Origin: Gemmatimonadota bacterium
GTDB lineage: Bacteria; 4572-55; J002
Assembly (NCBI GenBank): GCA_003697105.1
Contig: RFFQ01000113.1
Coordinates: forward strand, 1-64,000
Direction of reading: 5' to 3'
DNA length: 64,000 nucleotides
In this document: positions 1-64,000 of the stretch, piece by piece
Layout of the letters: each line of letters begins with the position of its first letter
How positions within the stretch are numbered: position 1 is the stretch's first letter
Position numbers and translations under genes: made by a program
The notes under the pieces: generated by a model
What the model was told of the DNA's origin: nothing
What the model saw: the letters and a program-made list of their open reading frames with translations, nothing else
Database searches by the model: none

Positions 1-162
1 AAAAGGAGCGGATTGTTCTAGAAAGTAGAAGAAAGTGGACTTTTTTTCAAGTTTCGTCGTGTACTATGCATGTCACCTCAAATTTTGGCGAAGGTATTGT
101 TTAAAAGATGTATTTTACACGGTATTTATTTATCTAAACCCTAAGTATAAAGGAGCATATTC

Positions 163-2202
163 ATGGTAAAACGTGTATTGATACTATCCTTAGGACTCGT
201 ATGGCTCGGGGCAATGAGTTTGAATGCGGCACCCCGCACGGTGCTGGGCGAACTCCATACGGCGGATTGGTGAACCTATTGTCCCCACGCCGAAGCGGCG
301 CTCGACCAGTTGGTCGAGGAATACGGTCCCTCCGAATTTATTTACGTGGCTTATCACACCTCTGACCCCTACGCCATCCCCGATGGGGATGCTCGCTGGT
401 CTAGTTTTTACCACAGCACCGCCATCCCCGATACGTGGTTTGACGGCACAGAAAACGTACTCGGCGGATGGGATGGTTGCTACGACGATTATCTGGATAT
501 TTGCGAAGCTCATTGGGCCGAAGAAAGTCCTATTCTGCTTGAACTATTTGGCAGTATCACCGAAACGGAAGGACAAGTGACGGCTTCTGTCACACTAGAA
601 GAAACCATTGAAGACGATGCCAATATCCATTTTGAAGTGGTGGAAAATCATGTTATCGGGGCACGTCATTTTAATAATATGCTACGGCAAGTACTCGAAA
701 CCGAACCGTTAGGCATCTCTGAAGCCGGTGAAACCGCCACCTTTGAACGCACGTTCACGATGGATAGCGATTGGAATTATGAAAACATCGCGGTGGTTGT
801 TTTCATCCAGCGTCCTGCTACAGCAGACCCGCACAATGTCTATCAAGCCGCATATGGCACGATAGAAACACTGTTACCTCCCGCCGCTATCGAAGGCTAT
901 GTGACCGATTGTGATAGTGAACTGGGCTTGGATGTCACTTCCGTATATGCCGAAGGAACAAGTTTCACGACCACTACGGATGCCGATGGCTTTTATCACT
1001 TGAACTTAGAACCGGGAACGCATACCATTATTTTTGAGCGATTTGGTTATGATACGTATGCTCAGGAGGTCACGGTGGCGGAAGATGATTTGCTACCGGT
1101 CGATGTCTGTCTGAATGCGTTTGAGTCCTCCACGTTGACCGGTCAGGTGACGCAGTTGGAAGACAACGTACCGCTCCCCCATGTGCCGGTGGAATTGCTC
1201 AATGTCCCCATTGAACCCACCCTCACCGATGAAAACGGCAGATACACCTTCACGGTTCCGGGGGGATATACTTATGAGATTTCCGTTTATGCGGATGACC
1301 GGGAACCGCAAGTGGTGAGTGTGCCCGTTCCAGAAAATCAAGAAGTGGTCATGGATATTCCGATGCGGTTTGTGCAAAGTTTTGAAGCCAGTGATGGAGA
1401 TTTCACAGCAAACCGGTTGTGGGAGTGGGGCGCCGCAGACCCCAGTGGCGGTGCGGAAAACGCATATATGGGGCTGAATGTGTGGGTGACGGACATCAAC
1501 GGACCTTACCGTAGCAACACCCGGGCAGATTTAATCACCCCGGTTTATAGTCTTGTCGCCGTTGACGACGCCCAATTAGAATACGCCCATTGGCTGGATA
1601 CCAACGAAGGCTGGGATGGCTACAATGTCTCCATCTCCACGGATAACGGAGAGAACTGGACGCGCCTCGTGCCGGAAGGCGGCTATAATAGCAATGCGAT
1701 TGTGGGTCTTAGTGGTCAGGCGGGCTTCTCCGGTGATGCGAACACGTGGGAAATCGTACATTTTGACCTCAACGACTATCTGGGCGAGGTGATTCAGCTC
1801 CGGTTCCGGTTTGGTAGCACAAATAATAACCGCGACTTTTTAGGAGTGTGCATTGACTATTTCGATCTGCGACGCGAAGGCACCGTTGGTGTGGCTGAAG
1901 AACTCATGCCGGTTGCAGTGCCTGCTACCCTGGTACTGGAACAAAACATACCGAATCCATTTAACCCCATGACGGCGATCCGCTTTTCGATTCCATCGGA
2001 TCAATACATCAACCTGAGTATCTACGATGTGAATGGACGGTTGATCCAAACCTTACACGATGGCTGGCTTCAGGCAGGTAATTACCGCCATATGTGGAAC
2101 GGTACCAACCAACATGGGGTTGCGGTTTCCAGTGGGACATATCTCTATCGCCTGCACAGCAACACGGAAACGATTACCCGCCAGATGGTACTCCTCCGCT
2201 AA
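163..2202 (+). CDS. Candidate secreted selenoprotein (679 aa with Sec37): signal peptide, Omp28-like thioredoxin domain (UxxC), two carboxypeptidase-regulatory-like beta domains, MAM/immune-inhibitor-A-like jelly roll, C-terminal FlgD/T9SS-type domain
   Basis: SD AAGGAG at 150-155, ATG at 163, in frame with track ORF 310..2202. Translation MVKRVLILSLGLVWLGAMSLNA-APRTVLGELHTADW[TGA 271-273]TYCPHAEAALDQLVEEYG. Later YH..DP and AIPDTWFDG (cis-Pro loop); C-terminus LEQNIPNPFNPMTAIRF...IYDVNGRLIQTL...WNGTNQHG...SSGTYLYRL. Confidence 0.85.
288..318 (+). promoter_or_regulatory. Candidate bacterial SECIS hairpin(s) downstream of the in-frame UGA
   Basis: CGCCG-AAG-CGGCG (288-300) and CTCGACC-AGTT-GGTCGAG (301-318); apical loops lie about 19 and 34 nt after the UGA. 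Confidence 0.5.
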
Positions 2203-2219
2203 TCTTTCCCGTTTAAACG

Positions 2220-2265
2220 AAAAGAGACCTGACCGGTTTCAAAGCCGGTCAGGTCTTTCTTTTTT
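2220..2265. terminator. Intrinsic terminator, possibly bidirectional, between convergent genes
   Basis: AGACCTGACCGG (2225-2236) / CCGGTCAGGTCT (2245-2256), A-run before and T-run after. Confidence 0.85.
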
Positions 2266-2298
2266 CGCCAGCGGTTTTTAGGGGGTGTCTGCCAACCG

Positions 2299-3723
2299 TT
2301 ATTTTTTCTTGGGGCGATAGACATGTGTGCTTTGCCCGAAGAAGACTTCCGCGGATTCCATCACCGTTTCTGAAAGTGTCGGGTGGGGATGGATGGTCAG
2401 TTTTAGGTCGGATGCCAGCGCCGCCATTTCTACGGCAAGGGTGCCTTCGGCGATCAATTCACCCGCCCCGGCGCCGACGATCCCGACGCCGAGAATACGC
2501 TCGGTCTCCGGTTCAATGATGAGTTTGGTCAGGCCATCTAGCCGGTCTAAGGTCAATGCCCGCCCGGAGGCGCCCCACGGGAATTTCGCTACTTCGATTG
2601 GGATACCCTTTTCCCGTGCTTCGGTTTCGGTCAGACCGCACCACGCCACTTCCGGGTCTGTGAAGACGACGCCCGGAATCGCCGCCGGATCAAAAATCAC
2701 TTTGTGCCCGGCGATTACTTCTACAGCGACCCGTCCCTCGTGAGAGGCTTTGTGTGCCAACATCGGTTGACCCACCAGATCACCAATGGCAAAAATGCGG
2801 GGTTCTGCCGTGCGAAGTTGTTGATCGACCTCTACAAATCCCTGATCATCCACTTTAATTCGGGTATTTTCGAGTCCGATACCGGTAGAATTGGGTTTGC
2901 GCCCGACGGAAACCAACGCCGCATCAAATTTTTCTTCGGTTTCTGATCCACCTTGCCCCTGCAACTTAACCACCAATCCATCAGACTCTTCAACCATGCG
3001 TATCACTTTGGTGTTTTTTAAGATACGGTTCAACTGGATTTTGAGCCGTTTTTCAAGGATTTTTACCAGATCGGAATCGGCGCCCGTGAGTAGCTGAGGT
3101 AGCATCTCCACCACCGTGACCTCAGACCCCAAGGCAGAATAAACCGTTGCCATTTCTAGCCCGATGTACCCGCCGCCAACGACGAGCAACCGCTTTGGGA
3201 TCGATTCCAGACGCAAGGCATCGGTAGAATCCCAAATGCGGGGGGAATCTGGGAAAATAGGAATACGCGCCGGTTGTGACCCCGTGGCTAAAATAGCGTA
3301 GTCAAAAAAGAGGGTCTCATCACTACCATCTTTACGCTCAACCAGCAAGGTATGGTCATTCAGTAGGGTGGCACGTCCCTGAATAAAATCGATGTGCCGC
3401 TGTTTGGAAAGTTGTCCCAACCCTCCGGTTAATTTGGTGACGACGCTTTCTTTCCAAGCACGTAATTGGTCAAGGTCGATCTGGGGTTCGGTAAAGGTAA
3501 CACCCCAATGGGCGGCTTCACGCGTTTCGCGAAGGAGTTTTGCCACATGCAGGAGTGCTTTGGAAGGGATACATCCCCGGTACAAGCAGACGCCGCCGGG
3601 GTTTTGTTCCAAATCGATTAACGTCACTTGCATACCCATATCTGCCGCTAAAAATGCCGCGGCGTATCCGCCGGGACCTCCGCCGATGACGACCAGTTGT
3701 GTCTTTTTGGTTTCATGTATCAT
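2299..3723 (-). CDS. lpdA: Dihydrolipoamide dehydrogenase (E3)
   Basis: GGGPGGY, GGVCLYRGCIPSK, GGGYIGLE, HPHPTLSE; start moved to MIHETKK (3723), just after the aceF stop. Confidence 0.96.
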   Translation of the reverse strand: MIHETKKTQLVVIGGGPGGYAAAFLAADMGMQVTLIDLEQNPGGVCLYRGCIPSKALLHVAKLLRETREAAHWGVTFTEPQIDLDQLRAWKESVVTKLTGGLGQLSKQRHIDFIQGRATLLNDHTLLVERKDGSDETLFFDYAILATGSQPARIPIFPDSPRIWDSTDALRLESIPKRLLVVGGGYIGLEMATVYSALGSEVTVVEMLPQLLTGADSDLVKILEKRLKIQLNRILKNTKVIRMVEESDGLVVKLQGQGGSETEEKFDAALVSVGRKPNSTGIGLENTRIKVDDQGFVEVDQQLRTAEPRIFAIGDLVGQPMLAHKASHEGRVAVEVIAGHKVIFDPAAIPGVVFTDPEVAWCGLTETEAREKGIPIEVAKFPWGASGRALTLDRLDGLTKLIIEPETERILGVGIVGAGAGELIAEGTLAVEMAALASDLKLTIHPHPTLSETVMESAEVFFGQSTHVYRPKKK

Positions 3724-3724
3724 G

Positions 3725-5434
3725 TTACCCCTCCAGTGCCAGCAAGAATGGTTGTTCCAACGCTTCCACAATCCAGCGCAAGAAACGCGCGGCATCCGCG
3801 CCATCAATTAACCGGTGATCATACGAGAGGGATAACGGCATCATCAGACGCGGTTGGAAGTCTCCCTCCACAAAAACCGGTTCGATAGTGGCACGGGAAA
3901 CGCCCAGAATAGCGACTTCCGGTGGATTGACTATCGGGGTGAAATAAGTACCGCCAATGCCGCCCAAATTACTGATGGAGAAGGTGCCACCCTGCATCTC
4001 GTCAAGGCTTAATTTCCGGTCTCGTGCCTTTTGGGAAAGTTCGGTCAATTCTACAGCAAGTTCAATAATGCTTTTTTGGTCCACATTTTTGATAACTGGT
4101 ACCAGCAAGCCGCGTTCGGTATCCACGGCGACCCCAATATGGTAATACGCTTTGTAGATAATCTCGTGATGTTCCATATCGAGGCTGGCATTGACTTTGG
4201 GGAACGCTTTTAAGGCGGAAGCCACAATTTTGAGTAAGATTGCGGTCATGGTTAGCTTTCCACCCGCGGCTTTTGCCCGTTCTCCGTATTTTTTGCGTAA
4301 TTTTTCCACCTGCGTAATATCTGCTTTATCGTGGTTTGTCACATGAGGAATCGTTGTCCACGCATAGCTTAAATGGGAAGCGGTTTTTTTGCGGACATTG
4401 TTCATTGCTTCTCGTCTGATCTCGCCCCATTTGGTGAAATCAGGTAGGGGTTCCATCGCCACGCCGGGTAATGGTCCCCCTGATTCTTTGAGCGCTTCAA
4501 ACTTTTTACTCATTTGTTTGACATAATTTTGCACGTCCAAAATTGAAATTCGTCCGCCGGGACCCGTCCCCGGCACTTTATTAATGTCCACTCCTAATTT
4601 GCGGGCAAAACCTCGGGTCGAGGGTGCTGCCGGCGCCAGTTTACGGGTAGGATCGAATCCGGAAGATTTCCGCTCTACCGGTAATTCGGGCGGTTTGGGG
4701 TAAATCACTTTTTCCGGCTGGGGTGGTTCATATACTGGCACAGATGGCTTTTTGGATTCCGCAGGGGGTGGCGGCACAAAACCCGGTGCAGGTTCTGCCG
4801 TATCTTCTGGAATATTTAAAGATTCCATGACCAACAACAATTGACCCACATGTACCGTCTCCCCTTCCTGAATGTGGAGTGATTTGACCACCCCGCTAGC
4901 GGGCGACGGGACTTCAAGCGTCGCTTTGTCCGTCTCAATTTCCAAAACGGGTTGATCGACTTCAACTTTATCACCCACTTGAACCAATACCCCAACAACA
5001 TCACCGGAAACCACATTTTCACCCAGTTCAGGCAGATAAAATTCAATAGTTTGCGGGGCTTGTTGCGGGATGTTAGCTGGTGGGGAGGACGCCGGTTGTT
5101 GCGATGGTGCCGGCGCTTTCGGGGTCTCTTCGGTGTTGGGTGAGGGTGGTGCCTCGGGCTGGGGACTTTCGGCGGTAGCTGCCGCTGACGGGTTTTCAGC
5201 CGGCTCAACTGTGAGAATCAATTGACCCACCTCTACCGAGTCATTCTCATTCACGTGTAGCGCCGTGATCGTCCCCGAAACCGTTGAAGGTACTTCTAAA
5301 GTGGCTTTATCGGTTTCAATCTCCAAAATGGGCTGATCGACTTCAATATGATCGCCCGGAGAGACAAAAATTTTCACAATATCGGCGGACTCGATGTTTT
5401 CACCGAGTTCAGGAAGTCTGAATTCTGTCACCAT
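3725..5434 (-). CDS. aceF: Dihydrolipoamide acetyltransferase (E2) with two lipoyl domains
   Basis: Two EIETDKATLEVPS lipoyl motifs, GTGPGGRI E3-binding region, DHRLIDGA catalytic motif. Confidence 0.95.
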   Translation of the reverse strand: MVTEFRLPELGENIESADIVKIFVSPGDHIEVDQPILEIETDKATLEVPSTVSGTITALHVNENDSVEVGQLILTVEPAENPSAAATAESPQPEAPPSPNTEETPKAPAPSQQPASSPPANIPQQAPQTIEFYLPELGENVVSGDVVGVLVQVGDKVEVDQPVLEIETDKATLEVPSPASGVVKSLHIQEGETVHVGQLLLVMESLNIPEDTAEPAPGFVPPPPAESKKPSVPVYEPPQPEKVIYPKPPELPVERKSSGFDPTRKLAPAAPSTRGFARKLGVDINKVPGTGPGGRISILDVQNYVKQMSKKFEALKESGGPLPGVAMEPLPDFTKWGEIRREAMNNVRKKTASHLSYAWTTIPHVTNHDKADITQVEKLRKKYGERAKAAGGKLTMTAILLKIVASALKAFPKVNASLDMEHHEIIYKAYYHIGVAVDTERGLLVPVIKNVDQKSIIELAVELTELSQKARDRKLSLDEMQGGTFSISNLGGIGGTYFTPIVNPPEVAILGVSRATIEPVFVEGDFQPRLMMPLSLSYDHRLIDGADAARFLRWIVEALEQPFLLALEG

Positions 5435-5628
5435 TGGCTATCTTCCTAAAAATTTGAGATGAGTTTTGTGAATTTTTTAAGTTTCTATGAGTTTATGCCG
5501 TCCATGAGTCCCGAAGTTGAACACCACCGGCGATGTTCGCAAAGTGGTTTCGACCTTTTGTTTGGAGTCTCCGGTATGGTCTCACCGAACGATAAACTCA
5601 GTATCTCTACTATTCATTACCCTGCTTA

Positions 5629-8295
5629 TTATGATAAAACCGGATCGGCTTTATCCGCATTGATGTTCAGATCATGGATGGCTTTTTCAACGACATCGGC
5701 GCCAATTTTTCCCTCGCGAGCGAGACCCGTCAAGGCGGCCACGACCACATAGCGATGATCGACCTCAAAGAAGTCTCGTAATGCCGCACGGGTATCGCTC
5801 CGCCCGAATCCATCGGTGCCGAGTGACATGAGGGGGCGGGGTAGCCAGCGCGCGATCATATCCGGGACTAATTTCATGTAATCACTTGCGGCGACAAACG
5901 GACCTTCGGTATCCCTGAGGAGTTCTTCCACATACGGTACTTTCCGCTCGGCGGTGGGATGTAACATGTTCCACCGTTCTGCTGCCAGAGCATCCCGGCG
6001 CAATTCTTTGTAACTGGTGACACTCCACACATCGGCGGCGACCCGATACTCTTCTGCCAAAATTTGCTGGGCTTTCAAGACCTCATTGAGAATTGTTCCA
6101 CTACCAAAGAGTTGTGCTTTTAGTTCCGCATCCTGATTTTCAGCGGCTTTCAACCGGTACATACCTTTCAAAATGCCTTCGCGAGACCCTTCGGGCATGG
6201 GCGGCATGGCGTAATTCTCGTTCATCACAGTGATGTAATAGAAGATGTCCTCCTGATTCACATACATCCGTTTGATACCCTCATGGATAATCACGGCCAA
6301 TTCATAAGCGTATGCTGGATCGTATGCCACCAGATTCGGCACGGTGGATGCCAATACATGACTATGCCCGTCCTGATGTTGTAATCCTTCGCCGTTTAAG
6401 GTTGTTCTTCCAGAAGTTGCTCCGAGCAAAAAGCCTTTACAGCGACTATCACCAGCAAGCCATGCTAAATCACCAATCCGTTGCAACCCGAACATGGAAT
6501 AAAAGATGTAAAATGGAATTGTATTGACCCCATGGTTGGCATAGGCGGTGCCGGCGGCGATAAACGACGACATAGAGCCGGCTTCCGTAATGCCTTCTTC
6601 CAAAATTTGCCCGTTGGTGGCTTCCTTGTAGTAAAGCAGACTGTCGGAATCGACCGGTTCATACACCTGCCCCAAGCTGGAATAAATACCGACTTGGCGG
6701 AACAGGGCTTCCATGCCAAACGTGCGGGCTTCGTCGGGCACAATGGGGACGATAAGTTTACCGATGTTCTTATCGCGGAGAAGTTTTGCCAAGAGCCGGA
6801 CAAAAACCATCGTGGTGGAGACTTCTCGCCCGTTCGTACCGGTTTTGAACTCTTCAAACACCGTTTCGGAAACCTCCCGTAAGGGGGGCACACTAATTGT
6901 CCGGGTCGGGACATATCCCCCCAATTTGGCACGCTGTTCTTTCAGATATTGGATTTCCTGACTATCTTCTGCCGGTTTGTAAAATGGGGCTTTTGCCACA
7001 TCTTCATCGGAAATGGGGATGCCAAAGCGGGTACGGAATTCCCGCAATTCCACTTCGTTCAGTTCTTTCTGTTGGTGAGTGACGTTGCGCCCTTCTCCAG
7101 CTTCACCTAACCCGTACCCTTTGATCGTTTTGGCGAGGATCACGGTCGGGCGGTCTTCCTGAGATACGGCGGCTTTGTAGGCGGCATACACTTTTTCGGG
7201 ATCATGCCCACCGCGCCGCATACGGACAATCTGTTCGTCGGAAACTTTGCGGAGCATCTCAACCAACTGTGGGTTGCCTCCGGAGACATGCTCTCGCACA
7301 TATCGTGCATCTTCCACGATAAATTTTTGGTAGTAGCCATCTACTAAGCTTTCCAGTTGTCGTGCCAATGCACCTTCGGTATCTTGGGCGAAGAGGGGGT
7401 CCCAATCGTTCCCCCAAATTACTTTGATAACATTCCAACCGGCGCCGCGGAAGATCGCCTCCAATTCTTGGATGATCTTCCCATTTCCACGCACGGGACC
7501 ATCCAGCCGTTGGAGATTACAATTGACCACGAAGATCAGGTTATTCAATCGTTCGCGAGAGGCGAGGGTGAGGGCGCCGAGTGCTTCCGGCTCGTCGGTT
7601 TCGCCATCACCTAAAAATGCCCAGACCTTTTGATCATCTTTGGGTTTTAACCCCCGATTTTCCATATACTTAATAAAACGGGCATGGTAAATTGCCGTGA
7701 TGGGACCTAATCCCATTGAGACGGTTGGGAATTGCCAAAAATCGGGCATCAACCACGGGTGGGGATAGGAGGGGACGCCCCCTTTTAACTCTTGCCGGAA
7801 ATTCAAAAGTTGTTCCTCACTCAATCGACCTTCCAAAAAGGCTCGGGCATAAATCCCCGGAGAGCCATGTCCCTGAAAGTAAATTTTATCTTGGGTACGG
7901 AAGAAATGATTGAACCCGACTTCATAAAGAGTGGCGGCAGAAGCATACGTGGAAATATGACCCCCAATGCCGTGAAAACGCATGTTGGCATTGACGACCA
8001 TCGCCATGGCGTTCCATCGAATAATACTTTTGATGCGCCGTTCAATCTCCCGACTGCCCGGGTAAGACGGTTGTTTTTCAACAGGAATCGTGTTGATGTA
8101 GGGCGTATTGGCAGAAAAGGGAAATCGAACCCCGGCACGTTGGGCGTGTGTTTTCAATTGCTCCAGCAGTTGGATCACTCGTTCTGAACCACTGTGCCGT
8201 AGCACATATTCCAACGAGTCAATCCATTCCTGAGTTTCAATGGCTTCCAAATCTGAATTCGTCGCGGTATAGAGGTGACGTTGGGTTTCACTCAT
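5629..8295 (-). CDS. aceE: Pyruvate dehydrogenase E1, homodimeric type
   Basis: 888 aa; GGHISTYAS, FPTVSMGLGP, GDGETDEPE...NCNLQRLDGP (TPP motif), GEGLQHQDG. Confidence 0.97.
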   Translation of the reverse strand: MSETQRHLYTATNSDLEAIETQEWIDSLEYVLRHSGSERVIQLLEQLKTHAQRAGVRFPFSANTPYINTIPVEKQPSYPGSREIERRIKSIIRWNAMAMVVNANMRFHGIGGHISTYASAATLYEVGFNHFFRTQDKIYFQGHGSPGIYARAFLEGRLSEEQLLNFRQELKGGVPSYPHPWLMPDFWQFPTVSMGLGPITAIYHARFIKYMENRGLKPKDDQKVWAFLGDGETDEPEALGALTLASRERLNNLIFVVNCNLQRLDGPVRGNGKIIQELEAIFRGAGWNVIKVIWGNDWDPLFAQDTEGALARQLESLVDGYYQKFIVEDARYVREHVSGGNPQLVEMLRKVSDEQIVRMRRGGHDPEKVYAAYKAAVSQEDRPTVILAKTIKGYGLGEAGEGRNVTHQQKELNEVELREFRTRFGIPISDEDVAKAPFYKPAEDSQEIQYLKEQRAKLGGYVPTRTISVPPLREVSETVFEEFKTGTNGREVSTTMVFVRLLAKLLRDKNIGKLIVPIVPDEARTFGMEALFRQVGIYSSLGQVYEPVDSDSLLYYKEATNGQILEEGITEAGSMSSFIAAGTAYANHGVNTIPFYIFYSMFGLQRIGDLAWLAGDSRCKGFLLGATSGRTTLNGEGLQHQDGHSHVLASTVPNLVAYDPAYAYELAVIIHEGIKRMYVNQEDIFYYITVMNENYAMPPMPEGSREGILKGMYRLKAAENQDAELKAQLFGSGTILNEVLKAQQILAEEYRVAADVWSVTSYKELRRDALAAERWNMLHPTAERKVPYVEELLRDTEGPFVAASDYMKLVPDMIARWLPRPLMSLGTDGFGRSDTRAALRDFFEVDHRYVVVAALTGLAREGKIGADVVEKAIHDLNINADKADPVLS

Positions 8296-8543
8296 TCTTA
8301 GTTTTCCTCGCTAAATGAGATGATTGTTGGATTAAATCTGCAATGAGTTGTTATCAAATGTAAAGGGGCAAAACAAGAAGGATAAAGTTGGTAGCGTATC
8401 GCAGTTAGGCAAAAGGATAACGGATTGACCTTAAAAACGCAAGGGTTTTTTCCGCATCAAAACCCTTGAAAAATAAGGCAGACCTTATTATATAGCGAAT
8501 AAGAGACCGGGTTTTAGTGAACTTTTACCTTTGCGAGTTAGTC

Positions 8544-9449
8544 ATGAAACCCACGACGGTTCATCATGTTCGACCGCCGGCGGTTGCCGGATCATTTTAT
8601 CCCGCATCCCCGAACCAATTGCGCCAATCCGTGCAGACCTTATTGGATCATGCCGGTAAGTCAGCCATGTCTGCCCCCCCGTTGGCATTGATCGCGCCAC
8701 ACGCCGGGTATCGATTTTCCGGACACGTCGCCGCAGAATCCTTTGCTCTCGTAAAAGATATGCCGGTTCAGCGCGTTGTGATTTTGGGGGTTTCGCATCG
8801 CTACCCGATTGGTGAGCATGTGGCACTGAGTGATGTCGATGCCTTTGCGACACCGCTCGGTATTTGCCCGGTGGATACCGGTGTTCAAACCAAATTAATG
8901 CAGATTGACCCACGACTCTTCCGACCGATTCCTGCCGCCCATGCTATGGAGCATTCCATTGAGGTGGAACTCCCCTTTTTACAGATAGTTCTATCGGATT
9001 CTGTGCCGATTGTGCCATTGTTAGTTAATGATGCCGCGGTTGCGTCTGATGTGGCGCAAGCACTGCATCAACTGGATTTAACAGAGACACTTATCGTTGC
9101 CAGTTCGGATTTTTCTCATTTTCCAACATATGATGACGCGGTACGATTGGACACGGATTCCTTAGCAATGATTGAAACGGGACAGCCGGAAGAGTTAATC
9201 GATTTTAACCAACGACGCACGGTAAAACAGGTTTCTAATTTGTACACCTGTATGTGTGGTGAAGCCGCTATTGCCGCTACAATGCACTACGCCAAGCTTA
9301 AACAGGCAGACCAAATTCAAGTGTTGGAATATGCTAACTCTGGAGATGTTGCCCCTGCCCACCGGACGGAAGTCGTTGGTTATGGTGCGGTAGGGTTTTT
9401 TGATGTGTCACCTGCTGGCAAAGGTAACCGGAAGGGAATCGATAATTGA
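8544..9449 (+). CDS. amrB: AmmeMemoRadiSam system protein B (MEMO1 family)
   Basis: VRPPAVAGSFYP, PHAGYRFSG, EHSIEVELPFLQ, SSDFSH, TCMCG, YANSGD, VVGYGA; ATG at 8544 preferred. Confidence 0.92.
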   Translation: MKPTTVHHVRPPAVAGSFYPASPNQLRQSVQTLLDHAGKSAMSAPPLALIAPHAGYRFSGHVAAESFALVKDMPVQRVVILGVSHRYPIGEHVALSDVDAFATPLGICPVDTGVQTKLMQIDPRLFRPIPAAHAMEHSIEVELPFLQIVLSDSVPIVPLLVNDAAVASDVAQALHQLDLTETLIVASSDFSHFPTYDDAVRLDTDSLAMIETGQPEELIDFNQRRTVKQVSNLYTCMCGEAAIAATMHYAKLKQADQIQVLEYANSGDVAPAHRTEVVGYGAVGFFDVSPAGKGNRKGIDN

Positions 9450-10009
9450 AACCAACTGATTTTGAACTTACTTCCGCTGAAAAAACAGCGTTGCTCCGCT
9501 TAGCACATGGGGCAATTGCCAATCATCTTACAGGTGAACCCTTACCCGTTGTTGATGTGACGGAGCGGCTAACTCTGCCCTTAGGGGCATTTGTTACCTT
9601 GCACCATCACGGAGATTTGCGGGGGTGCATCGGATTTATGAGCACAAACAAACCGCTGTACCAAACTATCCCAGAGTTGGCGGTATCCGCGGCATCACGG
9701 GATTTTCGGTTTCCGCCGGTAACGGTAGAAGAACTGCCCCAACTTGATGTAGAAATTTCTATTTTAACACCGCTCGAACCCATTGAAGCGATTGAAGAGA
9801 TTATTATCGGGAAACATGGGTTGTGTATTGAGTTTCGCGGAAGGCGAGGCGTGCTGTTACCGCAGGTTGCACCGCGTTATCATTGGACGGCGCAGGAATT
9901 TGTAGAAGCGGTTTGCCATAAAGCCGGTTTACCCGCTGATGCGTGGCAGGAGGCAGATGCGACACTCTCTATTTTTTCCGCGTATATTTTTGGAGATAGT
10001 ACCGTGTAA
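9446..10009 (+). CDS. amrA: AmmeMemoRadiSam system protein A (AMMECR1 family)
   Basis: GAFVTL...LRGCIG, DFRFPP, EISILTP, GVLLPQVA, KAGL; TTG start overlaps the amrB stop. Confidence 0.92.
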   Translation: MKPTDFELTSAEKTALLRLAHGAIANHLTGEPLPVVDVTERLTLPLGAFVTLHHHGDLRGCIGFMSTNKPLYQTIPELAVSAASRDFRFPPVTVEELPQLDVEISILTPLEPIEAIEEIIIGKHGLCIEFRGRRGVLLPQVAPRYHWTAQEFVEAVCHKAGLPADAWQEADATLSIFSAYIFGDSTV

Positions 10010-10058
10010 GCCCATTTATCAGATTTTGAAAATTGAAATCAAAGGAGACCTTATATTC

Positions 10059-10652
10059 ATGAAGCATCCGTTAGTAAACGTAGTTATATGGATTTTGATA
10101 CTGACTTTTGTGACGCATACCGTTTGGGCTCGTCCCGGTGACCCTAATGCCGGTGGGGATGATGGCGGATTATTGAATACCGATGACCCCACCGTGTTGG
10201 TATTGAGTATCTCGGCGGGGGTGCTGCTTGTCGGAGGGCTTATCTGGTGGTATATGGATAAAAAACAATCCGAGGAACTAGAAGCCGTGCGGCAAGAAGC
10301 AGTGACCATTGGTGAACGGCATGATATTGGGCTTTTCCCGTACCAGACCCAAAATCAAGCGGCAGAGGAACAACAGCTAGACCAGCAACTCACCCAGTTT
10401 ATGTTTGAGGCACTGCGAGACTCGGACAAATTTATTGTAAATGAGACCTCCTCACTCACCGAAAAAGCCATCATGGTTTTGGGAGAGGTCTCCGTGTTTG
10501 GGTCGATTATCGAGGTCGAAACGCGGATGGTTGACTCTCAATTTGGGAAAACCCTATTCAAAGAAACCCAATCCTTTGAAACGGTGGATGATATTCCGGC
10601 GGCATTTTCGGAGATTGTCCTCCGCATGGCGGAAGCGTTGGAATCTGAGTAG
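10059..10652 (+). CDS. Hypothetical exported/membrane protein (signal peptide, TM helix, possible CsgG/TolB-N-like domain)
   Basis: AAGGAG at 10042, ATG 10059; hydrophobic N-terminus ending VWA; TM VLVLSISAGVLLVGGLIWWY; C-terminal VLGEVSVFGSIIEVETRMVD. Confidence 0.65.
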   Translation: MKHPLVNVVIWILILTFVTHTVWARPGDPNAGGDDGGLLNTDDPTVLVLSISAGVLLVGGLIWWYMDKKQSEELEAVRQEAVTIGERHDIGLFPYQTQNQAAEEQQLDQQLTQFMFEALRDSDKFIVNETSSLTEKAIMVLGEVSVFGSIIEVETRMVDSQFGKTLFKETQSFETVDDIPAAFSEIVLRMAEALESE

Positions 10653-10670
10653 GGACGTTGCCATAACAAC

Positions 10671-10860
10671 AAAATCAACGTGCCTGCCGGGTTGGTATTT
10701 CATCACTATCTGTACCCGTGACCGGCAACCGTTTTTTTGGTCATATCGAAAATAGTGAAATGCACCTTTCGCCCATCGGGGAAATCGCTGCGCAATTCTG
10801 GCACGAAATCCCCCGGCATACGACCGGTTTTGTCACAACGGTATCATCGTTATTCATGAT
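10671..10860 (+). pseudogene. Decayed REP-associated tyrosine transposase (RAYT/TnpA-REP) fragment
   Basis: PGWYFITICTRDRQPFF, frameshift in the T-run near 10732-10738, then GHIENSEMHLSPIGEIAAQFWHEIPRH and a remnant HNGIIVI; no start codon and no intact HUH or catalytic Tyr. Confidence 0.75.
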
Positions 10861-10866
10861 AACCGT

Positions 10867-11041
10867 GTAGGGGCATTGCAATGCCGCCGTCGTAAAAACG
10901 TCATCCGTAGAGACGTTGCATTGTAATGCCGCCGCCGTAAAAACGTCATCCGTAGAGACGTTGCATTGCAACGTCTCTACCACGATGACATCGCCCAATG
11001 CAACGTCGCCGCCGTAAAACGTTGCATTGTAACGTCTCTAC
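10867..11041. repeat. GTAG-type REP palindromes within a 45-bp tandem duplication
   Basis: Perfect palindrome GTAGAGACGTTGCA-T-TGCAACGTCTCTAC (10952-10980); 45-bp units 10873-10917 and 10918-10962; partial copies near 11016-11041 and 10649. Confidence 0.85.
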
Positions 11042-11082
11042 CCAATGAACAATGATGAATGTAACAATGATGGAGAATTTCG

Positions 11083-11571
11083 ATGGCAGAAAATCTGTTT
11101 GTCCCACCGGACGCTACGCGGGAGGAAACCTATCAAGTGCTGATCCCCCAAATTGAAGCGCTGATCGAACCTGAAGCTGACCTCATCGCGAATATGGCAA
11201 ATATTACGGCGGTGCTCAAAGAAGCGATGGGTTTTTTCTGGGTTGGCTTTTACCGGCGGATCAACAATGAATTGGTTTTGGGTCCCTTTCAGGGACCCCT
11301 TGCCTGTACCCGCATTGCTCTGGATAAAGGCGTTTGCGGGGCGTGTGCCTCCCGAAAAAAGACGATCATTGTCCCTGATGTAGAGAAGTTTCCGGGGCAT
11401 ATCGCCTGTAGTAGTGCCTCTAAATCCGAAATTGTTGTGCCCCTAGTGGTAGGCAATATCGTGAAATTGGTCTTGGATGTGGATAGTGACCAATTAGATG
11501 ATTTTAGTGAGATCGACCAGCGGTATTTGGAGGAAATTGTAAGTTTGATAAAACGCAGGCATTACCAATGA
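11083..11571 (+). CDS. msrC: GAF-domain free methionine-(R)-sulfoxide reductase
   Basis: WVGFY, LGPFQGPLACTRI, GVCG, FPGHIACSSASKSEIVVP, LDVDS. Confidence 0.9.
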   Translation: MAENLFVPPDATREETYQVLIPQIEALIEPEADLIANMANITAVLKEAMGFFWVGFYRRINNELVLGPFQGPLACTRIALDKGVCGACASRKKTIIVPDVEKFPGHIACSSASKSEIVVPLVVGNIVKLVLDVDSDQLDDFSEIDQRYLEEIVSLIKRRHYQ

Positions 11572-11651
11572 AAAAACAGCGGAGCATGTGCTCCGCTGTT
11601 CCGTACATCCGGCACCTGAAACATCTTGTTAATGACGTTTCAGGTTTTTTT
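11571..11651. terminator. Two hairpins between convergent msrC and acs
   Basis: AACAGCGGAGCA-TG-TGCTCCGCTGTT preceded by an A-run (minus-strand terminator); ACCTGAAAC...GTTTCAGGT followed by a T-run (plus-strand terminator). Confidence 0.75.
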
Positions 11652-11661
11652 GTAAGGCGAT

Positions 11662-13593
11662 TTATTGCCGTTCTTTTACTAATCGCTCCACTACGGAAGG
11701 ATCGGCGAGGGTAGAGGTATCTCCTACATGCTCCAGATCACCCTCCGCAATTTTACGCAGAATCCGGCGCATGATTTTCCCGGAGCGTGTTTTGGGTAAG
11801 GCAGGGGTAAACTGGATTTTATCCGGGACAGCGTGGTGTCCAATGTGTTCTCGAACGGCGTCTTTGATGCGTTGCACAAGTTCATCCCCCGGTTTAACGC
11901 CGGTCATCAGGGTTACATAGGCATAAATTCCTTGTCCCTTTATCTCGTGAGGGAAGCCCACCACTGCCGCTTCTGCCACGCCTTCTGCCCGACCAATCGC
12001 ACCTTCTACTTCCGCCGTGCCAATGCGATGCCCGGAGACATTCAGCACATCATCTACTCGACCGGTAATCCAGTAGTATCCATCTTCATCCCGCCGGCAG
12101 CCGTCACCGGTAAAATAGTAGCCCGGGAAACGGGAAAAATAGGTATTGATGAAGCGCTCGTGATCGCCATAAACTGTGCGCATTTGACTGGGCCAAGAGG
12201 ACTTTATCGCCAGATAACCTTGTCCTTCACCTTCTAATTCCTCGCCGGCTTCGTTGAGCAGTACCGGTTCTATCCCAAAAAATGGCAGAGTTGCCGAGCC
12301 GGGTTTCGTGGGAGTAGCTCCCGGTAGGGGAGTGATCAAAATACCGCCGGTTTCGGTCTGCCACCACGTATCGACAATGGGGCAGTTCTCTTTGCCGACC
12401 ACTGTGTGATACCAATGCCACTCAGGAGATTTGATCGGTTCGCCGACGGTGCCGAGTAGTTTCAGTGAGGAGAGGTCGTGCTGGGTGACCCACGTATCCC
12501 CTTCTTTCATTAGGGCGCGGATTGCCGTCGGGGCGGTGTAGAATTGTTGCACCTTGTGTTTGGCAACTACCTGCCAAAATCGACCGTAATCGGGGTATGT
12601 TGGTACACCTTCAAACATCAGGGTAACGGCGCGATTGGCAAGGGGACCATAGATGATATATGAGTGACCGGTAATCCAACCGATGTCTGCCGTACACCAG
12701 TAAATATCCCCCGGATGATAATCGAACACATACTGATGGGTGAACGAGGTATAGACGAGGTAACCGCCAGTGGTGTGGAGCACGCCTTTGGGTTTCCCTG
12801 TTGAACCGGATGTATAAAGAATGAACAGCGGGTCTTCGGCGCTCATCTCTTCCGGGAGGCAGTTGGCGCCCACTTTTGCCATCTCTTCATGCCAGTAATA
12901 ATCCCGTCCGGCTTGCATATTCACGGCGGTGCCGGTGCGTTTGACCACAATCACGCTCTTAATGGAGGGGGTCTGTTCGACCGCTTGATCCGCATTGGCT
13001 TTCATCGGGATGTCTGTTTTTGGACCCCGTACCCCCGTATCCTGCGTAATAAGCACTTTACACGCCGAGTCATTAATCCGATCCGCGAGCGATTCCGCAC
13101 TGAACGCCCCAAAAACAATTGAATGGATCGCCCCAATCCGGGCACATGCCAGCATGGCTATCGCCAATTCGGGGATCATCTGCATATAAATGCACACCCG
13201 GTCTCCCTTTTGGATGCCATGCGCTTTGAGTACGTTGGCAAACCGGCTGACTTCTGCCAGTAATTGATTGAAAGTAAAGGTCTTATCTTCATTGGGGTCA
13301 TTGCCCTCCCAGATGATGGCAACGTCATCACCATAACCGGCTTCCACATGGCGATCCAAACAGTTATAGCACGCGTTGAGCGTGGCACCTTCAAACCAAC
13401 GGATCTTCCCGTTCACAAAATCGAAGGATCGAACGGTATCCCATTTTTTGTACCACGTGATGCGACCGGCAACCTCGCTCCAAAAGCCTTCGGGGTCGGT
13501 AATCGATTTTTGGTACATCTCGTGATATTCATCCAGAGATTTGATATAAGCATTTTGTGAAAAGGTTGGGGGGGGATAAAATTTACCGGACAT
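11662..13593 (-). CDS. acs: Acetate--CoA ligase (AMP-forming)
   Basis: [53 protein letters not shown]. Confidence 0.97.
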
Positions 13594-13670
13594 TCACAAG
13601 CTCCTTTCGTGGTAAAAAGTTTTAATTATGGTGAAAGGGATTCGATGGGTAAATGATGAATCGATTTCAG

Positions 13671-13853
13671 CTAATTCATCACGAAGAACAGAATAAATGC
13701 CGCTCCTACAATCGCGGAAAATGAACTGGTTAGCACACCATACAGCAACCAGACATTTTCTTGTCTTATAATTCGCGGTAAAATGGCGATCAATCCGGCG
13801 ACCTCTGCCACAATAAACAACACTAAAATGACCAGTTTAAGTGTCGTTGTCAT
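13671..13853 (-). CDS. Small two-TM membrane protein (60 aa)
   Basis: ATG at 13853, 1 nt after the ankyrin gene stop; MTTTLKLVILVLFIVAEVAGLIAIL...LLYGVLTSSFSAIVGAAFILFFVMN. Confidence 0.6.
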   Translation of the reverse strand: MTTTLKLVILVLFIVAEVAGLIAILPRIIRQENVWLLYGVLTSSFSAIVGAAFILFFVMN

Positions 13854-13854
13854 C

Positions 13855-15957
13855 TCAATACGCTCCAGCTTGGCGCAGAATGTGGGTGATTTCTTCGTAA
13901 CCCTCTGCGGTTGCTCGATAGAGGGGTGTTTCATCATACGGATTGCGCGAATCAAGGATGGCACCGGCATCAACCAACAACTGCACCATTGCCGGCTGGC
14001 GTGCCATCACTGCCCATTGGAGGGCGGTAGCTCGGTCTCCTTTGACCTGACGCCGCCCCTGTTCATCGTAAAAAGTGACTTCCCGCCGGCGATTGACATT
14101 TGCCCCATGATTCAGCAAAAATTCGGCAAATTCCACATGCCCTTGCCGGGCGGCAATCATCAGGGCGGTTGTACCGTGGTCATCCTGATCTGTGGTGTTG
14201 GCACCCGCCCGGATCAATGCGTTGGCAAACATCATGTTACCACTTTCCGCCAAATACATCAAGGTTGTTTTGCCGTGTGCATCTCGATCATTGATGGTGG
14301 CGCCCGCGCGGATCAGCAATTCAATGAGGCGAGTATTGCCGTTGGCGAAGGCAAACATGATCGCCGTCCGTCCATGAAAATCTGCCAGTAATACACTCGC
14401 ATGTGCGGCGATAAGTCGTTCTGCTACCCGGTAATGCCCCCCTTTTGCCGCCAGCATTAAAGGTGTTTTCCCTTCATTATCGTGTAAATAGACCCCCGCA
14501 CCGTTATCGAGCAAATGTTCCACAACCTGCAAATGACCCGCTCCGGCAGCCGCCATCAAGGGGGTTGTACCGTCCTGTGCCGGTTCATTCAGATCCACGC
14601 CGTGCTTTACGTAAAAATCGACAATTTCCAGATGACCGGCTTTTGCCGCTTTGAAAAACGCGGTCTCGCCGGCTACATCTTTGGCATAAAGGTCACTCCC
14701 TTTTTTGACCAGCAGTTGAAATGCCTCCACATGCCCGTTTTCTGCCGCAATCATTAACGCTGTTTTACCGTCGATATCCTGATCGTAAGGGTCAAGCCCG
14801 CGTTGGTAGAACAGATCGATCAGGTCTGGGTTACCTTGTTCGGCGGCTAACATCAACATCGTACGTTCGTGTATGTCGCGGAGGGTGTAATCCGCACCCT
14901 GCTGGATCAGGAATCGTGCCGCCTGCAAACGACCGGCTTGCACTGCGGCGGTCAATGGATTTTGCCCGCGCACGGTGGTGGCGTATAGATCGCCTCCGCT
15001 ATAGAGGACGGTTTCAATTTGCGTCACATCCCCGCGAGCGGCGGCTTCAAACAATGCCCGGTCTGCGGGGTAAAGATAATCCCTCGCCCCGGCGTCGCGC
15101 AGTATCTCTACAATCTGGGTGTGCCCTTGGGCTTCAGCAATCATTAGGGCGGTTTGCCCCTCTGGGTTTTCCCGATCCAAATCCTGCGGCTGTTCGATCA
15201 ATGCCTGCACGACCTCCTGATCCCCCCGATATGCGGCAACCATCAAGGGTGTATTGCCTTTAAAAAAGCCTTTGTCAAATGGATCGTCGAAATCGGCTTG
15301 GGCTTGATCCGAAATCAAGCCCGGATAGCCGTACCACGCTACGTCAAAAAGCGGTTGGTTGGGTTCCGGGGCGGCTCGGCGGAGCCGGTACACCATCTGT
15401 TTAGCGGTTTCATTGCCGGTGAGGGCTTTCTTTTCCGCCAGATAAAAGGGGGAATCGTGCGGATCATCGGGTTCGGTCAAATCCACCTGATGGTCCACCA
15501 GCCACGCCAGCAGATCGAGATCATCATGTTGAACTGCCCATAACAGCGGTGTGACCCCACTGGAATCCGGTGCATTGAGATCAGCACCGGATTGGATCAA
15601 CTGTTGCAAGGAATCGCGGGAAACCACACCCAACTGATCAATTAAGCGAATCGCTGGGGAAGTGGGTTCTAGCGGTATGGCGAGCGTATCTACCGGAGCG
15701 ACTTCCGGCAACGTGTCCGGTAGGGCGAGGTTGAGGGAATCGCGGGGATGTTTCATCAGCAAACTGTCAATTTCCAGTGCTAGGGTGTCCATCTCCAGGT
15801 GTAGCAAGGAATCCAGCCAAGCGGGGGCATTTTGTTCTAGTATGTCATTGGTGATGATCCGGTTCGAGTCTGGCTGTTCCGCAGCGAAACAGACCCCCTT
15901 CAACAAAAGTAAGATGCTGGTAATGAGTAGGATACGGTTGGTCATAAATGATTTCAT
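13855..15957 (-). CDS. Secreted ankyrin-repeat protein
   Basis: Signal-peptide-like RILLITSILLLLKGVCFA; more than a dozen G.T(A/P)LM.AA..G repeats; start at 15957 or 15945. Confidence 0.9.
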   Translation of the reverse strand: MKSFMTNRILLITSILLLLKGVCFAAEQPDSNRIITNDILEQNAPAWLDSLLHLEMDTLALEIDSLLMKHPRDSLNLALPDTLPEVAPVDTLAIPLEPTSPAIRLIDQLGVVSRDSLQQLIQSGADLNAPDSSGVTPLLWAVQHDDLDLLAWLVDHQVDLTEPDDPHDSPFYLAEKKALTGNETAKQMVYRLRRAAPEPNQPLFDVAWYGYPGLISDQAQADFDDPFDKGFFKGNTPLMVAAYRGDQEVVQALIEQPQDLDRENPEGQTALMIAEAQGHTQIVEILRDAGARDYLYPADRALFEAAARGDVTQIETVLYSGGDLYATTVRGQNPLTAAVQAGRLQAARFLIQQGADYTLRDIHERTMLMLAAEQGNPDLIDLFYQRGLDPYDQDIDGKTALMIAAENGHVEAFQLLVKKGSDLYAKDVAGETAFFKAAKAGHLEIVDFYVKHGVDLNEPAQDGTTPLMAAAGAGHLQVVEHLLDNGAGVYLHDNEGKTPLMLAAKGGHYRVAERLIAAHASVLLADFHGRTAIMFAFANGNTRLIELLIRAGATINDRDAHGKTTLMYLAESGNMMFANALIRAGANTTDQDDHGTTALMIAARQGHVEFAEFLLNHGANVNRRREVTFYDEQGRRQVKGDRATALQWAVMARQPAMVQLLVDAGAILDSRNPYDETPLYRATAEGYEEITHILRQAGAY

Positions 15958-15980
15958 TTTGTGCCAATAGAGGTTGCGAG

Positions 15981-16448
15981 CTACAATAGCGCAACCAGCT
16001 TTTCTACAGCTTCTGCGGGAGTTTCCGCACGAGGGGCGGGGACATCCAGCGCCCACGAACGGAGCAGTACAAGCGGTTTTTGCTGGGAGAGTGCTACCGC
16101 AATTTCTGAGAGCGTACCGTAACTGCCCGCCAACGCAATGATTCCATCACTGGAACTGATATTGATCCAGTTGCGGGCATAGCCGATGCCGGTAAAAATG
16201 GGAATATCCACGTAAGGGTTGGGTGGGGACTCCTGTGCATGAGTGCCGGGCAGGATACCGATGGTCAATCCACCCGCGGTTTTTGCTCCTTTACAGGCGG
16301 CTTCCATCACGCCGGTACGTCCCCCACACAACAGATGTGCACCTTTGGCAGCAATTAACCGCCCGGTTTCATACGCTAAGTTGTAGGTGACAGTGTCACA
16401 TTCCGAGCCGCCCATAACGCCGATTATTTTTGCCGGGGTTGATGTCAT
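15981..16448 (-). CDS. TIGR00725 family Rossmann-fold (LOG-like) protein
   Basis: IGVMGG, CGGRTGVMEAACKGA, TGIGYARN, GSYGTLSEIA; ATGA overlap with the upstream gene. Confidence 0.88.
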   Translation of the reverse strand: MTSTPAKIIGVMGGSECDTVTYNLAYETGRLIAAKGAHLLCGGRTGVMEAACKGAKTAGGLTIGILPGTHAQESPPNPYVDIPIFTGIGYARNWINISSSDGIIALAGSYGTLSEIAVALSQQKPLVLLRSWALDVPAPRAETPAEAVEKLVALL

Positions 16449-16921
16449 AACAAGACCTTCCAATCGATAGTAGGTATGGTTTTTTCCAACCGGTGTCTAT
16501 CCTCAACCACATGAAACGTAAGATTTGTAAAAATGTGTTTCGCATAAAAATGCACTTCATCTAGGGGGCAAACCTCATCTTGTGCTCCCTGATAAATGGT
16601 GGTGGGTATATCCACTTGACCGGGCAGATTCTCCCCGAATGCCCGCTTGACCAATGCGGGCGCCAGTAACACCAACTGGTGCACTTTTTCCGGGTGGTGG
16701 ATCGCGTAAACGGTTGCCATCAAGCCGCCAAAACTGGAACCGACAATCCGCCAATTATTGCCTTGAGCTAGAATGGGTTCGAGCTGTGCCATGCGCGCTT
16801 CAAAGTCGCCGGTAAAGTCTGGGGTGACGATTTCATTGGGGAAAATTTTTCGCAAAAGCACTGCTTTGGTGCTTAGGCTACTGCTCTCCAAACCATGAAT
16901 AAAAATTCGGTTTATCTTCAT
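16445..16921 (-). CDS. Alpha/beta hydrolase (YqiA-like esterase)
   Basis: FIHGLESS, VGSSFGG nucleophile elbow, LLAPA, GAQDEV, DRH. Confidence 0.85.
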   Translation of the reverse strand: MKINRIFIHGLESSSLSTKAVLLRKIFPNEIVTPDFTGDFEARMAQLEPILAQGNNWRIVGSSFGGLMATVYAIHHPEKVHQLVLLAPALVKRAFGENLPGQVDIPTTIYQGAQDEVCPLDEVHFYAKHIFTNLTFHVVEDRHRLEKTIPTIDWKVLL

Positions 16922-16932
16922 ATTTTTATCCT

Positions 16933-17931
16933 TCAATTTACCGCACCATTTTTCTTTGCCCACGTTACAAACTCTTGCCGTACACTATCCAACCGGATGT
17001 TGATCCCGCTGATGTTCGCCCCTTTGATGCTCTTCATTTTTTTCCAATCGGTATCGAACAGCACCATTTGGCGAAGATCGGCATTGCTGAAGTCTGCTCC
17101 TTTTACATTTGTTTCCCAGAGCTTGGCTTTTTGTAGATTTGTATTGCGGAGATCGGCATTTTTCAAGTTGGCTTGGCTCAAATCGGCGCCGGGCAATTCG
17201 GCATCATACAATTTAGCATCTTCCAGATTTGCCTCCACAAAGGTGGCGCCGTCCAGTTTTGCCCGCCGGAAGGAGACATTTTTCAAGTTTGCCCCATCAA
17301 AATTGGCTTGGCGCAAATTGGCACCACTGAAGTCCACATTTTCCAGATGAACGCCCTGCAGTTGGGCACCTGCCAGAATTGCCCCGCTGAGATTGATCGT
17401 ACCCGCTTGGATACCTGCCGCTTTAAGTTCTGTGCGTTCCATTTCCACGTAGGCTTTGAGGGCTTCTGCCCGGACCCGGATATTGATCTGTGGATTGTAG
17501 ATCGTCTCCAGTAATTGGGCACGCCGGGCAAACCGGGTATCCAGACTTTGCGCGTCGATCTGCCGTTGGATTTGCCGGTTTTGCTGGGCGAGTAAGAAGT
17601 TTTGCTGAATCAGGAGCAAAAACGGAATGATGCTGATGACCAATCCCACGGTACCGACTCGGATCATCCGCCGTAGAATTGCTGCAACAAAATCAGCGGT
17701 CTCTTCTGCATCAAGCCGCTTTTGGTCGATCAGACTTTTGAACCAACGGCGGGCACTGGTGGTGAGGGATAATCCCGCGATCAATTTGACGGCAAATTCC
17801 GTGAAGGTTAGGGTTATCTTTCGGTATTGTTTTTTTGTTTCGGCAATCCGCTCTAGATCGCGCTGTAACGTGGCATTTTCTGCCTTGAGTTGCTCATTTT
17901 CCGCTTTTAATTTTTCCCATTGATCTGCCAT
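16933..17931 (-). CDS. Membrane-anchored pentapeptide-repeat protein
   Basis: N-terminal coiled coil, hydrophobic segment, then a long A(N/D)L(x)2 pentapeptide array. Confidence 0.88.
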   Translation of the reverse strand: MADQWEKLKAENEQLKAENATLQRDLERIAETKKQYRKITLTFTEFAVKLIAGLSLTTSARRWFKSLIDQKRLDAEETADFVAAILRRMIRVGTVGLVISIIPFLLLIQQNFLLAQQNRQIQRQIDAQSLDTRFARRAQLLETIYNPQINIRVRAEALKAYVEMERTELKAAGIQAGTINLSGAILAGAQLQGVHLENVDFSGANLRQANFDGANLKNVSFRRAKLDGATFVEANLEDAKLYDAELPGADLSQANLKNADLRNTNLQKAKLWETNVKGADFSNADLRQMVLFDTDWKKMKSIKGANISGINIRLDSVRQEFVTWAKKNGAVN

Positions 17932-18010
17932 CGGTCAATCCTCCAATCCGAAAAAGTGTATTGTGTGCGCCTCAGCATAGTAAAAAACGGGGTATAAATC
18001 AATAGGTTTG

Positions 18011-18039
18011 TTGACAGACGCCGCTTTTGAGCGTATACT
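18011..18039 (+). promoter_or_regulatory. Sigma70-type promoter
   Basis: TTGACA-17 nt-TATACT, 50 nt upstream of ATG 18090. Confidence 0.75.
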
Positions 18040-18089
18040 TTGCCCACACTCCTGCCAAAGACCCCCCTTTTCAGAAAGGCAAACCTTAT

Positions 18090-19067
18090 ATGAAAGCCGC
18101 GATATATCACCAATATGGAACGCCGGACGTCATTAAGCTGACCGAGGTTGAGACGCCGGTACCACACGATCATGAAATTCTCATTCGGATTCACGCGACG
18201 ACGGTTACAACGGTGGATTGCATTTTTCGTCGAGGTGACCAACTTGCCGCTCGGCTGTTTACCGGTGTCATGACCCCCAAATATCCCATTTTAGGGAGCG
18301 AACTTTCCGGCGAAATCGCCGCAACCGGTAAAGATGTGACCCGTTTCGCGGTAGGTGATGTGGTGTTTGCTTCCACCGCCGGATTTGGGGCACATGCCGA
18401 ATATGTCTGTTTACCAGAAGATGCCGCGGTGGCGCTCAAACCGGAACATCTAACCCACGAAGACGCCGCCGCGCTGGTGGATGGCGCGCTTACCGCATTG
18501 CCCTTTTTACGAGATACTGGACGGCTTCAACGCGGACAGACCCTACTGATCAATGGAGCTTCCGGTTCCGTGGGAAGTGCCGCCGTTCAACTTGCCAAGT
18601 ATCTGGGGGTAACCGTTACGGGGGTTTGCAGCACCAGCAATATCGATTGGGTAAGCTCACTTGGTGCGGATCAGGTGATCGATTATACCCAAACGGATTT
18701 TACCCAAACGGGTGATACTTACGACCTTATTTTCGATACCGTCGGTAAAGTACCGTTTTCACAGGCAAAACGGGCACTAAAACCCAGTGGCATGTATATG
18801 TCCACGGTGATTTCACTAACCATTCTCCGCCAAATGTTGTGGACATCCATCTTTGGTAATAAAAAAGCAAAATTTACTGCTACCGGGACGCGGTCTGCTG
18901 CCGAACGGAGGAAAGACCTCGCCTTTGTCAAAGACCTGGTTGAGGCAAATCAACTTAAACCCATCATTGATCGTGCCTACCCGCTGGAACAGATCGCCGA
19001 AGCGCATCGCTACGTGGAAAAAGGACACAAAAAAGGCAATGTGATCATCACTGTAGCCAAGAGATAG
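18090..19067 (+). CDS. NAD(P)-dependent MDR-family oxidoreductase (quinone-oxidoreductase-like)
   Basis: MKAAIYHQYGTPDV, LINGASGSVGSAAVQLA, IDYT, GHKKGNVII; no Zn-Cys cluster. Confidence 0.9.
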   Translation: MKAAIYHQYGTPDVIKLTEVETPVPHDHEILIRIHATTVTTVDCIFRRGDQLAARLFTGVMTPKYPILGSELSGEIAATGKDVTRFAVGDVVFASTAGFGAHAEYVCLPEDAAVALKPEHLTHEDAAALVDGALTALPFLRDTGRLQRGQTLLINGASGSVGSAAVQLAKYLGVTVTGVCSTSNIDWVSSLGADQVIDYTQTDFTQTGDTYDLIFDTVGKVPFSQAKRALKPSGMYMSTVISLTILRQMLWTSIFGNKKAKFTATGTRSAAERRKDLAFVKDLVEANQLKPIIDRAYPLEQIAEAHRYVEKGHKKGNVIITVAKR

Positions 19068-19069
19068 CC

Positions 19070-19801
19070 ATGAAACTGAAGGAAATATTTACCGCTAAAG
19101 ATGTCATCAAAATCGTCATTGAGATTGCCACCATCGTGTTCAGCGTTTTGCTGGCGTTTGGCATCAATGAATGGCGGCAAAACCAGATTAATCAAAACAA
19201 TGTGAAAAGCGTTTACGGGAGTATCCAGTACGAAATAGAAACCAATAAGCAAGCCATCCAAGACGCTTTTTCTTACCACGAAACACTGATCAAAGCAATT
19301 TACAACGGCGATCACTCCCGTGAAGTGGCAGCGTTTGATCTGAAAAACGAGCCTTTAGATTTTAACAATGAAGCGCACGTAACCGCCTTTTTTGCACGAG
19401 AGGTTGAGATTGATGACGATTATCAGCTCATCAAAAAATCACCCGAAAAATATCTGATTTGGTTCGATTATACCATGCGAGGCAAAATCACACTGGAGAA
19501 CGACACCTTAAAAATCTATTTTCCGAAAGGGATTCAATTACAGTCTGCGGTTGTAGCCAACAATGCTTGGGAGATTGCACTTGCCACGCAGGCAACGGTT
19601 CACATGGATTACAATATCGTGCAAAAAATGGCAGAAATTTATAAATTACAAGTGCTGTACGAATCTCTCAACATCGAAAGTTTGAAGATGCTTTATCAAG
19701 GGAATTTCAAACTTCCCGCACTGGAAGATATAACCGAATTTGAACGAATGTTACTGCAAAAATATGATGAAATGAATGTCTTACTTGCTAGTCATATTTA
19801 A
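19070..19801 (+). CDS. Hypothetical protein with N-terminal TM anchor
   Basis: 243-aa ORF; IEIATIVFSVLLAFGINEW followed by a helical region. Confidence 0.7.
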   Translation: MKLKEIFTAKDVIKIVIEIATIVFSVLLAFGINEWRQNQINQNNVKSVYGSIQYEIETNKQAIQDAFSYHETLIKAIYNGDHSREVAAFDLKNEPLDFNNEAHVTAFFAREVEIDDDYQLIKKSPEKYLIWFDYTMRGKITLENDTLKIYFPKGIQLQSAVVANNAWEIALATQATVHMDYNIVQKMAEIYKLQVLYESLNIESLKMLYQGNFKLPALEDITEFERMLLQKYDEMNVLLASHI

Positions 19802-19816
19802 AAGAAAGGGGTCAAC

Positions 19817-21259
19817 TTGAAAGATTTACTCAAACATGCGCTCGATGTGGCGCAAGTCAACGGGGCAACGTATGCGGATATTCGCATTGTGGATCACGAG
19901 ATTCAGACCATCAATGTCAAAAATGGAGCCGTGGGCGCGCTTCGCCACCGTACCGATTATGGGTTTGGGGTGCGGGTCATTGCAAACGGGGCATGGGGCT
20001 TTGCTAGCAGTGATGAAATGACCAAAGCCGAGATTGAGCGTGTGGCGGCGCTTGCTGTCAAAATCGCCAAAGCCAGTGCCCTCGCCGGAGGACGCAATGT
20101 GGTGCTTTCACCACTTGATCCCGTGGAGGATGTCTGGGCGAATCCGTATGACATTGACCCGTTTTCCGTCTCTCTTGAAGATAAAATTGAGTTAATGCTC
20201 AAAGCCGATGCCGAGATGCGAACGGTCAAGGGGGTCACGATCACCGAAAGTTCGATGGTCTGCCGCCGGTATCATCAGTTTTTTGCCAGTACGGAAGGTA
20301 GCTTGATTGAGCAGACCATCACCATCACGGGGGCGGGTATTATCTGTACGGCTATTCAGGATGGTACGGTGCAAGTGCGTTCGTTTCCGTCCTCGTTTCG
20401 CGGGCAGTACCAGACACGGGGTTACGAGCTGGTGCACGAACTGGATTTGGTCGGGCGCGCTGGCAAATGTGCCGAAGAAGCCGTTGCGCTTCTTAGTGCC
20501 AAACCTTGCCCAGAAGGGGTGATGGATATTGTGTTAGAAGGATCGCAATTAGCGTTGCAGATTCATGAATCCTGCGGGCATGCCATCGAACTAGACCGGG
20601 TACTCGGTTATGAAGCTAATTTTGCAGGCACCAGCTTTTTAACGCCTGATAAACAAGGCCGCCTAAAATATGGTTCGGATATCGTCAACTTGGTGGCGGA
20701 TGCAACCGCTCCCAACGGGCTGGGTACGTTTGGCTACGATGATGAAGGTGTGCCGGCACAAAACATACCGGTTGTCAAAGACGGGCTTTTTGTGGATTAC
20801 ATGACCTCGCGTGAGACCGCACCCCTCATCGGGCAACGTTCCAACGGTACGATGCGTGCCAACGGGTGGAATAACATCCCCCTGATCCGTATGACGAACG
20901 TCAGCCTGCTACCGGGAGATTCCAATCTGGAAGAGATGATCGCCGGAATCGATCACGGTGTTTATTTTTCGACGAACCGAAGTTGGAGCATTGATGACAA
21001 ACGCTGGGATTTTCAATTTGGTACCGAGATCGGCTGGGAGATCAAGAATGGTAAGCTGGGAGATATGGTCAAAAATCCGGTTTACGCCGATAATACCGTC
21101 CATTTTTGGAACAGTTGTGATGCCATCGGCAATGCATCCGAATGGACTTTATGGGGCACGCCGAATTGTGGTAAAGGTGAGCCTTCCCAAGTGATCAATA
21201 CCGGGCACGGTGCGGCGCCGGCACGATTTCGGAACATTAACGTGAGACGGGGGGCTTAA
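19817..21259 (+). CDS. tldD: TldD metalloprotease
   Basis: GFGVRV...GAWGFA, IHESCGH (HExxxH), YDDEGV, RMTN, NCGKG. Confidence 0.92.
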   Translation: MKDLLKHALDVAQVNGATYADIRIVDHEIQTINVKNGAVGALRHRTDYGFGVRVIANGAWGFASSDEMTKAEIERVAALAVKIAKASALAGGRNVVLSPLDPVEDVWANPYDIDPFSVSLEDKIELMLKADAEMRTVKGVTITESSMVCRRYHQFFASTEGSLIEQTITITGAGIICTAIQDGTVQVRSFPSSFRGQYQTRGYELVHELDLVGRAGKCAEEAVALLSAKPCPEGVMDIVLEGSQLALQIHESCGHAIELDRVLGYEANFAGTSFLTPDKQGRLKYGSDIVNLVADATAPNGLGTFGYDDEGVPAQNIPVVKDGLFVDYMTSRETAPLIGQRSNGTMRANGWNNIPLIRMTNVSLLPGDSNLEEMIAGIDHGVYFSTNRSWSIDDKRWDFQFGTEIGWEIKNGKLGDMVKNPVYADNTVHFWNSCDAIGNASEWTLWGTPNCGKGEPSQVINTGHGAAPARFRNINVRRGA

Positions 21260-21261
21260 GC

Positions 21262-22593
21262 ATGTACAACCCAGATCAAATTTTGGAGACATTAGAACGG
21301 ATTCTACGTCTTTCCTCTGCCGATGAGACTGAAATTCTTTATCATGAGGGGGAAGGGGCTTTGACCCGTTTCGCGGAAAATCGGATTCATCAAAATGTAT
21401 CTAACCGGGCAAAGCAGGTGACGATTCGCGTGTATCGGGGTAAAAGGGTCGGGGCAGTTACTACCGGCAAACTTGATGAATCATCGATCCAAAAAGCGTT
21501 GCAACAAGCACTGGCTCAAACCACCGTGCAACAAGATGACCCAGATTATGTCCCTTTACCGGCGGCGCAAACGTATGCCCCCAAACCCCCTCAATTTGAC
21601 GATCATACCGCGGTGTGTGAGCCGGAAGAACGGGCACAGGTGGTGATTCAAGCGTTGGAGAGAGCTAAAGCGGAAAATGTGGTGGCTTCCGGGATATTTA
21701 GCACCCAATGGGGAGTGACGGCATTGGTTAATTCCAAGGGGGTACGGGCGTTTCATTCTCGCACGGATGCTGAATTTGCTACCACGATGACTTCCGTACA
21801 AGACACCACCGGCTGGGCACGAGACCACAACAGCTATCTGGCACATCTCGACCCGGTCACCGTTACGGAACGGGCAATTCAAAAAGCGAAAGATGGCATG
21901 AACGGTACAGTGCTCGAACCGGGCACGTACACCGTGATTTTAGAGCCGGAAGCCGTGGCGAATCTAGGCAGTTTTTTAAGCTGGCTCGGCTTAGGGGCAC
22001 AAGCCTTTTTAGAAGGACGCTCGTTTATGAGCGGTAACCTTGGCCAGCCGGTGATGGGGGAAAATATAACGATTGAAGATAACGTCTTCCATGATGCTTT
22101 TGCCAGCCCGCCTTTCGATTATGAAGGGATGCCCAAAAAGCAAGTTACGTTGATCGAAAATGGCGTCGCCAAAGGTGTGGTGTATGACCTGATCACGGCA
22201 AAGCGTGCCAGAACGCAATCTACCGGTCATGCGATGCCCAAACCGAATACATTTGGACCCTTTCCCAGCAACATCGTCATTCATGGCGGGGAACAGACCC
22301 TCGATGAGATGATCGCCTCTACGGAACGGGGTATTTTGGTGACTCATTTCCACTATAACCGCGTTGTCCATCCAATGAAGGTCATCTTGACCGGACTCAC
22401 CCGTGATGGTGCCTTTTTGATTGAAAATGGGAAGGTTACATGTGGCATTAAAAACATGCGCTACAATCAAAGTGTGCTGGAAGCATTTCGGAATGTGGAA
22501 ATGATGTCAGCCTCCGTGCCCTGCGGCACCAGCATCATTTGCCCCGCTATGAAAATCCATAATTTTAACTTCTCAGCCGTTGCCGGGAGTTAG
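21262..22593 (+). CDS. tldE: TldE/PmbA family partner subunit
   Basis: TRFAENRIHQN, PGTYTVILEP, FDYEG, TGLTRDG; no HExxxH; 2 nt after tldD. Confidence 0.85.
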   Translation: MYNPDQILETLERILRLSSADETEILYHEGEGALTRFAENRIHQNVSNRAKQVTIRVYRGKRVGAVTTGKLDESSIQKALQQALAQTTVQQDDPDYVPLPAAQTYAPKPPQFDDHTAVCEPEERAQVVIQALERAKAENVVASGIFSTQWGVTALVNSKGVRAFHSRTDAEFATTMTSVQDTTGWARDHNSYLAHLDPVTVTERAIQKAKDGMNGTVLEPGTYTVILEPEAVANLGSFLSWLGLGAQAFLEGRSFMSGNLGQPVMGENITIEDNVFHDAFASPPFDYEGMPKKQVTLIENGVAKGVVYDLITAKRARTQSTGHAMPKPNTFGPFPSNIVIHGGEQTLDEMIASTERGILVTHFHYNRVVHPMKVILTGLTRDGAFLIENGKVTCGIKNMRYNQSVLEAFRNVEMMSASVPCGTSIICPAMKIHNFNFSAVAGS

Positions 22594-22627
22594 TCAAGTC
22601 CCGGTTTGAGAGTTACCCTTGAAGGTC

Positions 22628-22662
22628 AAAATACCCGGTGCGCGTATGTGCCGGGTATTTTT
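22628..22662 (+). terminator. Intrinsic terminator after tldE
   Basis: AAAATACCCGG...CCGGGTATTTTT inverted repeat. Confidence 0.75.
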
Positions 22663-22750
22663 AGAATCTCTGGCTCGAAAAAATCCATTGCCACGAGTTG
22701 GTGTGATGTGTAAGTTAAGGGCGGTTTTGGACTCCTGACAAAGGTAAGAA

Positions 22751-23266
22751 ATGACCAACCGCAACACACTTCACATTCGGATATACACCATTCACGAGGC
22801 GGGGTTTTGGGCAGGCATACTTGCCCGGTTGACCTCCATTAATTACTATTTCAAAGCGCCCTTACTTAAGGAATTGAACTATCTCAACCGGTTTTCACAG
22901 ATTGGCTTTAAGCCGTTTAACCCTCCCCACTATCTGTTGGAGGTAGGAGTTTATCCCCTTCGTAAAATACCGGTGGCTCAATTGGAACTACAGACGATCT
23001 ACCAATTTACCGATAGGCGTCAGGAATGGGAACCGTTCCGAACCGAAGTGAAAACACTTTTTACGTATGAGGCACTACGCCGGGAGGAGCCCCAACTGGA
23101 AAAGATCAGTGAACCCAAGAAAAATTGGAATCAACTGCAAACGGAACGTTTTGAAACCGAGAACAGCCAATATATTCAAGCGGTACGGCAAGCGGTACGG
23201 GAAAATGTCGCGACATTTGCCAAACAATTTTTAGCCGCTCTTCCATCTTCACCTTTAAATTTATAG
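22751..23266 (+). CDS. Hypothetical protein
   Basis: 171-aa ORF, AAGGT upstream, ends 10 nt before purH; no motif recognised. Confidence 0.6.
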   Translation: MTNRNTLHIRIYTIHEAGFWAGILARLTSINYYFKAPLLKELNYLNRFSQIGFKPFNPPHYLLEVGVYPLRKIPVAQLELQTIYQFTDRRQEWEPFRTEVKTLFTYEALRREEPQLEKISEPKKNWNQLQTERFETENSQYIQAVRQAVRENVATFAKQFLAALPSSPLNL

Positions 23267-23276
23267 GAATTATGCC

Positions 23277-24833
23277 ATGCTTAGACGAGCCCTTATTAGT
23301 GTTTCCGATAAATCCGGAATTATCGATCTGGCTCATTATCTGATAAATAAAGATATTCAAATTATATCGACCGGGGGTACTGCCCGGCTACTTATGGAAC
23401 AGAACATTCCGGTCACACCGGTGGATCATCTGACCGGCTTCCCGGAGTGCCTTGATGGACGGGTGAAGACGCTTCACCCCCAAATTCATGGTGGAATTCT
23501 TGCCCGGCGAGATGATAACCAGCACCAGCAACAAGCACAAGAACTCGGTATCCAGATGATCGACCTTGTGATTGTCAATTTGTACCCTTTTGAGGCAACC
23601 ATCCAAAAGCCACAAGTTGACCTGGCGGAAGCCATTGAAAATATTGATATTGGTGGCGTAGCCTTGATCCGCGCCGCCGCTAAAAATTACAAAGATGTTC
23701 TGATCGTGACAGACCCCCGGGATTACGCCTTGCTAATGGAAGCGGAGGACCCCAATCAATTGGATATGGAATTTCGGTTAAAACTCGCCGCCAAAGCCTT
23801 TCAGGTGACGGCGTATTACGACAGCTTGATTGGTAGCTACCTGAGCCAGCAACTCCAGCCCACCGAAACCCTTCTGCCCGAGTGCATCACGCTTGCTTTT
23901 CGCAAAGTGCAAAATCTACGCTACGGCGAAAATCCACATCAACCCGCCGGCTATTATGCCGAAGTCAACCCGCCGGCGGGCAGTCTTGTCCATGCCAAAC
24001 AATTGCACGGCAAGGGACTCTCATTCAATAACATCAATGATGCACACGGCGCGTTGGAACTGCTCAAAGAATTTACCGAACCCACGGCGGTTGCCGTCAA
24101 ACACACCAATCCATGCGGGGTCGGTACGGGTGAAACCCTGTTTGAAGCTTTTCAGCGAGCGTATGAGGCAGACCCGATTTCTATTTTTGGAGGGATTGTC
24201 GCCTTAAACCGGGACGTGGATGAAGAAACCGCCCAAAAATTAAAGGAAATCTTTTTGGAGATTATCATTGCTCCCCATTTCAGTGATGCCGCGCTAAAGG
24301 TACTCAAAAAGAAGAAAAATTTGCGCTTGCTTGAGTTGCCCGATTTGGCTCATCTTCAAGATTTGCCTCAGGTGAAAACGTATGATTACAAGCGCGTTTC
24401 CGGTGGACTGCTGGTGCAAAGTACAGATGAGGTGTTGCTGAATTCGGATCAACTTCAGGTGGTCACGCACCGCAAACCGACGGAAACTGAAATGGCTGAC
24501 CTTATTTTTGCGTGGAAGGTCGTCAAACATACCAAATCCAATGCGATTGTGGTGGCGAAGAATGGGAAAACATTAGGCTTAGGTGTGGGTCAAACCAGCC
24601 GGATTTGGGCGGTGGAAAATGCCATTGAGCGTAGCCGCGAGTCGACACTAGGAGCTGTTTTAGCCTCCGATGCCTTTTTTCCGTTCGCAGATTCCGTTGA
24701 GGCGGCGCACAAAGCAGGTATCACGGCAGTCATTCAGCCCGGTGGGTCTAAACGCGATCAGGATTCAATTGATTTTTGTAATGAACAGGGCATGGCGATG
24801 CTTTTCACAGGTATTCGCCATTTCAAACATTAA
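23277..24833 (+). CDS. purH: Bifunctional AICAR transformylase/IMP cyclohydrolase
   Basis: RALISVSDKSG, GRVKTLHP, LRYGENPHQ, KHTNPCG, ASDAFFPF, RHFKH. Confidence 0.98.
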   Translation: MLRRALISVSDKSGIIDLAHYLINKDIQIISTGGTARLLMEQNIPVTPVDHLTGFPECLDGRVKTLHPQIHGGILARRDDNQHQQQAQELGIQMIDLVIVNLYPFEATIQKPQVDLAEAIENIDIGGVALIRAAAKNYKDVLIVTDPRDYALLMEAEDPNQLDMEFRLKLAAKAFQVTAYYDSLIGSYLSQQLQPTETLLPECITLAFRKVQNLRYGENPHQPAGYYAEVNPPAGSLVHAKQLHGKGLSFNNINDAHGALELLKEFTEPTAVAVKHTNPCGVGTGETLFEAFQRAYEADPISIFGGIVALNRDVDEETAQKLKEIFLEIIIAPHFSDAALKVLKKKKNLRLLELPDLAHLQDLPQVKTYDYKRVSGGLLVQSTDEVLLNSDQLQVVTHRKPTETEMADLIFAWKVVKHTKSNAIVVAKNGKTLGLGVGQTSRIWAVENAIERSRESTLGAVLASDAFFPFADSVEAAHKAGITAVIQPGGSKRDQDSIDFCNEQGMAMLFTGIRHFKH

Positions 24834-24848
24834 GTAAAAGAGGTTGTT

Positions 24849-26099
24849 ATGAACATTTTAGTGATTGGTGGCGGTGGACGGGAGCATGTGCTCACGTGGA
24901 AAATCGCCCAAAGTCCGAACGTCGAAAAAATCTACTGTATTCCCGGCAACGGGGGTATTGAAGCGTTGGCAGAATGTGTCTCTATGAATCCGGCACGCCA
25001 CGATCAGGTGATAGATTTTATGCAATCACACCAGATCGATTTAGCGGTGATTGGTCCAGAAGCCCCGCTGGCGGAAGGACTGGTTGATGCCCTGCAAGAC
25101 GCCGGTTTACGGGCATTCGGACCCTCCAAACGGGCGACGCTGATCGAAAGTAGTAAAGTGTACGCGAAAAACTTGATGAGAAAATATAATATTCCCACCG
25201 CCGATTTTTGGGTATTTGAAAGTGATGAACAGGCGATTGAATTCCTGAAAACCCATAATCGATACCCCATTGTTATTAAAGCCGATGGGTTGGCGGCAGG
25301 TAAAGGCGTCATCATTGCCCAAGATCAAAAAGAGGCGTTCCAAGCCATTTTAGAGATGATGATTGATGGTAAATTCGGCGACGCCGGAAAGCATATCGTC
25401 ATTGAGGAATTTTTGGCAGGTACGGAAATTTCGGTGCTGACTTTTACAGATGGAAACGTGGTGGTACCGATGGTTTCCGCCAAAGATTACAAAAAAATAG
25501 GGGAGGGAGATACCGGACTCAATACCGGTGGGATGGGAGCGATCTCACCCAACCCGATTTACACCGACGAGCTAAAAACCCTTTGCCAAAATACGATTTT
25601 TGAGCCAACTATTCAGGCACTAAAGCGTGAAGGACACCCTTTTCAGGGTGTGCTCTATTTTGGACTGATCCTAACTGCCAATGGGCCAAAAGTACTGGAA
25701 TACAACGCCCGGTTTGGTGACCCAGAAGCGCAAGTTGTTCTACCCCGATTGGAAACCGATCTGGTGGAGATTATGAATGCGGTGCTGGATGGTACACTGG
25801 CCGACCTATCCATCACATGGAGCGACCAATATGCCTGTACGGTGGTGATGGCGTCCGGGGGCTATCCGGGGAGCTATAGCAAAGGCTTCCCGATTGAGGG
25901 CATTGAGGATGTCACCAGTGGAATTGTCTTTCAGGCGGGTACCGTCCGGCGAGACGGCGTTTTGACTACATGGGGAGGCCGGGTGCTGGCTGTGACCGGT
26001 CTGGGCGATGATCTAGACCATGCCGTTGCGCAAGCCTATGCCGGCGTTGAAAAAATCCGCTTTGAAAATGCCTATTTTCGGAAAGATATTGGAAAATAA
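24849..26099 (+). CDS. purD: Phosphoribosylamine--glycine ligase
   Basis: GGGGREH, KADGLAAGKGV, NTGGMGA, EYNARFGDPE, FRKDIG. Confidence 0.98.
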   Translation: MNILVIGGGGREHVLTWKIAQSPNVEKIYCIPGNGGIEALAECVSMNPARHDQVIDFMQSHQIDLAVIGPEAPLAEGLVDALQDAGLRAFGPSKRATLIESSKVYAKNLMRKYNIPTADFWVFESDEQAIEFLKTHNRYPIVIKADGLAAGKGVIIAQDQKEAFQAILEMMIDGKFGDAGKHIVIEEFLAGTEISVLTFTDGNVVVPMVSAKDYKKIGEGDTGLNTGGMGAISPNPIYTDELKTLCQNTIFEPTIQALKREGHPFQGVLYFGLILTANGPKVLEYNARFGDPEAQVVLPRLETDLVEIMNAVLDGTLADLSITWSDQYACTVVMASGGYPGSYSKGFPIEGIEDVTSGIVFQAGTVRRDGVLTTWGGRVLAVTGLGDDLDHAVAQAYAGVEKIRFENAYFRKDIGK

Positions 26100-26106
26100 G
26101 TACCGA

Positions 26107-28950
26107 ATGTCTCTCCGGCGATACGCGATTCTTCTCATTCTTGGAAGTCTGACCCTTTGGTCTTGTCCGGTGGGGGCGGAGTTTCCGCCTCGACCGGCAC
26201 AACTGGATTGGCAAATCCTCGAAACCGCTCACATCAAATTATACCACCCTGAGGAGCTTGAGAAAATTGCCGCCCTCAAGCTTCACCAGTATGAGGCGCT
26301 GTTGGATTCTATCCGCCTCCATCTCTACCCCTATTACCAACCAGAGCGCCCGCTTCATATCGTCCTTTTGGATTATGACGACCCACAATTTGACCGCCGT
26401 TCGGCGATTATCCTGCGCCCCTCTACTGCCATTTATCACCCCTTTCAAGCCCGGATAGAGCCGGTTCCTTTCGCCGTCCCTTACCAAATTTACCAGCAAC
26501 TCTTGGATCAAAATCTCAACCCGTTATGGCGTTACGCTTATGTTCCTCCGGATTGGGTGGTTTTCGGCTTTTTAGACCGCGAACTTTCCGAATGGGGTGC
26601 CTACCGGGAAATGATCTTACGGGTGGCGATCCGGGAAAATGCGATTCTGTCTTACGACCATATGGCGAATGTTTGGGAAAGTGATAACCTGTTGTACCAA
26701 ATTTTGGCACTGGTGCAAGGACATGCCTTGCTTTCCTATATCGCTGAATTTTGTTGCGCATCCTCCGAAGAGTATGCCCATTTTTTAACCCGATTGGGAC
26801 GTCAGGGGAAATCCGCACGGGACTTTTACAATGAGTGGTGGATTGAACATCAGATTGACTATTTTGAAACCCACCCGCACCCGCCACCGATTACCCCGGG
26901 CGATTGGCAATGTAGCCGGCAAGGGTTTTTGAATGTTTCCCCGCGCTGGTCTCCTACCGGCGAACAGATCGCGTTTGCCTCCAATCAACGCTATAAGCTG
27001 GATAAATTCGACCTCTTTCGGATGCCCTTGGATGGGGGGACACCCGAATGCCTCATTGAGGATATTGACGGCGCATTCTGCTGGGGAGATGACGGTACCT
27101 CCATTATTTACAGTAAATCCACATTGAACGAAAATCTATACCCTACTTTAGATTTATACCGGTTTGATATGGTGACGAACACCCATACCCGTATCACAAC
27201 CGGTAAGCGAGCCAATATGCCGGATGTATACGGGCAGCAGATTGCATTCACGCAGTATGATGCCGGAAATTACAATATCAGTGTGATTAATGTAGATGGT
27301 ACACATTACCGCCAATTGACCCATTTTGAAGCGGGTTTTGCCCAAAATTACCGTCCCCGCTGGTCACCAGATGGGGAATGGATCTATTTTATCTCATATT
27401 GGGGTGGGCGCAAAACCCTTTGGAAAATTCGCCCGGACGGGACGGATGAGCAATTGGTGTTTGAGTGCCAAGGAAGTATCCATGATTTTTACCCGAGTCC
27501 GGTGGATTCTACGATCTATTTTATCTCCGATGCCAACCGCACCTTTGAACTCTACCAACTCGATTTATCCACAGGGCAAGTGTGGCAACTTACCGAAGTG
27601 GACGGCGGTATTTTTGAGATAAACACCGACCCCACGGGTGAATCGTTGTTGCTCACCGCGTATTCTCAGGCGGGATGGCACATTTACCATCAAGACCGGG
27701 CGGCACTAGCCCCCGTGCCGGTTCAACTCTGTTCCGGTTTTAGCGATGAACCCTCACAACTTTGGCGACGTCATATTTCGTTCCCACAACCGTATAAGCC
27801 CAGTTGGCAGATCGACTACCCCCGCCTGACCGACCGCACCCGGCATACCATCCTGTTTGATCGGGATTATCAAAGTTGGACCATCGGTACCGTGTTAAAT
27901 CTACATGATAATCCGATCCGGTTGCTCCGTAAAACCCATATCAAAGGTCAGGTGGAGTATGCGTTTGAGACTGAACAGGTCAATTTTAGCCTTGGATATC
28001 GCCGGACACTACCGGCAGTTGATTTGGAAGGTACTGTTTATCGTGCCAAAAATAGTTTGGGGCGTTTTGGGGTAGATGCCGCCGGCCAACCGGTATCGGA
28101 TTTAGAATCGGTTTCACCCACACAAACGATGGCACACCAGCGAAACGGTGGTTCCTTGGGAATAATGTACCGCCGGCAGAGCAACCAACAGTTGGGTCTG
28201 CGGATTTTTGGCGAAGAAGAGCATTTAAACCCTGAGGATGTTCCGGCAACGCTCGCTCTGACCCCTTATAACCGACTGTGGGGGTTGAAACTAGACTGGC
28301 GCTGGGATACGATTGATTTGAATCAATATGATCGAGACATCAACCCGCGCCGGGGACGACGGGTGACGGCACTGGTGGAAACCTCACAACAGGCATGGGG
28401 CAGTGACCGGGATTACACGGCGCTCCGGTTGGATTGGCGGGAATATATGGCACTGCCGCTTCCGACCCATACCTTGGTGATAAAGATGAGTGGCGGGGTT
28501 TATCTCCAAAAAGAGGCATTTACCCAGCGCTTTTTGGTCGGGGGTTTTACCGGAGTGGGTGACTTGACCGACATTCGCCGTCAGGAAGGGTTACGCGGGT
28601 TTGCCAGTGCCCGCTTTGCCGGAAACCGGTTTGTCGTGGGCACTCTGGAACACCGGATGAGCCTTTACCGCCCGCGCGTTGAACTGTTCTCATTTTTACC
28701 GGTGATGTTTCCGGCGTTTTATGTGGATTCTATTTATGGCTCTCTGTTTGCCGATGGGGGTCAGGCGTGGTATGACAATATCCGCCGTTCGGAGTGGCAA
28801 AAAGGGTGGCGTACGGGTGTGGGTGCCTCTTTGCGGATCAAGATTAAAATTGCGCACCGTTACCCGCTCGTATTGGGGATCGGGTTGGCTCATGGATTTC
28901 AGGCTCAACGCGATTTTCGTCTCACCTATACGGCGAATGGGGCATTTTGA
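26107..28950 (+). CDS. Outer-membrane protein: degenerate peptidase-MA-like N-domain, TolB/PD40 propeller, Omp85 (BamA/TamA)-type barrel
   Basis: Signal peptide; W..LET.H..LY; PRWSPTG and PRWSPDG repeats; INPRRG, GLRGF, FADGGQAW, GVGASLR; terminal Phe. Start moved to 26107. Confidence 0.8.
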   Translation: MSLRRYAILLILGSLTLWSCPVGAEFPPRPAQLDWQILETAHIKLYHPEELEKIAALKLHQYEALLDSIRLHLYPYYQPERPLHIVLLDYDDPQFDRRSAIILRPSTAIYHPFQARIEPVPFAVPYQIYQQLLDQNLNPLWRYAYVPPDWVVFGFLDRELSEWGAYREMILRVAIRENAILSYDHMANVWESDNLLYQILALVQGHALLSYIAEFCCASSEEYAHFLTRLGRQGKSARDFYNEWWIEHQIDYFETHPHPPPITPGDWQCSRQGFLNVSPRWSPTGEQIAFASNQRYKLDKFDLFRMPLDGGTPECLIEDIDGAFCWGDDGTSIIYSKSTLNENLYPTLDLYRFDMVTNTHTRITTGKRANMPDVYGQQIAFTQYDAGNYNISVINVDGTHYRQLTHFEAGFAQNYRPRWSPDGEWIYFISYWGGRKTLWKIRPDGTDEQLVFECQGSIHDFYPSPVDSTIYFISDANRTFELYQLDLSTGQVWQLTEVDGGIFEINTDPTGESLLLTAYSQAGWHIYHQDRAALAPVPVQLCSGFSDEPSQLWRRHISFPQPYKPSWQIDYPRLTDRTRHTILFDRDYQSWTIGTVLNLHDNPIRLLRKTHIKGQVEYAFETEQVNFSLGYRRTLPAVDLEGTVYRAKNSLGRFGVDAAGQPVSDLESVSPTQTMAHQRNGGSLGIMYRRQSNQQLGLRIFGEEEHLNPEDVPATLALTPYNRLWGLKLDWRWDTIDLNQYDRDINPRRGRRVTALVETSQQAWGSDRDYTALRLDWREYMALPLPTHTLVIKMSGGVYLQKEAFTQRFLVGGFTGVGDLTDIRRQEGLRGFASARFAGNRFVVGTLEHRMSLYRPRVELFSFLPVMFPAFYVDSIYGSLFADGGQAWYDNIRRSEWQKGWRTGVGASLRIKIKIAHRYPLVLGIGLAHGFQAQRDFRLTYTANGAF

Positions 28951-28962
28951 AGGCGGCCACCG

Positions 28963-30783
28963 TTACTGGAATTCGCCGGTTGGGTTGTGTTTGGGGAGTT
29001 CAATAAAAAAGGTTGAGCCTTGATTTTTACCGGGGCTTTCTGCCCAAACGTGACCATCCATGAGTTCAATCAATTTTTTCACAATGGATAGTCCCAAGCC
29101 GGTGGAATGCTCGCCGCCAGTGGGTTTTGCGCTGAGACGAGCAAATTTACCAAATAGTTTTTCTTTGTCGCTTTCCGTTAAGCCCAGCCCTTCGTCCTTG
29201 ATGGCGAGGATGATGGATTCTTCCTTTTCCCACAGTCGAATAAAGACATTCCGACCCGGTGGGGTGTATTTCAAGGCATTGGAAATCAAATTATCCAACA
29301 CTTGACCGGTCGCATTAAAATCCGCATAGACTGTTGGTTTTTCCACTGAATATTCTTCATGAAAGCAAATTTGCTTTGCCTCGGCGATCCGCGAGTATCC
29401 TTTGATGGTATATCGGATGGCGGTCCGCAGGTCGAACAATTCCGCTTTGATCTTCATTTCACCGGATTCCAGCGCATTGACATCCAACAGATTTTTGATG
29501 AGGGCAAACATACGATTCGCGCTTTTTTCCACGGCAGAAAGCAAGTCAAATATCTCTTCTGAGGAGAGCATATTTAAGGAGTCCCTGATGAAGGTCACGG
29601 TGCCGCGAATCGCGGAAAGGGGATTTTTAAGATCGTGGGCGGCAATCCCCAGAATCTCGCTTTTTTCGTGGTTAAGTCGTTCCAAATGCGCTAATGCTTC
29701 CGCCAATTCGACATTTTTTAGCCGGTAGATTTCAGCTTCTTTTTGGGCATTTTCAATTTGGTGTCTGACCTGTAGATTGCGAAGTTTTTCATTCGTTTCT
29801 TCATTAAAAACGGCTTCCTTGATGGTGTGGAATTGTTCGTAATGGTCTAAAGCTTTATCGAGTTGGCCCAACTCTTTATAGGCTTCCGATAGGACTTTGT
29901 GCGTCTGAAATGCTAACCGTTTGGATTTAATGTGTTTTGCCAGATTCAAGGCTTCGGTTAGGTGTTGCAGAGCCTCCTTTTTTTGGTGCTGTACCAAATA
30001 AAGTCGCCCTAAACTGATGCGAATCTTGGCTTCCGTATATTTTTCTTCGACGTCTTGGGAAAAGCGTAACCCCTGCTGTAGGTAGGTTTGTGCTTTATCC
30101 ATCTCGCCTAAACGGCGGTGTTCTTCACCAATCAAGTAGAGTGTCTCTGCCTGACCCCGTTTATCGGTCACTGCCTTGTAAATTTCAAGGCTTTTGAACA
30201 GATAGACCAATGCCTCTTTATAGTTTTTCAGATGCTCATACAAAATTCGTCCCACATTATTCAGGGCATCCGCTAAACTCTCTTGGTCGTCTAATTCTTT
30301 GAGGATACCCAACGTGGCATCGAAACAACCGAGCGCCTTTTCATAATCTCCCATGTTTTCATGAACTAGCCCGATACCGCTTAGTGCCATGGCTTGACCT
30401 TGGAGGTCGTCAATTTGCTCAAATAAATTCAGGCTCCGAAAATGGCAATCCAAGGCATTGGAATGATCATCTAATCGCCCGTAAGCGACGCCGATTTCGT
30501 ACAACATCCGCGCCATATTGGGGATGTCATCAATGTCTTCAAATAACCGGAAGGCTTCTTGCTGTTTGACCAGCCCTACCTCATAATTGGAGAGCCAAAA
30601 GTGGCATTTGCTAATCAACTGGAGGCTATGCGCTAATCCTTTTTTATATTTCAATTCAGATGACAACCGGTAGGCAGTTTCACTGAGTTCTAATGCTTGC
30701 CGGGTATCTGTATTGCGAATTGACCAGGCACGTTGAATGAGGGCATCGACCTCCGCCTGCTGTTTTTCTTGATGTTCATGCAT
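28963..30783 (-). CDS. Cytoplasmic TPR sensor histidine kinase
   Basis: TPR array; H-box AAHDLKNPL; NLISNALKY, DEGLG, STGLGL; start MHEHQE at 30783. Confidence 0.92.
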   Translation of the reverse strand: MHEHQEKQQAEVDALIQRAWSIRNTDTRQALELSETAYRLSSELKYKKGLAHSLQLISKCHFWLSNYEVGLVKQQEAFRLFEDIDDIPNMARMLYEIGVAYGRLDDHSNALDCHFRSLNLFEQIDDLQGQAMALSGIGLVHENMGDYEKALGCFDATLGILKELDDQESLADALNNVGRILYEHLKNYKEALVYLFKSLEIYKAVTDKRGQAETLYLIGEEHRRLGEMDKAQTYLQQGLRFSQDVEEKYTEAKIRISLGRLYLVQHQKKEALQHLTEALNLAKHIKSKRLAFQTHKVLSEAYKELGQLDKALDHYEQFHTIKEAVFNEETNEKLRNLQVRHQIENAQKEAEIYRLKNVELAEALAHLERLNHEKSEILGIAAHDLKNPLSAIRGTVTFIRDSLNMLSSEEIFDLLSAVEKSANRMFALIKNLLDVNALESGEMKIKAELFDLRTAIRYTIKGYSRIAEAKQICFHEEYSVEKPTVYADFNATGQVLDNLISNALKYTPPGRNVFIRLWEKEESIILAIKDEGLGLTESDKEKLFGKFARLSAKPTGGEHSTGLGLSIVKKLIELMDGHVWAESPGKNQGSTFFIELPKHNPTGEFQ

Positions 30784-30885
30784 GTTTCCCCGGACTCCCT
30801 TACTCCCCCCAACGGGTACTTCCACTAAAAAAATGATGTGTTTTGCTAAGGTATTACGGCAGTGTTATCGCCATTGGTCTTCACC

Positions 30886-33237
30886 TCAAACCTTTGTCCA
30901 TTTATCGATCACGGTTTTTAGCATATCGGACCGGACCGGCTTTTCTAACAGGTCATCAACACCGGCAGTTAGCAATTCATGCCGGTTGGCAGGCAATAGC
31001 GTTGCCGAAACGGCGATAATTTTCGGGCGCTTCTTCCCCAAGCGCTGGATAATATGCTGTGTGACTTCAATGCCATCCATCCCCGGCATCTGGACATCCA
31101 TCAATACCACGTCGTATTGATTGGTGGTAATTTTATCGAGTGCCTTTTGCCCGTTATCAACAATATCGACCCGACAATGCAACGATTCCAACATCCGCTG
31201 GAAAAGCTTTTGGATCACTCGATTATCATCAACAACCAGCACCTTCGTAGAATTTAGTGTATTCGGCCTCGGATCAGGCTCCGCCGGTGGGATGAATAAG
31301 GGTAACGTGACCGTGAATGTGGTGCCATGACCGGGTGTACTCTCTAGGTGTAATTCTCCCTTCATTAAATCCACCAAGCGCTTGACGATGGCAAGTCCGG
31401 TACCTAACCCGCCATACCGTCGCGTGATGGATGAATCTCCTTGCGAAAAGGCATCAAACAATTGGTTTTGTAACGCCGGTTCTATGCCGATACCGCTATC
31501 TTGCACGGCGACACTTAATTGGTAACACTCAGGAGATACGACTTGACCGGTCGCCACAACTTTGATAAAACCTGCATTAGTGAACTTGACAGCATTGGAC
31601 AGCAAATGTTTTAGAATTTTTTGAATCCGTGCGGCATCTCCCCACACTTGATCGGGGACGTTTTCCGGCAAGGTCACTTCAAATACGAGACCTTTTTCCT
31701 CGATCTGGTCTCGATATCCCATACAGGTACTGGTTAAAGCCTCCTCTATCGAAAACGGTTTTGATTCGATACCAATTTTTCCGGAATCAATACTAGACAG
31801 GTCGAGAATATCACTGATAAGTTCCACCAAAATGTTGCCGCTTTCCATAATGGCGGATACCATTTCGTGCTGTTCGTCATTAAGCGGTGTTTCTTCCAAT
31901 AATTGTGCCATACCGAGAACACCGTTGAGGGGGGTTCGGATTTCATGACTGACCACCGCTAAAAATTCGGATTTTGCTTTGGAGGCAGCTTCGGCGGCAA
32001 CTTTTGCCTGCGCCAATTCGACATTTTTTAGGCGGTAAATTTCGGCTTCTCTTTCCTTTTTTTCGGTTTCGTAGCGGGTGCGGAGTTCCGCGATGCGTTC
32101 CGTAACCTGATCATCAAACAGTTCATCTTTAATTTTGGCATATTGGCGATGGTAATCCAATGCGGTTTGGTATTCGTGCCGTGCCGCATACAAATCGGAG
32201 AGGGCAAGGTAAGCATCTTTAATAATATCCTTTGCGCCGATGGATTGTGCCATCTCCAAGCCCTGCCGGAGTTCTCTTTCGGCATCATCTAACTGGGCTA
32301 AATGGATGTAGTTAATTCCAATACTGATCCGGGAGCTTGCGATTCCTTTTTTGTCGTGTAAGGTTTCGTCTAACTCCAGTCCTTGCCGGAAATAGCGAAT
32401 CGAGCTTTCATAATCGCCCAAGGAACTCAATACTTTACCTAAATTTCCAAGTGTGATAGAATAACCGACCCGGTCTTTTGGTGGATCGATCATGTCTAAC
32501 GCTTGTCGATAATAATCCAGTGCCAGTTGGGGTTGGCCGGTATGTTCGTAAATATTCCCTAGGTTGTTTAATAGCCCGGCAATTCCTTTTTTATCGTTTA
32601 ATTCGCGTTTTAATGCCAATGCCCGGTTTAAGTAATTCAGTGCTTTTTCATATTGGCGCAAATTTTTATAAATCAACCCAATATTATTGAGGGAGGTGGA
32701 GATTTGGGTTGTTTCACCTAATTTTTCCTCAATTCGCAAGGCTTTTAGATGGTAGTCCAGGGCATTGGCGTATTGCCCCAAGTTCCGGTAAACCAACCCG
32801 ATGTTGTTATATGTCAACGAGATGCTCTTGCTGTCTTTTATCTGCTCTTTAAGCTTCAGGGCTGCTTTGTAAAACTCAAGCGCTTTTTCGTAATGGCGGA
32901 GATACAGATAGTTGTTGCCGAGGTGGTTTAAGGCTTTTGCTCGCCCAAATTCATCGGAAAGCTGTTTGTACACCTCGGCGGCTTGGTAGGTAAAATGGAT
33001 GGAGGTCTCGTAATTTCCTTGATAGAAATGGCTGGCGGCAATGGTAAATAGAGCATTCGCCCGGTGGGTATCGTTGCCGTAAAGTTTTGCTTGTTCCAGA
33101 GCTTGGGTGGCGTATTCTATGGCTTGGGAGGGGTCTAAGCGTTGTAAACTGCGGGAAAGATCGAGTAATATGGGGAGTTTCTCGATGCCGATCGCCGTGG
33201 CTAAGGCATATCGGAGTTGATCAATTTTGTTGGGCAT
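30886..33237 (-). CDS. Cytoplasmic TPR hybrid histidine kinase with receiver domain
   Basis: TPR array; VSHEIRTPLNG; NAVKFT, DSGIG, YGGLGTGL; receiver VVDDN...LMDVQMPGMDG...KP. Confidence 0.92.
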   Translation of the reverse strand: MPNKIDQLRYALATAIGIEKLPILLDLSRSLQRLDPSQAIEYATQALEQAKLYGNDTHRANALFTIAASHFYQGNYETSIHFTYQAAEVYKQLSDEFGRAKALNHLGNNYLYLRHYEKALEFYKAALKLKEQIKDSKSISLTYNNIGLVYRNLGQYANALDYHLKALRIEEKLGETTQISTSLNNIGLIYKNLRQYEKALNYLNRALALKRELNDKKGIAGLLNNLGNIYEHTGQPQLALDYYRQALDMIDPPKDRVGYSITLGNLGKVLSSLGDYESSIRYFRQGLELDETLHDKKGIASSRISIGINYIHLAQLDDAERELRQGLEMAQSIGAKDIIKDAYLALSDLYAARHEYQTALDYHRQYAKIKDELFDDQVTERIAELRTRYETEKKEREAEIYRLKNVELAQAKVAAEAASKAKSEFLAVVSHEIRTPLNGVLGMAQLLEETPLNDEQHEMVSAIMESGNILVELISDILDLSSIDSGKIGIESKPFSIEEALTSTCMGYRDQIEEKGLVFEVTLPENVPDQVWGDAARIQKILKHLLSNAVKFTNAGFIKVVATGQVVSPECYQLSVAVQDSGIGIEPALQNQLFDAFSQGDSSITRRYGGLGTGLAIVKRLVDLMKGELHLESTPGHGTTFTVTLPLFIPPAEPDPRPNTLNSTKVLVVDDNRVIQKLFQRMLESLHCRVDIVDNGQKALDKITTNQYDVVLMDVQMPGMDGIEVTQHIIQRLGKKRPKIIAVSATLLPANRHELLTAGVDDLLEKPVRSDMLKTVIDKWTKV

Positions 33238-35293
33238 GACAATCCTGTATTTTCGGTAATTCCACGATAAAAGTAGCTCCTTTATTTTTGCCTTCACTTT
33301 CTGCCACGACATTGCCGTCCATTTCTTCAACTAATTTTTTCACAATCGATAGCCCCAAGCCGGTAGAATGCTCCCCACCGGTGGGTTTGGCGCTTAGCCG
33401 GGCAAACTTATGAAATAAATACTTTTGATCTTCTGGTGTCAAGCCTTGTCCTTCATCGCGGATTTTACACCGAACCACCTGACCGTCTCCTGTGAGCATA
33501 ATATGGACATTTTTATGAGGGGGGCTGAATTTGACGGCATTGGAAATCAAATTGTCTAAAATTTGACGAGTTGCATTTTTATCGGCATAAACCATATTCC
33601 CGGTGTTTTCGGCTTCAAAATACAGTTGAATATTTTTTTTAGCCGCCTGAGGGCGATAATGCTCGATACATTCCGAGACCACATCATTTAGATCAAATTT
33701 TTGGGGTAGAAATTCCATCCGTCCGGATTCCAAGCGGTGAATATCCAACAGATTGGTTATCAGTTCAAACATGCGATTCCCACTTTTTGCAATTTCTGGG
33801 AAGAACGAGAGCAATTCATCCCGACTAAAGCTATCTTTGTGTTCCTCTACTAACTTTGTGATTCCTAAAATATAGGTTAATGGATTTTTTAAATCGTGGG
33901 AGACAATCCCCAAAAACTCATCTTTTTCTTTATTGAGTGCTTTTAATTGGGTAATGGCATCGTTGAGTTCCGTGTTTTTTCGTTGGACTTCCTTATTCCG
34001 AGCTTTCAGCAGTTCCGTGAGGTGAGTCCGGTAGCGGTTCATCCGGTAAAAATAGATTAAAATCAAAGTAAAAAGAATTAACAAGCTCAATAAGATATAG
34101 CTTTGGAATTCTTTTTGACGGAGTTCTTCCTCTTGGCGGATTTGCTCTTGGCGGAGCAACTTGTTTTCGGCTTCTTTTTTCTGGGTCTCATACTGCATCT
34201 GGAGTTCTGCCACCGCGCGCATATTTTCTGCGTTGAGTAAGCTATCTTTCAAGGTATCATAGCGGTGATAGTAGTCTAAAGCGGACTTATAATCGCCCCG
34301 TTCGGCGTGAAGCCGCGAAAGGAGTTCATAACTTTCTTGAATTTGGATTCGTTCACCGGTTTGTTGGGATAATTTCAGTCCGCGCTCCAGATACTCCTGA
34401 GCTTGACGGTATTTCTTTTGATTCAGGTACACATGCCCGATATTGGTGTTCAGATTACCAATATCCGTTACTAAATTCAGTTTTTGTGCCAAATCCAAGG
34501 CGCGGCTGTAATACATGAGCGCCTCATCATATCGCCCTAAGGTGTTGGCTAAAAAGCCCAAATTATTGAGGGCAATCATCACGCTGGCTTGATCGTCTAG
34601 GGAATCGGCAATATCAAGTGACCGCTGGTAATAGACCATGGCGCTGTCATACTCCCCAATGTCATCATACACAACGCCCATACTATTGGTGATAATACCC
34701 ACCCATTCCATATCGTGGGTCTGGCGGTAATACGTTAATGCTCTCCGGTAAAATTCCAGTGCTTGTTGGTGTCGTTGCATCGTGGAGTAAATATCGGCAA
34801 TTTGGGACTCCAGCTCGGCAATCCATGCTTTGTCATCCAACTTTTCATAGAATTTCAGGCTTTTCAGAAAGGCATCCAACGCTTTATCATAATTGTAATT
34901 CCGGGCATAGGAGACACCCAACCGGTACAAATTTAGGGCTTTAAAAGATAGGTTATCGAGTGTTTCAGCAAGCTGTTGTGCTTGTTGGAAATAATAAATC
35001 GCTTGGGGGTAATTGTTCGATGAGTAGAAATAGATGACTCCAATTCCCGATAGTGAACGGGCTTCCAGCAGACGGTTCTCAAGCTGGCGAGATAGTTTCA
35101 AGGCTTCTCGCGCATGGGCTAATGCGGTGTCCATTTGGGTTTCATCATACTCATAGGCTAAATCGAGTAACACTTCGACCCGGTCCGGGCTTGGTGGCAA
35201 TGTGGGTAATAATTGCTTCAGACTATCCACATTTGCCATCAAAATGGTAGGTAAAAAAAATATTATTAGCAAACATGTATGGATCATTATCAT
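33221..35293 (-). CDS. Membrane-bound TPR sensor histidine kinase (extracytoplasmic TPRs)
   Basis: Signal peptide, TPRs, TM YILLSLLILFTLILIYFY, VSHDLKNPL, NAVKF, STGLGL; GGAG SD upstream. Confidence 0.92.
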   Translation of the reverse strand: MIMIHTCLLIIFFLPTILMANVDSLKQLLPTLPPSPDRVEVLLDLAYEYDETQMDTALAHAREALKLSRQLENRLLEARSLSGIGVIYFYSSNNYPQAIYYFQQAQQLAETLDNLSFKALNLYRLGVSYARNYNYDKALDAFLKSLKFYEKLDDKAWIAELESQIADIYSTMQRHQQALEFYRRALTYYRQTHDMEWVGIITNSMGVVYDDIGEYDSAMVYYQRSLDIADSLDDQASVMIALNNLGFLANTLGRYDEALMYYSRALDLAQKLNLVTDIGNLNTNIGHVYLNQKKYRQAQEYLERGLKLSQQTGERIQIQESYELLSRLHAERGDYKSALDYYHRYDTLKDSLLNAENMRAVAELQMQYETQKKEAENKLLRQEQIRQEEELRQKEFQSYILLSLLILFTLILIYFYRMNRYRTHLTELLKARNKEVQRKNTELNDAITQLKALNKEKDEFLGIVSHDLKNPLTYILGITKLVEEHKDSFSRDELLSFFPEIAKSGNRMFELITNLLDIHRLESGRMEFLPQKFDLNDVVSECIEHYRPQAAKKNIQLYFEAENTGNMVYADKNATRQILDNLISNAVKFSPPHKNVHIMLTGDGQVVRCKIRDEGQGLTPEDQKYLFHKFARLSAKPTGGEHSTGLGLSIVKKLVEEMDGNVVAESEGKNKGATFIVELPKIQDCHAQQN

Positions 35294-35381
35294 TATTTAT
35301 CTCCCTAGGTGGCTACCCCTTCGATAATTTACCAGACTCTTTGCAAACAAAAAACCTGCCGGAATGAATCTGACAGGTTCA

Positions 35382-35409
35382 ATTATCCTATATTTTAGCA
35401 AAATGTCAA
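35382..35409 (-). promoter_or_regulatory. Sigma70-type promoter for the TPR kinase cluster
   Basis: Minus strand TTGACA-16 nt-GATAAT. Confidence 0.5.
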
Positions 35410-35530
35410 GGTTATTTAGAATGTTTTCCCCTGAGGTGGCTCAAAAAGATAAATTTTGGCTGGGTATGATTCCCCAAACTATGAGCGGAGGATTGGTGGA
35501 AAATGTCCGGTACTAGATTTTCCGTATTTC

Positions 35531-37405
35531 TCAGGTTAAAACCTCCAATACCCGTACCGCCAACCGGGAACCGCCAGCGACCGGCATCACATAGACGCCT
35601 TGCACCATCGGTTTGGCGGCTAAAAGCGCTTCCTGCGCGAGTTGAATCCCAATTTCTTTCGCTTCTTTTTCCCTTTTTGCCGCGGCTAATTTCTCCCGGA
35701 TGTTCTCTGGGACACTCATGCCGGGTACTTCATTGTGGAAAAATTCTGCTCGTTTGTAGCTGGTCAACGGCAGGATGCCCACTAAAATCGGGATATTCAG
35801 ATGTTCCACCCGCTTGATGAATTTTTCCAATATCCGCACATCAAACACCGGTTGGGTCATGGCATATTCGGCACCAGCTTCTGCTTTTAGCTCAAACCGG
35901 CGAACTTCTTCTTCAAAATTGATGGCACCCGGGTTCGCTCCGACCCCCACATGAATGGCGGTTGGTTCACCGACCGGATTCCCGACCAAATCACACCCAT
36001 GATTGAGATTGGTGATGATCCGGGTTAAACCGATGGAATCCACATCATAAACGGCAGTAGCATCCGGGTAATCTCCCATTTTGGGCGGATCGCCGGTGAT
36101 GACCAAAATGTTGCGGATATTGAGGGCATGTGCACCGATCAAATCGGATTGCATTCCCAATAAGTTGCGATCCCGGCAACAATAATGAATAATCGGTTCG
36201 ATTTCCACCTGTTGCCGGATCAGCAATGCCATGGCTTGGGGGCTCATCCGGGCAACTGCACGCGCGCCATCCGGGATATTGATGCAATCTACACCATGTT
36301 CTTTCAGACGGGTAGCGGCTTTAATAACCCGGTCATAATTTGTTCCGCGCGGGGGTAGAAGTTCAACGGAACTCACAAATTTCCCTTCGCTGAGCTTTCG
36401 GGCGAGTTCACTTTTTTGGGCTTTTGGCACCGGTTCTACCACCGGTTGGGTGTCTTCTACGGTGATATGTTCGGGTTTTGGTATGTGGAATAGGCGCGAT
36501 ACGGCGGGTCTTAAGGCGGCAAGTTCTGTTGCCACGGCTTTGATATGCTCTGGGGTGGTTCCGCAACAGCCTCCCACAATGCGACATCCGGCTTTGATAA
36601 AGCGTTTGGCATATTTCCCCAAATATTCGGGGGAGGTCATGTAAATGTAACGCTCATCCACCAATTTGGGTAAACCGGCATTGGGCATGGCACTCAGTGG
36701 GCGATTTGTGACCGTCGCCATCGCGGAAATGCTATCTAGCATCGGTTGGGGTCCAATACTGCAATTGGCACCGATAACATCCACTTCCCAGCCTTCCAGC
36801 ACCCGGGCGACTTTTTCCGGTTTTGCCCCGTAAAGCGTGTTACCATCGTCGCCGAATGTCATTTGAGCAATAATCGGGGGCGTGTAACCCAGATGCTCGC
36901 TTGCTTCCCGAATGGCAATAATTGCCTGATGGATTTCATTCAAACTGCTAAAGGATTCCAGTACAAATAGGTCAACCCCGCCATCAATCAATCCTTCGGC
37001 TTGCTCTCGGAATGAGCGGCGCACATCCTCCGGTGAGATATGCCCAAACGGTTCAGGAGGGAGCTTCAACGGACCCATTGCTCCCGCTACAAACACGCGA
37101 CGGTGGGCTTTTTCCGCCTCTTTGCGAGCAAGGTGTGCCCCTTCCAAATTGATCTCATACACCTTGCCCTCCAGACCGTGCGGCTCTAATTTGAAGGAAT
37201 TTGCCGCAAATGTGTTGGTTTCGATGATGTCCGCTCCCGCTTGAATATACTCCCGGTGGATTTCTCGCACTAAACCCGGCATGGACACATTGAGTTCATC
37301 AAAACTCCGATTGATAAAAATGCCCCGGCTGTAGAGCATCGTACCCATGCCCCCATCGGCAATTAATATCGATTTTTCGAGCGCTTCTAAAAAGGAATCT
37401 GCCAT
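35531..37405 (-). CDS. yitJ: Bifunctional homocysteine S-methyltransferase/methylenetetrahydrofolate reductase
   Basis: DGGMGT, GANCSIGP, PNAGLP, GGCCGTTPEHI, then CRDRN, TGDPP, TQPVFD; start MADSF with GGAG SD. Confidence 0.93.
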   Translation of the reverse strand: MADSFLEALEKSILIADGGMGTMLYSRGIFINRSFDELNVSMPGLVREIHREYIQAGADIIETNTFAANSFKLEPHGLEGKVYEINLEGAHLARKEAEKAHRRVFVAGAMGPLKLPPEPFGHISPEDVRRSFREQAEGLIDGGVDLFVLESFSSLNEIHQAIIAIREASEHLGYTPPIIAQMTFGDDGNTLYGAKPEKVARVLEGWEVDVIGANCSIGPQPMLDSISAMATVTNRPLSAMPNAGLPKLVDERYIYMTSPEYLGKYAKRFIKAGCRIVGGCCGTTPEHIKAVATELAALRPAVSRLFHIPKPEHITVEDTQPVVEPVPKAQKSELARKLSEGKFVSSVELLPPRGTNYDRVIKAATRLKEHGVDCINIPDGARAVARMSPQAMALLIRQQVEIEPIIHYCCRDRNLLGMQSDLIGAHALNIRNILVITGDPPKMGDYPDATAVYDVDSIGLTRIITNLNHGCDLVGNPVGEPTAIHVGVGANPGAINFEEEVRRFELKAEAGAEYAMTQPVFDVRILEKFIKRVEHLNIPILVGILPLTSYKRAEFFHNEVPGMSVPENIREKLAAAKREKEAKEIGIQLAQEALLAAKPMVQGVYVMPVAGGSRLAVRVLEVLT

Positions 37406-37498
37406 TGTTTGAACTCCTGTGTGAAGGAAAGGTAATGCCGGAAAATAGTATGATCTGAGGATTGGGGCAAGTGGATTTTCGATGTAGTGCAATCAACC

Positions 37499-37527
37499 TT
37501 GACTTTAACGATAGAATCGCCTACTTT
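37499..37527 (+). promoter_or_regulatory. Sigma70-type promoter
   Basis: TTGACT-17 nt-TACTTT upstream of the lutC-like gene. Confidence 0.55.
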
Positions 37528-37563
37528 TAGCGTCTTATTTCATCCTTAATCTGGCGGTTATCC

Positions 37564-38178
37564 ATGAAAAAAACAGCTATTTTGAGGCGCATCCGGCATT
37601 ACTTAAAAGAACATTCGCCCACCGGTGACGTTGGCATTCCCGAATCACCGGAAGTTGGGTCCATGCCAGACCTCGTGGAGACATTTTCCGTTGCGCTGGC
37701 ACAGGTTAAAGGGGAGTTTTATCAGGCAACGTCGTACCAAGAGGTGGTATCGGTTCTAAAAAGGGTACTCTCTCCGGCACAACCGATCTATCTAGCGCGG
37801 GATACATTTCCGCCGGATGTTGACTGGCACTGGCTGGAAACTGAGTTTTCCGGTCAGGGGGTTAGTTCGCTGGCAGAAAATACCGTAGTAGCCCTTACCG
37901 GAGCGACGTTTCTCATTGCGGAGACGGGCACAATTGGTATCCAGTCGGATTTAGTGGCATCGCTATTACCGGAGCACCATATTGTTTTGGCTATGACGGA
38001 TCAACTGTATCCCACATTGGAGGCACTTGTGGCACAACGTCCTGATTTTATGGTCGATATACCGTACACCACGCTGATTACTGGGCCCAGCCGCACGGCG
38101 GATATTGAAAAAACGTTGGTCTTGGGTGCCCATGGTCCGGGACGGTTGACTGTTATCTTGCTAATCCCTAATCCCTGA
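37564..38178 (+). CDS. lutC: LutC/YkgG (LUD domain) protein
   Basis: IAETGT, SLLPEHHI, ITGPSRTADIEKTLVLGAHGP. Confidence 0.88.
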   Translation: MKKTAILRRIRHYLKEHSPTGDVGIPESPEVGSMPDLVETFSVALAQVKGEFYQATSYQEVVSVLKRVLSPAQPIYLARDTFPPDVDWHWLETEFSGQGVSSLAENTVVALTGATFLIAETGTIGIQSDLVASLLPEHHIVLAMTDQLYPTLEALVAQRPDFMVDIPYTTLITGPSRTADIEKTLVLGAHGPGRLTVILLIPNP

Positions 38179-38230
38179 TCCCCAACCCCTGATTCCTAAT
38201 CCCTGATCCCTAACCCCTAACCCCTAAATC
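38161..38230. repeat. Degenerate heptamer tandem repeat, 10 units, consensus CT(A/G)A(T/C)CC
   Basis: ctaatcc ctaatcc ctgatcc ccaaccc ctgattc ctaatcc ctgatcc ctaaccc ctaaccc ctaaatc. Confidence 0.9.
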
Positions 38231-38236
38231 CGAATC

Positions 38237-40630
38237 ATGAATGAACACGCTCTTAAAATACTGGAGTTTGATAAATTTTTAGCGCACCTTGCCGAACGGG
38301 CGACCTCCGATTTGGGTAGTGAGCGGATTTTACATCTGCGCCCGTCCACCAGCCTGAATTATATCCGTACCGAATTGGAGAAAGTAGCGGAATTGGTTTC
38401 GGTTTTGGAATGCGGGTTGACGTTTCCTATTCGTGGTGTGAAAGACATCCGGCAAGCGTTACGCCGGGCAGAAATTGAAGGCAGTTTCCTGACTCCGGAG
38501 ACGTTGCTGGATGTGGCGTCCGTGTTACAAACGGGTCGAAATATTGTCCATTTTATGCGGAATTGGGATGCCGATTCACCCCATCTGAAGCATCTCAGCC
38601 ATACGATCACCGTCATGCGGGGTATCGAAGACCGGATACATAATGTGGTGAATGAGAAGGGAGAAGTTCGGGACAACGCCAGTGCCGCCCTTAACAAAAT
38701 CCGTAAAGATTATTATGTGATCCGGGACCGGATTCAACACAAGCTCAATGCGATTATTCGCTCCGAGGCGGGTAAAGATGCCCTCCAAGAGGATGTGATT
38801 ACGGTGCGGGATAATCGATTTGTGTTACCGGTGAAAAGCTCTTTCCGGGGCCGAATTCGGGGAATCATCCATGATGAATCTGCCAGCGGTGCCACCGTTT
38901 TCATCGAACCGCACGGTACCGTGGAAATGAACAACGAACTCCGTAGCCTTGCCCTCAAGGAAAAACGAGAGGTTGAGAAGATTTTACGAGACGTGACCGC
39001 CTTAATTCGTAAGCATGTGCCGGAGATTAGTCTCAATTTGGATGTGTTGGTAGAATTGGATGTTATTCATGCCCGGGCAAGCTACGCCGTAAGTTACGCT
39101 TGCACGATTCCGCGCATCAATGATGACCGGTATCTTTGTTTAGAAAGCGCCCGGCACCCGCTGCTGGCAATTCAGTTTGCGGATCGGGAGGATGCGGCAG
39201 TTGTGCCCTTGGATATCCACCTGAGCCATAACCGGAGTTCCATTTTGATTACGGGACCCAATACCGGCGGGAAGACCGTTGCTCTTAAAACCATTGGGCT
39301 TTCGGCGCTGATGGTACAAAGCGGTATCCCCATCCCCGCCGCAGACCATACCGAATTGCCCGTTTTCACCGAAATTTTTGCCGATATTGGCGATGAACAA
39401 TCGATTGAACAGAATTTGAGTACATTTTCCTCGCACATGACCCACATTATCGAGATTTTAGAGACCGCAGATGAGCACAGTTTGGTATTGATGGATGAAG
39501 TCGGCGCCGGGACGGACCCGGATCAAGGGGCGGCGTTAGGGATGGCTATTTTAGAGGAGTTAATTTATCGCGGAGCATTAACCGTTGCTACTACCCACTA
39601 CGGTTCGTTGAAAGCATTTGCCCACCAAACGAAGGGGATGGAAAATGCGTGTATGGCATTTGATAGTGAGACTTTGCAACCTACCTACCATCTGTTGATG
39701 GGGGTGCCGGGCAGTAGTAAAGCTTTAGATATTGCCAAACGGCTCGGGATGCCGGATCATATCATCCAAAAAGCCGCTACTTATCTCGGCGCGGCGGAAA
39801 TCGAGATCAGTTCCCTGATTACCGATTTGCAAGAACACGCACGGGTCATGCGCGAGAAACGGGATGCCATTGAACAAAAAGAAGCCCGGTTGGAAAAACA
39901 AATTGCCGAATATACCGCTAAAACGAAAGCCCTCGCTACCGAATTAGCCCAAATCCGGCGGGAAGCACTCGCGGAAGCCGACCGCATCGTGCGGGAGGCA
40001 AATAAATTAGTTGAACGTACCGTGCGCGACCTCAAATCCGCTAATGCCGGAAAGGCTGCCCGCGAAACCGCAAAAATGCGCTTGAAACAAGCTCGGGAGG
40101 AGATTCGGGAGTCCTTGAAGGACATCCAGCCACCGCCGGCAGCACCCGCCCCGGATGCCAAACCCGTGAAATTGCCGGAACTCAAGCCCGGACAAAAGAT
40201 CAAATTGCACTCCCTGCAAAAGGAAGCGACGGTCTATCTCTTTGAACCCGGTTCGGATGAGGTGGAAGTGGCAATAGGCAACCTGCGGATGCGCGTGCCA
40301 CTCGCGGATGTGATTCCCCTCGACCTACCCGAAACCACACCCAAAACGGTTTCACCGGGAAATTTATCGACGTTCGATAATCCGGTTGGTTTAGAATTGG
40401 ATATTCGAGGACATACGTTTGATGAAGCCGAATGGAAGATCGAAAAATATTTAAATGATGCCCATTTAGCCGGTCTGGCATCCGTGCGGATTATTCATGG
40501 GAAAGGCACCGGTGCTCTCCGGCGAAAAGTTCAACGATTTTTAGACCGCCACCCGCTGGTGAAACACCACCAACTGGCAGAACCGCAGGAAGGCGGTGCC
40601 GGCGCAACAAATGTAGAACTGTGGTTATAG
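38237..40630 (+). CDS. mutS2: Endonuclease MutS2
   Basis: LKILEFDK, HDESASGATVFIEP, TGPNTGGKT, LSTFSSHM, DEVGAGTDP, Smr domain IIHGKGTG. Confidence 0.97.
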   Translation: MNEHALKILEFDKFLAHLAERATSDLGSERILHLRPSTSLNYIRTELEKVAELVSVLECGLTFPIRGVKDIRQALRRAEIEGSFLTPETLLDVASVLQTGRNIVHFMRNWDADSPHLKHLSHTITVMRGIEDRIHNVVNEKGEVRDNASAALNKIRKDYYVIRDRIQHKLNAIIRSEAGKDALQEDVITVRDNRFVLPVKSSFRGRIRGIIHDESASGATVFIEPHGTVEMNNELRSLALKEKREVEKILRDVTALIRKHVPEISLNLDVLVELDVIHARASYAVSYACTIPRINDDRYLCLESARHPLLAIQFADREDAAVVPLDIHLSHNRSSILITGPNTGGKTVALKTIGLSALMVQSGIPIPAADHTELPVFTEIFADIGDEQSIEQNLSTFSSHMTHIIEILETADEHSLVLMDEVGAGTDPDQGAALGMAILEELIYRGALTVATTHYGSLKAFAHQTKGMENACMAFDSETLQPTYHLLMGVPGSSKALDIAKRLGMPDHIIQKAATYLGAAEIEISSLITDLQEHARVMREKRDAIEQKEARLEKQIAEYTAKTKALATELAQIRREALAEADRIVREANKLVERTVRDLKSANAGKAARETAKMRLKQAREEIRESLKDIQPPPAAPAPDAKPVKLPELKPGQKIKLHSLQKEATVYLFEPGSDEVEVAIGNLRMRVPLADVIPLDLPETTPKTVSPGNLSTFDNPVGLELDIRGHTFDEAEWKIEKYLNDAHLAGLASVRIIHGKGTGALRRKVQRFLDRHPLVKHHQLAEPQEGGAGATNVELWL

Positions 40631-40646
40631 AAGGAGACCCATTACC

Positions 40647-41921
40647 ATGACAAAACCGGAAGTGATTATTATTGGCGGAGGATTAGCCGGCTTGTGCTGT
40701 GCCATGCGACTTTCGGAAAGTGAGGTGCCTTGCCTGTTGTTGGAAGCCTCTGACGCCGTCGGGGGGCGGGTGCGCACCGATGTGTTTGATGGTTTCCGGT
40801 TAGACCGGGGCTTTCAAGTATTCCTGACCGCTTACCCAGAAGCCCAACGGGTATTAACGTCTTCAGCCTTGCGGTTGCGCCCGTTTTATCCCGGGGCAAA
40901 CGTGTTTTATGAGGATAAATTCCACCGGGTTGCGGACCCACTCAAGCGCCCGTTGGATAGCTGGCGTACCGTATTTTCCGCGGTGGGGACTCTGGGGGAT
41001 AAAGTGCGAATCGGGGCGTTGCGACAACGATTGCAACAGCAATCCATCGAATCGATTTGGAATGCCAAAGAACGTACCATTTTGAATATCCTCAGCACGG
41101 AAGGGTTTTCGCCCACGATTATCGACCGGTTTTTCCGTCCCTTTTGGGGCGGAGTCTTTCTCGATCCGGCACTGCATACTTCCGGGCGAATGTTTGAATT
41201 TGTATTTAAAATGTTTGCGGAAGGGGATGTTGCTATTCCAGAACAGGGTATGGAAATGATTCCGCGTTACCTTGCCCAGCAACTGAAGCCGGATACCATC
41301 CGGGTTGGGGCATGGGTGCGGCATATTGAAGACCAAACAATCACCCTTGCCTCTGGAGAGCGGCTTTCTGCCCCCAATATTGTCGTGGCAACCGATGGCA
41401 CAACGGCATATCAATTGTTGGGGGGTACCGTTTGCCCGCCCCCGCAAGCATGGCGAGCTGTAACGACCCTCTATTTTTCTGCCAATGTATCGCCACTTTC
41501 TGAGCCGGTTCTTTGCCTCAATGGGGAAGGCAAAGGGCTAGTCAACCACCTCGCGGTACTGAGTGATGTCAGCCCCGCTTATGCCCCGTCGGGAGCGGCA
41601 CTAATTTCGGTGACCGTCTTGGGTAACCCCCCTATCCCTGATTCAGAATTGAAAGATCGGGTAAAAACAGAGTTAAAACGCTGGTTTGGGATCCGACCGG
41701 TGCGGCGTTGGCGACATCTTAAAACATACCGGATTTTTCAGGCACAACCCGAGCCACTGGTGACGCGAGAACCGCCCAAATTGCGGGATGGGTTGTATGT
41801 CTGTGGGGATTTTCGGCAAAATGCCTCGATCAACGGGGCGATGGAATCCGGGCGAATTGCCGCGGAAGCCGTATTAAAGGATATCCGGCGAGAAATGGTA
41901 ATGGTGGAGGCGGCTCCATGA
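40647..41921 (+). CDS. FAD-dependent oxidoreductase (amine oxidase family)
   Basis: IIGGGLAGL, EASDAVGGRVRT, DRGFQV, CGD...SINGAMESG. Confidence 0.88.
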   Translation: MTKPEVIIIGGGLAGLCCAMRLSESEVPCLLLEASDAVGGRVRTDVFDGFRLDRGFQVFLTAYPEAQRVLTSSALRLRPFYPGANVFYEDKFHRVADPLKRPLDSWRTVFSAVGTLGDKVRIGALRQRLQQQSIESIWNAKERTILNILSTEGFSPTIIDRFFRPFWGGVFLDPALHTSGRMFEFVFKMFAEGDVAIPEQGMEMIPRYLAQQLKPDTIRVGAWVRHIEDQTITLASGERLSAPNIVVATDGTTAYQLLGGTVCPPPQAWRAVTTLYFSANVSPLSEPVLCLNGEGKGLVNHLAVLSDVSPAYAPSGAALISVTVLGNPPIPDSELKDRVKTELKRWFGIRPVRRWRHLKTYRIFQAQPEPLVTREPPKLRDGLYVCGDFRQNASINGAMESGRIAAEAVLKDIRREMVMVEAAP

Positions 41922-42874
41922 AAATCAGTGGCTTTTCAATGGTCAAAAATGCGACAAAGCTTTACTATCCGGTTGCCGCCTCCATCCAATCGATTTTACC
42001 CCTTGTGGATGAGTTTGTGATTGCGCTTGGCGATTGTGATCCCGATGACCACACCCGGGCGGAAATCGAATCCATCGGCTCGGACAAAATTAAAATCATT
42101 GATACCGTTTGGGATTTGGAGAAATACCCCCGCGGGATGGAAAATGCGCATCAGACCGACATCGCTAAAAATGCCTGTTCCGGGGATTGGCTGTTTTATT
42201 TGCAAGCGGATGAGGTCGTACACGAGCAGGATTTACCCGTTATTCAGCGTGCTTGCGAAACATTACTGGATGACCCTCGCATTGAAGGGTTACTCTTTAA
42301 GTATCGTCATTTTTGGGGTGATTATAACCATTACCATATTTCGCACGGCTGGTATCCCTATGAAATTCGGATTGTGCGCAATGACCCGGATATCCACTCG
42401 TGGGAATCTGCCCAATCGTTCCGGCGCATTCCCAACTTTGATGGTATTCATTATCGCCAGCAAGAAGGGACGTTCAAGCTCAATGTGGCACGGATTGATG
42501 CCTATATCTATCATTATGGCTGGGTGCGCCCACCCCAGTACATGCAAAACAAGCGTAAAGCGCTGGATACCATCCACAAAGGCAAAGCCAAAGTTGATCA
42601 GTTATACCAGAACCAGCAAGCGGCGTTCGATTATGGCCCCTTGGGGGTATTGGCGACCTTTGATGGCACCCATCCACAGGTGATGGCACCGTGGTTAGCG
42701 CGTTTTGATTGGGCTGACCAGCTCAATTATAGCAAAAAACGGAATCCCCAACAGCCAAAACATAAACATGAAACGCTAAAGTACCGCCTGTTGACTTTTC
42801 TTGAACACCGTCTGCTGGGGGGACGGCAGATTGGTGGCTTCAAAAATTATAACTGTATTTTGACCCTCGATTAA
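41918..42874 (+). CDS. Glycosyltransferase family 2
   Basis: ISGFSMVKNA, DWLFYLQADE, YHYGWVR; ATGA overlap with the upstream gene. Confidence 0.85.
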   Translation: MKISGFSMVKNATKLYYPVAASIQSILPLVDEFVIALGDCDPDDHTRAEIESIGSDKIKIIDTVWDLEKYPRGMENAHQTDIAKNACSGDWLFYLQADEVVHEQDLPVIQRACETLLDDPRIEGLLFKYRHFWGDYNHYHISHGWYPYEIRIVRNDPDIHSWESAQSFRRIPNFDGIHYRQQEGTFKLNVARIDAYIYHYGWVRPPQYMQNKRKALDTIHKGKAKVDQLYQNQQAAFDYGPLGVLATFDGTHPQVMAPWLARFDWADQLNYSKKRNPQQPKHKHETLKYRLLTFLEHRLLGGRQIGGFKNYNCILTLD

Positions 42875-42910
42875 CGCCCGTTGGGCTATTTACCCTCGCC
42901 AAATTCAATC

Positions 42911-42939
42911 TTGACTTTTTTGTACAGATTCTCTATACT
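42911..42939 (+). promoter_or_regulatory. Sigma70-type promoter
   Basis: TTGACT-17 nt-TATACT. Confidence 0.7.
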
Positions 42940-42998
42940 ACATCGCAAATTAGGGTTTGCATTGTAAAATTGACCGGATGAAAGGGCACATTTTAGCC

Positions 42999-44141
42999 AT
43001 GTCGATGTTAAAAGTTTTAGGACAGACGGCGTTGTATAACAGCTATTATCATCTGAAATTCCCGAAGATTATGCCGGCGAATTTCACGATCAGCATTCTC
43101 TACACCTGTAATTCGCGGTGCAAAACGTGCAATGTCTGGAAAAAGCGCGTGGATAATCTGACGGTGGAAGAGTACGACAAAATTTTTCATTCGGTAGGTC
43201 ATGATCCCTATTGGATTACGATCAGTGGGGGCGAACCGTTTTTACGAGCGGATATTGATGAGATTGCCAAAGTGGTGTACCAGCGCTCCTCGCCGGGGAT
43301 TTTGAATATCCCGACCAATGGCTTATTGACCCGCCGCATCCCGGAAAAAGTGGAAGCGATTGCGCGGAGTTGCCCCAAACAGGAATTGGTGATCAATCTC
43401 TCTTTGGATGGTGTGGGCGAGGAACATGATGAAATCCGAGGGGTAAAGGGCAATTTCAAGCGCTCCTTGGAAACGTGGGCAGAACTTAAAAAACTTCAAA
43501 AAGGGCTGAAAAACCTAACGTTAGGCGTGCATACGGTGATCTCGGTTTACAATGTCAAACGCATTGCCGAGATCGAAGATTATTTGGTAGAACATTTGGA
43601 ACCGAATAATTTTATCAGTGAAATTGCGGAGGAGCGGATCGAACTGGCGACGATTGGGACGGGTATCACCCCGCTGGCAGAAGATTATGAGCAGGCAGTC
43701 AGTCATTTGCAACAGAAAATCCGCCAATCCGAATTTAAGGGGGTGGCTCGTATTTCGCAGGCATTCCGGTACCGGTATTACAATTTTGTGAAGCAGTATA
43801 TGTACGATAAGCGGCAGATTATCCCCTGTAAAGCGGGGGTGGCATCTACCCACATTGCACCGGATGGCAATGTGTGGGGATGTTGTATTCGTGCCGAAAG
43901 TTTGGGAAATTTGCGCGACCATGATTATAACTTTCCGAAAATCTGGTTTAACCAAAAGGCAGATGCCTTCCGCCGAAGTGTAAAGAATAAGGAATGCCAT
44001 TGCCCGCTGGCGAATGCGAGCTATACCAATATGTTAGCACATTATCCAACGCTGGCGGCGGTCGGCACGGATTTGCTATTGAATCGCTATCCCAAACCCT
44101 ACACCCAAACGAAACCTAATGGAGATCATGAGCCATCCTGA
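42999..44141 (+). CDS. Radical SAM protein with SPASM/twitch-type C-terminal domain
   Basis: CNSRCKTC, SGGEPFLR, SLDG...HDEIRG, PCKAG...PDGNVWGC...ECHC; start at 42999 or 42978. Confidence 0.88.
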   Translation: MSMLKVLGQTALYNSYYHLKFPKIMPANFTISILYTCNSRCKTCNVWKKRVDNLTVEEYDKIFHSVGHDPYWITISGGEPFLRADIDEIAKVVYQRSSPGILNIPTNGLLTRRIPEKVEAIARSCPKQELVINLSLDGVGEEHDEIRGVKGNFKRSLETWAELKKLQKGLKNLTLGVHTVISVYNVKRIAEIEDYLVEHLEPNNFISEIAEERIELATIGTGITPLAEDYEQAVSHLQQKIRQSEFKGVARISQAFRYRYYNFVKQYMYDKRQIIPCKAGVASTHIAPDGNVWGCCIRAESLGNLRDHDYNFPKIWFNQKADAFRRSVKNKECHCPLANASYTNMLAHYPTLAAVGTDLLLNRYPKPYTQTKPNGDHEPS

Positions 44142-45309
44142 AGCCAAACGGGTGTATCTGGACTATCCGGCAACCACACCCGTCGATCCACGAGTGGTGG
44201 ATGCCATGTTACCCTTTTTTACCGAGTGTTACGGAAATGCCGCCAGCACGAGCCACGATTGGGGCTGGGAGGCAGAACGCGCGGTAGAAGATGCCCGTTC
44301 CATTGTGGCAGAGGCACTCCACGCCCGTGAATCCGAGATCATCTTTACGAGCGGGGCAACTGAATCCAACAATTTGGCATTAAAAGGTGTGGCACAAAGG
44401 GCTACGGAGCGGCGTCATCTGGTCACTGTGACAACGGAACACTCCTCCGTGCTGGAAGTGATGCGCCAACTAGAGCGGGATGGGTTTGAAGTGACCTATC
44501 TACCGGTGCAACCGGATGGTTTGCTCGATCTGGAGCGGGTGCGAGAAACGATCTCCCACCGCACGCTGTTGATCTCGGTTATGCTGGTTAATAATGAGAT
44601 TGGGGTCATCCAACCGGTAGCGGACATCGCCCAGATGGCACATGAGCACGGCATTTTGGTTCATACGGATGCCACGCAAGCCGTCGGTAAAATTCCGGTG
44701 GATGTAAGGGCACTGAAGGTTGACCTGCTCTCCTTTTCAGCCCATAAATTTTATGGACCCAAAGGTACCGGTGGGTTGTATCTGCAGCAGACCTCCCCTA
44801 AAATCAGGCTCAAACCCCTTTTTCAGGGTGGCGGGCAGGAATATGGCTTGCGGTCGGGGACGTTGAATGTGCCCGGTATTGTGGGGCTAGGGAAGGCACT
44901 GGAACTTTGCCTTGCGGAAATGGCGGCGGAACAAAAACGCTTGCAGGAGTTACGTCACTATCTGGAAGAAAATATATTAAAACGGATTCCTGATGCTTGG
45001 GTCAATGGGCATCCTCACCAACGTGTCCCGTATATTGTGAGTTTGACCATCCCCGGTGTGGCAGGAGAAGCGCTATTGCTTTCACTCAAACAGGTGGCGG
45101 TTTCTGCCGGTTCTGCCTGTGCCTCGGGAGGTGTAGAACCCTCGCATGTTCTCCGGGCACTCGGTGTGGGCGATTCGGCGGCTCGATCTTCGCTCCGGTT
45201 GGGTTTGGGGCGGTTTACCACCCGTGAGGATATTGACTTTGCCCTAGATTATCTGACCGAAACGGTTCAATTTTTAAGCAAATCAACAACCACATTATCA
45301 ACAGGTTAA
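44128..45309 (+). CDS. iscS: Cysteine desulfurase
   Basis: YLDYPATTP, FTSGATESNN, SAHKFYGPKG (PLP Lys), SAGSAC. Confidence 0.93.
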   Translation: MSHPEAKRVYLDYPATTPVDPRVVDAMLPFFTECYGNAASTSHDWGWEAERAVEDARSIVAEALHARESEIIFTSGATESNNLALKGVAQRATERRHLVTVTTEHSSVLEVMRQLERDGFEVTYLPVQPDGLLDLERVRETISHRTLLISVMLVNNEIGVIQPVADIAQMAHEHGILVHTDATQAVGKIPVDVRALKVDLLSFSAHKFYGPKGTGGLYLQQTSPKIRLKPLFQGGGQEYGLRSGTLNVPGIVGLGKALELCLAEMAAEQKRLQELRHYLEENILKRIPDAWVNGHPHQRVPYIVSLTIPGVAGEALLLSLKQVAVSAGSACASGGVEPSHVLRALGVGDSAARSSLRLGLGRFTTREDIDFALDYLTETVQFLSKSTTTLSTG

Positions 45310-45330
45310 GTTAAAAGGAGTGACATATTT

Positions 45331-45693
45331 ATGGCAGGACTTACGCAAGAAAAACCGGCTTTGCAGTGCCCGGTAACCTTGACCCCCCAAGCAATTCAGC
45401 AGATCAAAAAAATCATTGCCGAAGAGAATGATCCCAATCAGGTCCTCCGCATGGGTGTTAAAGGGGGTGGCTGTTCGGGATTGTCTTATGTCTTACAACT
45501 GGATGATTATCACCCGGAATACGATCAGCGGTTTGAGGTGGATGGTATCCCCATTGTGATCGATTCCAAGAGTATATTATACATCGCCGGAATGACGTTA
45601 GATTATAGTACGGAGATGCTGGGCGGTGGCTTCCGGTTTGATAATCCCAATGCGACCAAGAGTTGCGGTTGCGGGACCTCATTTGCGGTGTGA
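45331..45693 (+). CDS. iscA: A-type Fe-S cluster carrier (HesB/IscA/ErpA family)
   Basis: GGGCSGLSY, FDNPNATKSCGCGTSF. Confidence 0.9.
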   Translation: MAGLTQEKPALQCPVTLTPQAIQQIKKIIAEENDPNQVLRMGVKGGGCSGLSYVLQLDDYHPEYDQRFEVDGIPIVIDSKSILYIAGMTLDYSTEMLGGGFRFDNPNATKSCGCGTSFAV

Positions 45694-45724
45694 TTTCATA
45701 CAGAGTTTCAATAACATTTGGTGT

Positions 45725-45758
45725 AAGCCCTTGGGGTTTTGGATGCCCCAAGGGTTTT
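45725..45758. terminator. Terminator hairpin between convergent iscA and rlmN
   Basis: AAGCCCTTGGGG...CCCCAAGGGTTTT. Confidence 0.75.
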
Positions 45759-45763
45759 GGTGT

Positions 45764-46801
45764 TTAAACCGCTTGTTCCACCCGTAATTGCCCGCAGGCG
45801 GCGGCAATATCCCGTCCACGGTTTTCTCGCACGGTCACGGCATACGTTCGGGGGAGCAGGTACTCCCGAAAGCGGGTGACCCCATCCTCTTGGGGACGTT
45901 CAAAGCCGCTGTTGCGGTGGGGGTTAAAGGGAATCAAATTGATTTTGCAGGGTACCCCGTGGACAATTTTAACCAGCCGTTTGGCATCTTCTATCGTGTC
46001 GTTTTGCCCGGCAAGCAGGACGTATTCAAAAGTGACCCGTCGTCCGGTCTGTTGGGTGTAATATTTGGCGGCCGCGATGAGTTTCTCGATAGGGTATTTG
46101 CGGTTGACCGGTATCACGGCAGAGCGGGCTTCATTAGAAGAGCTATTCAACGAAATAGCTAAACCGACTTTCAAGCCCTCATCTGCCAATTGGTAGATGC
46201 GCGGGACAAGCCCGACGGTGGAAACCGTAATCCGTTTTTGCCCGATTTGTAAGCCGTAATCATGGCTCATCAGCTTTAACGTGGGGATCAGGTTATCATA
46301 ATTTGCTAACGGTTCGCCCATGCCCATCATGACGACGTTGATCCGTTCCCGTTTGTCCAACATTGCCTGATCGCGCAGGATATAAAGTGCCTGATCGATG
46401 ATTTCCCCGACGGAAAGATTCCGCTGGTAACCCATTTTTGCCGTGGCGCAAAAAGTACACCCCATACCACAACCCACTTGGGATGAGATGCAAAGCGTCG
46501 TGCGCCGTTCCCCCGGCATAAACACCGCTTCAATTTGTTCACCATCAGCCAATTCAAACAGATATTTTCGAGTCCCATCTTGGGAATCCTGCCGGAGAAG
46601 TTGTTTTAACTCGCTGACCGTCGCCACTTCCGCTAGTTTTTCCCGGAAGGAGTGGGAAATATCGGTCATTTCTTTGAAATCAGAGACACCTTTACCGTAA
46701 ATCCACCTCATCAGTTGCTTGGCGCGGTACGGTTTTTCTCCCAGTTGGGTTACAAATTCGGTCATTTGATTCAAGGAGAGTCCTTTCAGATTTTTTTTCA
46801 T
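45764..46801 (-). CDS. rlmN: Dual-specificity RNA methyltransferase RlmN
   Basis: CISSQVGCGMGCTFC, MGMGEPL, EYVLL, NLIPFN, AACGQL. Confidence 0.96.
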   Translation of the reverse strand: MKKNLKGLSLNQMTEFVTQLGEKPYRAKQLMRWIYGKGVSDFKEMTDISHSFREKLAEVATVSELKQLLRQDSQDGTRKYLFELADGEQIEAVFMPGERRTTLCISSQVGCGMGCTFCATAKMGYQRNLSVGEIIDQALYILRDQAMLDKRERINVVMMGMGEPLANYDNLIPTLKLMSHDYGLQIGQKRITVSTVGLVPRIYQLADEGLKVGLAISLNSSSNEARSAVIPVNRKYPIEKLIAAAKYYTQQTGRRVTFEYVLLAGQNDTIEDAKRLVKIVHGVPCKINLIPFNPHRNSGFERPQEDGVTRFREYLLPRTYAVTVRENRGRDIAAACGQLRVEQAV

Positions 46802-46805
46802 GCTG

Positions 46806-48395
46806 TCATCCTTTTTGTGATGTCATGGTGGTAATGGTGGTAAATGTGCCGGTCAATATGGCTTGGGTACTTGGGGCAAATTGCAGACTGGGATGAACGG
46901 TACAGGGGATGGCGCGAAACCGTTCCTGCCACTGTGGATCCGGATGTTTGCGAATTTGGGCGCAAAATTGCTCGATTTCTGGATTATTCGCCCGGCGAAT
47001 CTCCACGCCATCAAAATCGAATATCGTTTTAATCTTCAACCAGTTTACCTCTGCCCGGGTGCCGTTGATCACAAGGGTTTTTTCTTGTTGTTCATCCAAC
47101 ACGGCGATGATGGTGTGAATACCGTGTAGGAGCGGTTCGATCTGCTTGCACCGGTTGCAGTAATAAATGTCTCCCGTAAACCAGCGGTTCAGCGGGACCT
47201 TTTCGTGAGTGACCCGGGTGAAGCAATCGCGGCACATCAGTGTATTGGGGGTGCGGCAAAGGGGTTTGCACTGCCGGACTAAGGCACAGGCGGCCGCAGA
47301 TTTCACTTTAGGGTCGGAATCCCGCAAGCGCCGGTAAAGGCGTTCAAAGGCGTGCGGCACAGGTTGTTTTGCCAGTTGTTTGCAGGCACTTACCCGGTGG
47401 GAGGGTTCTTTACTGTTGAGCTGGCGGATCAGACGTTGCTGTTGGTGTTGCACCTCGCTTTTTACCGGTGAAATGGGGAACACCCGTTGTTGATTTTCCG
47501 CTTCCTGTTCGCGCCAGGCGTAATATTCCACGTGCCCAAATTTTTGTTGGAGTTGTTCCACTTGGGATGGTGCCAACTTGCACTGATCATCTACAAAGCA
47601 GACCATTTGGGGATAACGCTGGGTGCGAATCCGGTCGGTATCGGATTGAAGCTGGTTGATGAAGGCGTCGATCTGATTTCCGCGGGCACGCAGAATTTCA
47701 ACCCGTTCGATCTCGCCTAGGCTTGATTGAAGTAATCCATTGATTCTAAACTGGTTGTCGGTTTGAGCGGTTCGTTTTTTCCAGCGTTGGTCTAGCACCC
47801 AGACGATCTCACCGGCGGCTTTGATCACCGTCCGGCTTTGCCGGCACGAGCGGCAGGCGATGAATTGAAAGGTGGTTTTGTGGCCGCTTAACGTCTGCTT
47901 GCTCAAGCGCGTTAGGCAGTTTTGGCAGAGGTACTGTTCTGTATTATCACCAAATTCCTGTAGGGTGTACTGGCAAATGGATTGAACCAACCAGTTTGCT
48001 GTTGCCCAATGAGGATGATCCGGGTTTGTCACCAGTGGCGTTAAGGCGGTGAATGTTTCGCTACCTAGTTGGGTGATGGCGTATGCCGCCACGAGCCGGG
48101 TGATCCAATCGGAGTCATCCAAATCCGTAAGGTACTTGGTCACCGGCGAAAGTTTATTTAGGCTGTTTATTCGATCTTTAAGGCGCTTTAACCATCTGAT
48201 TTTAAAATGATTATCTTCACCGGCGTCGAAAAGTATGGGCAGTGTTTCAGAAAGCGGCGGGCGGTGATGCCAGCACTCTGGCTGGGGTCGTTTGCGTGTT
48301 CGTTTGGGGTCATTAATGATTTTGACCAGGTGGCTGGCATACTCTCGATCCGGAGTAAATTGCCATTCGCGAGCCAGAATATCGAGTTTATTCAT
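46806..48395 (-). CDS. HEAT-repeat/zinc-ribbon protein built from an internally duplicated module
   Basis: Two HEAT-like segments, each followed by CxxC...CxxC (CQNC/CRSC; CRDC/CNRC) and a V(W/A)VLD-type...VEI.RA segment. Confidence 0.7.
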   Translation of the reverse strand: MNKLDILAREWQFTPDREYASHLVKIINDPKRTRKRPQPECWHHRPPLSETLPILFDAGEDNHFKIRWLKRLKDRINSLNKLSPVTKYLTDLDDSDWITRLVAAYAITQLGSETFTALTPLVTNPDHPHWATANWLVQSICQYTLQEFGDNTEQYLCQNCLTRLSKQTLSGHKTTFQFIACRSCRQSRTVIKAAGEIVWVLDQRWKKRTAQTDNQFRINGLLQSSLGEIERVEILRARGNQIDAFINQLQSDTDRIRTQRYPQMVCFVDDQCKLAPSQVEQLQQKFGHVEYYAWREQEAENQQRVFPISPVKSEVQHQQQRLIRQLNSKEPSHRVSACKQLAKQPVPHAFERLYRRLRDSDPKVKSAAACALVRQCKPLCRTPNTLMCRDCFTRVTHEKVPLNRWFTGDIYYCNRCKQIEPLLHGIHTIIAVLDEQQEKTLVINGTRAEVNWLKIKTIFDFDGVEIRRANNPEIEQFCAQIRKHPDPQWQERFRAIPCTVHPSLQFAPSTQAILTGTFTTITTMTSQKG

Positions 48396-49806
48396 GGGAG
48401 TGACGCCTCATCCGGGCAATAAAAAAGCCGTCGGTGTGGTGATCTGCCGGGTTCAAGGTCACCATTGTCGCCCGGGGTGCAAGCCCGGGGATGTAAATGT
48501 GATGGCTTTCCAAAACGGGTGGCACGGGGTCCAGGGTAAAGGTAGGATGTTCACTCAGAAATTGATGTACTACCTGCTCATTTTCCGCCGGAAGCAAAGA
48601 GCACGTGGAATAAACCAGTACGCCGCCCGGCTTGACCGCCTGTGCATAGCGGGATAAAATCGCAAACTGCTTTTTTTCCAGTCGCGGAACGGTTTTGGGC
48701 TTTAGTTTGTATTTAATAAGCGGATTGCGCCGGCTGGTGCCGAGGCTGGAGCAGGGCGCATCCACCACCACCAGATCACACTTGTTCGCCAGATGTGCCA
48801 ATCTGGCGGGCAACGAGTCGCCCCTTTCCGGGCGGGTAATGTGAACGGTTTCTATGGATTGAAAACCCTGCCGTTGTGCCCGAAAACGGATTTCTTTTAG
48901 GCGGTTATATTCCGTGTCGCTGGCGATGATGTGCCCTTGATCATGCTGTAATGTCGCTAAATGGAGCGTCTTACCGCCGGCGCCAGCACAGGCATCTAAA
49001 ATGCGCCAGCGGGGTTGCGGGGAGGCGACGAAGCCGACCAACTGGCTGGCTTCATCTTGAATTTCGATTTCCCCGCGGGTAAGTACCGGCTTGCCCCCAA
49101 GTTGGACGCGCTCTTCACAAATGATCGCCGCTGGAGAGAGCTTCCCCGGATGTCCGGTGATTCCTGCCTCCCGGAGTTGCTCCAGTACCCGTTCTACAGA
49201 TGTTTTATGCCGGTTGACCCGCATACTAAGCGGGGCGCTTTGCCACAGGGCTTCTCCCACACGGATTGCCCACTGCCAAGAGTATGTTTCTGCCCATATT
49301 TCCAATATCCATGCCGGAACAGAGGTGTACGCGGCTATCACCTGCGGGTCTATCGTGCCGGCATTCAATTGAGCCGCGCTCTCTTGTTTCAGACGATGCC
49401 AACCGTCTCGAATCTGATGTTGCCACTGCGCGGCGCCGCTTGAATCGATCTCAAAAAATTCGACCAGTGTCGCTGTTATTTCGGCGGTGTAATCTTGGGC
49501 TAACAGATGTTCTTCAATTCCGATGCAGGTGGCGGCACACAGGACTAAAAGTTGATCCGGTAACACATTGTCTTTATTTATCTTACCGGGTTTTATTTCC
49601 GGTGAGATATGCGATACGCCGTAGCGGGCGGGCTGGTACATTCGCAGGGCATGGTACACCAGTTCCGAGATGATCTGTTTTTCCTTCTGGTGGAGTTGCC
49701 GGCGCTGTTGCAGGTAACTGGAGGTGACTTTTTCCGGGGCTTGGTGCGATTTCCAGAGCTGGTGAAAAAGGCGGGCACTATGTTTAAAAAGCGTTGGGAA
49801 GCGCAT
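48388..49806 (-). CDS. RsmB/NOP-family RNA m5C methyltransferase
   Basis: IQDEASQL, LDACAGAGGKT, VDAPCS, YSTCS...ENE, TDGFFIA. Confidence 0.9.
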   Translation of the reverse strand: MRFPTLFKHSARLFHQLWKSHQAPEKVTSSYLQQRRQLHQKEKQIISELVYHALRMYQPARYGVSHISPEIKPGKINKDNVLPDQLLVLCAATCIGIEEHLLAQDYTAEITATLVEFFEIDSSGAAQWQHQIRDGWHRLKQESAAQLNAGTIDPQVIAAYTSVPAWILEIWAETYSWQWAIRVGEALWQSAPLSMRVNRHKTSVERVLEQLREAGITGHPGKLSPAAIICEERVQLGGKPVLTRGEIEIQDEASQLVGFVASPQPRWRILDACAGAGGKTLHLATLQHDQGHIIASDTEYNRLKEIRFRAQRQGFQSIETVHITRPERGDSLPARLAHLANKCDLVVVDAPCSSLGTSRRNPLIKYKLKPKTVPRLEKKQFAILSRYAQAVKPGGVLVYSTCSLLPAENEQVVHQFLSEHPTFTLDPVPPVLESHHIYIPGLAPRATMVTLNPADHHTDGFFIARMRRHSHE

Positions 49807-49811
49807 GGAAA

Positions 49812-50258
49812 CTAACGGCGAAGCATCTGAATATGTAAAATTCCGTCTTCATCGTAAGGCGGACTGACGGTTTCAAAACCAAAACCGGTATAAAAATTTT
49901 CCAAATAGGTTTGGGCTGAGATGCGCACGGGGGGTTGGTTGAATTTTTCATCAATTGTGTGCAAAACGTGTTGCATCATTGCCCGCCCCAAACCCTTGCC
50001 GCGATACGCGGGGGCAACAACAATGCGCCCCAGACCGATTTCGGGAAAGTACGTACCGGCGGGGAGTATCCGCAAGTATGCCGCCAGTTCCGTTCCGTCC
50101 CAGCCGGTAAAGTGCCATGCGGCTTGGTCCTGATTATCGGCATCCAAAAAAGGGCAATTTTGTTCCACCACAAATACTTCCTGCCGCAACCGCAAGACCG
50201 TGTACAATTCTTCCAGGGTTAATTCAGAGAAGGCAGACCATTGCCAGCGGATTTTCAC
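49812..50258 (-). CDS. ElaA-like GNAT acetyltransferase
   Basis: LRLRQEVFVVEQNCPF.D.D, RGKGLG, ISAQTYL..FY, EDGILH. Confidence 0.9.
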   Translation of the reverse strand: MKIRWQWSAFSELTLEELYTVLRLRQEVFVVEQNCPFLDADNQDQAAWHFTGWDGTELAAYLRILPAGTYFPEIGLGRIVVAPAYRGKGLGRAMMQHVLHTIDEKFNQPPVRISAQTYLENFYTGFGFETVSPPYDEDGILHIQMLRR

Positions 50259-50971
50259 GCTTCTGACCTCGCGAATTGAACTAAGGCTTGGCGGGCTTCT
50301 TCGGCGGTATGAACCGGTGCAGGGAAGGTAAAGCGATAGCGTTTATGCTGATAATGGGTATCGATACCAAACGCATCAATACCCACCATTGTTACGGGTT
50401 CATTTTCCGGGATTTCCATGGATTTCATGGACTTAAAATAATGGCGCAAGGCGGCTTGATGATCGGTATTCATGTGGTCAATGATCGCTTTTTCTGTGGT
50501 TTCGTCAAAGGGGTTAGGCTGGAGAAAATCCGCCGGTTCAATCCAAAAAATTTTACCAAATCCACCAATATACCGGATACGCGTGAGGTGGATCGTCCAA
50601 AAATCAAAATCATGGGCGGTATGGTAGCCGCGTGCTTGTGGGAAATAGCGGTAATATCGTTCGGCGATGGCGTCCACATCTTCTGTTCGGCGGGCTTGTC
50701 CCAAATAGGTGATACGTCCATGTGCTTGCACATCGGCATCCGGTGACGCTTCCACCAGCGTTAAGGAGACATGGGGATCGTGCTGGATGTTTTTGGTGTG
50801 CTGGGCAATACGACTGATGAGAATCACCATTTGCCCGTGGCGATCCACACAGTAGGGGGCAACCGATCCGAAGGGGTAGCCGGGCATTTGCACGGAGTGG
50901 GTGGCCAGGATACCGTGCCCGACGGTACGGTACAACTCGGCTGCGGTCTGAATAGCAGTGGTGTGGGGCAT
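50255..50971 (-). CDS. HugZ-family heme-utilisation / PNPOx-like protein
   Basis: GYPFGS, SRIAQHTKNI, RYIGGFG, C-terminal HMNTDH. Confidence 0.88.
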   Translation of the reverse strand: MPHTTAIQTAAELYRTVGHGILATHSVQMPGYPFGSVAPYCVDRHGQMVILISRIAQHTKNIQHDPHVSLTLVEASPDADVQAHGRITYLGQARRTEDVDAIAERYYRYFPQARGYHTAHDFDFWTIHLTRIRYIGGFGKIFWIEPADFLQPNPFDETTEKAIIDHMNTDHQAALRHYFKSMKSMEIPENEPVTMVGIDAFGIDTHYQHKRYRFTFPAPVHTAEEARQALVQFARSEA

Positions 50972-50986
50972 AATCGCTCCTATAGC

Positions 50987-51022
50987 AAAGCGACGAAATG
51001 AAATCGATCACTTCGTCGCTTT
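50987..51022. terminator. Hairpin between ferritin and the hugZ-like gene
   Basis: AAAGCGACGAA...TTCGTCGCTTT; U-tract is short, so it may be a stabilising or attenuating hairpin. Confidence 0.5.
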
Positions 51023-51044
51023 GAGGCTTAAAATGAGGGTTCTG

Positions 51045-51554
51045 TTATTCGTTGCTTTCAGCTTCCGGCGCACGTTCGCCTAATTCTCGATCCAGCAGAA
51101 ACAATGCCTGCCCGGAGTCACCGATGAGTTTCAATTTTTCGATGATGTCGGTCGCATTTTCTTCTTCTTCAACTTGCTCATCGATAAACCAGTGGAGTAA
51201 GGTCTGGAAGGCGTAATCTTTTTCTTCCACTGCCAGCGCGTATAAGTCATTAATCCGCGAGGTGATATATTGTTCGTGCTGTAGTACGGCTTCAAAAATT
51301 TGCAACGGGTTTGTCAACTCAATTTCGGGTTTATCAATGGTTTTAAGTTCCACCGAGCCACCGCGGCGCAGGATAAAATGGTAAAACTTCATCGCATGTT
51401 CGATCTCTTCCTGCCATTGCAATTGCAACCAGTGGGCAAAACCGTTCAGATTTCTTTCGGCAAAATGAGCGGACATCGCTAAATAGATATACGCTGACTG
51501 AAATTCAGCTTGAATTTGATCATTGATCGCGTCTTGAATCTTTTTATTCATCAT
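51045..51554 (-). CDS. ftnA: Non-heme ferritin
   Basis: EFQSAYIYLAM, EEIEHA, WFIDEQVEEE ferroxidase residues; AAGGAG SD. Confidence 0.93.
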   Translation of the reverse strand: MMNKKIQDAINDQIQAEFQSAYIYLAMSAHFAERNLNGFAHWLQLQWQEEIEHAMKFYHFILRRGGSVELKTIDKPEIELTNPLQIFEAVLQHEQYITSRINDLYALAVEEKDYAFQTLLHWFIDEQVEEEENATDIIEKLKLIGDSGQALFLLDRELGERAPEAESNE

Positions 51555-51607
51555 AGACTCCTTTCATCTGAGCTTATTAATGTTATAAAAATGTTATAAG
51601 TATGACC

Positions 51608-51652
51608 AAAAAAAGGGTTTGCTAACCCCTTCGGGTTTTAAATCAGCAAACC
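51608..51652 (-). terminator. Intrinsic terminator between pgi and ferritin
   Basis: Minus strand GGTTTGCTGA...TTAGCAAACC followed by CTTTTTTT. Confidence 0.7.
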
Positions 51653-51676
51653 AATCTACAGATTATGAATGGCTAC

Positions 51677-51705
51677 ATCATATAAAAATTCGCGATGCGG
51701 GTCAA
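51677..51705 (-). promoter_or_regulatory. Sigma70-type promoter just after the pgi stop
   Basis: Minus strand TTGACC-17 nt-TATGAT. Confidence 0.55.
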
Positions 51706-51708
51706 TGC

Positions 51709-53157
51709 CTAATTTTCGGGTTTGAGTTTGGTTTTCATGATCGTTTTGTAGGCTTCCACTCCCGGTTGGTTAAAAGCATCTACATTGGCTAGAGCACCTT
51801 CATACGCCACAGAAAGTGCCAAGATGTACATGATTTGCCCCACATAGTAGGCATTAAGTTGGGGTAAGGTAAAGGTTGCATTCAGCCGTCCGGCAGAGAT
51901 TTGCGCTTCCGCATTGGCGGCAAGTGCCGCATCGAGTCCTTGGCTCATGGAGATGTTGGTAAAGGCATTAAATGCCGGAAATTCGGGATAGGGGTTCGGG
52001 ATCACCGGATCGGGGTTCCACTGTTCAACCCGTACAAACTGTACCACTTTATCGAGGGTCCCTTCCTGATGTTGCTGAACTTGCGCGTGCATATCTGTTG
52101 TTCCGACGGCTACGATGGGTGTGCGCCCGTAATGAACCACATTACCCGCCCGGTCATATTTTTTGCCTAAACTTTCTGCCAGTAACTGGATGTACCATTC
52201 GGCGAGGGATTTAAGCGTGTTGCTATACGGCATAAACACTTCGATATTACGTCCGTACTTCACATACGCCAGATATTTGAGTACCGCATTTAGGAGTGCC
52301 ATGTTCTCAAACGGGTCTGCCGCTTGGGTCTGCTGATCGGCGTCTCGGGCACCTTGTAAAAAGGCATGGATATCGAAGCCCAATGCCGCTCCGGTCACCA
52401 ACCCGACGTCGGAAAATACACTGAATCGCCCGCCCACACCGTCCGGTACACGGAATATTTGCCAGCCATTTTTCACTGCCATTTTGTGGAGGATTGTCTC
52501 TTTTTCGTCGTCTCTGGGATCGGTGACGGCAACGACGGTGGTCTTAATGTTGGCTTCTTTCAATTTTTGCTGGAGGACAAAAAAGCACGCCATCGTTTCC
52601 ATCGTACTGCCGGATTTGGAGATGATTTGTAATAGCACGTGGTAATCCGGGGTTATGCGGGCATCCCGCTGGAGGTGCTCCGCCAGTTGTGAGGTATGCG
52701 CCGGGTCCACATTGTTGCCGGAAAAATAATATTTCGGGCGACCACCCCGTTCGGCGGGGGTCAGTTCGTTCCAAAACTCCCCGCACTGCAGATCAAAAAG
52801 TACTTTGTTACCCAAAAACGATCCCCCGATGCCCAAAGAGACGACGGTATCAACCTGATTTTTAAGGGATTCTCCCCACGTGATTAACTGTTGTACGGTT
52901 TCGGTGGTGTTTAAGTGATCATGACCGCGATCCAAATACGGCAGTTGGGTGAATAAAACATCTTCCGGGCTTCCGTCTTTACTGCAGTGATGGGGAATGA
53001 AGCCGGTCTCACGCAAGGTTTGGATTTCGCGATGGGCGGCATCGATTTTATCCTGAAGATGGTCAATGTCGCGCGGAGTTACGCCCTGCTCGTGGAGCAG
53101 ATTTCTAAAATCGAATGTCAAACCTTGGGGGAGGGTTATCATTTTTGTTGACATCAT
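51709..53157 (-). CDS. pgi: Glucose-6-phosphate isomerase
   Basis: GIGGSFLG, ISKSGSTMET, VGGRFSV, QLLAESLGK, GTTDMH, AFNQPGVEAYK. Confidence 0.94.
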   Translation of the reverse strand: MMSTKMITLPQGLTFDFRNLLHEQGVTPRDIDHLQDKIDAAHREIQTLRETGFIPHHCSKDGSPEDVLFTQLPYLDRGHDHLNTTETVQQLITWGESLKNQVDTVVSLGIGGSFLGNKVLFDLQCGEFWNELTPAERGGRPKYYFSGNNVDPAHTSQLAEHLQRDARITPDYHVLLQIISKSGSTMETMACFFVLQQKLKEANIKTTVVAVTDPRDDEKETILHKMAVKNGWQIFRVPDGVGGRFSVFSDVGLVTGAALGFDIHAFLQGARDADQQTQAADPFENMALLNAVLKYLAYVKYGRNIEVFMPYSNTLKSLAEWYIQLLAESLGKKYDRAGNVVHYGRTPIVAVGTTDMHAQVQQHQEGTLDKVVQFVRVEQWNPDPVIPNPYPEFPAFNAFTNISMSQGLDAALAANAEAQISAGRLNATFTLPQLNAYYVGQIMYILALSVAYEGALANVDAFNQPGVEAYKTIMKTKLKPEN

Positions 53158-53256
53158 GCTCTCCTATATAACAATACCTGCACCAAAATTTTTTGAAGAC
53201 CTTAGTGGTTTTATTATCAATTCGCAAATTTGATAAACATCTCGGCATCACACAAC

Positions 53257-53760
53257 TCAAAATGACTGAAATTGATGCTGATAGCGGACACGGTTTTGCC
53301 GAAAGGCTTCCATGGTGATCATAGCGACCGAATTTGCCAAATTGTAAGCGCGAATGTTCCCCAAAATGGGAATTTTCAGACACCGCTCTGTGTACTGTTC
53401 CCGAAGCGCGGCGGGTAAGCCGTGCGTTTCATTACCAAACAGAAAGAGATCGCCCGGTTGAAATTCAACGTCGGTATAGTAGCGGCTGCCAAATTTGGTA
53501 ATCAGATAAAAATTAAAATCGGTTAGGGGAAAGTCCTTTAGGGACGCATATATCTGATAATCCAAGTGTTCCCAGTAGTCAAGTCCGGCACGTTTAACGG
53601 TACGGTCACTCAACACAAACCCAAAGGGGCGGATAAGATGCAAGCGTGCCCGAAGTCCGGCGCATAACCGCCCGATATTTCCGGTATTTTCCGGAATTTG
53701 AGGTGAATATAAACCGACATGAAAGGTCGGGATTTCCCGTTGGTGGGGTGATCTTTCCAT
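53257..53760 (-). CDS. trmL: tRNA (cytidine/uridine-34 2'-O)-methyltransferase
   Basis: PQIPENTGNIGRLC, KRAGLDYW, FGNETHGL, RAYNLANSV. Confidence 0.93.
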   Translation of the reverse strand: MERSPHQREIPTFHVGLYSPQIPENTGNIGRLCAGLRARLHLIRPFGFVLSDRTVKRAGLDYWEHLDYQIYASLKDFPLTDFNFYLITKFGSRYYTDVEFQPGDLFLFGNETHGLPAALREQYTERCLKIPILGNIRAYNLANSVAMITMEAFRQNRVRYQHQFQSF

Positions 53761-53761
53761 G

Positions 53762-53905
53762 CTAATCCACGTTGAATTGTTCGCGCCACTTATCCAATAC
53801 CATCGTGAGCAGTAATGCCGCCGAAATACCGGTAGAGGCGTAATAATATTCGCCTAGAAAAAAGAACATAGCATAAAGTACCAGCAGGTAAAACGGGATT
53901 TTCAT
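53762..53905 (-). CDS. Small hydrophobic protein (47 aa), below the track size cutoff
   Basis: MKIPFYLLVLYAMFFFLGEYYYASTGISAALLLTMVLDKWREQFNVD*; stop lies 1 nt before the trmL ATG. Confidence 0.5.
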   Translation of the reverse strand: MKIPFYLLVLYAMFFFLGEYYYASTGISAALLLTMVLDKWREQFNVD

Positions 53906-53972
53906 TTGATTATCGTCCGTTTTCGATACACATCTTGTCCTTAATACAAAAAGAGTTGAATCCCAATCCGGG

Positions 53973-55478
53973 TTACAGTTCGTACAGCTCGCCGTATTTT
54001 GTTTTGAGATAGGTCATATACGGTTCGATGGTCATCGATTTACCGGTGACCCGTTCGATGAGTTCTGGAGCGGTGTACTTGCTACCGTGTTGGTAGATAT
54101 TTTCCTTTAACCAACCGTGGAGTATCTCAAACTGTCCCTTTTCGATCTCGGATGGAATCCCCGGATGGGCGTTGAGGGCGGCTTCAAAGAACTGTCCGCT
54201 AAGGATATTCCCCAGCGTATAGCCCGGAAATGAGCCACCGATCATCCCGTGGAACCAGTGTACATCTTGCATACAGCCATCTTTATCATGGGGTGGGGTG
54301 ATGCCCAAATCGCTGGTGTAGCGGGCATTCCACGCTTCCGGTAAATCTTTTACAGCCAGTTTGTTTTCGAGCATTTCATTGGCTAAGTCAAAGCGGATCA
54401 TGACGTGTAAGTTATAGGTGACTTCGTCGGCATCAACCCGGATTAACGAGGGTTCAACTTTGTTGATTGCCCGATAAAATTGACCGGTGTCCACATCGTG
54501 GAGTTGCTCGGGGAAAACCGCCTTCAGTTTTGGGAAAAAGTGTGTCCAAAACTCCCGACTACGTCCAACCACATTTTCCCACAGGCGAGATTGGCTTTCG
54601 TGCACGCCTGCTGAGGTTCCGCGATCCAAAGGTGTACCCTCATAGGCGGGGTTAATGCCCTGCTCGTACATGCCGTGTCCGGCTTCATGCAGGGTGCTGA
54701 ATAGGGCGTCGCTAACGTCATCTTCCCGAAAGCGGGTTGTTATGCGCACATCCCCGATGGAAAATTTGGTGCAAAAGGGGTGGTGGGTGCGATCCTGTCG
54801 CCCCCGGTTCAAATCGTAACCGTATTTTTCAATGACCATGAGTCCAAACCGTTCTTGATCCGCTTCGGGGTAGTGGCGGTGGAGGAAGTCCGTGCGGGGC
54901 GGGGGCTGTTGGCGGATGGCTTCCACCAGCGGCACCAGATGGCGACGCAATTCCGCGAACAGCGGTTGGATGGTGGCAACGGTCATGCCGTAATTCCACC
55001 GGCTAATACGGGCATCTGCCGGATGGTCCAGCTCTGGATAGAATGCGGAATGCTCGCGACTAAAATCCAATGTTTTTTCCAAATAGGGGCGGATTTTCTC
55101 AAAGTCATTTGCTGGGCGGGCTTGTGTCCATATTTGGTAGGATGTGCCGATGTGTTCGTAAAAGCGTCCCATGAAGTCCGCGGGAACTTTTGTTGCCCAT
55201 TCAAAATTGCGCCGTCCTACGCGGATGACACTCGCCTCGTCGGAGTCATAGGGGAGACTTTCTTCATACGGTTTCAGGTCATCCAGCAGTTTGCCGAGTT
55301 CATCCGCCGTTGCTTTTTCGTGAAAAATGCGTCCCAACGTGGCCGTTTGGCGGCTACGGGCGGCGGTGCCACCGGGGGGCATGTAGGTGGATTGGTCCCA
55401 ATGTAAAACGGACAGTACCCGGCTGATGTCTGTCATTTCCTGATAGTAGCGGAGCAACTGTTGATATAATTCGTGCAT
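53973..55478 (-). CDS. Carboxypeptidase M32 (Taq-like)
   Basis: WDQSTYMP, HPFC, DVRITT, LHEAGH, HESQS, IRVDADE, QDVHW; start MHELYQ with AGGAG SD. Confidence 0.95.
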   Translation of the reverse strand: MHELYQQLLRYYQEMTDISRVLSVLHWDQSTYMPPGGTAARSRQTATLGRIFHEKATADELGKLLDDLKPYEESLPYDSDEASVIRVGRRNFEWATKVPADFMGRFYEHIGTSYQIWTQARPANDFEKIRPYLEKTLDFSREHSAFYPELDHPADARISRWNYGMTVATIQPLFAELRRHLVPLVEAIRQQPPPRTDFLHRHYPEADQERFGLMVIEKYGYDLNRGRQDRTHHPFCTKFSIGDVRITTRFREDDVSDALFSTLHEAGHGMYEQGINPAYEGTPLDRGTSAGVHESQSRLWENVVGRSREFWTHFFPKLKAVFPEQLHDVDTGQFYRAINKVEPSLIRVDADEVTYNLHVMIRFDLANEMLENKLAVKDLPEAWNARYTSDLGITPPHDKDGCMQDVHWFHGMIGGSFPGYTLGNILSGQFFEAALNAHPGIPSEIEKGQFEILHGWLKENIYQHGSKYTAPELIERVTGKSMTIEPYMTYLKTKYGELYEL

Positions 55479-55506
55479 ATGTTCTCCTAATGTTGAGGTT
55501 AGGTGT

Positions 55507-56337
55507 TTATAGCTGGTGATGTTTGCTTTGCCGGGGGATGGGCAAATATTCCACACCGCCACTCTGCCGTCGCATCGGTTGGGGATAGAGCGTCATCAGG
55601 TGGAGGATATCCGCGGGCATATCGGTATTGACCGGAAGCCCAAGCGAGCGGGCTTCTTCCGCCGAGATGGGGTAATCATGTGTCCATGTACCACTGGCTA
55701 ATCGGGTGGCGAGTTCTTTCGCGGTGGTTTCGTCCATTGTTCGTCGTAAGAGGTCGGTTGTTGCCGCTTCGAGTTGCTGGATTGCTTTGCGCCCGATGTC
55801 CGCCATCATGAGGGTTTCATCTTCGACCTCGGCAACCGGTTTCTGGTCAACTACTTTCAGGAAGGAGGCGGCGGGATATTGACCCAGTTGGGGATCAATG
55901 GGTCCCAAAACAGAATGTTTACACATGACGATTTCATCCGCGGCTAAGGCAATCAGCGTGCCCCCCGACATGGCATAATGAGGGACAAAGACCGTCACTT
56001 TACCCTTGTGAGTTTGAATAGCACGGGCAATTTGCAATGAAGCCAATACCAATCCCCCCGGGGTATGCAGTACGATGTCTAGCGGAACGTCATCATCGGT
56101 CATGTGGATCGCACGCAAGACTTCCTCCGAGTCATTGATGTCGATGAAGCGCATCAACGGAAAGCCGAGTAAACTCATGGTTTCCTGCCGGTGAACGAGG
56201 AGAATAACCCGCGAGCCGCGCATCTTTTCAATTTGGGCAATCTTTCGCGTTCGCATCGCATCCAGATATCGCCGTTGTAAGGTGGGTTGTAGCGCTGAAA
56301 TGATAAAGAAAAGCCACAGAACATCTATCACACCCAT
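55507..56337 (-). CDS. SDH-family ClpP-fold serine protease
   Basis: N-terminal TM; LHTPGG, YAMSGGTLIALAADEI, LGPIDPQ, WTHDYPI. Confidence 0.9.
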   Translation of the reverse strand: MGVIDVLWLFFIISALQPTLQRRYLDAMRTRKIAQIEKMRGSRVILLVHRQETMSLLGFPLMRFIDINDSEEVLRAIHMTDDDVPLDIVLHTPGGLVLASLQIARAIQTHKGKVTVFVPHYAMSGGTLIALAADEIVMCKHSVLGPIDPQLGQYPAASFLKVVDQKPVAEVEDETLMMADIGRKAIQQLEAATTDLLRRTMDETTAKELATRLASGTWTHDYPISAEEARSLGLPVNTDMPADILHLMTLYPQPMRRQSGGVEYLPIPRQSKHHQL

Positions 56338-57092
56338 GGTGATCCTCCTGATGAGCGATAACCGTTTGGAAAAAAACCATAACGCCCTTCGTCGGCATAA
56401 AACCGGCGGTAGGTGCGTTCGGATCGTTTAATTAGCGGGGTTAATATCCAGCCGGCGAGAAATCCGCCGATATGTGCCCACCACGCAATGCCACCGGTGG
56501 TTGGAGGCAATAGTAGCGAAAACACGCCGGGGATGATCTGGGTCATAAACCAGAAGAAGGCAAAAAAGATGGCGTACACTTCCACAAAAACCGGAAAAAT
56601 AAATACCGGAATGACCATCACCAGCCGTGCCAGCGGGAACAGACGCACATAACAGCCGATGACTCCCGCAATTGCGCCGGAGGCACCTAACGCCGGAACA
56701 ACCGAATGCGCATTTAACACGGCATGAGCCAGAGATGCCGCTATCCCACATAACAGATAAAAGCAGAGAAAACGCATGGACCCAAGTCGATCTTCCACCG
56801 CGGGTGCAAAAATCCAAAGTGTCCACATGTTCAAAATCAGATGTATCCAGCTGCCATGCAAGAACATGTTGGAGAAAAACGGGAGATAGTCGAATAGGGT
56901 GTGGGGCGGTGCGACTCCCGCGAGATGCCCAAAGTAGCGCGCCGGAATCAGGGCAAATACGGCAAGAAACCGCTCCAGCACCGGTGGTGAAAGGGATGCC
57001 TGAAACATAAAAATCATCCCGTTTAGGAATATTAGCATCCACGTAATCAGGGGTGGGTAACGGGTGGCTACACCATCTTGAATCGGAAACAT
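56328..57092 (-). CDS. Rhomboid intramembrane serine protease
   Basis: MFLHGSWIHLILNM, VEDRLG, GASGAIAG, WWAHIGGF. Confidence 0.93.
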   Translation of the reverse strand: MFPIQDGVATRYPPLITWMLIFLNGMIFMFQASLSPPVLERFLAVFALIPARYFGHLAGVAPPHTLFDYLPFFSNMFLHGSWIHLILNMWTLWIFAPAVEDRLGSMRFLCFYLLCGIAASLAHAVLNAHSVVPALGASGAIAGVIGCYVRLFPLARLVMVIPVFIFPVFVEVYAIFFAFFWFMTQIIPGVFSLLLPPTTGGIAWWAHIGGFLAGWILTPLIKRSERTYRRFYADEGRYGFFPNGYRSSGGSPWV

Positions 57093-57167
57093 GCGAGTCT
57101 GAATCCATCTTTAGTTATCGTTTTTTGTGAGAGTGTCCTCCGGTTGGGGCGCTTTTTCCCTGTGAAG

Positions 57168-57196
57168 GTTATACGATCTCTGGATTCGATTGTCAA
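57168..57196 (-). promoter_or_regulatory. Sigma70-type promoter for the protease operon
   Basis: Minus strand TTGACA-17 nt-TATAAC. Confidence 0.65.
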
Positions 57197-57327
57197 TGAT
57201 AAAACCCCATCCATTTTCCATGATTGGGCTATTGTGGATGCCTTGAAAAGGTTGTATATTGGGCGTCCACTCTAGCGAATCCATTTTGCGATCTCTATCA
57301 CAACATTTTTATGGCAAACTCGGGCTT

Positions 57328-59127
57328 ATGATTTCTCCCTATTTTCAATATAAAGATTTTATGCAACAGCATTATGGTACTCAACTTCACCGGATTCCAC
57401 TGGATATGGGTGATAGTTGTCCCAATCGCCTGCCGGATGGCTCCGGGGGGTGTACGTTTTGTAATCTGCGGGGCAGTAGAGCGATTCAAACCCTCGGTTA
57501 TGAAACGGTTTATGAGCAAGTTGATGCCGCTATCCGCTTTGCCCAGAGACGCTACCGGGCGACCCAATTTATCGCTTATATTCAGGCGTTTTCGGCGACT
57601 TTTGGGGCGAAGCGGCAACAGCAATATCTGGATTTGCTTTCCCGCTTCCCTTTTAGAGCGGTAGTCTTTGGCACCCGGCCGGATTATTTAACCCGATCCG
57701 CTTATGCTTTTTTGCAACAGCTTAATGAGTCGCTTGAAGTGTGGGTGGAGCTTGGTGTGCAGACCGTCCATGATCGCACTCTCCGGCGGATTAATCGGGG
57801 CCATGATTGGAGCGCCAGTGAACGGGCTATCCAGAAGCTACATGACACCGGTCTTCGGGTTGCCGTCCACGTGATTTTGGGGTTGCCCGGCGAAACTCCC
57901 GAAGACTTCCAATATACTGCCAATACCCTGGCGTCACTGCCGATTTCTGGGGTGAAAATCCACAATCTGCATATCGAAAAAGGTACGACTCTCGCTAAAG
58001 AACATGCGCTTACGCCGGTGCCTACCTTGATGGAATATGAATACGCCGAACATCTCATGGATTTTATCCGGCGGATGCCGCCAGACATCCCCATTATGCG
58101 TATCCATACGGACACGTTGCCGGAAGAACTCATTGCGCCCAAATGGCATATGGATACCCAACAGTTTAAGGCGTATGTAATTCGTCAAATGGTGTATCGT
58201 CAGTGGCGGCAAGGTGATTTATACCGCCATGGCTCGCCCTCTATGCCCATTGATCCTGAACCACCCGCGCCGGTCGCTACGGCGGATGGCTCCATTACCT
58301 TCTGGAGTGCCGATTATAAAGAACATTACCACGCAGCCGTCGGTGCGCGAACCGAAGCGTTGGAGAAGTTTATCCGGCCTTCTAACTTAATCGACCGATT
58401 AAAAAAAGGGGATGTCCGGTTGCTGGATGTTTGCTTCGGGTTAGGGTATAACAGTTTAATGGCGCTGGATGTGGCTCTTGCCACCAATGGTAAAGAACCG
58501 CTCCATGCGTTGGAGATTGTGGCGTTAGAAATGGATAAACGGGTGGTGCAAGCGGCGAGTCAGGCGCTTATCCCCTTAGAGACGGATTCATTTTGTTGGC
58601 AAACGGCTTTGCACGACCTTGTAACCCACGGTCACTGCACCGTAAGCCCGTCGGCTTCCATTGATATACGCTGGGGCGATGCACGTTTTACCGCTTCTCA
58701 ACTTCAACCCCATAGCATTGATATTATCTATCTGGATGCGTTTTCGACACAGCGGAACAGTGAACTCTGGACGGTTGATTTTTTCCGACAGTTACGAAAT
58801 CTGATGAAAGCGGATGGCGTTCTGATTACGTATTGCGCGGCGATTCCGGTGCGAAGCGGTCTTCTTGCCGCGGGTTTTCAGGTGGGAGAAACACCGCCGG
58901 TGGGGCGAGACCGGGGCGGAACTATCGCCGCCATCCAAGCGAACCATATTCCGCGACCTCTTCCGGCGAATGATCGTCATCTCATCGAGCACACGACCCG
59001 CGGGATTCCCTACCGCGACCCGTATGGCGTCTGGACAAATACGGAAATCTTAAGGCACCGGGAAGCGGAGATTTTAAAGTATAAGCAGGCTCGTGCATCG
59101 AACAGAATCGGGGCGGAGGTTTCATGA
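57328..59127 (+). CDS. Fusion of a TIGR01212 (YhcC/YtqA-MnmL-like) radical SAM and an MnmC-type (MnmD) tRNA methyltransferase
   Basis: N-half CPNRLPDGSGGCTFC, GTRPD, ELGVQT, INRGH, HVILGLPGE, GVKIHNL; Pro-rich linker; C-half TADGSITF...EHYH, DVCFGLGYN, YLDAFS..RNSELW, LITY, LLAAGF. Confidence 0.88.
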   Translation: MISPYFQYKDFMQQHYGTQLHRIPLDMGDSCPNRLPDGSGGCTFCNLRGSRAIQTLGYETVYEQVDAAIRFAQRRYRATQFIAYIQAFSATFGAKRQQQYLDLLSRFPFRAVVFGTRPDYLTRSAYAFLQQLNESLEVWVELGVQTVHDRTLRRINRGHDWSASERAIQKLHDTGLRVAVHVILGLPGETPEDFQYTANTLASLPISGVKIHNLHIEKGTTLAKEHALTPVPTLMEYEYAEHLMDFIRRMPPDIPIMRIHTDTLPEELIAPKWHMDTQQFKAYVIRQMVYRQWRQGDLYRHGSPSMPIDPEPPAPVATADGSITFWSADYKEHYHAAVGARTEALEKFIRPSNLIDRLKKGDVRLLDVCFGLGYNSLMALDVALATNGKEPLHALEIVALEMDKRVVQAASQALIPLETDSFCWQTALHDLVTHGHCTVSPSASIDIRWGDARFTASQLQPHSIDIIYLDAFSTQRNSELWTVDFFRQLRNLMKADGVLITYCAAIPVRSGLLAAGFQVGETPPVGRDRGGTIAAIQANHIPRPLPANDRHLIEHTTRGIPYRDPYGVWTNTEILRHREAEILKYKQARASNRIGAEVS

Positions 59128-60089
59128 CAACGGCGACCTCATTTTGGATTGTGGCCCCCCAAACCGGCCAATTTCGCTCAGAATCGTTGCCCCCTTTAGC
59201 CCCAAATGAGGTGGGTGTACGCACCCTATATAGCGGGATTAGTCGCGGTACCGAACGGTTGGTTTTTAAGGGCGATGTACCGGTTTCCCAATATCCGGTT
59301 ATGCGGGCACCATTTATGGCAGGAGAATTTCCTTTTCCGGTTAAGTACGGCTATTGTAACGTGGGAGTGGTAGTGGAAGGTGTCCCAGCATGGCAGGGAG
59401 CACGGGTATTTAGCTTGTTTCCACATCAGGATTATTTTCATCTTCGCACAGATGATCTGCTGCGTATCCCGGAGACGGTACCCTCCGAGCGAGCCGTTTT
59501 GGCGGCAAATATGGAGACTGCACTAAACAGCATTTGGGATAGCGACCTGCGGATTGGCGACCGGGTTGCCGTCATCGGTGCCGGGGTGGTGGGGTGCTTA
59601 ATTGCCTATCTTGCCGCCCAAATTCCAGCGGTCAATGTGACCCTGATCGATACATATCCGCCACGGCAGACCATTGCCGATCACTTGAACATCCCATTTC
59701 AAACACCGGATCAGGTGCAGAGCGAGTTTGACCGAATTTTTCACGCCAGCGGCCATCCGGCAGGGTTACAAACGGCGTTACAGTGGGCGGCACCAGAAGC
59801 GCAAATTATCGAAGCGAGTTGGTTTGGAGATACAGAAGTGTGTTTACCCCTTGGGGAGGCATTTCACTCCCGGCGGTTGCAGGTTATTGGTTCGCAAGTG
59901 GGATCGGTTGCCATCTCTCGCCGGACACGATATACTTCCCGGCAACGCTTGGCATTAGCACTCTCACTTCTCGCGGATGACCGGCTGGACGCGTTGTTCA
60001 CGGATCGTATTGCCTTTGCGGATTTACCGGAGCAGTATCCCCGCTTGTTGAATGCCGCGTCCGTACTGGGCATCATTGTGAAATATTAG
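59124..60089 (+). CDS. MDR-family (zinc-binding-type) alcohol dehydrogenase
   Basis: SGISRGTE, FPVKYGY, PHQ, ANMETALN, GAGVVG, LGEAFHSRRL...SQV; ATGA overlap with the upstream gene. Confidence 0.87.
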   Translation: MTTATSFWIVAPQTGQFRSESLPPLAPNEVGVRTLYSGISRGTERLVFKGDVPVSQYPVMRAPFMAGEFPFPVKYGYCNVGVVVEGVPAWQGARVFSLFPHQDYFHLRTDDLLRIPETVPSERAVLAANMETALNSIWDSDLRIGDRVAVIGAGVVGCLIAYLAAQIPAVNVTLIDTYPPRQTIADHLNIPFQTPDQVQSEFDRIFHASGHPAGLQTALQWAAPEAQIIEASWFGDTEVCLPLGEAFHSRRLQVIGSQVGSVAISRRTRYTSRQRLALALSLLADDRLDALFTDRIAFADLPEQYPRLLNAASVLGIIVKY

Positions 60090-60095
60090 GGATAT

Positions 60096-60142
60096 GAGTT
60101 GGGGAGTTTAGGAGTTTGGGAGTTTAGAAGTTAGGGAGTTAA
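60096..60142. repeat. Degenerate octamer tandem repeat, 6 units, GAGTT(T/G/A)(A/G)G
   Basis: gagttggg gagtttag gagtttgg gagtttag aagttagg gagttaa. Confidence 0.8.
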
Positions 60143-63100
60143 ATGGATATATCAAAGCAGATCGAACAGTGGCAACACCAGCCGGGGATAGAAACGGCAG
60201 TTGGCTTATTGGAAGCAATGGAAACAACGCCGGTGCAAGTTGAACTTGCTCCCAGTTGCCTTCGGCTTACCGGTAAAAGTGATTTTTTACGAAACCTGCC
60301 GCAATATGAGTTACGGTTGCGTTGGGCACAAACGGCTTTACGCTGGATTCGAGAAACTCCGTTTAAATTGGTCGATTTATTCACAATGCGGGTAAAAGAA
60401 TACCCAAACCGGGTATTGTTTCAGGAGATGCGCGGTACGATGCCGCACTACTGGACGTATCGCCAAGTTGATCGGATGGTGAAGGAGATTGCCACAGCGT
60501 TCTATACGGTTGTACCGGCGTCTCCGCGGGTCGCGATTTTTGCGGAAAACTGTCTTGGTGGGGCATGTGCAGACCTCGCCTGCCTGTTTTATGATATTTT
60601 AGATACACCGCTCAATATTCATTTTGATGATGAGACCTTGCTCGATATTTTGGATCGGTTGCAGATTAACATTGTGGTGACCGATACAGAGAGCCGTTGC
60701 CGCCGCTTGGAGAATCTCCGGCGAAAGACTGCCCGTCCTTTTGTAGTATTCGTTGTTCAACGGCAGATCAAGCTTCATGAAAATGATACCTATTTTTTGG
60801 ACGAATATTGTAAGCATTTAAGCCAGGAGCAGATCGACACCCAGCTGGCAAACCGTCCCCGCCGGGATTTGCGCGATGTTGCGACCGTGATGTTCACTTC
60901 GGGAAGTACCGGTAAACCCAAAGGGATTGCCTTTTCGGAGTACCACTTGGTCAGCAAACGTTTTTGTCGTGCCGCGGCTTTGCCCAAAGTGGGGGATAAC
61001 GAGGTGTTACTCTGCTATTTACCGCTTTTCCATACGTTTGGGCGATATTTGGAAATGCTGGGCACGATCTATTGGGGGGGTACGTATGTTTTTACCACGA
61101 ATACTTCTGCTGAGAATCTGCTCTCCTTGTTCCCGCAGGTCAACCCAACCGGGTTTATCAGTGTGCCGATCCGGTGGGTCCAGTTATACGAAAAATGTTT
61201 GAAAAAGATAAAACATGAAACCGATTTGCAGGCGGTACAACTAGCCGTTCGTTCCGTGATCGGACACCGGTTGCGGTGGGGGCTTTCCGCCGCGGGGTAT
61301 CTTGACCCCAAAATCTTCCGTTTTTTCCAGCGGAATGGCGTGGATTTATGTAGCGGGTTTGGTATGACGGAAGCCACCGGCGGCATTACCATGACACCGC
61401 CCGGTAATTATGTGGAAAATGCCGTGGGGATTGCCTTACCGGGTATCGATATCCGGTTAACGGATAACGGCGAAATGCAGATCAGTGGGCATTACATCGC
61501 CCGGTATTTAGATGATTTGCCGAGTGCCAGTGCCGCGATCCCCTATCCAGAGGAGGAGGTGTACTGGCTCTCGACCGGTGATCTGTTTCAAGTGACCCCC
61601 GAAGGTTTTTACCAGATTATTGACCGCACAAAAGATATTTACAAAAATAACAAAGGGCAAACGGTCGCTCCGGTCAAAATGGAGAAAAAATTTACCGGAG
61701 TCCCGGGAATTAAACGGACCTTTTTAGTCGGGGATGGCAAACCGTACAATGTCCTCTTCATTGTACCGGACGAAACAAGCGACTTCATGCAGAAATTTCG
61801 CACGGAAGAGAGCCGCCGAGAGTATTTTCAACAATTGATTACCACCGCGAATCAAAAATTGGCGCCGTATGAACGGGTAATCAATTTTGCCATTTTAGAC
61901 CGGGATTTTGATCTCAAACGGGGGGAACTGACCCCCAAAGGTTCGTTCAATCGCAAAATCATCGTGGCGCATTTTAGCCACTTAATCGATGAACTTTATC
62001 AGCGTGAATATGTAGAATTGGCGTGCGATGAGGTCTGTGTGCGGATTCCACGCTGGTTTTTCCGGGATCAAGGTATGTTAGAAGGGAGTATCTCCATCTC
62101 TCGCATGGGGTTGCACAATTTGACGACCGGTAAAATGTTACCTTTAAAACGGGTGGCGGAGTCGGGTACAACTCTTATTGGGGATTTAGAATATACGGTC
62201 ACGAATGGCGTCATTGACTTAGGGCTATTTTCCCGCCAACCCCGCCTCTGGGTCGGAAATCCGGCACTGATCGCATTTTGCATCTGTAAAGAGGGCTGGG
62301 ATGTACCGCTGGATGGGGTTTCGGCGCACCTTTTTCGTCCGTGGGAGATTGCCCGGCAATATGACCCAACGGAGTTACCAGTACCGCAAAAAGTGCGGGA
62401 TGCCGAGTTGCTTCGCATCAATCGGCTGGTCTGTACGGCAATTTTGGGTCCTACGGAACTGGCGTATTCAGCGTTGGAAGAACTTAGTACGGCGTTAACA
62501 GAGGTTGATAGCCGTTTAGGTGATGTCATCCGCCGCCGGTTGGAAACCTTAGCCCGCCACCCAGACGAAGATATCCGCTGTTTCGCGTATCAAATTTTGT
62601 TACTCGATGAGCCGGTCTCCAATTACAACCTAGCTTTTCCGGCATTTATGCAATCTGGCTTATCTTTTCTCAATAAAAAATCGATAGAAAATATTGCCTT
62701 TGGTAAGATGGAAAAAAAGCGGCTGGAAGCGCTTCGCCAGCGGCTGTTTAGTTACCGGATGCAACTAAATTGGCCCCTCAATGAGAGCATGCGCCAACAG
62801 TTTGAGCGCATCTTCCAACTGCTGGTCAGTTTTGTGGACCAACATCCGGAATTTTACCATCCCTTGCGGGCAGAACTGGCAAGTTGGGTTCTCCACCGCA
62901 ACGACCGGGCTTTGGCTGAGATTGCAGAACGGTATTTTAATGAATTGTATCAGGTTTATCAGAGCAAGTTTGAGGGCGACCTCGATACTTACCAGCAGGC
63001 AGATTGGGACGAAAAAATTGTATTTGATGATGGTTTGGTGGCGGATGAAATTCAGCGCATAAAAGCCGTTTTCCGGGCGGCGCCGTTCCTCAAACATTCC

Positions 63101-64000
63101 GTGATGCTCGCATTTGATGAACGCCAATTTCATCTGGCAGATGTCCCGCCGGGTGGAATTTGGGTCTCGCGGGTAGAATCGGGACATTATCGTGACCAAT
63201 ACCGGGTCTGTATTAATACCATCCATGACGCCCATTTTGATCTACAACTCGTACTCAGCGACGACCTCGATCAAGCGATGACCAAAGAATCCGTTTACTG
63301 GCATGTGGCGATCAGCGGGTATCCTTACGGGCAATCGGTGTTACCGCGAATGGGGTGTTTTGATACCGGAAGTGGCGCTTTGGCAACACGTTATACCGGC
63401 GAACTGAGCGTGTGGGAGAAAATCCGCGAGTTTTCCAGTGCTCGTATCCCCGGCAAGACGTTTCCGGGACTCAATGCGTGGCGAAAGTTGTTTATTCAAG
63501 CCTTAGCCGGATTTTATCGCGGCTGGCACAATAGCGGCTTTCAGATTGTGCCGGGCGTCATCTCGCCCAATAACATTGCCGTACCGGAACTCGATTTTTT
63601 GGAAAGTTCCACGATCTTGTCCATGATCGGCTGGCAAGAGTACACCAACACGCTTTCCCTCATTAAACCGATGCTGCAAAACTTCTACTTCAAGACGGTC
63701 GCTCACTATCCCTGGTGCAAAGATGATTTGCATGTGGATTGGATATTTGATGCCTGCCAAGAAGCGTTAGGACGGGAGCCGGCGCAGGAATTTTTCGCCC
63801 AACTCCAGACGGAACTCAGCGGGGAACGGCTGGTATGGCTGGATGGTACGCCATTGGGACAATGCCTAGAGCGGTATCTCAAGGATAACGAGGATTTCTA
63901 TTACCTGCCCCTTGCCGTCCGCAAAGCCATTGAGTGGTACAAAACGTGGGAAAAAACGAATGAGGCAATTCACTCCACTGCCCGGAAAGAAGTGGTGTTG
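60143..64000 (+). CDS. Large multidomain protein, 3'-truncated (at least 1286 aa): long-chain acyl-CoA synthetase-like domain plus uncharacterised and kinase-like regions
   Basis: Translated by hand with no stop to the window end; [47 protein letters not shown]. Absent from the track, presumably because it has no stop. Confidence 0.88.
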   Translation, partial: MDISKQIEQWQHQPGIETAVGLLEAMETTPVQVELAPSCLRLTGKSDFLRNLPQYELRLRWAQTALRWIRETPFKLVDLFTMRVKEYPNRVLFQEMRGTMPHYWTYRQVDRMVKEIATAFYTVVPASPRVAIFAENCLGGACADLACLFYDILDTPLNIHFDDETLLDILDRLQINIVVTDTESRCRRLENLRRKTARPFVVFVVQRQIKLHENDTYFLDEYCKHLSQEQIDTQLANRPRRDLRDVATVMFTSGSTGKPKGIAFSEYHLVSKRFCRAAALPKVGDNEVLLCYLPLFHTFGRYLEMLGTIYWGGTYVFTTNTSAENLLSLFPQVNPTGFISVPIRWVQLYEKCLKKIKHETDLQAVQLAVRSVIGHRLRWGLSAAGYLDPKIFRFFQRNGVDLCSGFGMTEATGGITMTPPGNYVENAVGIALPGIDIRLTDNGEMQISGHYIARYLDDLPSASAAIPYPEEEVYWLSTGDLFQVTPEGFYQIIDRTKDIYKNNKGQTVAPVKMEKKFTGVPGIKRTFLVGDGKPYNVLFIVPDETSDFMQKFRTEESRREYFQQLITTANQKLAPYERVINFAILDRDFDLKRGELTPKGSFNRKIIVAHFSHLIDELYQREYVELACDEVCVRIPRWFFRDQGMLEGSISISRMGLHNLTTGKMLPLKRVAESGTTLIGDLEYTVTNGVIDLGLFSRQPRLWVGNPALIAFCICKEGWDVPLDGVSAHLFRPWEIARQYDPTELPVPQKVRDAELLRINRLVCTAILGPTELAYSALEELSTALTEVDSRLGDVIRRRLETLARHPDEDIRCFAYQILLLDEPVSNYNLAFPAFMQSGLSFLNKKSIENIAFGKMEKKRLEALRQRLFSYRMQLNWPLNESMRQQFERIFQLLVSFVDQHPEFYHPLRAELASWVLHRNDRALAEIAERYFNELYQVYQSKFEGDLDTYQQADWDEKIVFDDGLVADEIQRIKAVFRAAPFLKHSVMLAFDERQFHLADVPPGGIWVSRVESGHYRDQYRVCINTIHDAHFDLQLVLSDDLDQAMTKESVYWHVAISGYPYGQSVLPRMGCFDTGSGALATRYTGELSVWEKIREFSSARIPGKTFPGLNAWRKLFIQALAGFYRGWHNSGFQIVPGVISPNNIAVPELDFLESSTILSMIGWQEYTNTLSLIKPMLQNFYFKTVAHYPWCKDDLHVDWIFDACQEALGREPAQEFFAQLQTELSGERLVWLDGTPLGQCLERYLKDNEDFYYLPLAVRKAIEWYKTWEKTNEAIHSTARKEVVL

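Follow-up and report, generated by a model that had tools for sequence, protein, structure and literature searches.

The gene at 163..2202 on the forward strand of the window, the 64,000-nucleotide stretch of Gemmatimonadota DNA that was analyzed, very likely encodes a 679-residue selenoprotein that is made by selenocysteine (Sec) decoding of one in-frame TGA, exported by way of type IX secretion (T9SS) and active at the cell surface in thiol-disulfide exchange of the HBP35 type. The probability of this reading is put at roughly 85%. The family in which the gene falls was published as a selenoprotein family in 2008, and the result is a re-annotation rather than a new kind of selenoprotein. Four features define the frame and its borders.

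163..2202, + strand: predicted full selenoprotein gene with one in-frame TGA (translation; profile match over 163-894, 318.6 bits, '1 TGA')
151..155, + strand: Shine-Dalgarno sequence AGGAG, 7 nt before ATG163, read from the sequence
310..312, + strand: TTG used as the start by ORF callers, without a Shine-Dalgarno sequence, within the candidate SECIS loop; its product has no signal peptide
2223..2258, no single strand: two-way intrinsic terminator between the selenoprotein gene and convergent pyruvate dehydrogenase genes

The frame holds 679 codons followed by TAA2200-2202, and its sole internal stop is TGA271-273, which is written as U in the translation. The N terminus from ATG163 reads MVKRVLILSLGLVWLGAMSLNAAPRTVLGELHTADWUTYCP, with U37 as the one non-standard step, and the predicted stretch of protein that spans the Sec is …HTADW-U-TYCPHAEAALDQLVEEYGPSEF…. 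The mechanical open reading frame runs from TTG310 to 2202 and gives 630 aa. Public protein collections hold this truncated form (P0003), and two more near-identical database copies (P0158 and P0159) likewise begin at the TTG310 codon. The original prediction had described a hidden frame, with a Shine-Dalgarno sequence and ATG163 in register and a single stop codon, that ORF callers truncate; all of its statements about the sequence are correct, and the database forms do start at TTG310 and lack the putative signal peptide. The choice made by the ORF callers would fit termination at UGA37 to leave a 36-residue peptide, with a separate 630-residue protein initiated at TTG310, and this is very improbable. 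TTG310 has no Shine-Dalgarno sequence and lies inside a hairpin loop, its product would be without the signal peptide needed for T9SS, beta-strand 1 and the thioredoxin active site, and conservation runs across the TGA in all homologues. The genes next to it lie on the opposite strand, encode pyruvate dehydrogenase E3, E2 and E1 and offer no functional context.

The TGA itself recurs in other assemblies of the locus. The entire 100-2300 interval is carried by two assemblies from Logan, of runs X1 and X2, at word depths of 18.8 and 25; they are contigs rather than raw reads and come from one study of a hot-spring metagenome that is possibly the window's own source. Over this interval they depart from the window at three positions only, 714 and 879 (both synonymous) and 1405 (Thr>Ala), and they match it at 271-273. 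A sequencing or assembly error, or a genome-wide reassignment of TGA to an ordinary amino acid, can be raised in the abstract and is exceedingly improbable. The TGA recurs in these two assemblies, and the two further database copies share the TTG start. In the rest of this genome TGA acts as a regular stop codon; 309 of the 1199 open frames of at least 400 codons (26%) end in it, and in the C24 paralogue it terminates the frame directly after the conserved tail.

TGA271-273 is very probably read as selenocysteine, judging from the sequence comparisons and from the decoding genes that the genome carries. The two residues of the proposed active site are listed here.

271..273, + strand: TGA, probable selenocysteine 37, first residue of UxxC (Cys column of homologues; TGA-bearing homologues; HBP35 C48)
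280..282, + strand: TGT, Cys40, putative resolving residue of UxxC (no variation in the A1 and A3 alignments; HBP35 C51)

Matches over the curated cut-offs were obtained in the genome for selA (585 bits), selB (383.8 bits), selD (355.9 bits) and tRNA-Sec (63 bits, anticodon TCA), and selD has an in-frame TGA of its own at an ACAGU site. Cys-x-x-Cys occupies the U37 and C40 columns in 155 of 174 aligned domains (150 best representatives), typically as T-A-T-W-C-x-Y-C-P. Conservation extends on both sides of the TGA in comparisons of 9, 43 and 42 sequences. The E.FT..WCxxCP motif on which the original prediction had relied is therefore the family consensus, and its proposal that UGA37 is selenocysteine in a thioredoxin-fold UxxC site is borne out by the Sec machinery, the Cys column at position 37 with its two-sided conservation, the paralogues and the column occupied in the genome survey.

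The domain occurs in seven copies in this genome, with TGA (four), Cys (two) or Asn (one) at the U37 column, and in all four TGA copies the TGA falls at exactly this column. The Asn-bearing paralogue (GNELC) lacks the first Cys, yet it is conserved. A TlpA-like periplasmic redoxin is located within the paralogue cluster. A survey of 301 sampled genomes, in which the phylum is represented by just three, found the domain in 39 genomes; its 101 matches comprise 46 with one TGA, 1 with TAA and 54 free of stops. Outside this genome, the TGA falls at the U37 column in 42 of 42 TGA matches, always as UxxC and never elsewhere in the domain; these matches are spread over 20 other genomes, and the count with this genome is 46 of 46. 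selA is present in all 21 genomes that carry TGA forms, in 8 of the 18 that have the domain without a TGA form and in 134 of the 301 overall (Fisher p = 7e-5 for co-occurrence, with related genomes not being independent). Close relatives were sought by a protein word-index search, which matched solely the window's own truncated protein, and by two scans of genome contigs, which gave no match. The 30 loci that came up in a metagenome scan are all distant (20-44% identity), and one of the two patterns used for that scan ended in Cys.

These counts bear on the view that the locus is a nonsense pseudogene, dead or dying after a Cys codon mutated to TGA. A single base parts TGA from TGC or TGT, and most family members in the databases have Cys. 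The same codon is TGA in four copies here and in the 42 homologues from other genomes, every genome with TGA forms has selA, the frame is otherwise intact across 679 codons, and the population variants are limited to one Thr>Ala and a pair of synonymous substitutions. Decay of the gene is thus very unlikely.

A bacterial Sec codon is expected to be followed by a SECIS hairpin, and one candidate was located by folding.

288..318, + strand: candidate SECIS, made up of a hairpin at 288-300 (CGCCG-AAG-CGGCG) and a 7-bp hairpin at 301-318 (CUCGACC-AGUU-GGUCGAG)

The apical loop of the candidate lies about 34 nt downstream of the UGA, and the accepted loop distance for bacterial SECIS elements is roughly 16-37 nt. 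The 301-318 hairpin is kept in the three closest paralogues, where one pair varies in a compensatory way as C-G, U-A or G-C. An Rfam scan of 100-600 with E values up to 10 detected neither a SECIS nor any other family. Sec and Cys forms cannot be told apart by the general folding of the region downstream of the codon (mean z of -0.65 vs -0.25, Mann-Whitney p = 0.15), and the best single hairpin gives a weak contrast between them (-11.2 vs -9.7 kcal/mol, p = 0.044). The loop of the best hairpin is positioned at +15 to +36 in 45 of 46 Sec forms.

The protein has a predicted modular architecture that runs from a signal peptide through a redox domain and accessory beta-sandwiches to a sorting tail.

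163..231, + strand: putative signal peptide, about residues 1-23 (MVKRVLILSLGLVWLGAMSLNAA), basic-hydrophobic with the cleavage site placed by eye
235..867, + strand: predicted HBP35/Omp28-like domain, a thioredoxin fold (about residues 25-118) followed by a beta-sandwich (about 120-235) (AF2 pLDDT 93.2, Foldseek, PDB profiles)
889..1356, + strand: two predicted CarboxypepD_reg (transthyretin-like) beta-sandwiches, residues 243-315 and 321-398 (PF13620 79.5 bits, PF13715 67.4 bits)
1411..1887, + strand: predicted MAM-like/choice-of-anchor-J beta-sandwich (InhA-like MAM), about residues 417-575 (PF20773 38.6 bits)
1951..2199, + strand: predicted C-terminal sorting domain, an Ig-like beta-sandwich, residues 597-679 (TIGR04183, FlgD_ig, AF2 pLDDT 92.4)

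The accessory beta domains and the secretion-type tail are present as originally proposed, together with a putative signal peptide assigned by eye. Comparable basic-hydrophobic N termini precede the U/C codon in the aligned paralogues and homologues, and profile positions 1-25 are common to the homologues. Foldseek with the model of the redox domain gave HBP35 (5y1a) as the best match (E 6.3e-14, TMq 0.74), followed by 2axo (E 4.3e-10) and the Omp28 domain 2r2c (E 9.4e-5). Pro89 is invariant in the homologue alignments and would correspond to the cis-proline of thioredoxin folds. NF038128 scores 23.5 bits on the 1411..1887 region, under its cut-off of 30.

The tail scores 28.9 bits with TIGR04183 against a cut-off of 23 and 35.2 bits with PF13860 (FlgD_ig), and it reaches 24.8 bits with PF18962 (Por_Secre_tail), under the cut-off of 27. 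The C-terminal region of the PorU model hits some 50 further sites in the genome, and the tail is 33-58% identical to 20 of the 20 such tails that were aligned. Foldseek with the tail retrieves FlgD (2.8e-4), PorU (7e-4) and PorZ (9.7e-4), so that FlgD is about equal to the T9SS tails. The search for T9SS machinery took in PorU, SprA and PorV. The genome's matches to PorU (649.9 bits) and SprA (508.6 bits as a sum) exceed the respective cut-offs, and PorV-like matches reach 124 bits at most against a cut-off of 250.

HBP35 of Porphyromonas gingivalis (PDB 5y1a) is the closest solved structure. It shares with the 163..2202 product a signal peptide (putative in the latter), a thioredoxin fold followed by a beta-sandwich and a T9SS C-terminal domain. 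In the profile alignment, the catalytic residues C48 and C51 of HBP35 are the counterparts of U37 and C40, and the match takes in the full domain and some of the tail. HBP35 differs in having Cys rather than Sec, a length of 344 residues, no transthyretin-like or MAM-like inserts and an identity of only about 16%. It is reported to be a T9SS surface protein with proven thioredoxin activity, and the C48S/C51S mutant is reported to lose insulin-reducing activity (PMC2907840). The P. gingivalis Omp28 structure (2r2c) is alike in the beta-sandwich half, and the 163..2202 signal peptide differs from it in having no lipoprotein Cys. The Omp28 models score below their cut-offs, with 27.3 bits against a gathering cut-off of 34.9 for PF11551 and 36 bits against 150 for NF033782. 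Five of the six paralogues pass PF11551 (35.1-58.9 bits) and the sixth has 31.9. DUF1223/Atu2684 (2axo) is the second-best structural and profile match and has the same E-x-F-T-x-x-x-C-x-x-C-P start, but this small protein consists of one domain, lacks a sorting tail and aligns by sequence over just the first 100 or so profile positions.

The proposed mechanism for the protein starts with initiation at ATG163, as the sequence suggests, after which SelB and Sec-tRNA(Sec) would read UGA271-273 as Sec, guided by the downstream candidate hairpin at 288-318. By analogy, the signal peptide would send the chain to the periplasm by way of the Sec translocon. The C-terminal Ig-like domain would then be recognized by the type IX system and the protein delivered to the cell surface, where PorU would cleave off the tail and either anchor the protein or release it. 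Sec37 would replace the attacking Cys of CxxC and Cys40 would act as the resolving residue. The most likely reaction is thiol-disulfide (selenylsulfide) exchange on extracellular substrates, for which HBP35 provides the in vitro precedent, and the transthyretin-like pair and the MAM-like domain may be spacers or binding modules. Selenium may be used because a selenol keeps its reactivity in the extracellular space and can recover after being oxidized there. Catalysis is not proven because, to our knowledge, no dedicated extracellular reductase or surface electron donor is known and the natural role of HBP35 is tied to heme use.

The same considerations leave some room for a different function, and there is a lesser chance that the exported selenoprotein uses its UxxC to bind a ligand (heme, a metal or sulfur species) or does its work in the periplasm, ahead of surface sorting or in place of it. 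HBP35 is reported to bind hemin and to be required for growth when hemin is scarce (PMC2907840), which is compatible with ligand binding, as is the GNELC paralogue, whose conservation without the first Cys implies that the scaffold is useful without the pair. The lack of a known surface reductant, the weak PorV match and the periplasmic redoxin of the paralogue cluster also count for this alternative. Against these points, the Sec/Cys pair sits at the N terminus of helix 1 in the predicted model and, together with the invariant Pro89, resembles the layout of a catalytic thiol oxidoreductase. Insulin reduction by HBP35 depends on the two Cys residues (PMC2907840), and the protein carries a T9SS-type tail in a genome with PorU and SprA. 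Thiol-disulfide exchange at the surface is the preferred reading.

The original prediction had left unverified whether the family is undescribed, and the novelty that it implied is not supported. A 2026 review table equates NF045500 'Omp28-related selenoprotein' with 'Hypothetical protein GOS_C' and gives its motif as UxxC (PMC13188914). In the report of Zhang and Gladyshev from 2008, the GOS_C entry derives from ocean reads, counts 74 Sec sequences and 312 Cys homologues with a Trx-like fold, and assigns no function (PMC2398784). NF045500 matches residues 29-239 at model positions 43-273 with 73.7 bits (E 1.7e-20), and the cut-off of 200 is not reached. The same cut-off is missed by all six matches in this genome and by all matches in five other genomes. 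On this profile evidence, the 163..2202 product is a divergent multidomain relative of NF045500, a statement of homology and not of equivalog membership. The single Sec in UxxC, the Trx-like fold and the many Cys homologues are shared with GOS_C/NF045500, whereas about 440 extra residues, made up of the beta domains and the T9SS-type tail, are particular to the 163..2202 protein. The Sec column of NF045500 and U37 probably coincide, judging by the UxxC motif that they share and by the stretch that the match covers.

Nor are exported selenoproteins as unusual as first proposed. A TonB-dependent receptor and an MtrB/PioB-type barrel are among the selenoproteins in the review table (PMC13188914), the Haft preprint describes SaoB and SaoC as selenoproteins that face the extracellular milieu, and TGA forms account for nearly half of the survey matches noted above. 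The literature search found nothing on the HBP35 link, on the frequency of Sec forms or on selenoproteins exported via the type IX system; the 2008 and 2026 supplements may list closer members. A broader proposal, which we regard as tentative and rather doubtful, is that HBP35/Omp28-like UxxC proteins are one of the larger overlooked bacterial selenoprotein groups, the first that is T9SS-sorted, with surface selenols that form an extracellular redox layer. If it is true, a hot-spring bacterium with four Sec and three non-Sec paralogues would display selenols on its cell surface, and no dedicated reductase would be needed for this layer to act, for instance in opening protein disulfides or reacting with environmental sulfur species.

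The link between GOS_C, whose function is not known, and HBP35, which has a crystal structure and proven thioredoxin activity, gives the family a testable function. NF045500 is the only curated model of this kind and misses every tested member; a broader model would recover them. For the 163..2202 gene, the three Sec paralogues in the same genome and dozens of homologues, the databases keep N-terminally truncated forms without the signal peptide or the active site, and one such entry is named 'carboxypeptidase regulatory-like domain-containing protein, partial'.

The mechanically called ORF runs from TTG310 to 2202 and encodes 630 aa. An ATG at 163 lies upstream in the same frame and is preceded, 7 nt away, by AGGAG (151–155). 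Translation of 163–2202 with TGA read as selenocysteine (Sec, U) gives 679 residues followed by a TAA stop, and the sole nonstandard step is U37 at 271–273, within MVKRVLILSLGLVWLGAMSLNAAPRTVLGELHTADW-U-TYCPHAEAALDQL. Residues 1 to ~23 resemble a signal peptide by eye. The gene sits at the extreme start of the contig and its context is readable only downstream, where the next genes are convergent and unrelated to it.

2223–2258, strong two-way terminator, 3′ of the selenoprotein gene
2299–8295, reverse strand, pyruvate dehydrogenase complex genes: E3 (2302–3807), E2 (3728–5434) and E1 (5632–8295)

The E3 and E2 genes overlap by ~80 nt as listed from their first possible start codons.

Six lines of comparative evidence agree in predicting Sec at U37, as the original prediction had proposed. 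The genome search it called for recovered the Sec machinery: selA (585 bits), selB (383.8 bits) and selD (355.9 bits) all score above curated cut-offs, and a tRNA-Sec (63 bits) has a TCA anticodon (ARAGORN). The selD gene is itself a selenoprotein gene with an in-frame TGA at the ACAG-U site (contig C12:941–1864, reverse strand, locus L010). The genome holds seven copies of the domain. TGA occupies the U37 column in four (WUTYC, the window gene, WUVYC, WUATC and TUPVC), Cys in two (WCQNC and TCPPC) and Asn in one (GNELC). A comparable signal peptide lies directly upstream of the domain in 6/7 copies, the exception being the WCQNC copy, in which the domain is near the C-terminus behind Ig-like domains. 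A six-frame search (E ≤ 1e-12) of 301 genomes, a nonrandom sample of relatives, with a profile built from nine members of the family found the domain in 39 genomes with 101 matches; 46 contain one TGA, one contains a TAA and 54 are stop-free. Outside the window's genome, the TGA falls at the U37 column in 42/42 TGA-bearing matches, always three residues before an invariant Cys. selA is present in 134/301 genomes overall and in 21/21 genomes with a TGA form versus 8/18 domain-bearing genomes without one (Fisher p = 7e-5, with related genomes not independent). The proposed alignment for Cys at position 37 gave Cys at both columns in 155/174 aligned domains, typically as TATWCxYCP (150 best of 19,913 matching representative proteins). 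Elsewhere in the genome TGA is an ordinary stop: it ends 309/1199 open frames that span 400 codons or more, and it terminates the C24 paralogue immediately past the conserved last residues of the tail. Taken as a whole, the six lines leave practically no room for a pseudogene, an error of assembly or reassignment of the codon.

The TGA is unchanged in two Logan assemblies (from separate samples within a single hot-spring metagenome study) that contain all of 100–2300 in single contigs at word depths of 18.8 and 25. These contigs are identical to the window at 271–273 and differ at 714 and 879 (third-codon positions, synonymous by reading) and at 1405 (Thr>Ala). The confirmation sought for the TGA is obtained from contigs, possibly the window's own source, and is weaker than one from raw reads. 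Two more database copies from other assemblies have the Thr>Ala change and likewise start at the TTG310 codon, which is expected if the TGA is present in those copies too.

The weakest link of the Sec case is the SECIS element, for which two hairpins are candidates.

288–300, small hairpin, candidate SECIS part, 3′ of the UGA
301–318, 7-bp hairpin with an AGUU loop, candidate SECIS part, 3′ of the UGA

The false start TTG310 falls inside the loop of the 301–318 hairpin. This hairpin is kept in the three closest paralogues, and one of its pairs varies as C-G / U-A / G-C, where one partner is a wobble base and a change of the other alters the amino acid. The loop of the best single hairpin lies 15–36 nt 3′ of the UGA in 45/46 Sec forms. 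The contrast between Sec forms and 22 Cys forms is weak for both the whole-stretch folding z (−0.65 versus −0.25, p = 0.15) and the best hairpin (−11.2 versus −9.7 kcal/mol, p = 0.044). No Rfam family matched the candidate region, and protein, genome-contig and metagenome searches found no close orthologues for a covariation test; the phylum is represented by only three genomes in the set. By eye, a CCAGG-GGU-CCUGG hairpin starts ~16 nt 3′ of the selD TGA and is absent from the computed MFE fold.

The Pfam and NCBIfam domain order is Omp28-like, two CarboxypepD_reg, InhA-like MAM / choice-of-anchor-J, and FlgD_ig / T9SS type A sorting. Residues 1–245, modeled with AlphaFold from a 43-sequence alignment (pLDDT 93.2), have a strand at 27–33, W36-U37 at the N-terminus of helix 40–54, and a thioredoxin fold to ~118 followed by a β-sandwich. 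The top Foldseek match is HBP35, a Porphyromonas gingivalis surface protein (5y1a, E 6.3e-14, TMq 0.74), followed in order by Atu2684 / DUF1223 (2axo), an Omp28 domain (2r2c) and plain thioredoxins. When PDB sequences were searched with a profile, the family TATWCgyCP aligned with HBP35 TAEWCGYCP, which puts U37 on C48 and C40 on C51, the catalytic pair of HBP35. Pro89 is invariant in the alignments and probably occupies the place of the thioredoxin-fold cis-proline. Comparison shows U37 as the predicted Sec replacement of the attacking Cys of a thioredoxin-fold CxxC site. According to Shoji et al. (2010, PMC2907840), insulin is reduced faster by HBP35 than by E. coli thioredoxin, and activity is lost in the C48S/C51S mutant; they cite an earlier study in which an E. 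coli dsbA mutant was complemented by hbp35.

Tail residues 597–679 pass the NCBIfam T9SS type A sorting domain (28.9 versus a cut-off of 23) and FlgD_ig, and miss Pfam Por_Secre_tail (24.8 versus 27). The modeled tail is an Ig-like sandwich (pLDDT 92.4) that matches FlgD (2.8e-4), PorU (7e-4), PorZ (9.7e-4) and a T9SS-bound substrate tail (6.9e-3). The genome encodes the PorU sortase (649.9 bits) and the SprA translocon (508.6 bits summed), both above cut-offs, and PorV-like proteins are weak matches (124 bits versus a cut-off of 250). Twenty aligned tails of the genome are 33–58% identical to the window tail and share PNPFNP...IYD..G.L..TL...AG...W.G....G..V.SG.Y.YRL. By analogy, surface sorting via T9SS is therefore likely for the window protein. 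The twenty tails come from ~50 places in the genome, beyond PorU itself and one PorU-like paralogue on contig C46, that match the PorU model in its C-terminal region; this number suggests a large T9SS secretome in this lineage (three genomes of the phylum in the set).

The protein would undergo Sec-pathway export, then T9SS sorting, then selenylsulfide/disulfide exchange outside the cell. Its accessory domains are of kinds found in secreted peptidases (Pfam, NCBIfam), and one reasonable job would be to open disulfides of extracellular protein substrates. A selenol would be more reactive and might be more easily regenerated where a reductase is not at hand. The main alternative is a ligand-binding role, as in hemin binding by HBP35.

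Two records establish this kind of selenoprotein as known. GOS_C comprises 74 Sec sequences and 312 Cys homologues with a fold that is Trx-like and a function then unassigned (Zhang and Gladyshev 2008, PMC2398784), and NCBIfam includes the model NF045500, "Omp28-related selenoprotein", which a review table (PMC13188914) equates with GOS_C (UxxC). The window protein scores 73.7 bits against NF045500 over residues 29–239, far under the 200-bit cut-off, which is reached by 0/6 matches in its genome and by none in five other genomes, some with Sec forms. The window gene is a relative that has diverged, has several domains and falls outside the curated model. In genome G002, dozens of tandem ~40-residue repeats (contig C45:75597–81309) match NF045500 positions ~270–316, so the C-terminal part of the model apparently represents a common repeat unit, one not specific to the selenoprotein. 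The original prediction read the gene correctly, a sound catch of a putative misannotated selenoprotein with strong comparative support, and set its novelty too high. It viewed export as unusual; selenoproteins that are exported or sit in the outer membrane have been described before, so export alone is unsurprising. Full-text literature searches returned no paper pairing "Omp28" with "selenoprotein" or "selenocysteine" with "HBP35", and "selenoprotein" with "type IX secretion", like "Omp28-related", occurred only in unrelated contexts. Possibly new are the HBP35 link, which provides a testable function, the likely T9SS sorting of a selenoprotein, the expansion to four Sec paralogues in one genome, and the large proportion of Sec forms among matches in the genomes sampled.

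Further family members are clustered on another contig of the window's genome.

Contig C186:33505–45709 (locus L045:3506–15710), five Omp28/HBP35-like genes in a cluster

The cluster consists of a Cys form with Big_7 Ig domains, an Asn form, two Sec forms and a Cys form, interleaved with a TlpA/AhpC-type periplasmic redoxin and a DUF6029 porin-like protein. In domain order the last gene equals the window gene, with Cys instead of Sec. Several Sec paralogues, often adjacent, also occur in genomes G037 (seven TGA forms, four on contig C14), G096 (three in a row on C6), G154 (three on C48) and G117, so the expansion of Sec forms is not peculiar to the window's genome. In genome G120 an in-frame TAA replaces the TGA in one family member and the selA match holds two TGA and one TAG, which may reflect a decaying Sec system or a poor assembly.

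Follow-up and report, generated by a model that had tools for sequence, protein, structure and literature searches.

An MnmL–MnmC2 fusion gene in a Gemmatimonadota genome: a predicted single-protein enzyme for the two final steps of mnm5(s2)U34 synthesis

The gene at 57328..59127 (+ strand) of the window, that is, of the whole 64,000-nucleotide stretch that was analysed, was read as an MnmL–MnmC2 fusion of 599 amino acids plus stop (ORF list, translation), and its product is very probably a bifunctional tRNA wobble-uridine enzyme that completes mnm5(s2)U34 synthesis by performing its two final steps. Architecture, motifs, fold, family-wide conservation and pathway context were computed here; the enzyme activity is predicted. 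The fusion type is not new: such proteins are already described in the literature and pointed the way to MnmL. According to the available part of the paper entitled 'Alternate routes to mnm5s2U synthesis in Gram-positive bacteria' (10.1101/2023.12.21.572861), 3 + 70 YtqA/MnmC2 fusions were reported and served to find MnmL; MnmL/MnmC2 fusions are given there as a predicted route, and the predictions 'await experimental validation'. Neither Verrucomicrobia, Lentisphaerae, Kiritimatiellae, Spirochaetes nor Planctomycetes are named in its main text. The literature search returned no assay of any natural MnmL–MnmC2 fusion.

The two domains and their junction

The MnmL/YtqA-type radical SAM domain (57328..58224, + strand; residues 1–299) was assigned with TIGR01212 ('MnmL/YtqA'): 226.1 bits vs the curated equivalog cutoff of 180 (NCBIfam), residues 5–299 corresponding to model positions 2–300 of 302; 228.5 bits for the fusion ORF in the genome-wide search. 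Pfam Radical_SAM (residues 40–200, E 9.2e-17) and Radical_SAM_C (PF16199; residues 206–288, E 2.6e-18) were found in the same half. The [4Fe-4S] cluster motif C31-x10-C42-x2-C45 (57418..57462, + strand) was read from the translation; its cysteines are invariant in 22/22 aligned family members, kept in 41 of the 43 distant fusion representatives (gaps in the remaining two) and present in 55/55 stand-alone MnmL-like representatives. The preliminary description, which had named a TIGR01212-type radical SAM with C-x10-C-x2-C spacing, was borne out on this point. E. coli YhcC was aligned with this half at 34% identity over 266 residues (E 2e-48), its C33, C45 and C48 falling on C31, C42 and C45; the spacing is C-x11-C-x2-C in YhcC and C-x10-C-x2-C in the fusion family. 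Foldseek matched the half with the Elp3 structures 6QK7, 8PTX, 6IA8 and 5L7L (E 1e-8 to 1e-12).

K21 and R279 of YhcC, basic cleft residues that are flagged as highly conserved and hypothesised to bind tRNA in the available text of 10.64898/2026.05.18.725915, align with Q19 and T277 here, neither of which is basic; such cleft residues are not a formal criterion of the MnmL family, and no mutant test of YhcC K21/R279 was found in that text. Position 277 is lysine in 43/43 distant fusion representatives, and lysine or arginine in 46/55 stand-alone MnmL-like ones. T277 in place of the near-universal lysine, together with the non-basic Q19, would suit a reading in which only the methyltransferase half serves mnm5s2U, nm5s2U being made by MnmEG via the ammonium route as proposed for Aquifex, and the radical SAM half having another role or being impaired; the MnmC2 half is indeed of the stand-alone Aquifex type, and Aquifex is reported, in the available text of 10.1101/2023.12.21.572861, to need no demodification step, its MnmC2 acting on nm5s2U that MnmEG makes directly. 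This reading is nevertheless quite improbable: none of the cluster cysteines or other family-invariant residues has been lost, the TIGR01212 score exceeds an equivalog cutoff, the intact radical SAM half stays fused across the whole order, and the 'ammonium route' signal reported in E. coli in vivo was attributed to YhcC (10.64898/2026.05.18.725915, available text).

The second half, a predicted SAM-dependent nm5s2U methyltransferase domain of the Aquifex MnmC2 type (58273..59019, + strand; residues 316–564), was aligned over its full extent with A. aeolicus MnmC2 (3VYW; E 8.8e-31). Pfam Methyltransf_30 (PF05430) covered residues 442–535 (E 4.8e-25; 88.3 bits vs a threshold of 22), and NCBIfam MnmC2 (NF033855) covered residues 327–530, model positions 3–202 of 209, but at 109.6 bits stayed short of the cutoff of 136. 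The HMM scan that had been proposed thus placed TIGR01212 above its own cutoff and Methyltransf_30 above the Pfam threshold. By Foldseek, this half was matched with 3VYW (E 7.4e-21, TMt 0.72–0.73), 2QY6 (TMt 0.73) and 3PS9. The AF2 model of the fusion protein had a mean pLDDT of 88.1 and a pTM of 0.87. As to the MnmC-type methyltransferase of the preliminary description, the domain is present, but it belongs to the stand-alone Aquifex MnmC2 type and is less close to the N-domain of E. coli MnmC.

The SAM-binding motif LDVCFGLGYN (residues 366–375; 58423..58452, + strand) corresponds in the alignment to LDVGFGLGYN in A. aeolicus MnmC2; L366, D367 and C369–N375 are invariant in 22/22 family members, and G371 is kept in 43/43 distant fusions. 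The motif D470-A-F-S473 (58735..58746, + strand; alignment) reads DAFS in 3VYW and DGFA in E. coli MnmC, and, like the GDAR motif that is common to the fusion and 3VYW, it is invariant in 22/22 family members. LDVCFGLGYN, GDAR and DAFS are taken by us to be the functional SAM-binding/catalytic motifs of MnmC2 enzymes. The domain is followed by a conserved C-terminal tail with a long helix (residues 565–599; 59020..59124, + strand; alignment, model), in which the fusion family shows no variation at P565, I574, R576 and R578, and residues 571–598 are helical in the predicted model. The subthreshold NF033855 score, and a cutoff exceeded in 0/61 sampled Kiritimatiellales-type genomes, might point to a degenerate methyltransferase half acting as a mere tRNA-binding module, with nm5s2U as the end product; in view of three motifs invariant in 22/22 and aligned with those of the solved A. 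aeolicus enzyme, of the fold match to 3VYW, and of the wide margin over the Pfam threshold, this has a very small probability.

The longest frame (57259..59127, + strand) comprises 622 amino acids from TTG with no internal stop (translation). ATG 57328, giving 599 amino acids, is likely to be the start codon, because TIGR01212 aligns residue 5 to model position 2 and the orthologues align from residue 1. The interdomain linker (58225..58272, + strand; residues 300–315) is Pro-rich, with 6 prolines within residues 297–320 (translation), and its length differs among orthologues (family alignment); it is the sole low-confidence block of the model (pLDDT 52 at residues 301–310). One ORF carrying both domains and a Pro-rich linker at about 58230–58275 had been described beforehand, and both were recovered: 599 amino acids with no internal stop, and six prolines in and around a block of low pLDDT. 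A stop between the domains was looked for in Logan contigs and was absent from runs X1 and X2: one contig spanned 57300–59200 in run X1 and one spanned 57300–58588 in run X2, in each case with no indel and no stop, the sole difference from the gene being a synonymous T>C at 57723; run X3 gave just two short pieces (198 + 157 bases). This DNA may itself derive from runs X1 and X2, which therefore count as independent assemblies and not as independent samples. An assembly or frameshift artefact joining two adjacent genes, for which no positive evidence was found although an error could hide in a low-complexity Pro-rich linker, is effectively refuted by the two Logan assemblies, identical across the junction and without indels (if perhaps from the same samples), by the single-protein architecture of 120/120 best homologues from several independent sources, and by the relatives' loci (13 genome, 4 metagenome), all of which read through the junction wherever it is reached. 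The promoter scan gave 2 sigma-70-like sites vs 4.2 expected, with zero upstream of the fusion gene; terminator-like sites were at chance level.

Predicted route and pathway genes of the source genome

By the genes found, the route would begin with MnmE–MnmG giving cmnm5(s2)U34, with MnmA for the 2-thio group, in tRNAs such as Glu-UUC, Lys-UUU and Gln-UUG. Demodification would then be performed by the radical SAM half in the oxidase's place, with no requirement for FAD or O2, and the C-terminal domain would methylate the resulting amine with a second SAM to mnm5(s2)U34, as its homology to MnmC2 of A. aeolicus and to the MnmC2 domain in E. coli suggests.

The source genome (96.85% complete) was searched with profiles: MnmE, 442 bits; MnmG, 922 bits; MnmA, 363 bits; all over cutoff. 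tRNAs with the anticodons UUC, UUU, UUG, UCU, UCC and UAA were found. No MnmC1 oxidase (TIGR03197) was found over cutoff in this genome (best 32.9 vs 174.2 bits, first 53 model positions only), nor any match to MnmM (PF06962), nor a second MnmL or MnmC2, the fusion ORF being the sole match of each in the genome. Within the fusion itself, the FAD oxidase (MnmC1) domain was absent: NF002480, 79.9 vs 540 bits; NF002481, 54.8 vs 600 bits; both matches cover the methyltransferase part of the protein only. The genome had been expected to hold mnmE and mnmG, and to lack the MnmC oxidase and MnmM; the former two were found and the latter two were not. The findings are those that define the published MnmL(YtqA)–MnmC2 class, viz. 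both domains in one ORF, MnmA, MnmE and MnmG present, MnmC1 and MnmM not found.

In the available text of 10.64898/2026.05.18.725915, YhcC (MnmL) of E. coli supplies nm5s2U anaerobically to the MnmC2 domain, MnmC1 needing O2; YhcC was active in vitro, the MnmC2 domain was required to methylate the YhcC product anaerobically, and a C33A yhcC mutant was used. The proposal that the radical SAM replaces the oxidase in an O2-independent route is supported by this work and by the pathway genes, and is already in print. Two COX1-family oxidase matches were found in the source genome, and no cytochrome bd turned up in the 96.85% recovered; given the former, strict anaerobiosis is not obvious for this organism, and an O2-independent route is therefore not obviously 'needed'.

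Distribution, origin and neighbouring genes

Radical_SAM and Methyltransf_30 are both carried by 120/120 best homologues, one of which is named 'bifunctional protein MnmC' at NCBI; for that fusion orthologue the name is a misnomer by family, because the MnmC1 FAD oxidase domain is not found in the fusion. In the 43 distant representatives with both domains well covered, the radical SAM domain comes first without exception (43/43). Among 61 sampled genomes of the Kiritimatiellales-type order, 57 gave an MnmC2 match, 54 of these in open frames of 525–734 amino acids, and the NF033855 cutoff was reached by 0/57; MnmC1 was over cutoff in 0/4 fusion-bearing genomes.

The closest relative (P0002) has 74% identity. 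Three species were available for the host GTDB phylum; the fusion is absent from the other two, and the phylum relatives of the source genome have a stand-alone MnmL or nothing. On balance, horizontal acquisition from a Kiritimatiellales-like lineage appears somewhat the likelier origin, since the gene falls within the fusions of Kiritimatiellota and Lentisphaerota and the other species of the phylum are without it.

The dehydrogenase gene downstream overlaps the fusion gene and is translationally coupled with it, but not conserved; its Atlas clusters are generic ('zinc-dependent alcohol dehydrogenase-like'). Five window neighbours (M32 carboxypeptidase, SDH-type protease, rhomboid, MDR dehydrogenase and a large AMP-binding ORF) were sought in the loci of 13 genome and 4 metagenome relatives, and none was found there; the contig of P0002 was not among the metagenome loci recovered. 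The overlapping dehydrogenase was rejected as a functional partner of the fusion on its absence from the same loci.

A joint reading combines Kiritimatiellales-like transfer into a very small phylum, tRNA channelling between the domains, a tolerated K277T and the dehydrogenase as a lineage-specific add-on; taken as a whole it is doubtful. The domains would be packed in a fixed arrangement with one common tRNA-binding surface, the one indication of which is the pTM given above, and U34 would be handed on from the radical SAM centre to that of the methyltransferase while the tRNA stays bound; such channelling would explain how a cleft lysine that is universal elsewhere could be lost here (K277 to T).

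Significance and comparison with known systems

The fusion is a 'Rosetta stone' for the O2-independent mnm5s2U route, a lesson already drawn in print. The present copy places the fused gene also outside Kiritimatiellota and Lentisphaerota, probably via transfer. No other candidate for the demodification step was found in the source genome, which encodes heme-copper oxidases as well. The methyltransferase half is missed by the NCBIfam MnmC2 cutoff throughout this clade, so that public annotation names the radical SAM part only. With a natural fusion, both steps could conveniently be studied biochemically in a single protein.

The published YtqA(MnmL)/MnmC2 fusions have, as far as the available text goes, the same two domains, MnmA/MnmG/MnmE genomes and the predicted role cmnm5s2U → nm5s2U → mnm5s2U; there is no difference in kind, the present copy being distinguished by T277 for the family lysine. 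The pairing of radical SAM demodification with subsequent MnmC2 methylation is also that of E. coli YhcC and the MnmC2 domain in the available text on that system, but E. coli has two separate proteins plus an O2-dependent MnmC1, whereas the source genome has one polypeptide, with MnmC1 not found. In B. subtilis, MnmL (YtqA) is of the same radical SAM family (TIGR01212) and serves the demodification step, but the methyltransferase is the unrelated MnmM (YtqB, PF06962), which was not found in the source genome. Among solved structures, Aquifex aeolicus MnmC2 (3VYW) is the best match to the C-terminal half, with LDVxFGLGYN, GDAR and DAFS in common; it stands alone, whereas the present domain is fused behind MnmL. 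E. coli MnmC (3AWI, 3PS9) is likewise one protein for both final steps, as is predicted for the fusion, and the methyltransferase domains of the two proteins are homologous (30% identity over 107 residues), but the domain order is reversed: E. coli MnmC has a C-terminal O2-dependent FAD oxidase, and the fusion has an N-terminal radical SAM domain.

Architecture and genomic neighbourhood of the fused gene

The fusion lies in a single open frame on the forward strand (57259..59127); translation from ATG 57328 gives 599 aa with no internal stop. This ATG is, as judged from sequence, the likely start, since the TIGR01212 alignment begins at residue 5 and the orthologue alignment at residue 1. N-terminal half (+ strand): Pfam matches to Radical_SAM (residues 40–200) and Radical_SAM_C (residues 206–288); 226.1 bits (curated cutoff 180) against NCBIfam TIGR01212, at present named 'tRNA modification radical SAM protein MnmL/YtqA'; cluster motif C31-x10-C42-x2-C45 in the translation. 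A Pro-rich linker (residues 300–315, + strand; 6 prolines within residues 297–320) follows, the length of which differs between orthologues in the family alignment. C-terminal half: Pfam Methyltransf_30, E 4.8e-25; NCBIfam MnmC2 (NF033855), model positions 3–202 of 209, 109.6 bits, below the cutoff of 136; best solved relative, Aquifex aeolicus MnmC2 (3VYW), E 8.8e-31 over residues 316–564. The AlphaFold2 model, built with 22 family sequences, was confident (mean pLDDT 88.1, pTM 0.87), and the linker was its sole low-confidence block. Foldseek returned the MnmC2 structures 3VYW (TMt 0.72–0.73), 2QY6 and 3PS9 for one half of the model and Elp3-type radical SAM enzymes for the other. The preliminary description of an MnmL/YtqA-like radical SAM protein joined to an MnmC-type methyltransferase was thus confirmed by TIGR01212, Methyltransf_30 and the one uninterrupted frame.

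No stop, which that description had named as a point to check, was found between the domains. Single Logan contigs from two sequencing runs were free of indels across the junction; that of run X1 spans 57300–59200 and that of run X2 spans 57300–58588, and the contigs depart from the window only in a T>C change at 57723, which is synonymous. Both runs are possibly the source of this DNA, and the contigs therefore count as independent assemblies only. Stronger support is comparative: Radical_SAM and Methyltransf_30 were found within one protein in all of the 120 best homologues (49–74% identical, several sources), with Radical_SAM_C in 119 of them. Among the best 150 representatives from a protein library clustered at 50% identity, 58 matched both halves; 43 were matched over most of both halves, the radical SAM domain coming first in every one.

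A generic MDR-type dehydrogenase of 321 aa (59124–60089, +; zinc alcohol-dehydrogenase-like, weakly BchC-like) follows; its ATG overlaps the TGA of the fusion (ATGA), GGAGG stands 5 nt upstream, and by these sequence signals it is translationally coupled to the fusion in the window. It was absent from the 17 related loci searched (0/17), and the coupling was therefore treated as incidental; no second copy was found in the window's genome (G000). A very long ORF (60143–64000, +; over 1285 aa) extends beyond the window end; residues 82–622 form an AMP-binding module, acyl-CoA synthetase-like in kind, and the stretch of over 660 residues beyond it gave no match in Pfam. Upstream of the fusion (53973–57092, −) lie genes for a carboxypeptidase of the M32 (Taq) type, an SDH/ClpP-like serine protease and a rhomboid protease; the ORFs of the latter two overlap by 10 bases (56328–56337).

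Pathway context and cleft residues

In G000 (4.18 Mb, 96.85% complete), MnmE, MnmG and MnmA are present above cutoff, together with the usual substrate tRNAs (Glu-UUC, Lys-UUU, Gln-UUG, Arg-UCU, Gly-UCC, Leu-UAA). The fusion ORF is the only MnmL above cutoff and the only MnmC2 match; the top match to the MnmC1 oxidase (TIGR03197) reached 32.9 bits vs 174.2 and covered only the dinucleotide-binding N-terminus, and the profile search for MnmM (PF06962) gave no match. The genome is therefore as predicted from the sequence at the outset (mnmE and mnmG present, mnmC oxidase and mnmM absent), and the proposal that the radical SAM domain stands in place of the oxidase is supported. MnmC1 was above cutoff in none of four other fusion-bearing genomes. 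By homology, cmnm5(s2)U34 would be made by MnmEG with MnmA; the MnmL domain would use radical SAM chemistry to strip off the carboxymethyl group and give nm5(s2)U34, which the MnmC2 domain would methylate to mnm5(s2)U34.

Two COX1-family (heme-copper oxidase subunit I) matches were found in G000 (509 and 397 bits; contigs C183:15092-16420 and C184:1257-2546), so that strict anaerobiosis is not obvious for this organism; one of the two could be a nitric-oxide reductase. The cytochrome bd profile search of G000 gave no match.

K21 and R279 of E. coli YhcC, flagged as conserved basic residues of a putative tRNA cleft (10.64898/2026.05.18.725915), align with Q19 and T277 of the window protein. Position 277 is K in 43/43 distant fusion representatives and K or R in 46/55 stand-alone MnmL-like representatives; in the family alignment the only deviants are the window protein (T) and its closest relative P0002 (N). 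The role of K21 and R279 is a hypothesis in the part of that source consulted, so this lineage-specific substitution is a caveat, not a refutation.

Distribution and possible transfer

The GTDB phylum of G000 is represented by three species only. One of the other two (G001) has a stand-alone MnmL of 307 aa (307 bits on TIGR01212), only 31% identical to the window N-domain, and no MnmC2 match was found in it; neither MnmL nor MnmC2 was found in the third species. The G001 MnmL (contig C56, 313–1236, +) and a 466-aa ORF (1245–2645, −) are arranged tail to tail; the latter looks by sequence like a TRAM/RumA-type RNA uracil methyltransferase. In the order containing Pontiellaceae bacterium B1224, an MnmC2 match was present in 57 of 61 sampled genomes, 54 of the 57 in open frames of 525–734 aa; the NF033855 cutoff was reached in none of the 61. 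This fits the public name of most orthologues, 'TIGR01212 family radical SAM protein' only; the MnmC2 half is systematically under-annotated.

The window fusion is 57–64% identical to Pontiella and other Kiritimatiellales copies; the housekeeping MnmG of G000 is 50–55% identical to that of those genomes and 52–53% to that of its phylum-mates. Among the top 120 MnmG relatives, the best named were Poribacteria, Nitrospirota/Thermodesulfovibrionales, a deltaproteobacterium and unclassified bacteria, and no named row was Kiritimatiellota or Verrucomicrobiota. A quick maximum-likelihood tree (34 rows) paired the window protein with P0002 (support 100) and placed the pair within a 27-row clade including the Pontiella group (SH-aLRT 88), itself nested in a starred 29-row clade that includes a Lentisphaerota copy; the root is unsure because both outgroups sit on very long branches (8.5 and 10). 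No local GC anomaly was seen around the gene. Distribution, identities and tree combined tilt slightly towards horizontal acquisition of the fusion gene by the G000 lineage.

Comparison with known systems

The reading of the preliminary description is already in print. In the portions consulted, 10.1101/2023.12.21.572861 gives YtqA/MnmC2 fusions from COG genomes (three) and from InterPro (a further 70), identifies MnmL from these fusions plus ytqA-mnmM clustering, and calls the MnmL/MnmC2 route 'predicted from the fusions', with experimental validation still awaited. MnmM is also found fused according to the same source; three library representatives (P0155, P0212, P0223) have the MnmL-like domain C-terminal, preceded by ca. 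200–230 residues not matching the MnmC2 half, and may carry another fusion partner, e.g., MnmM. According to the part consulted of 10.64898/2026.05.18.725915, E. coli YhcC is an MnmL that is needed anaerobically and converts cmnm5s2U-tRNA into nm5s2U-tRNA in vitro; MnmC1 requires O2, and the YhcC product is methylated by the MnmC2 domain. Experiments therefore support the MnmL + MnmC2 pairing in the form of two separate proteins; for a natural fusion protein, no test was found in the portions of the literature consulted. The window gene is a further member of the published MnmL-MnmC2 fusion kind.

The C-terminal half shares the LDVxFGLGYN, GDAR and DAFS motifs with the stand-alone A. aeolicus MnmC2, whereas the N-domain of E. 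coli MnmC is more distant (30% identity across 107 residues). Since the FAD oxidase domain is missing, the window protein stands outside the bifunctional MnmC family; the public name 'bifunctional protein MnmC', borne by one orthologue, is apt by function and wrong by family.
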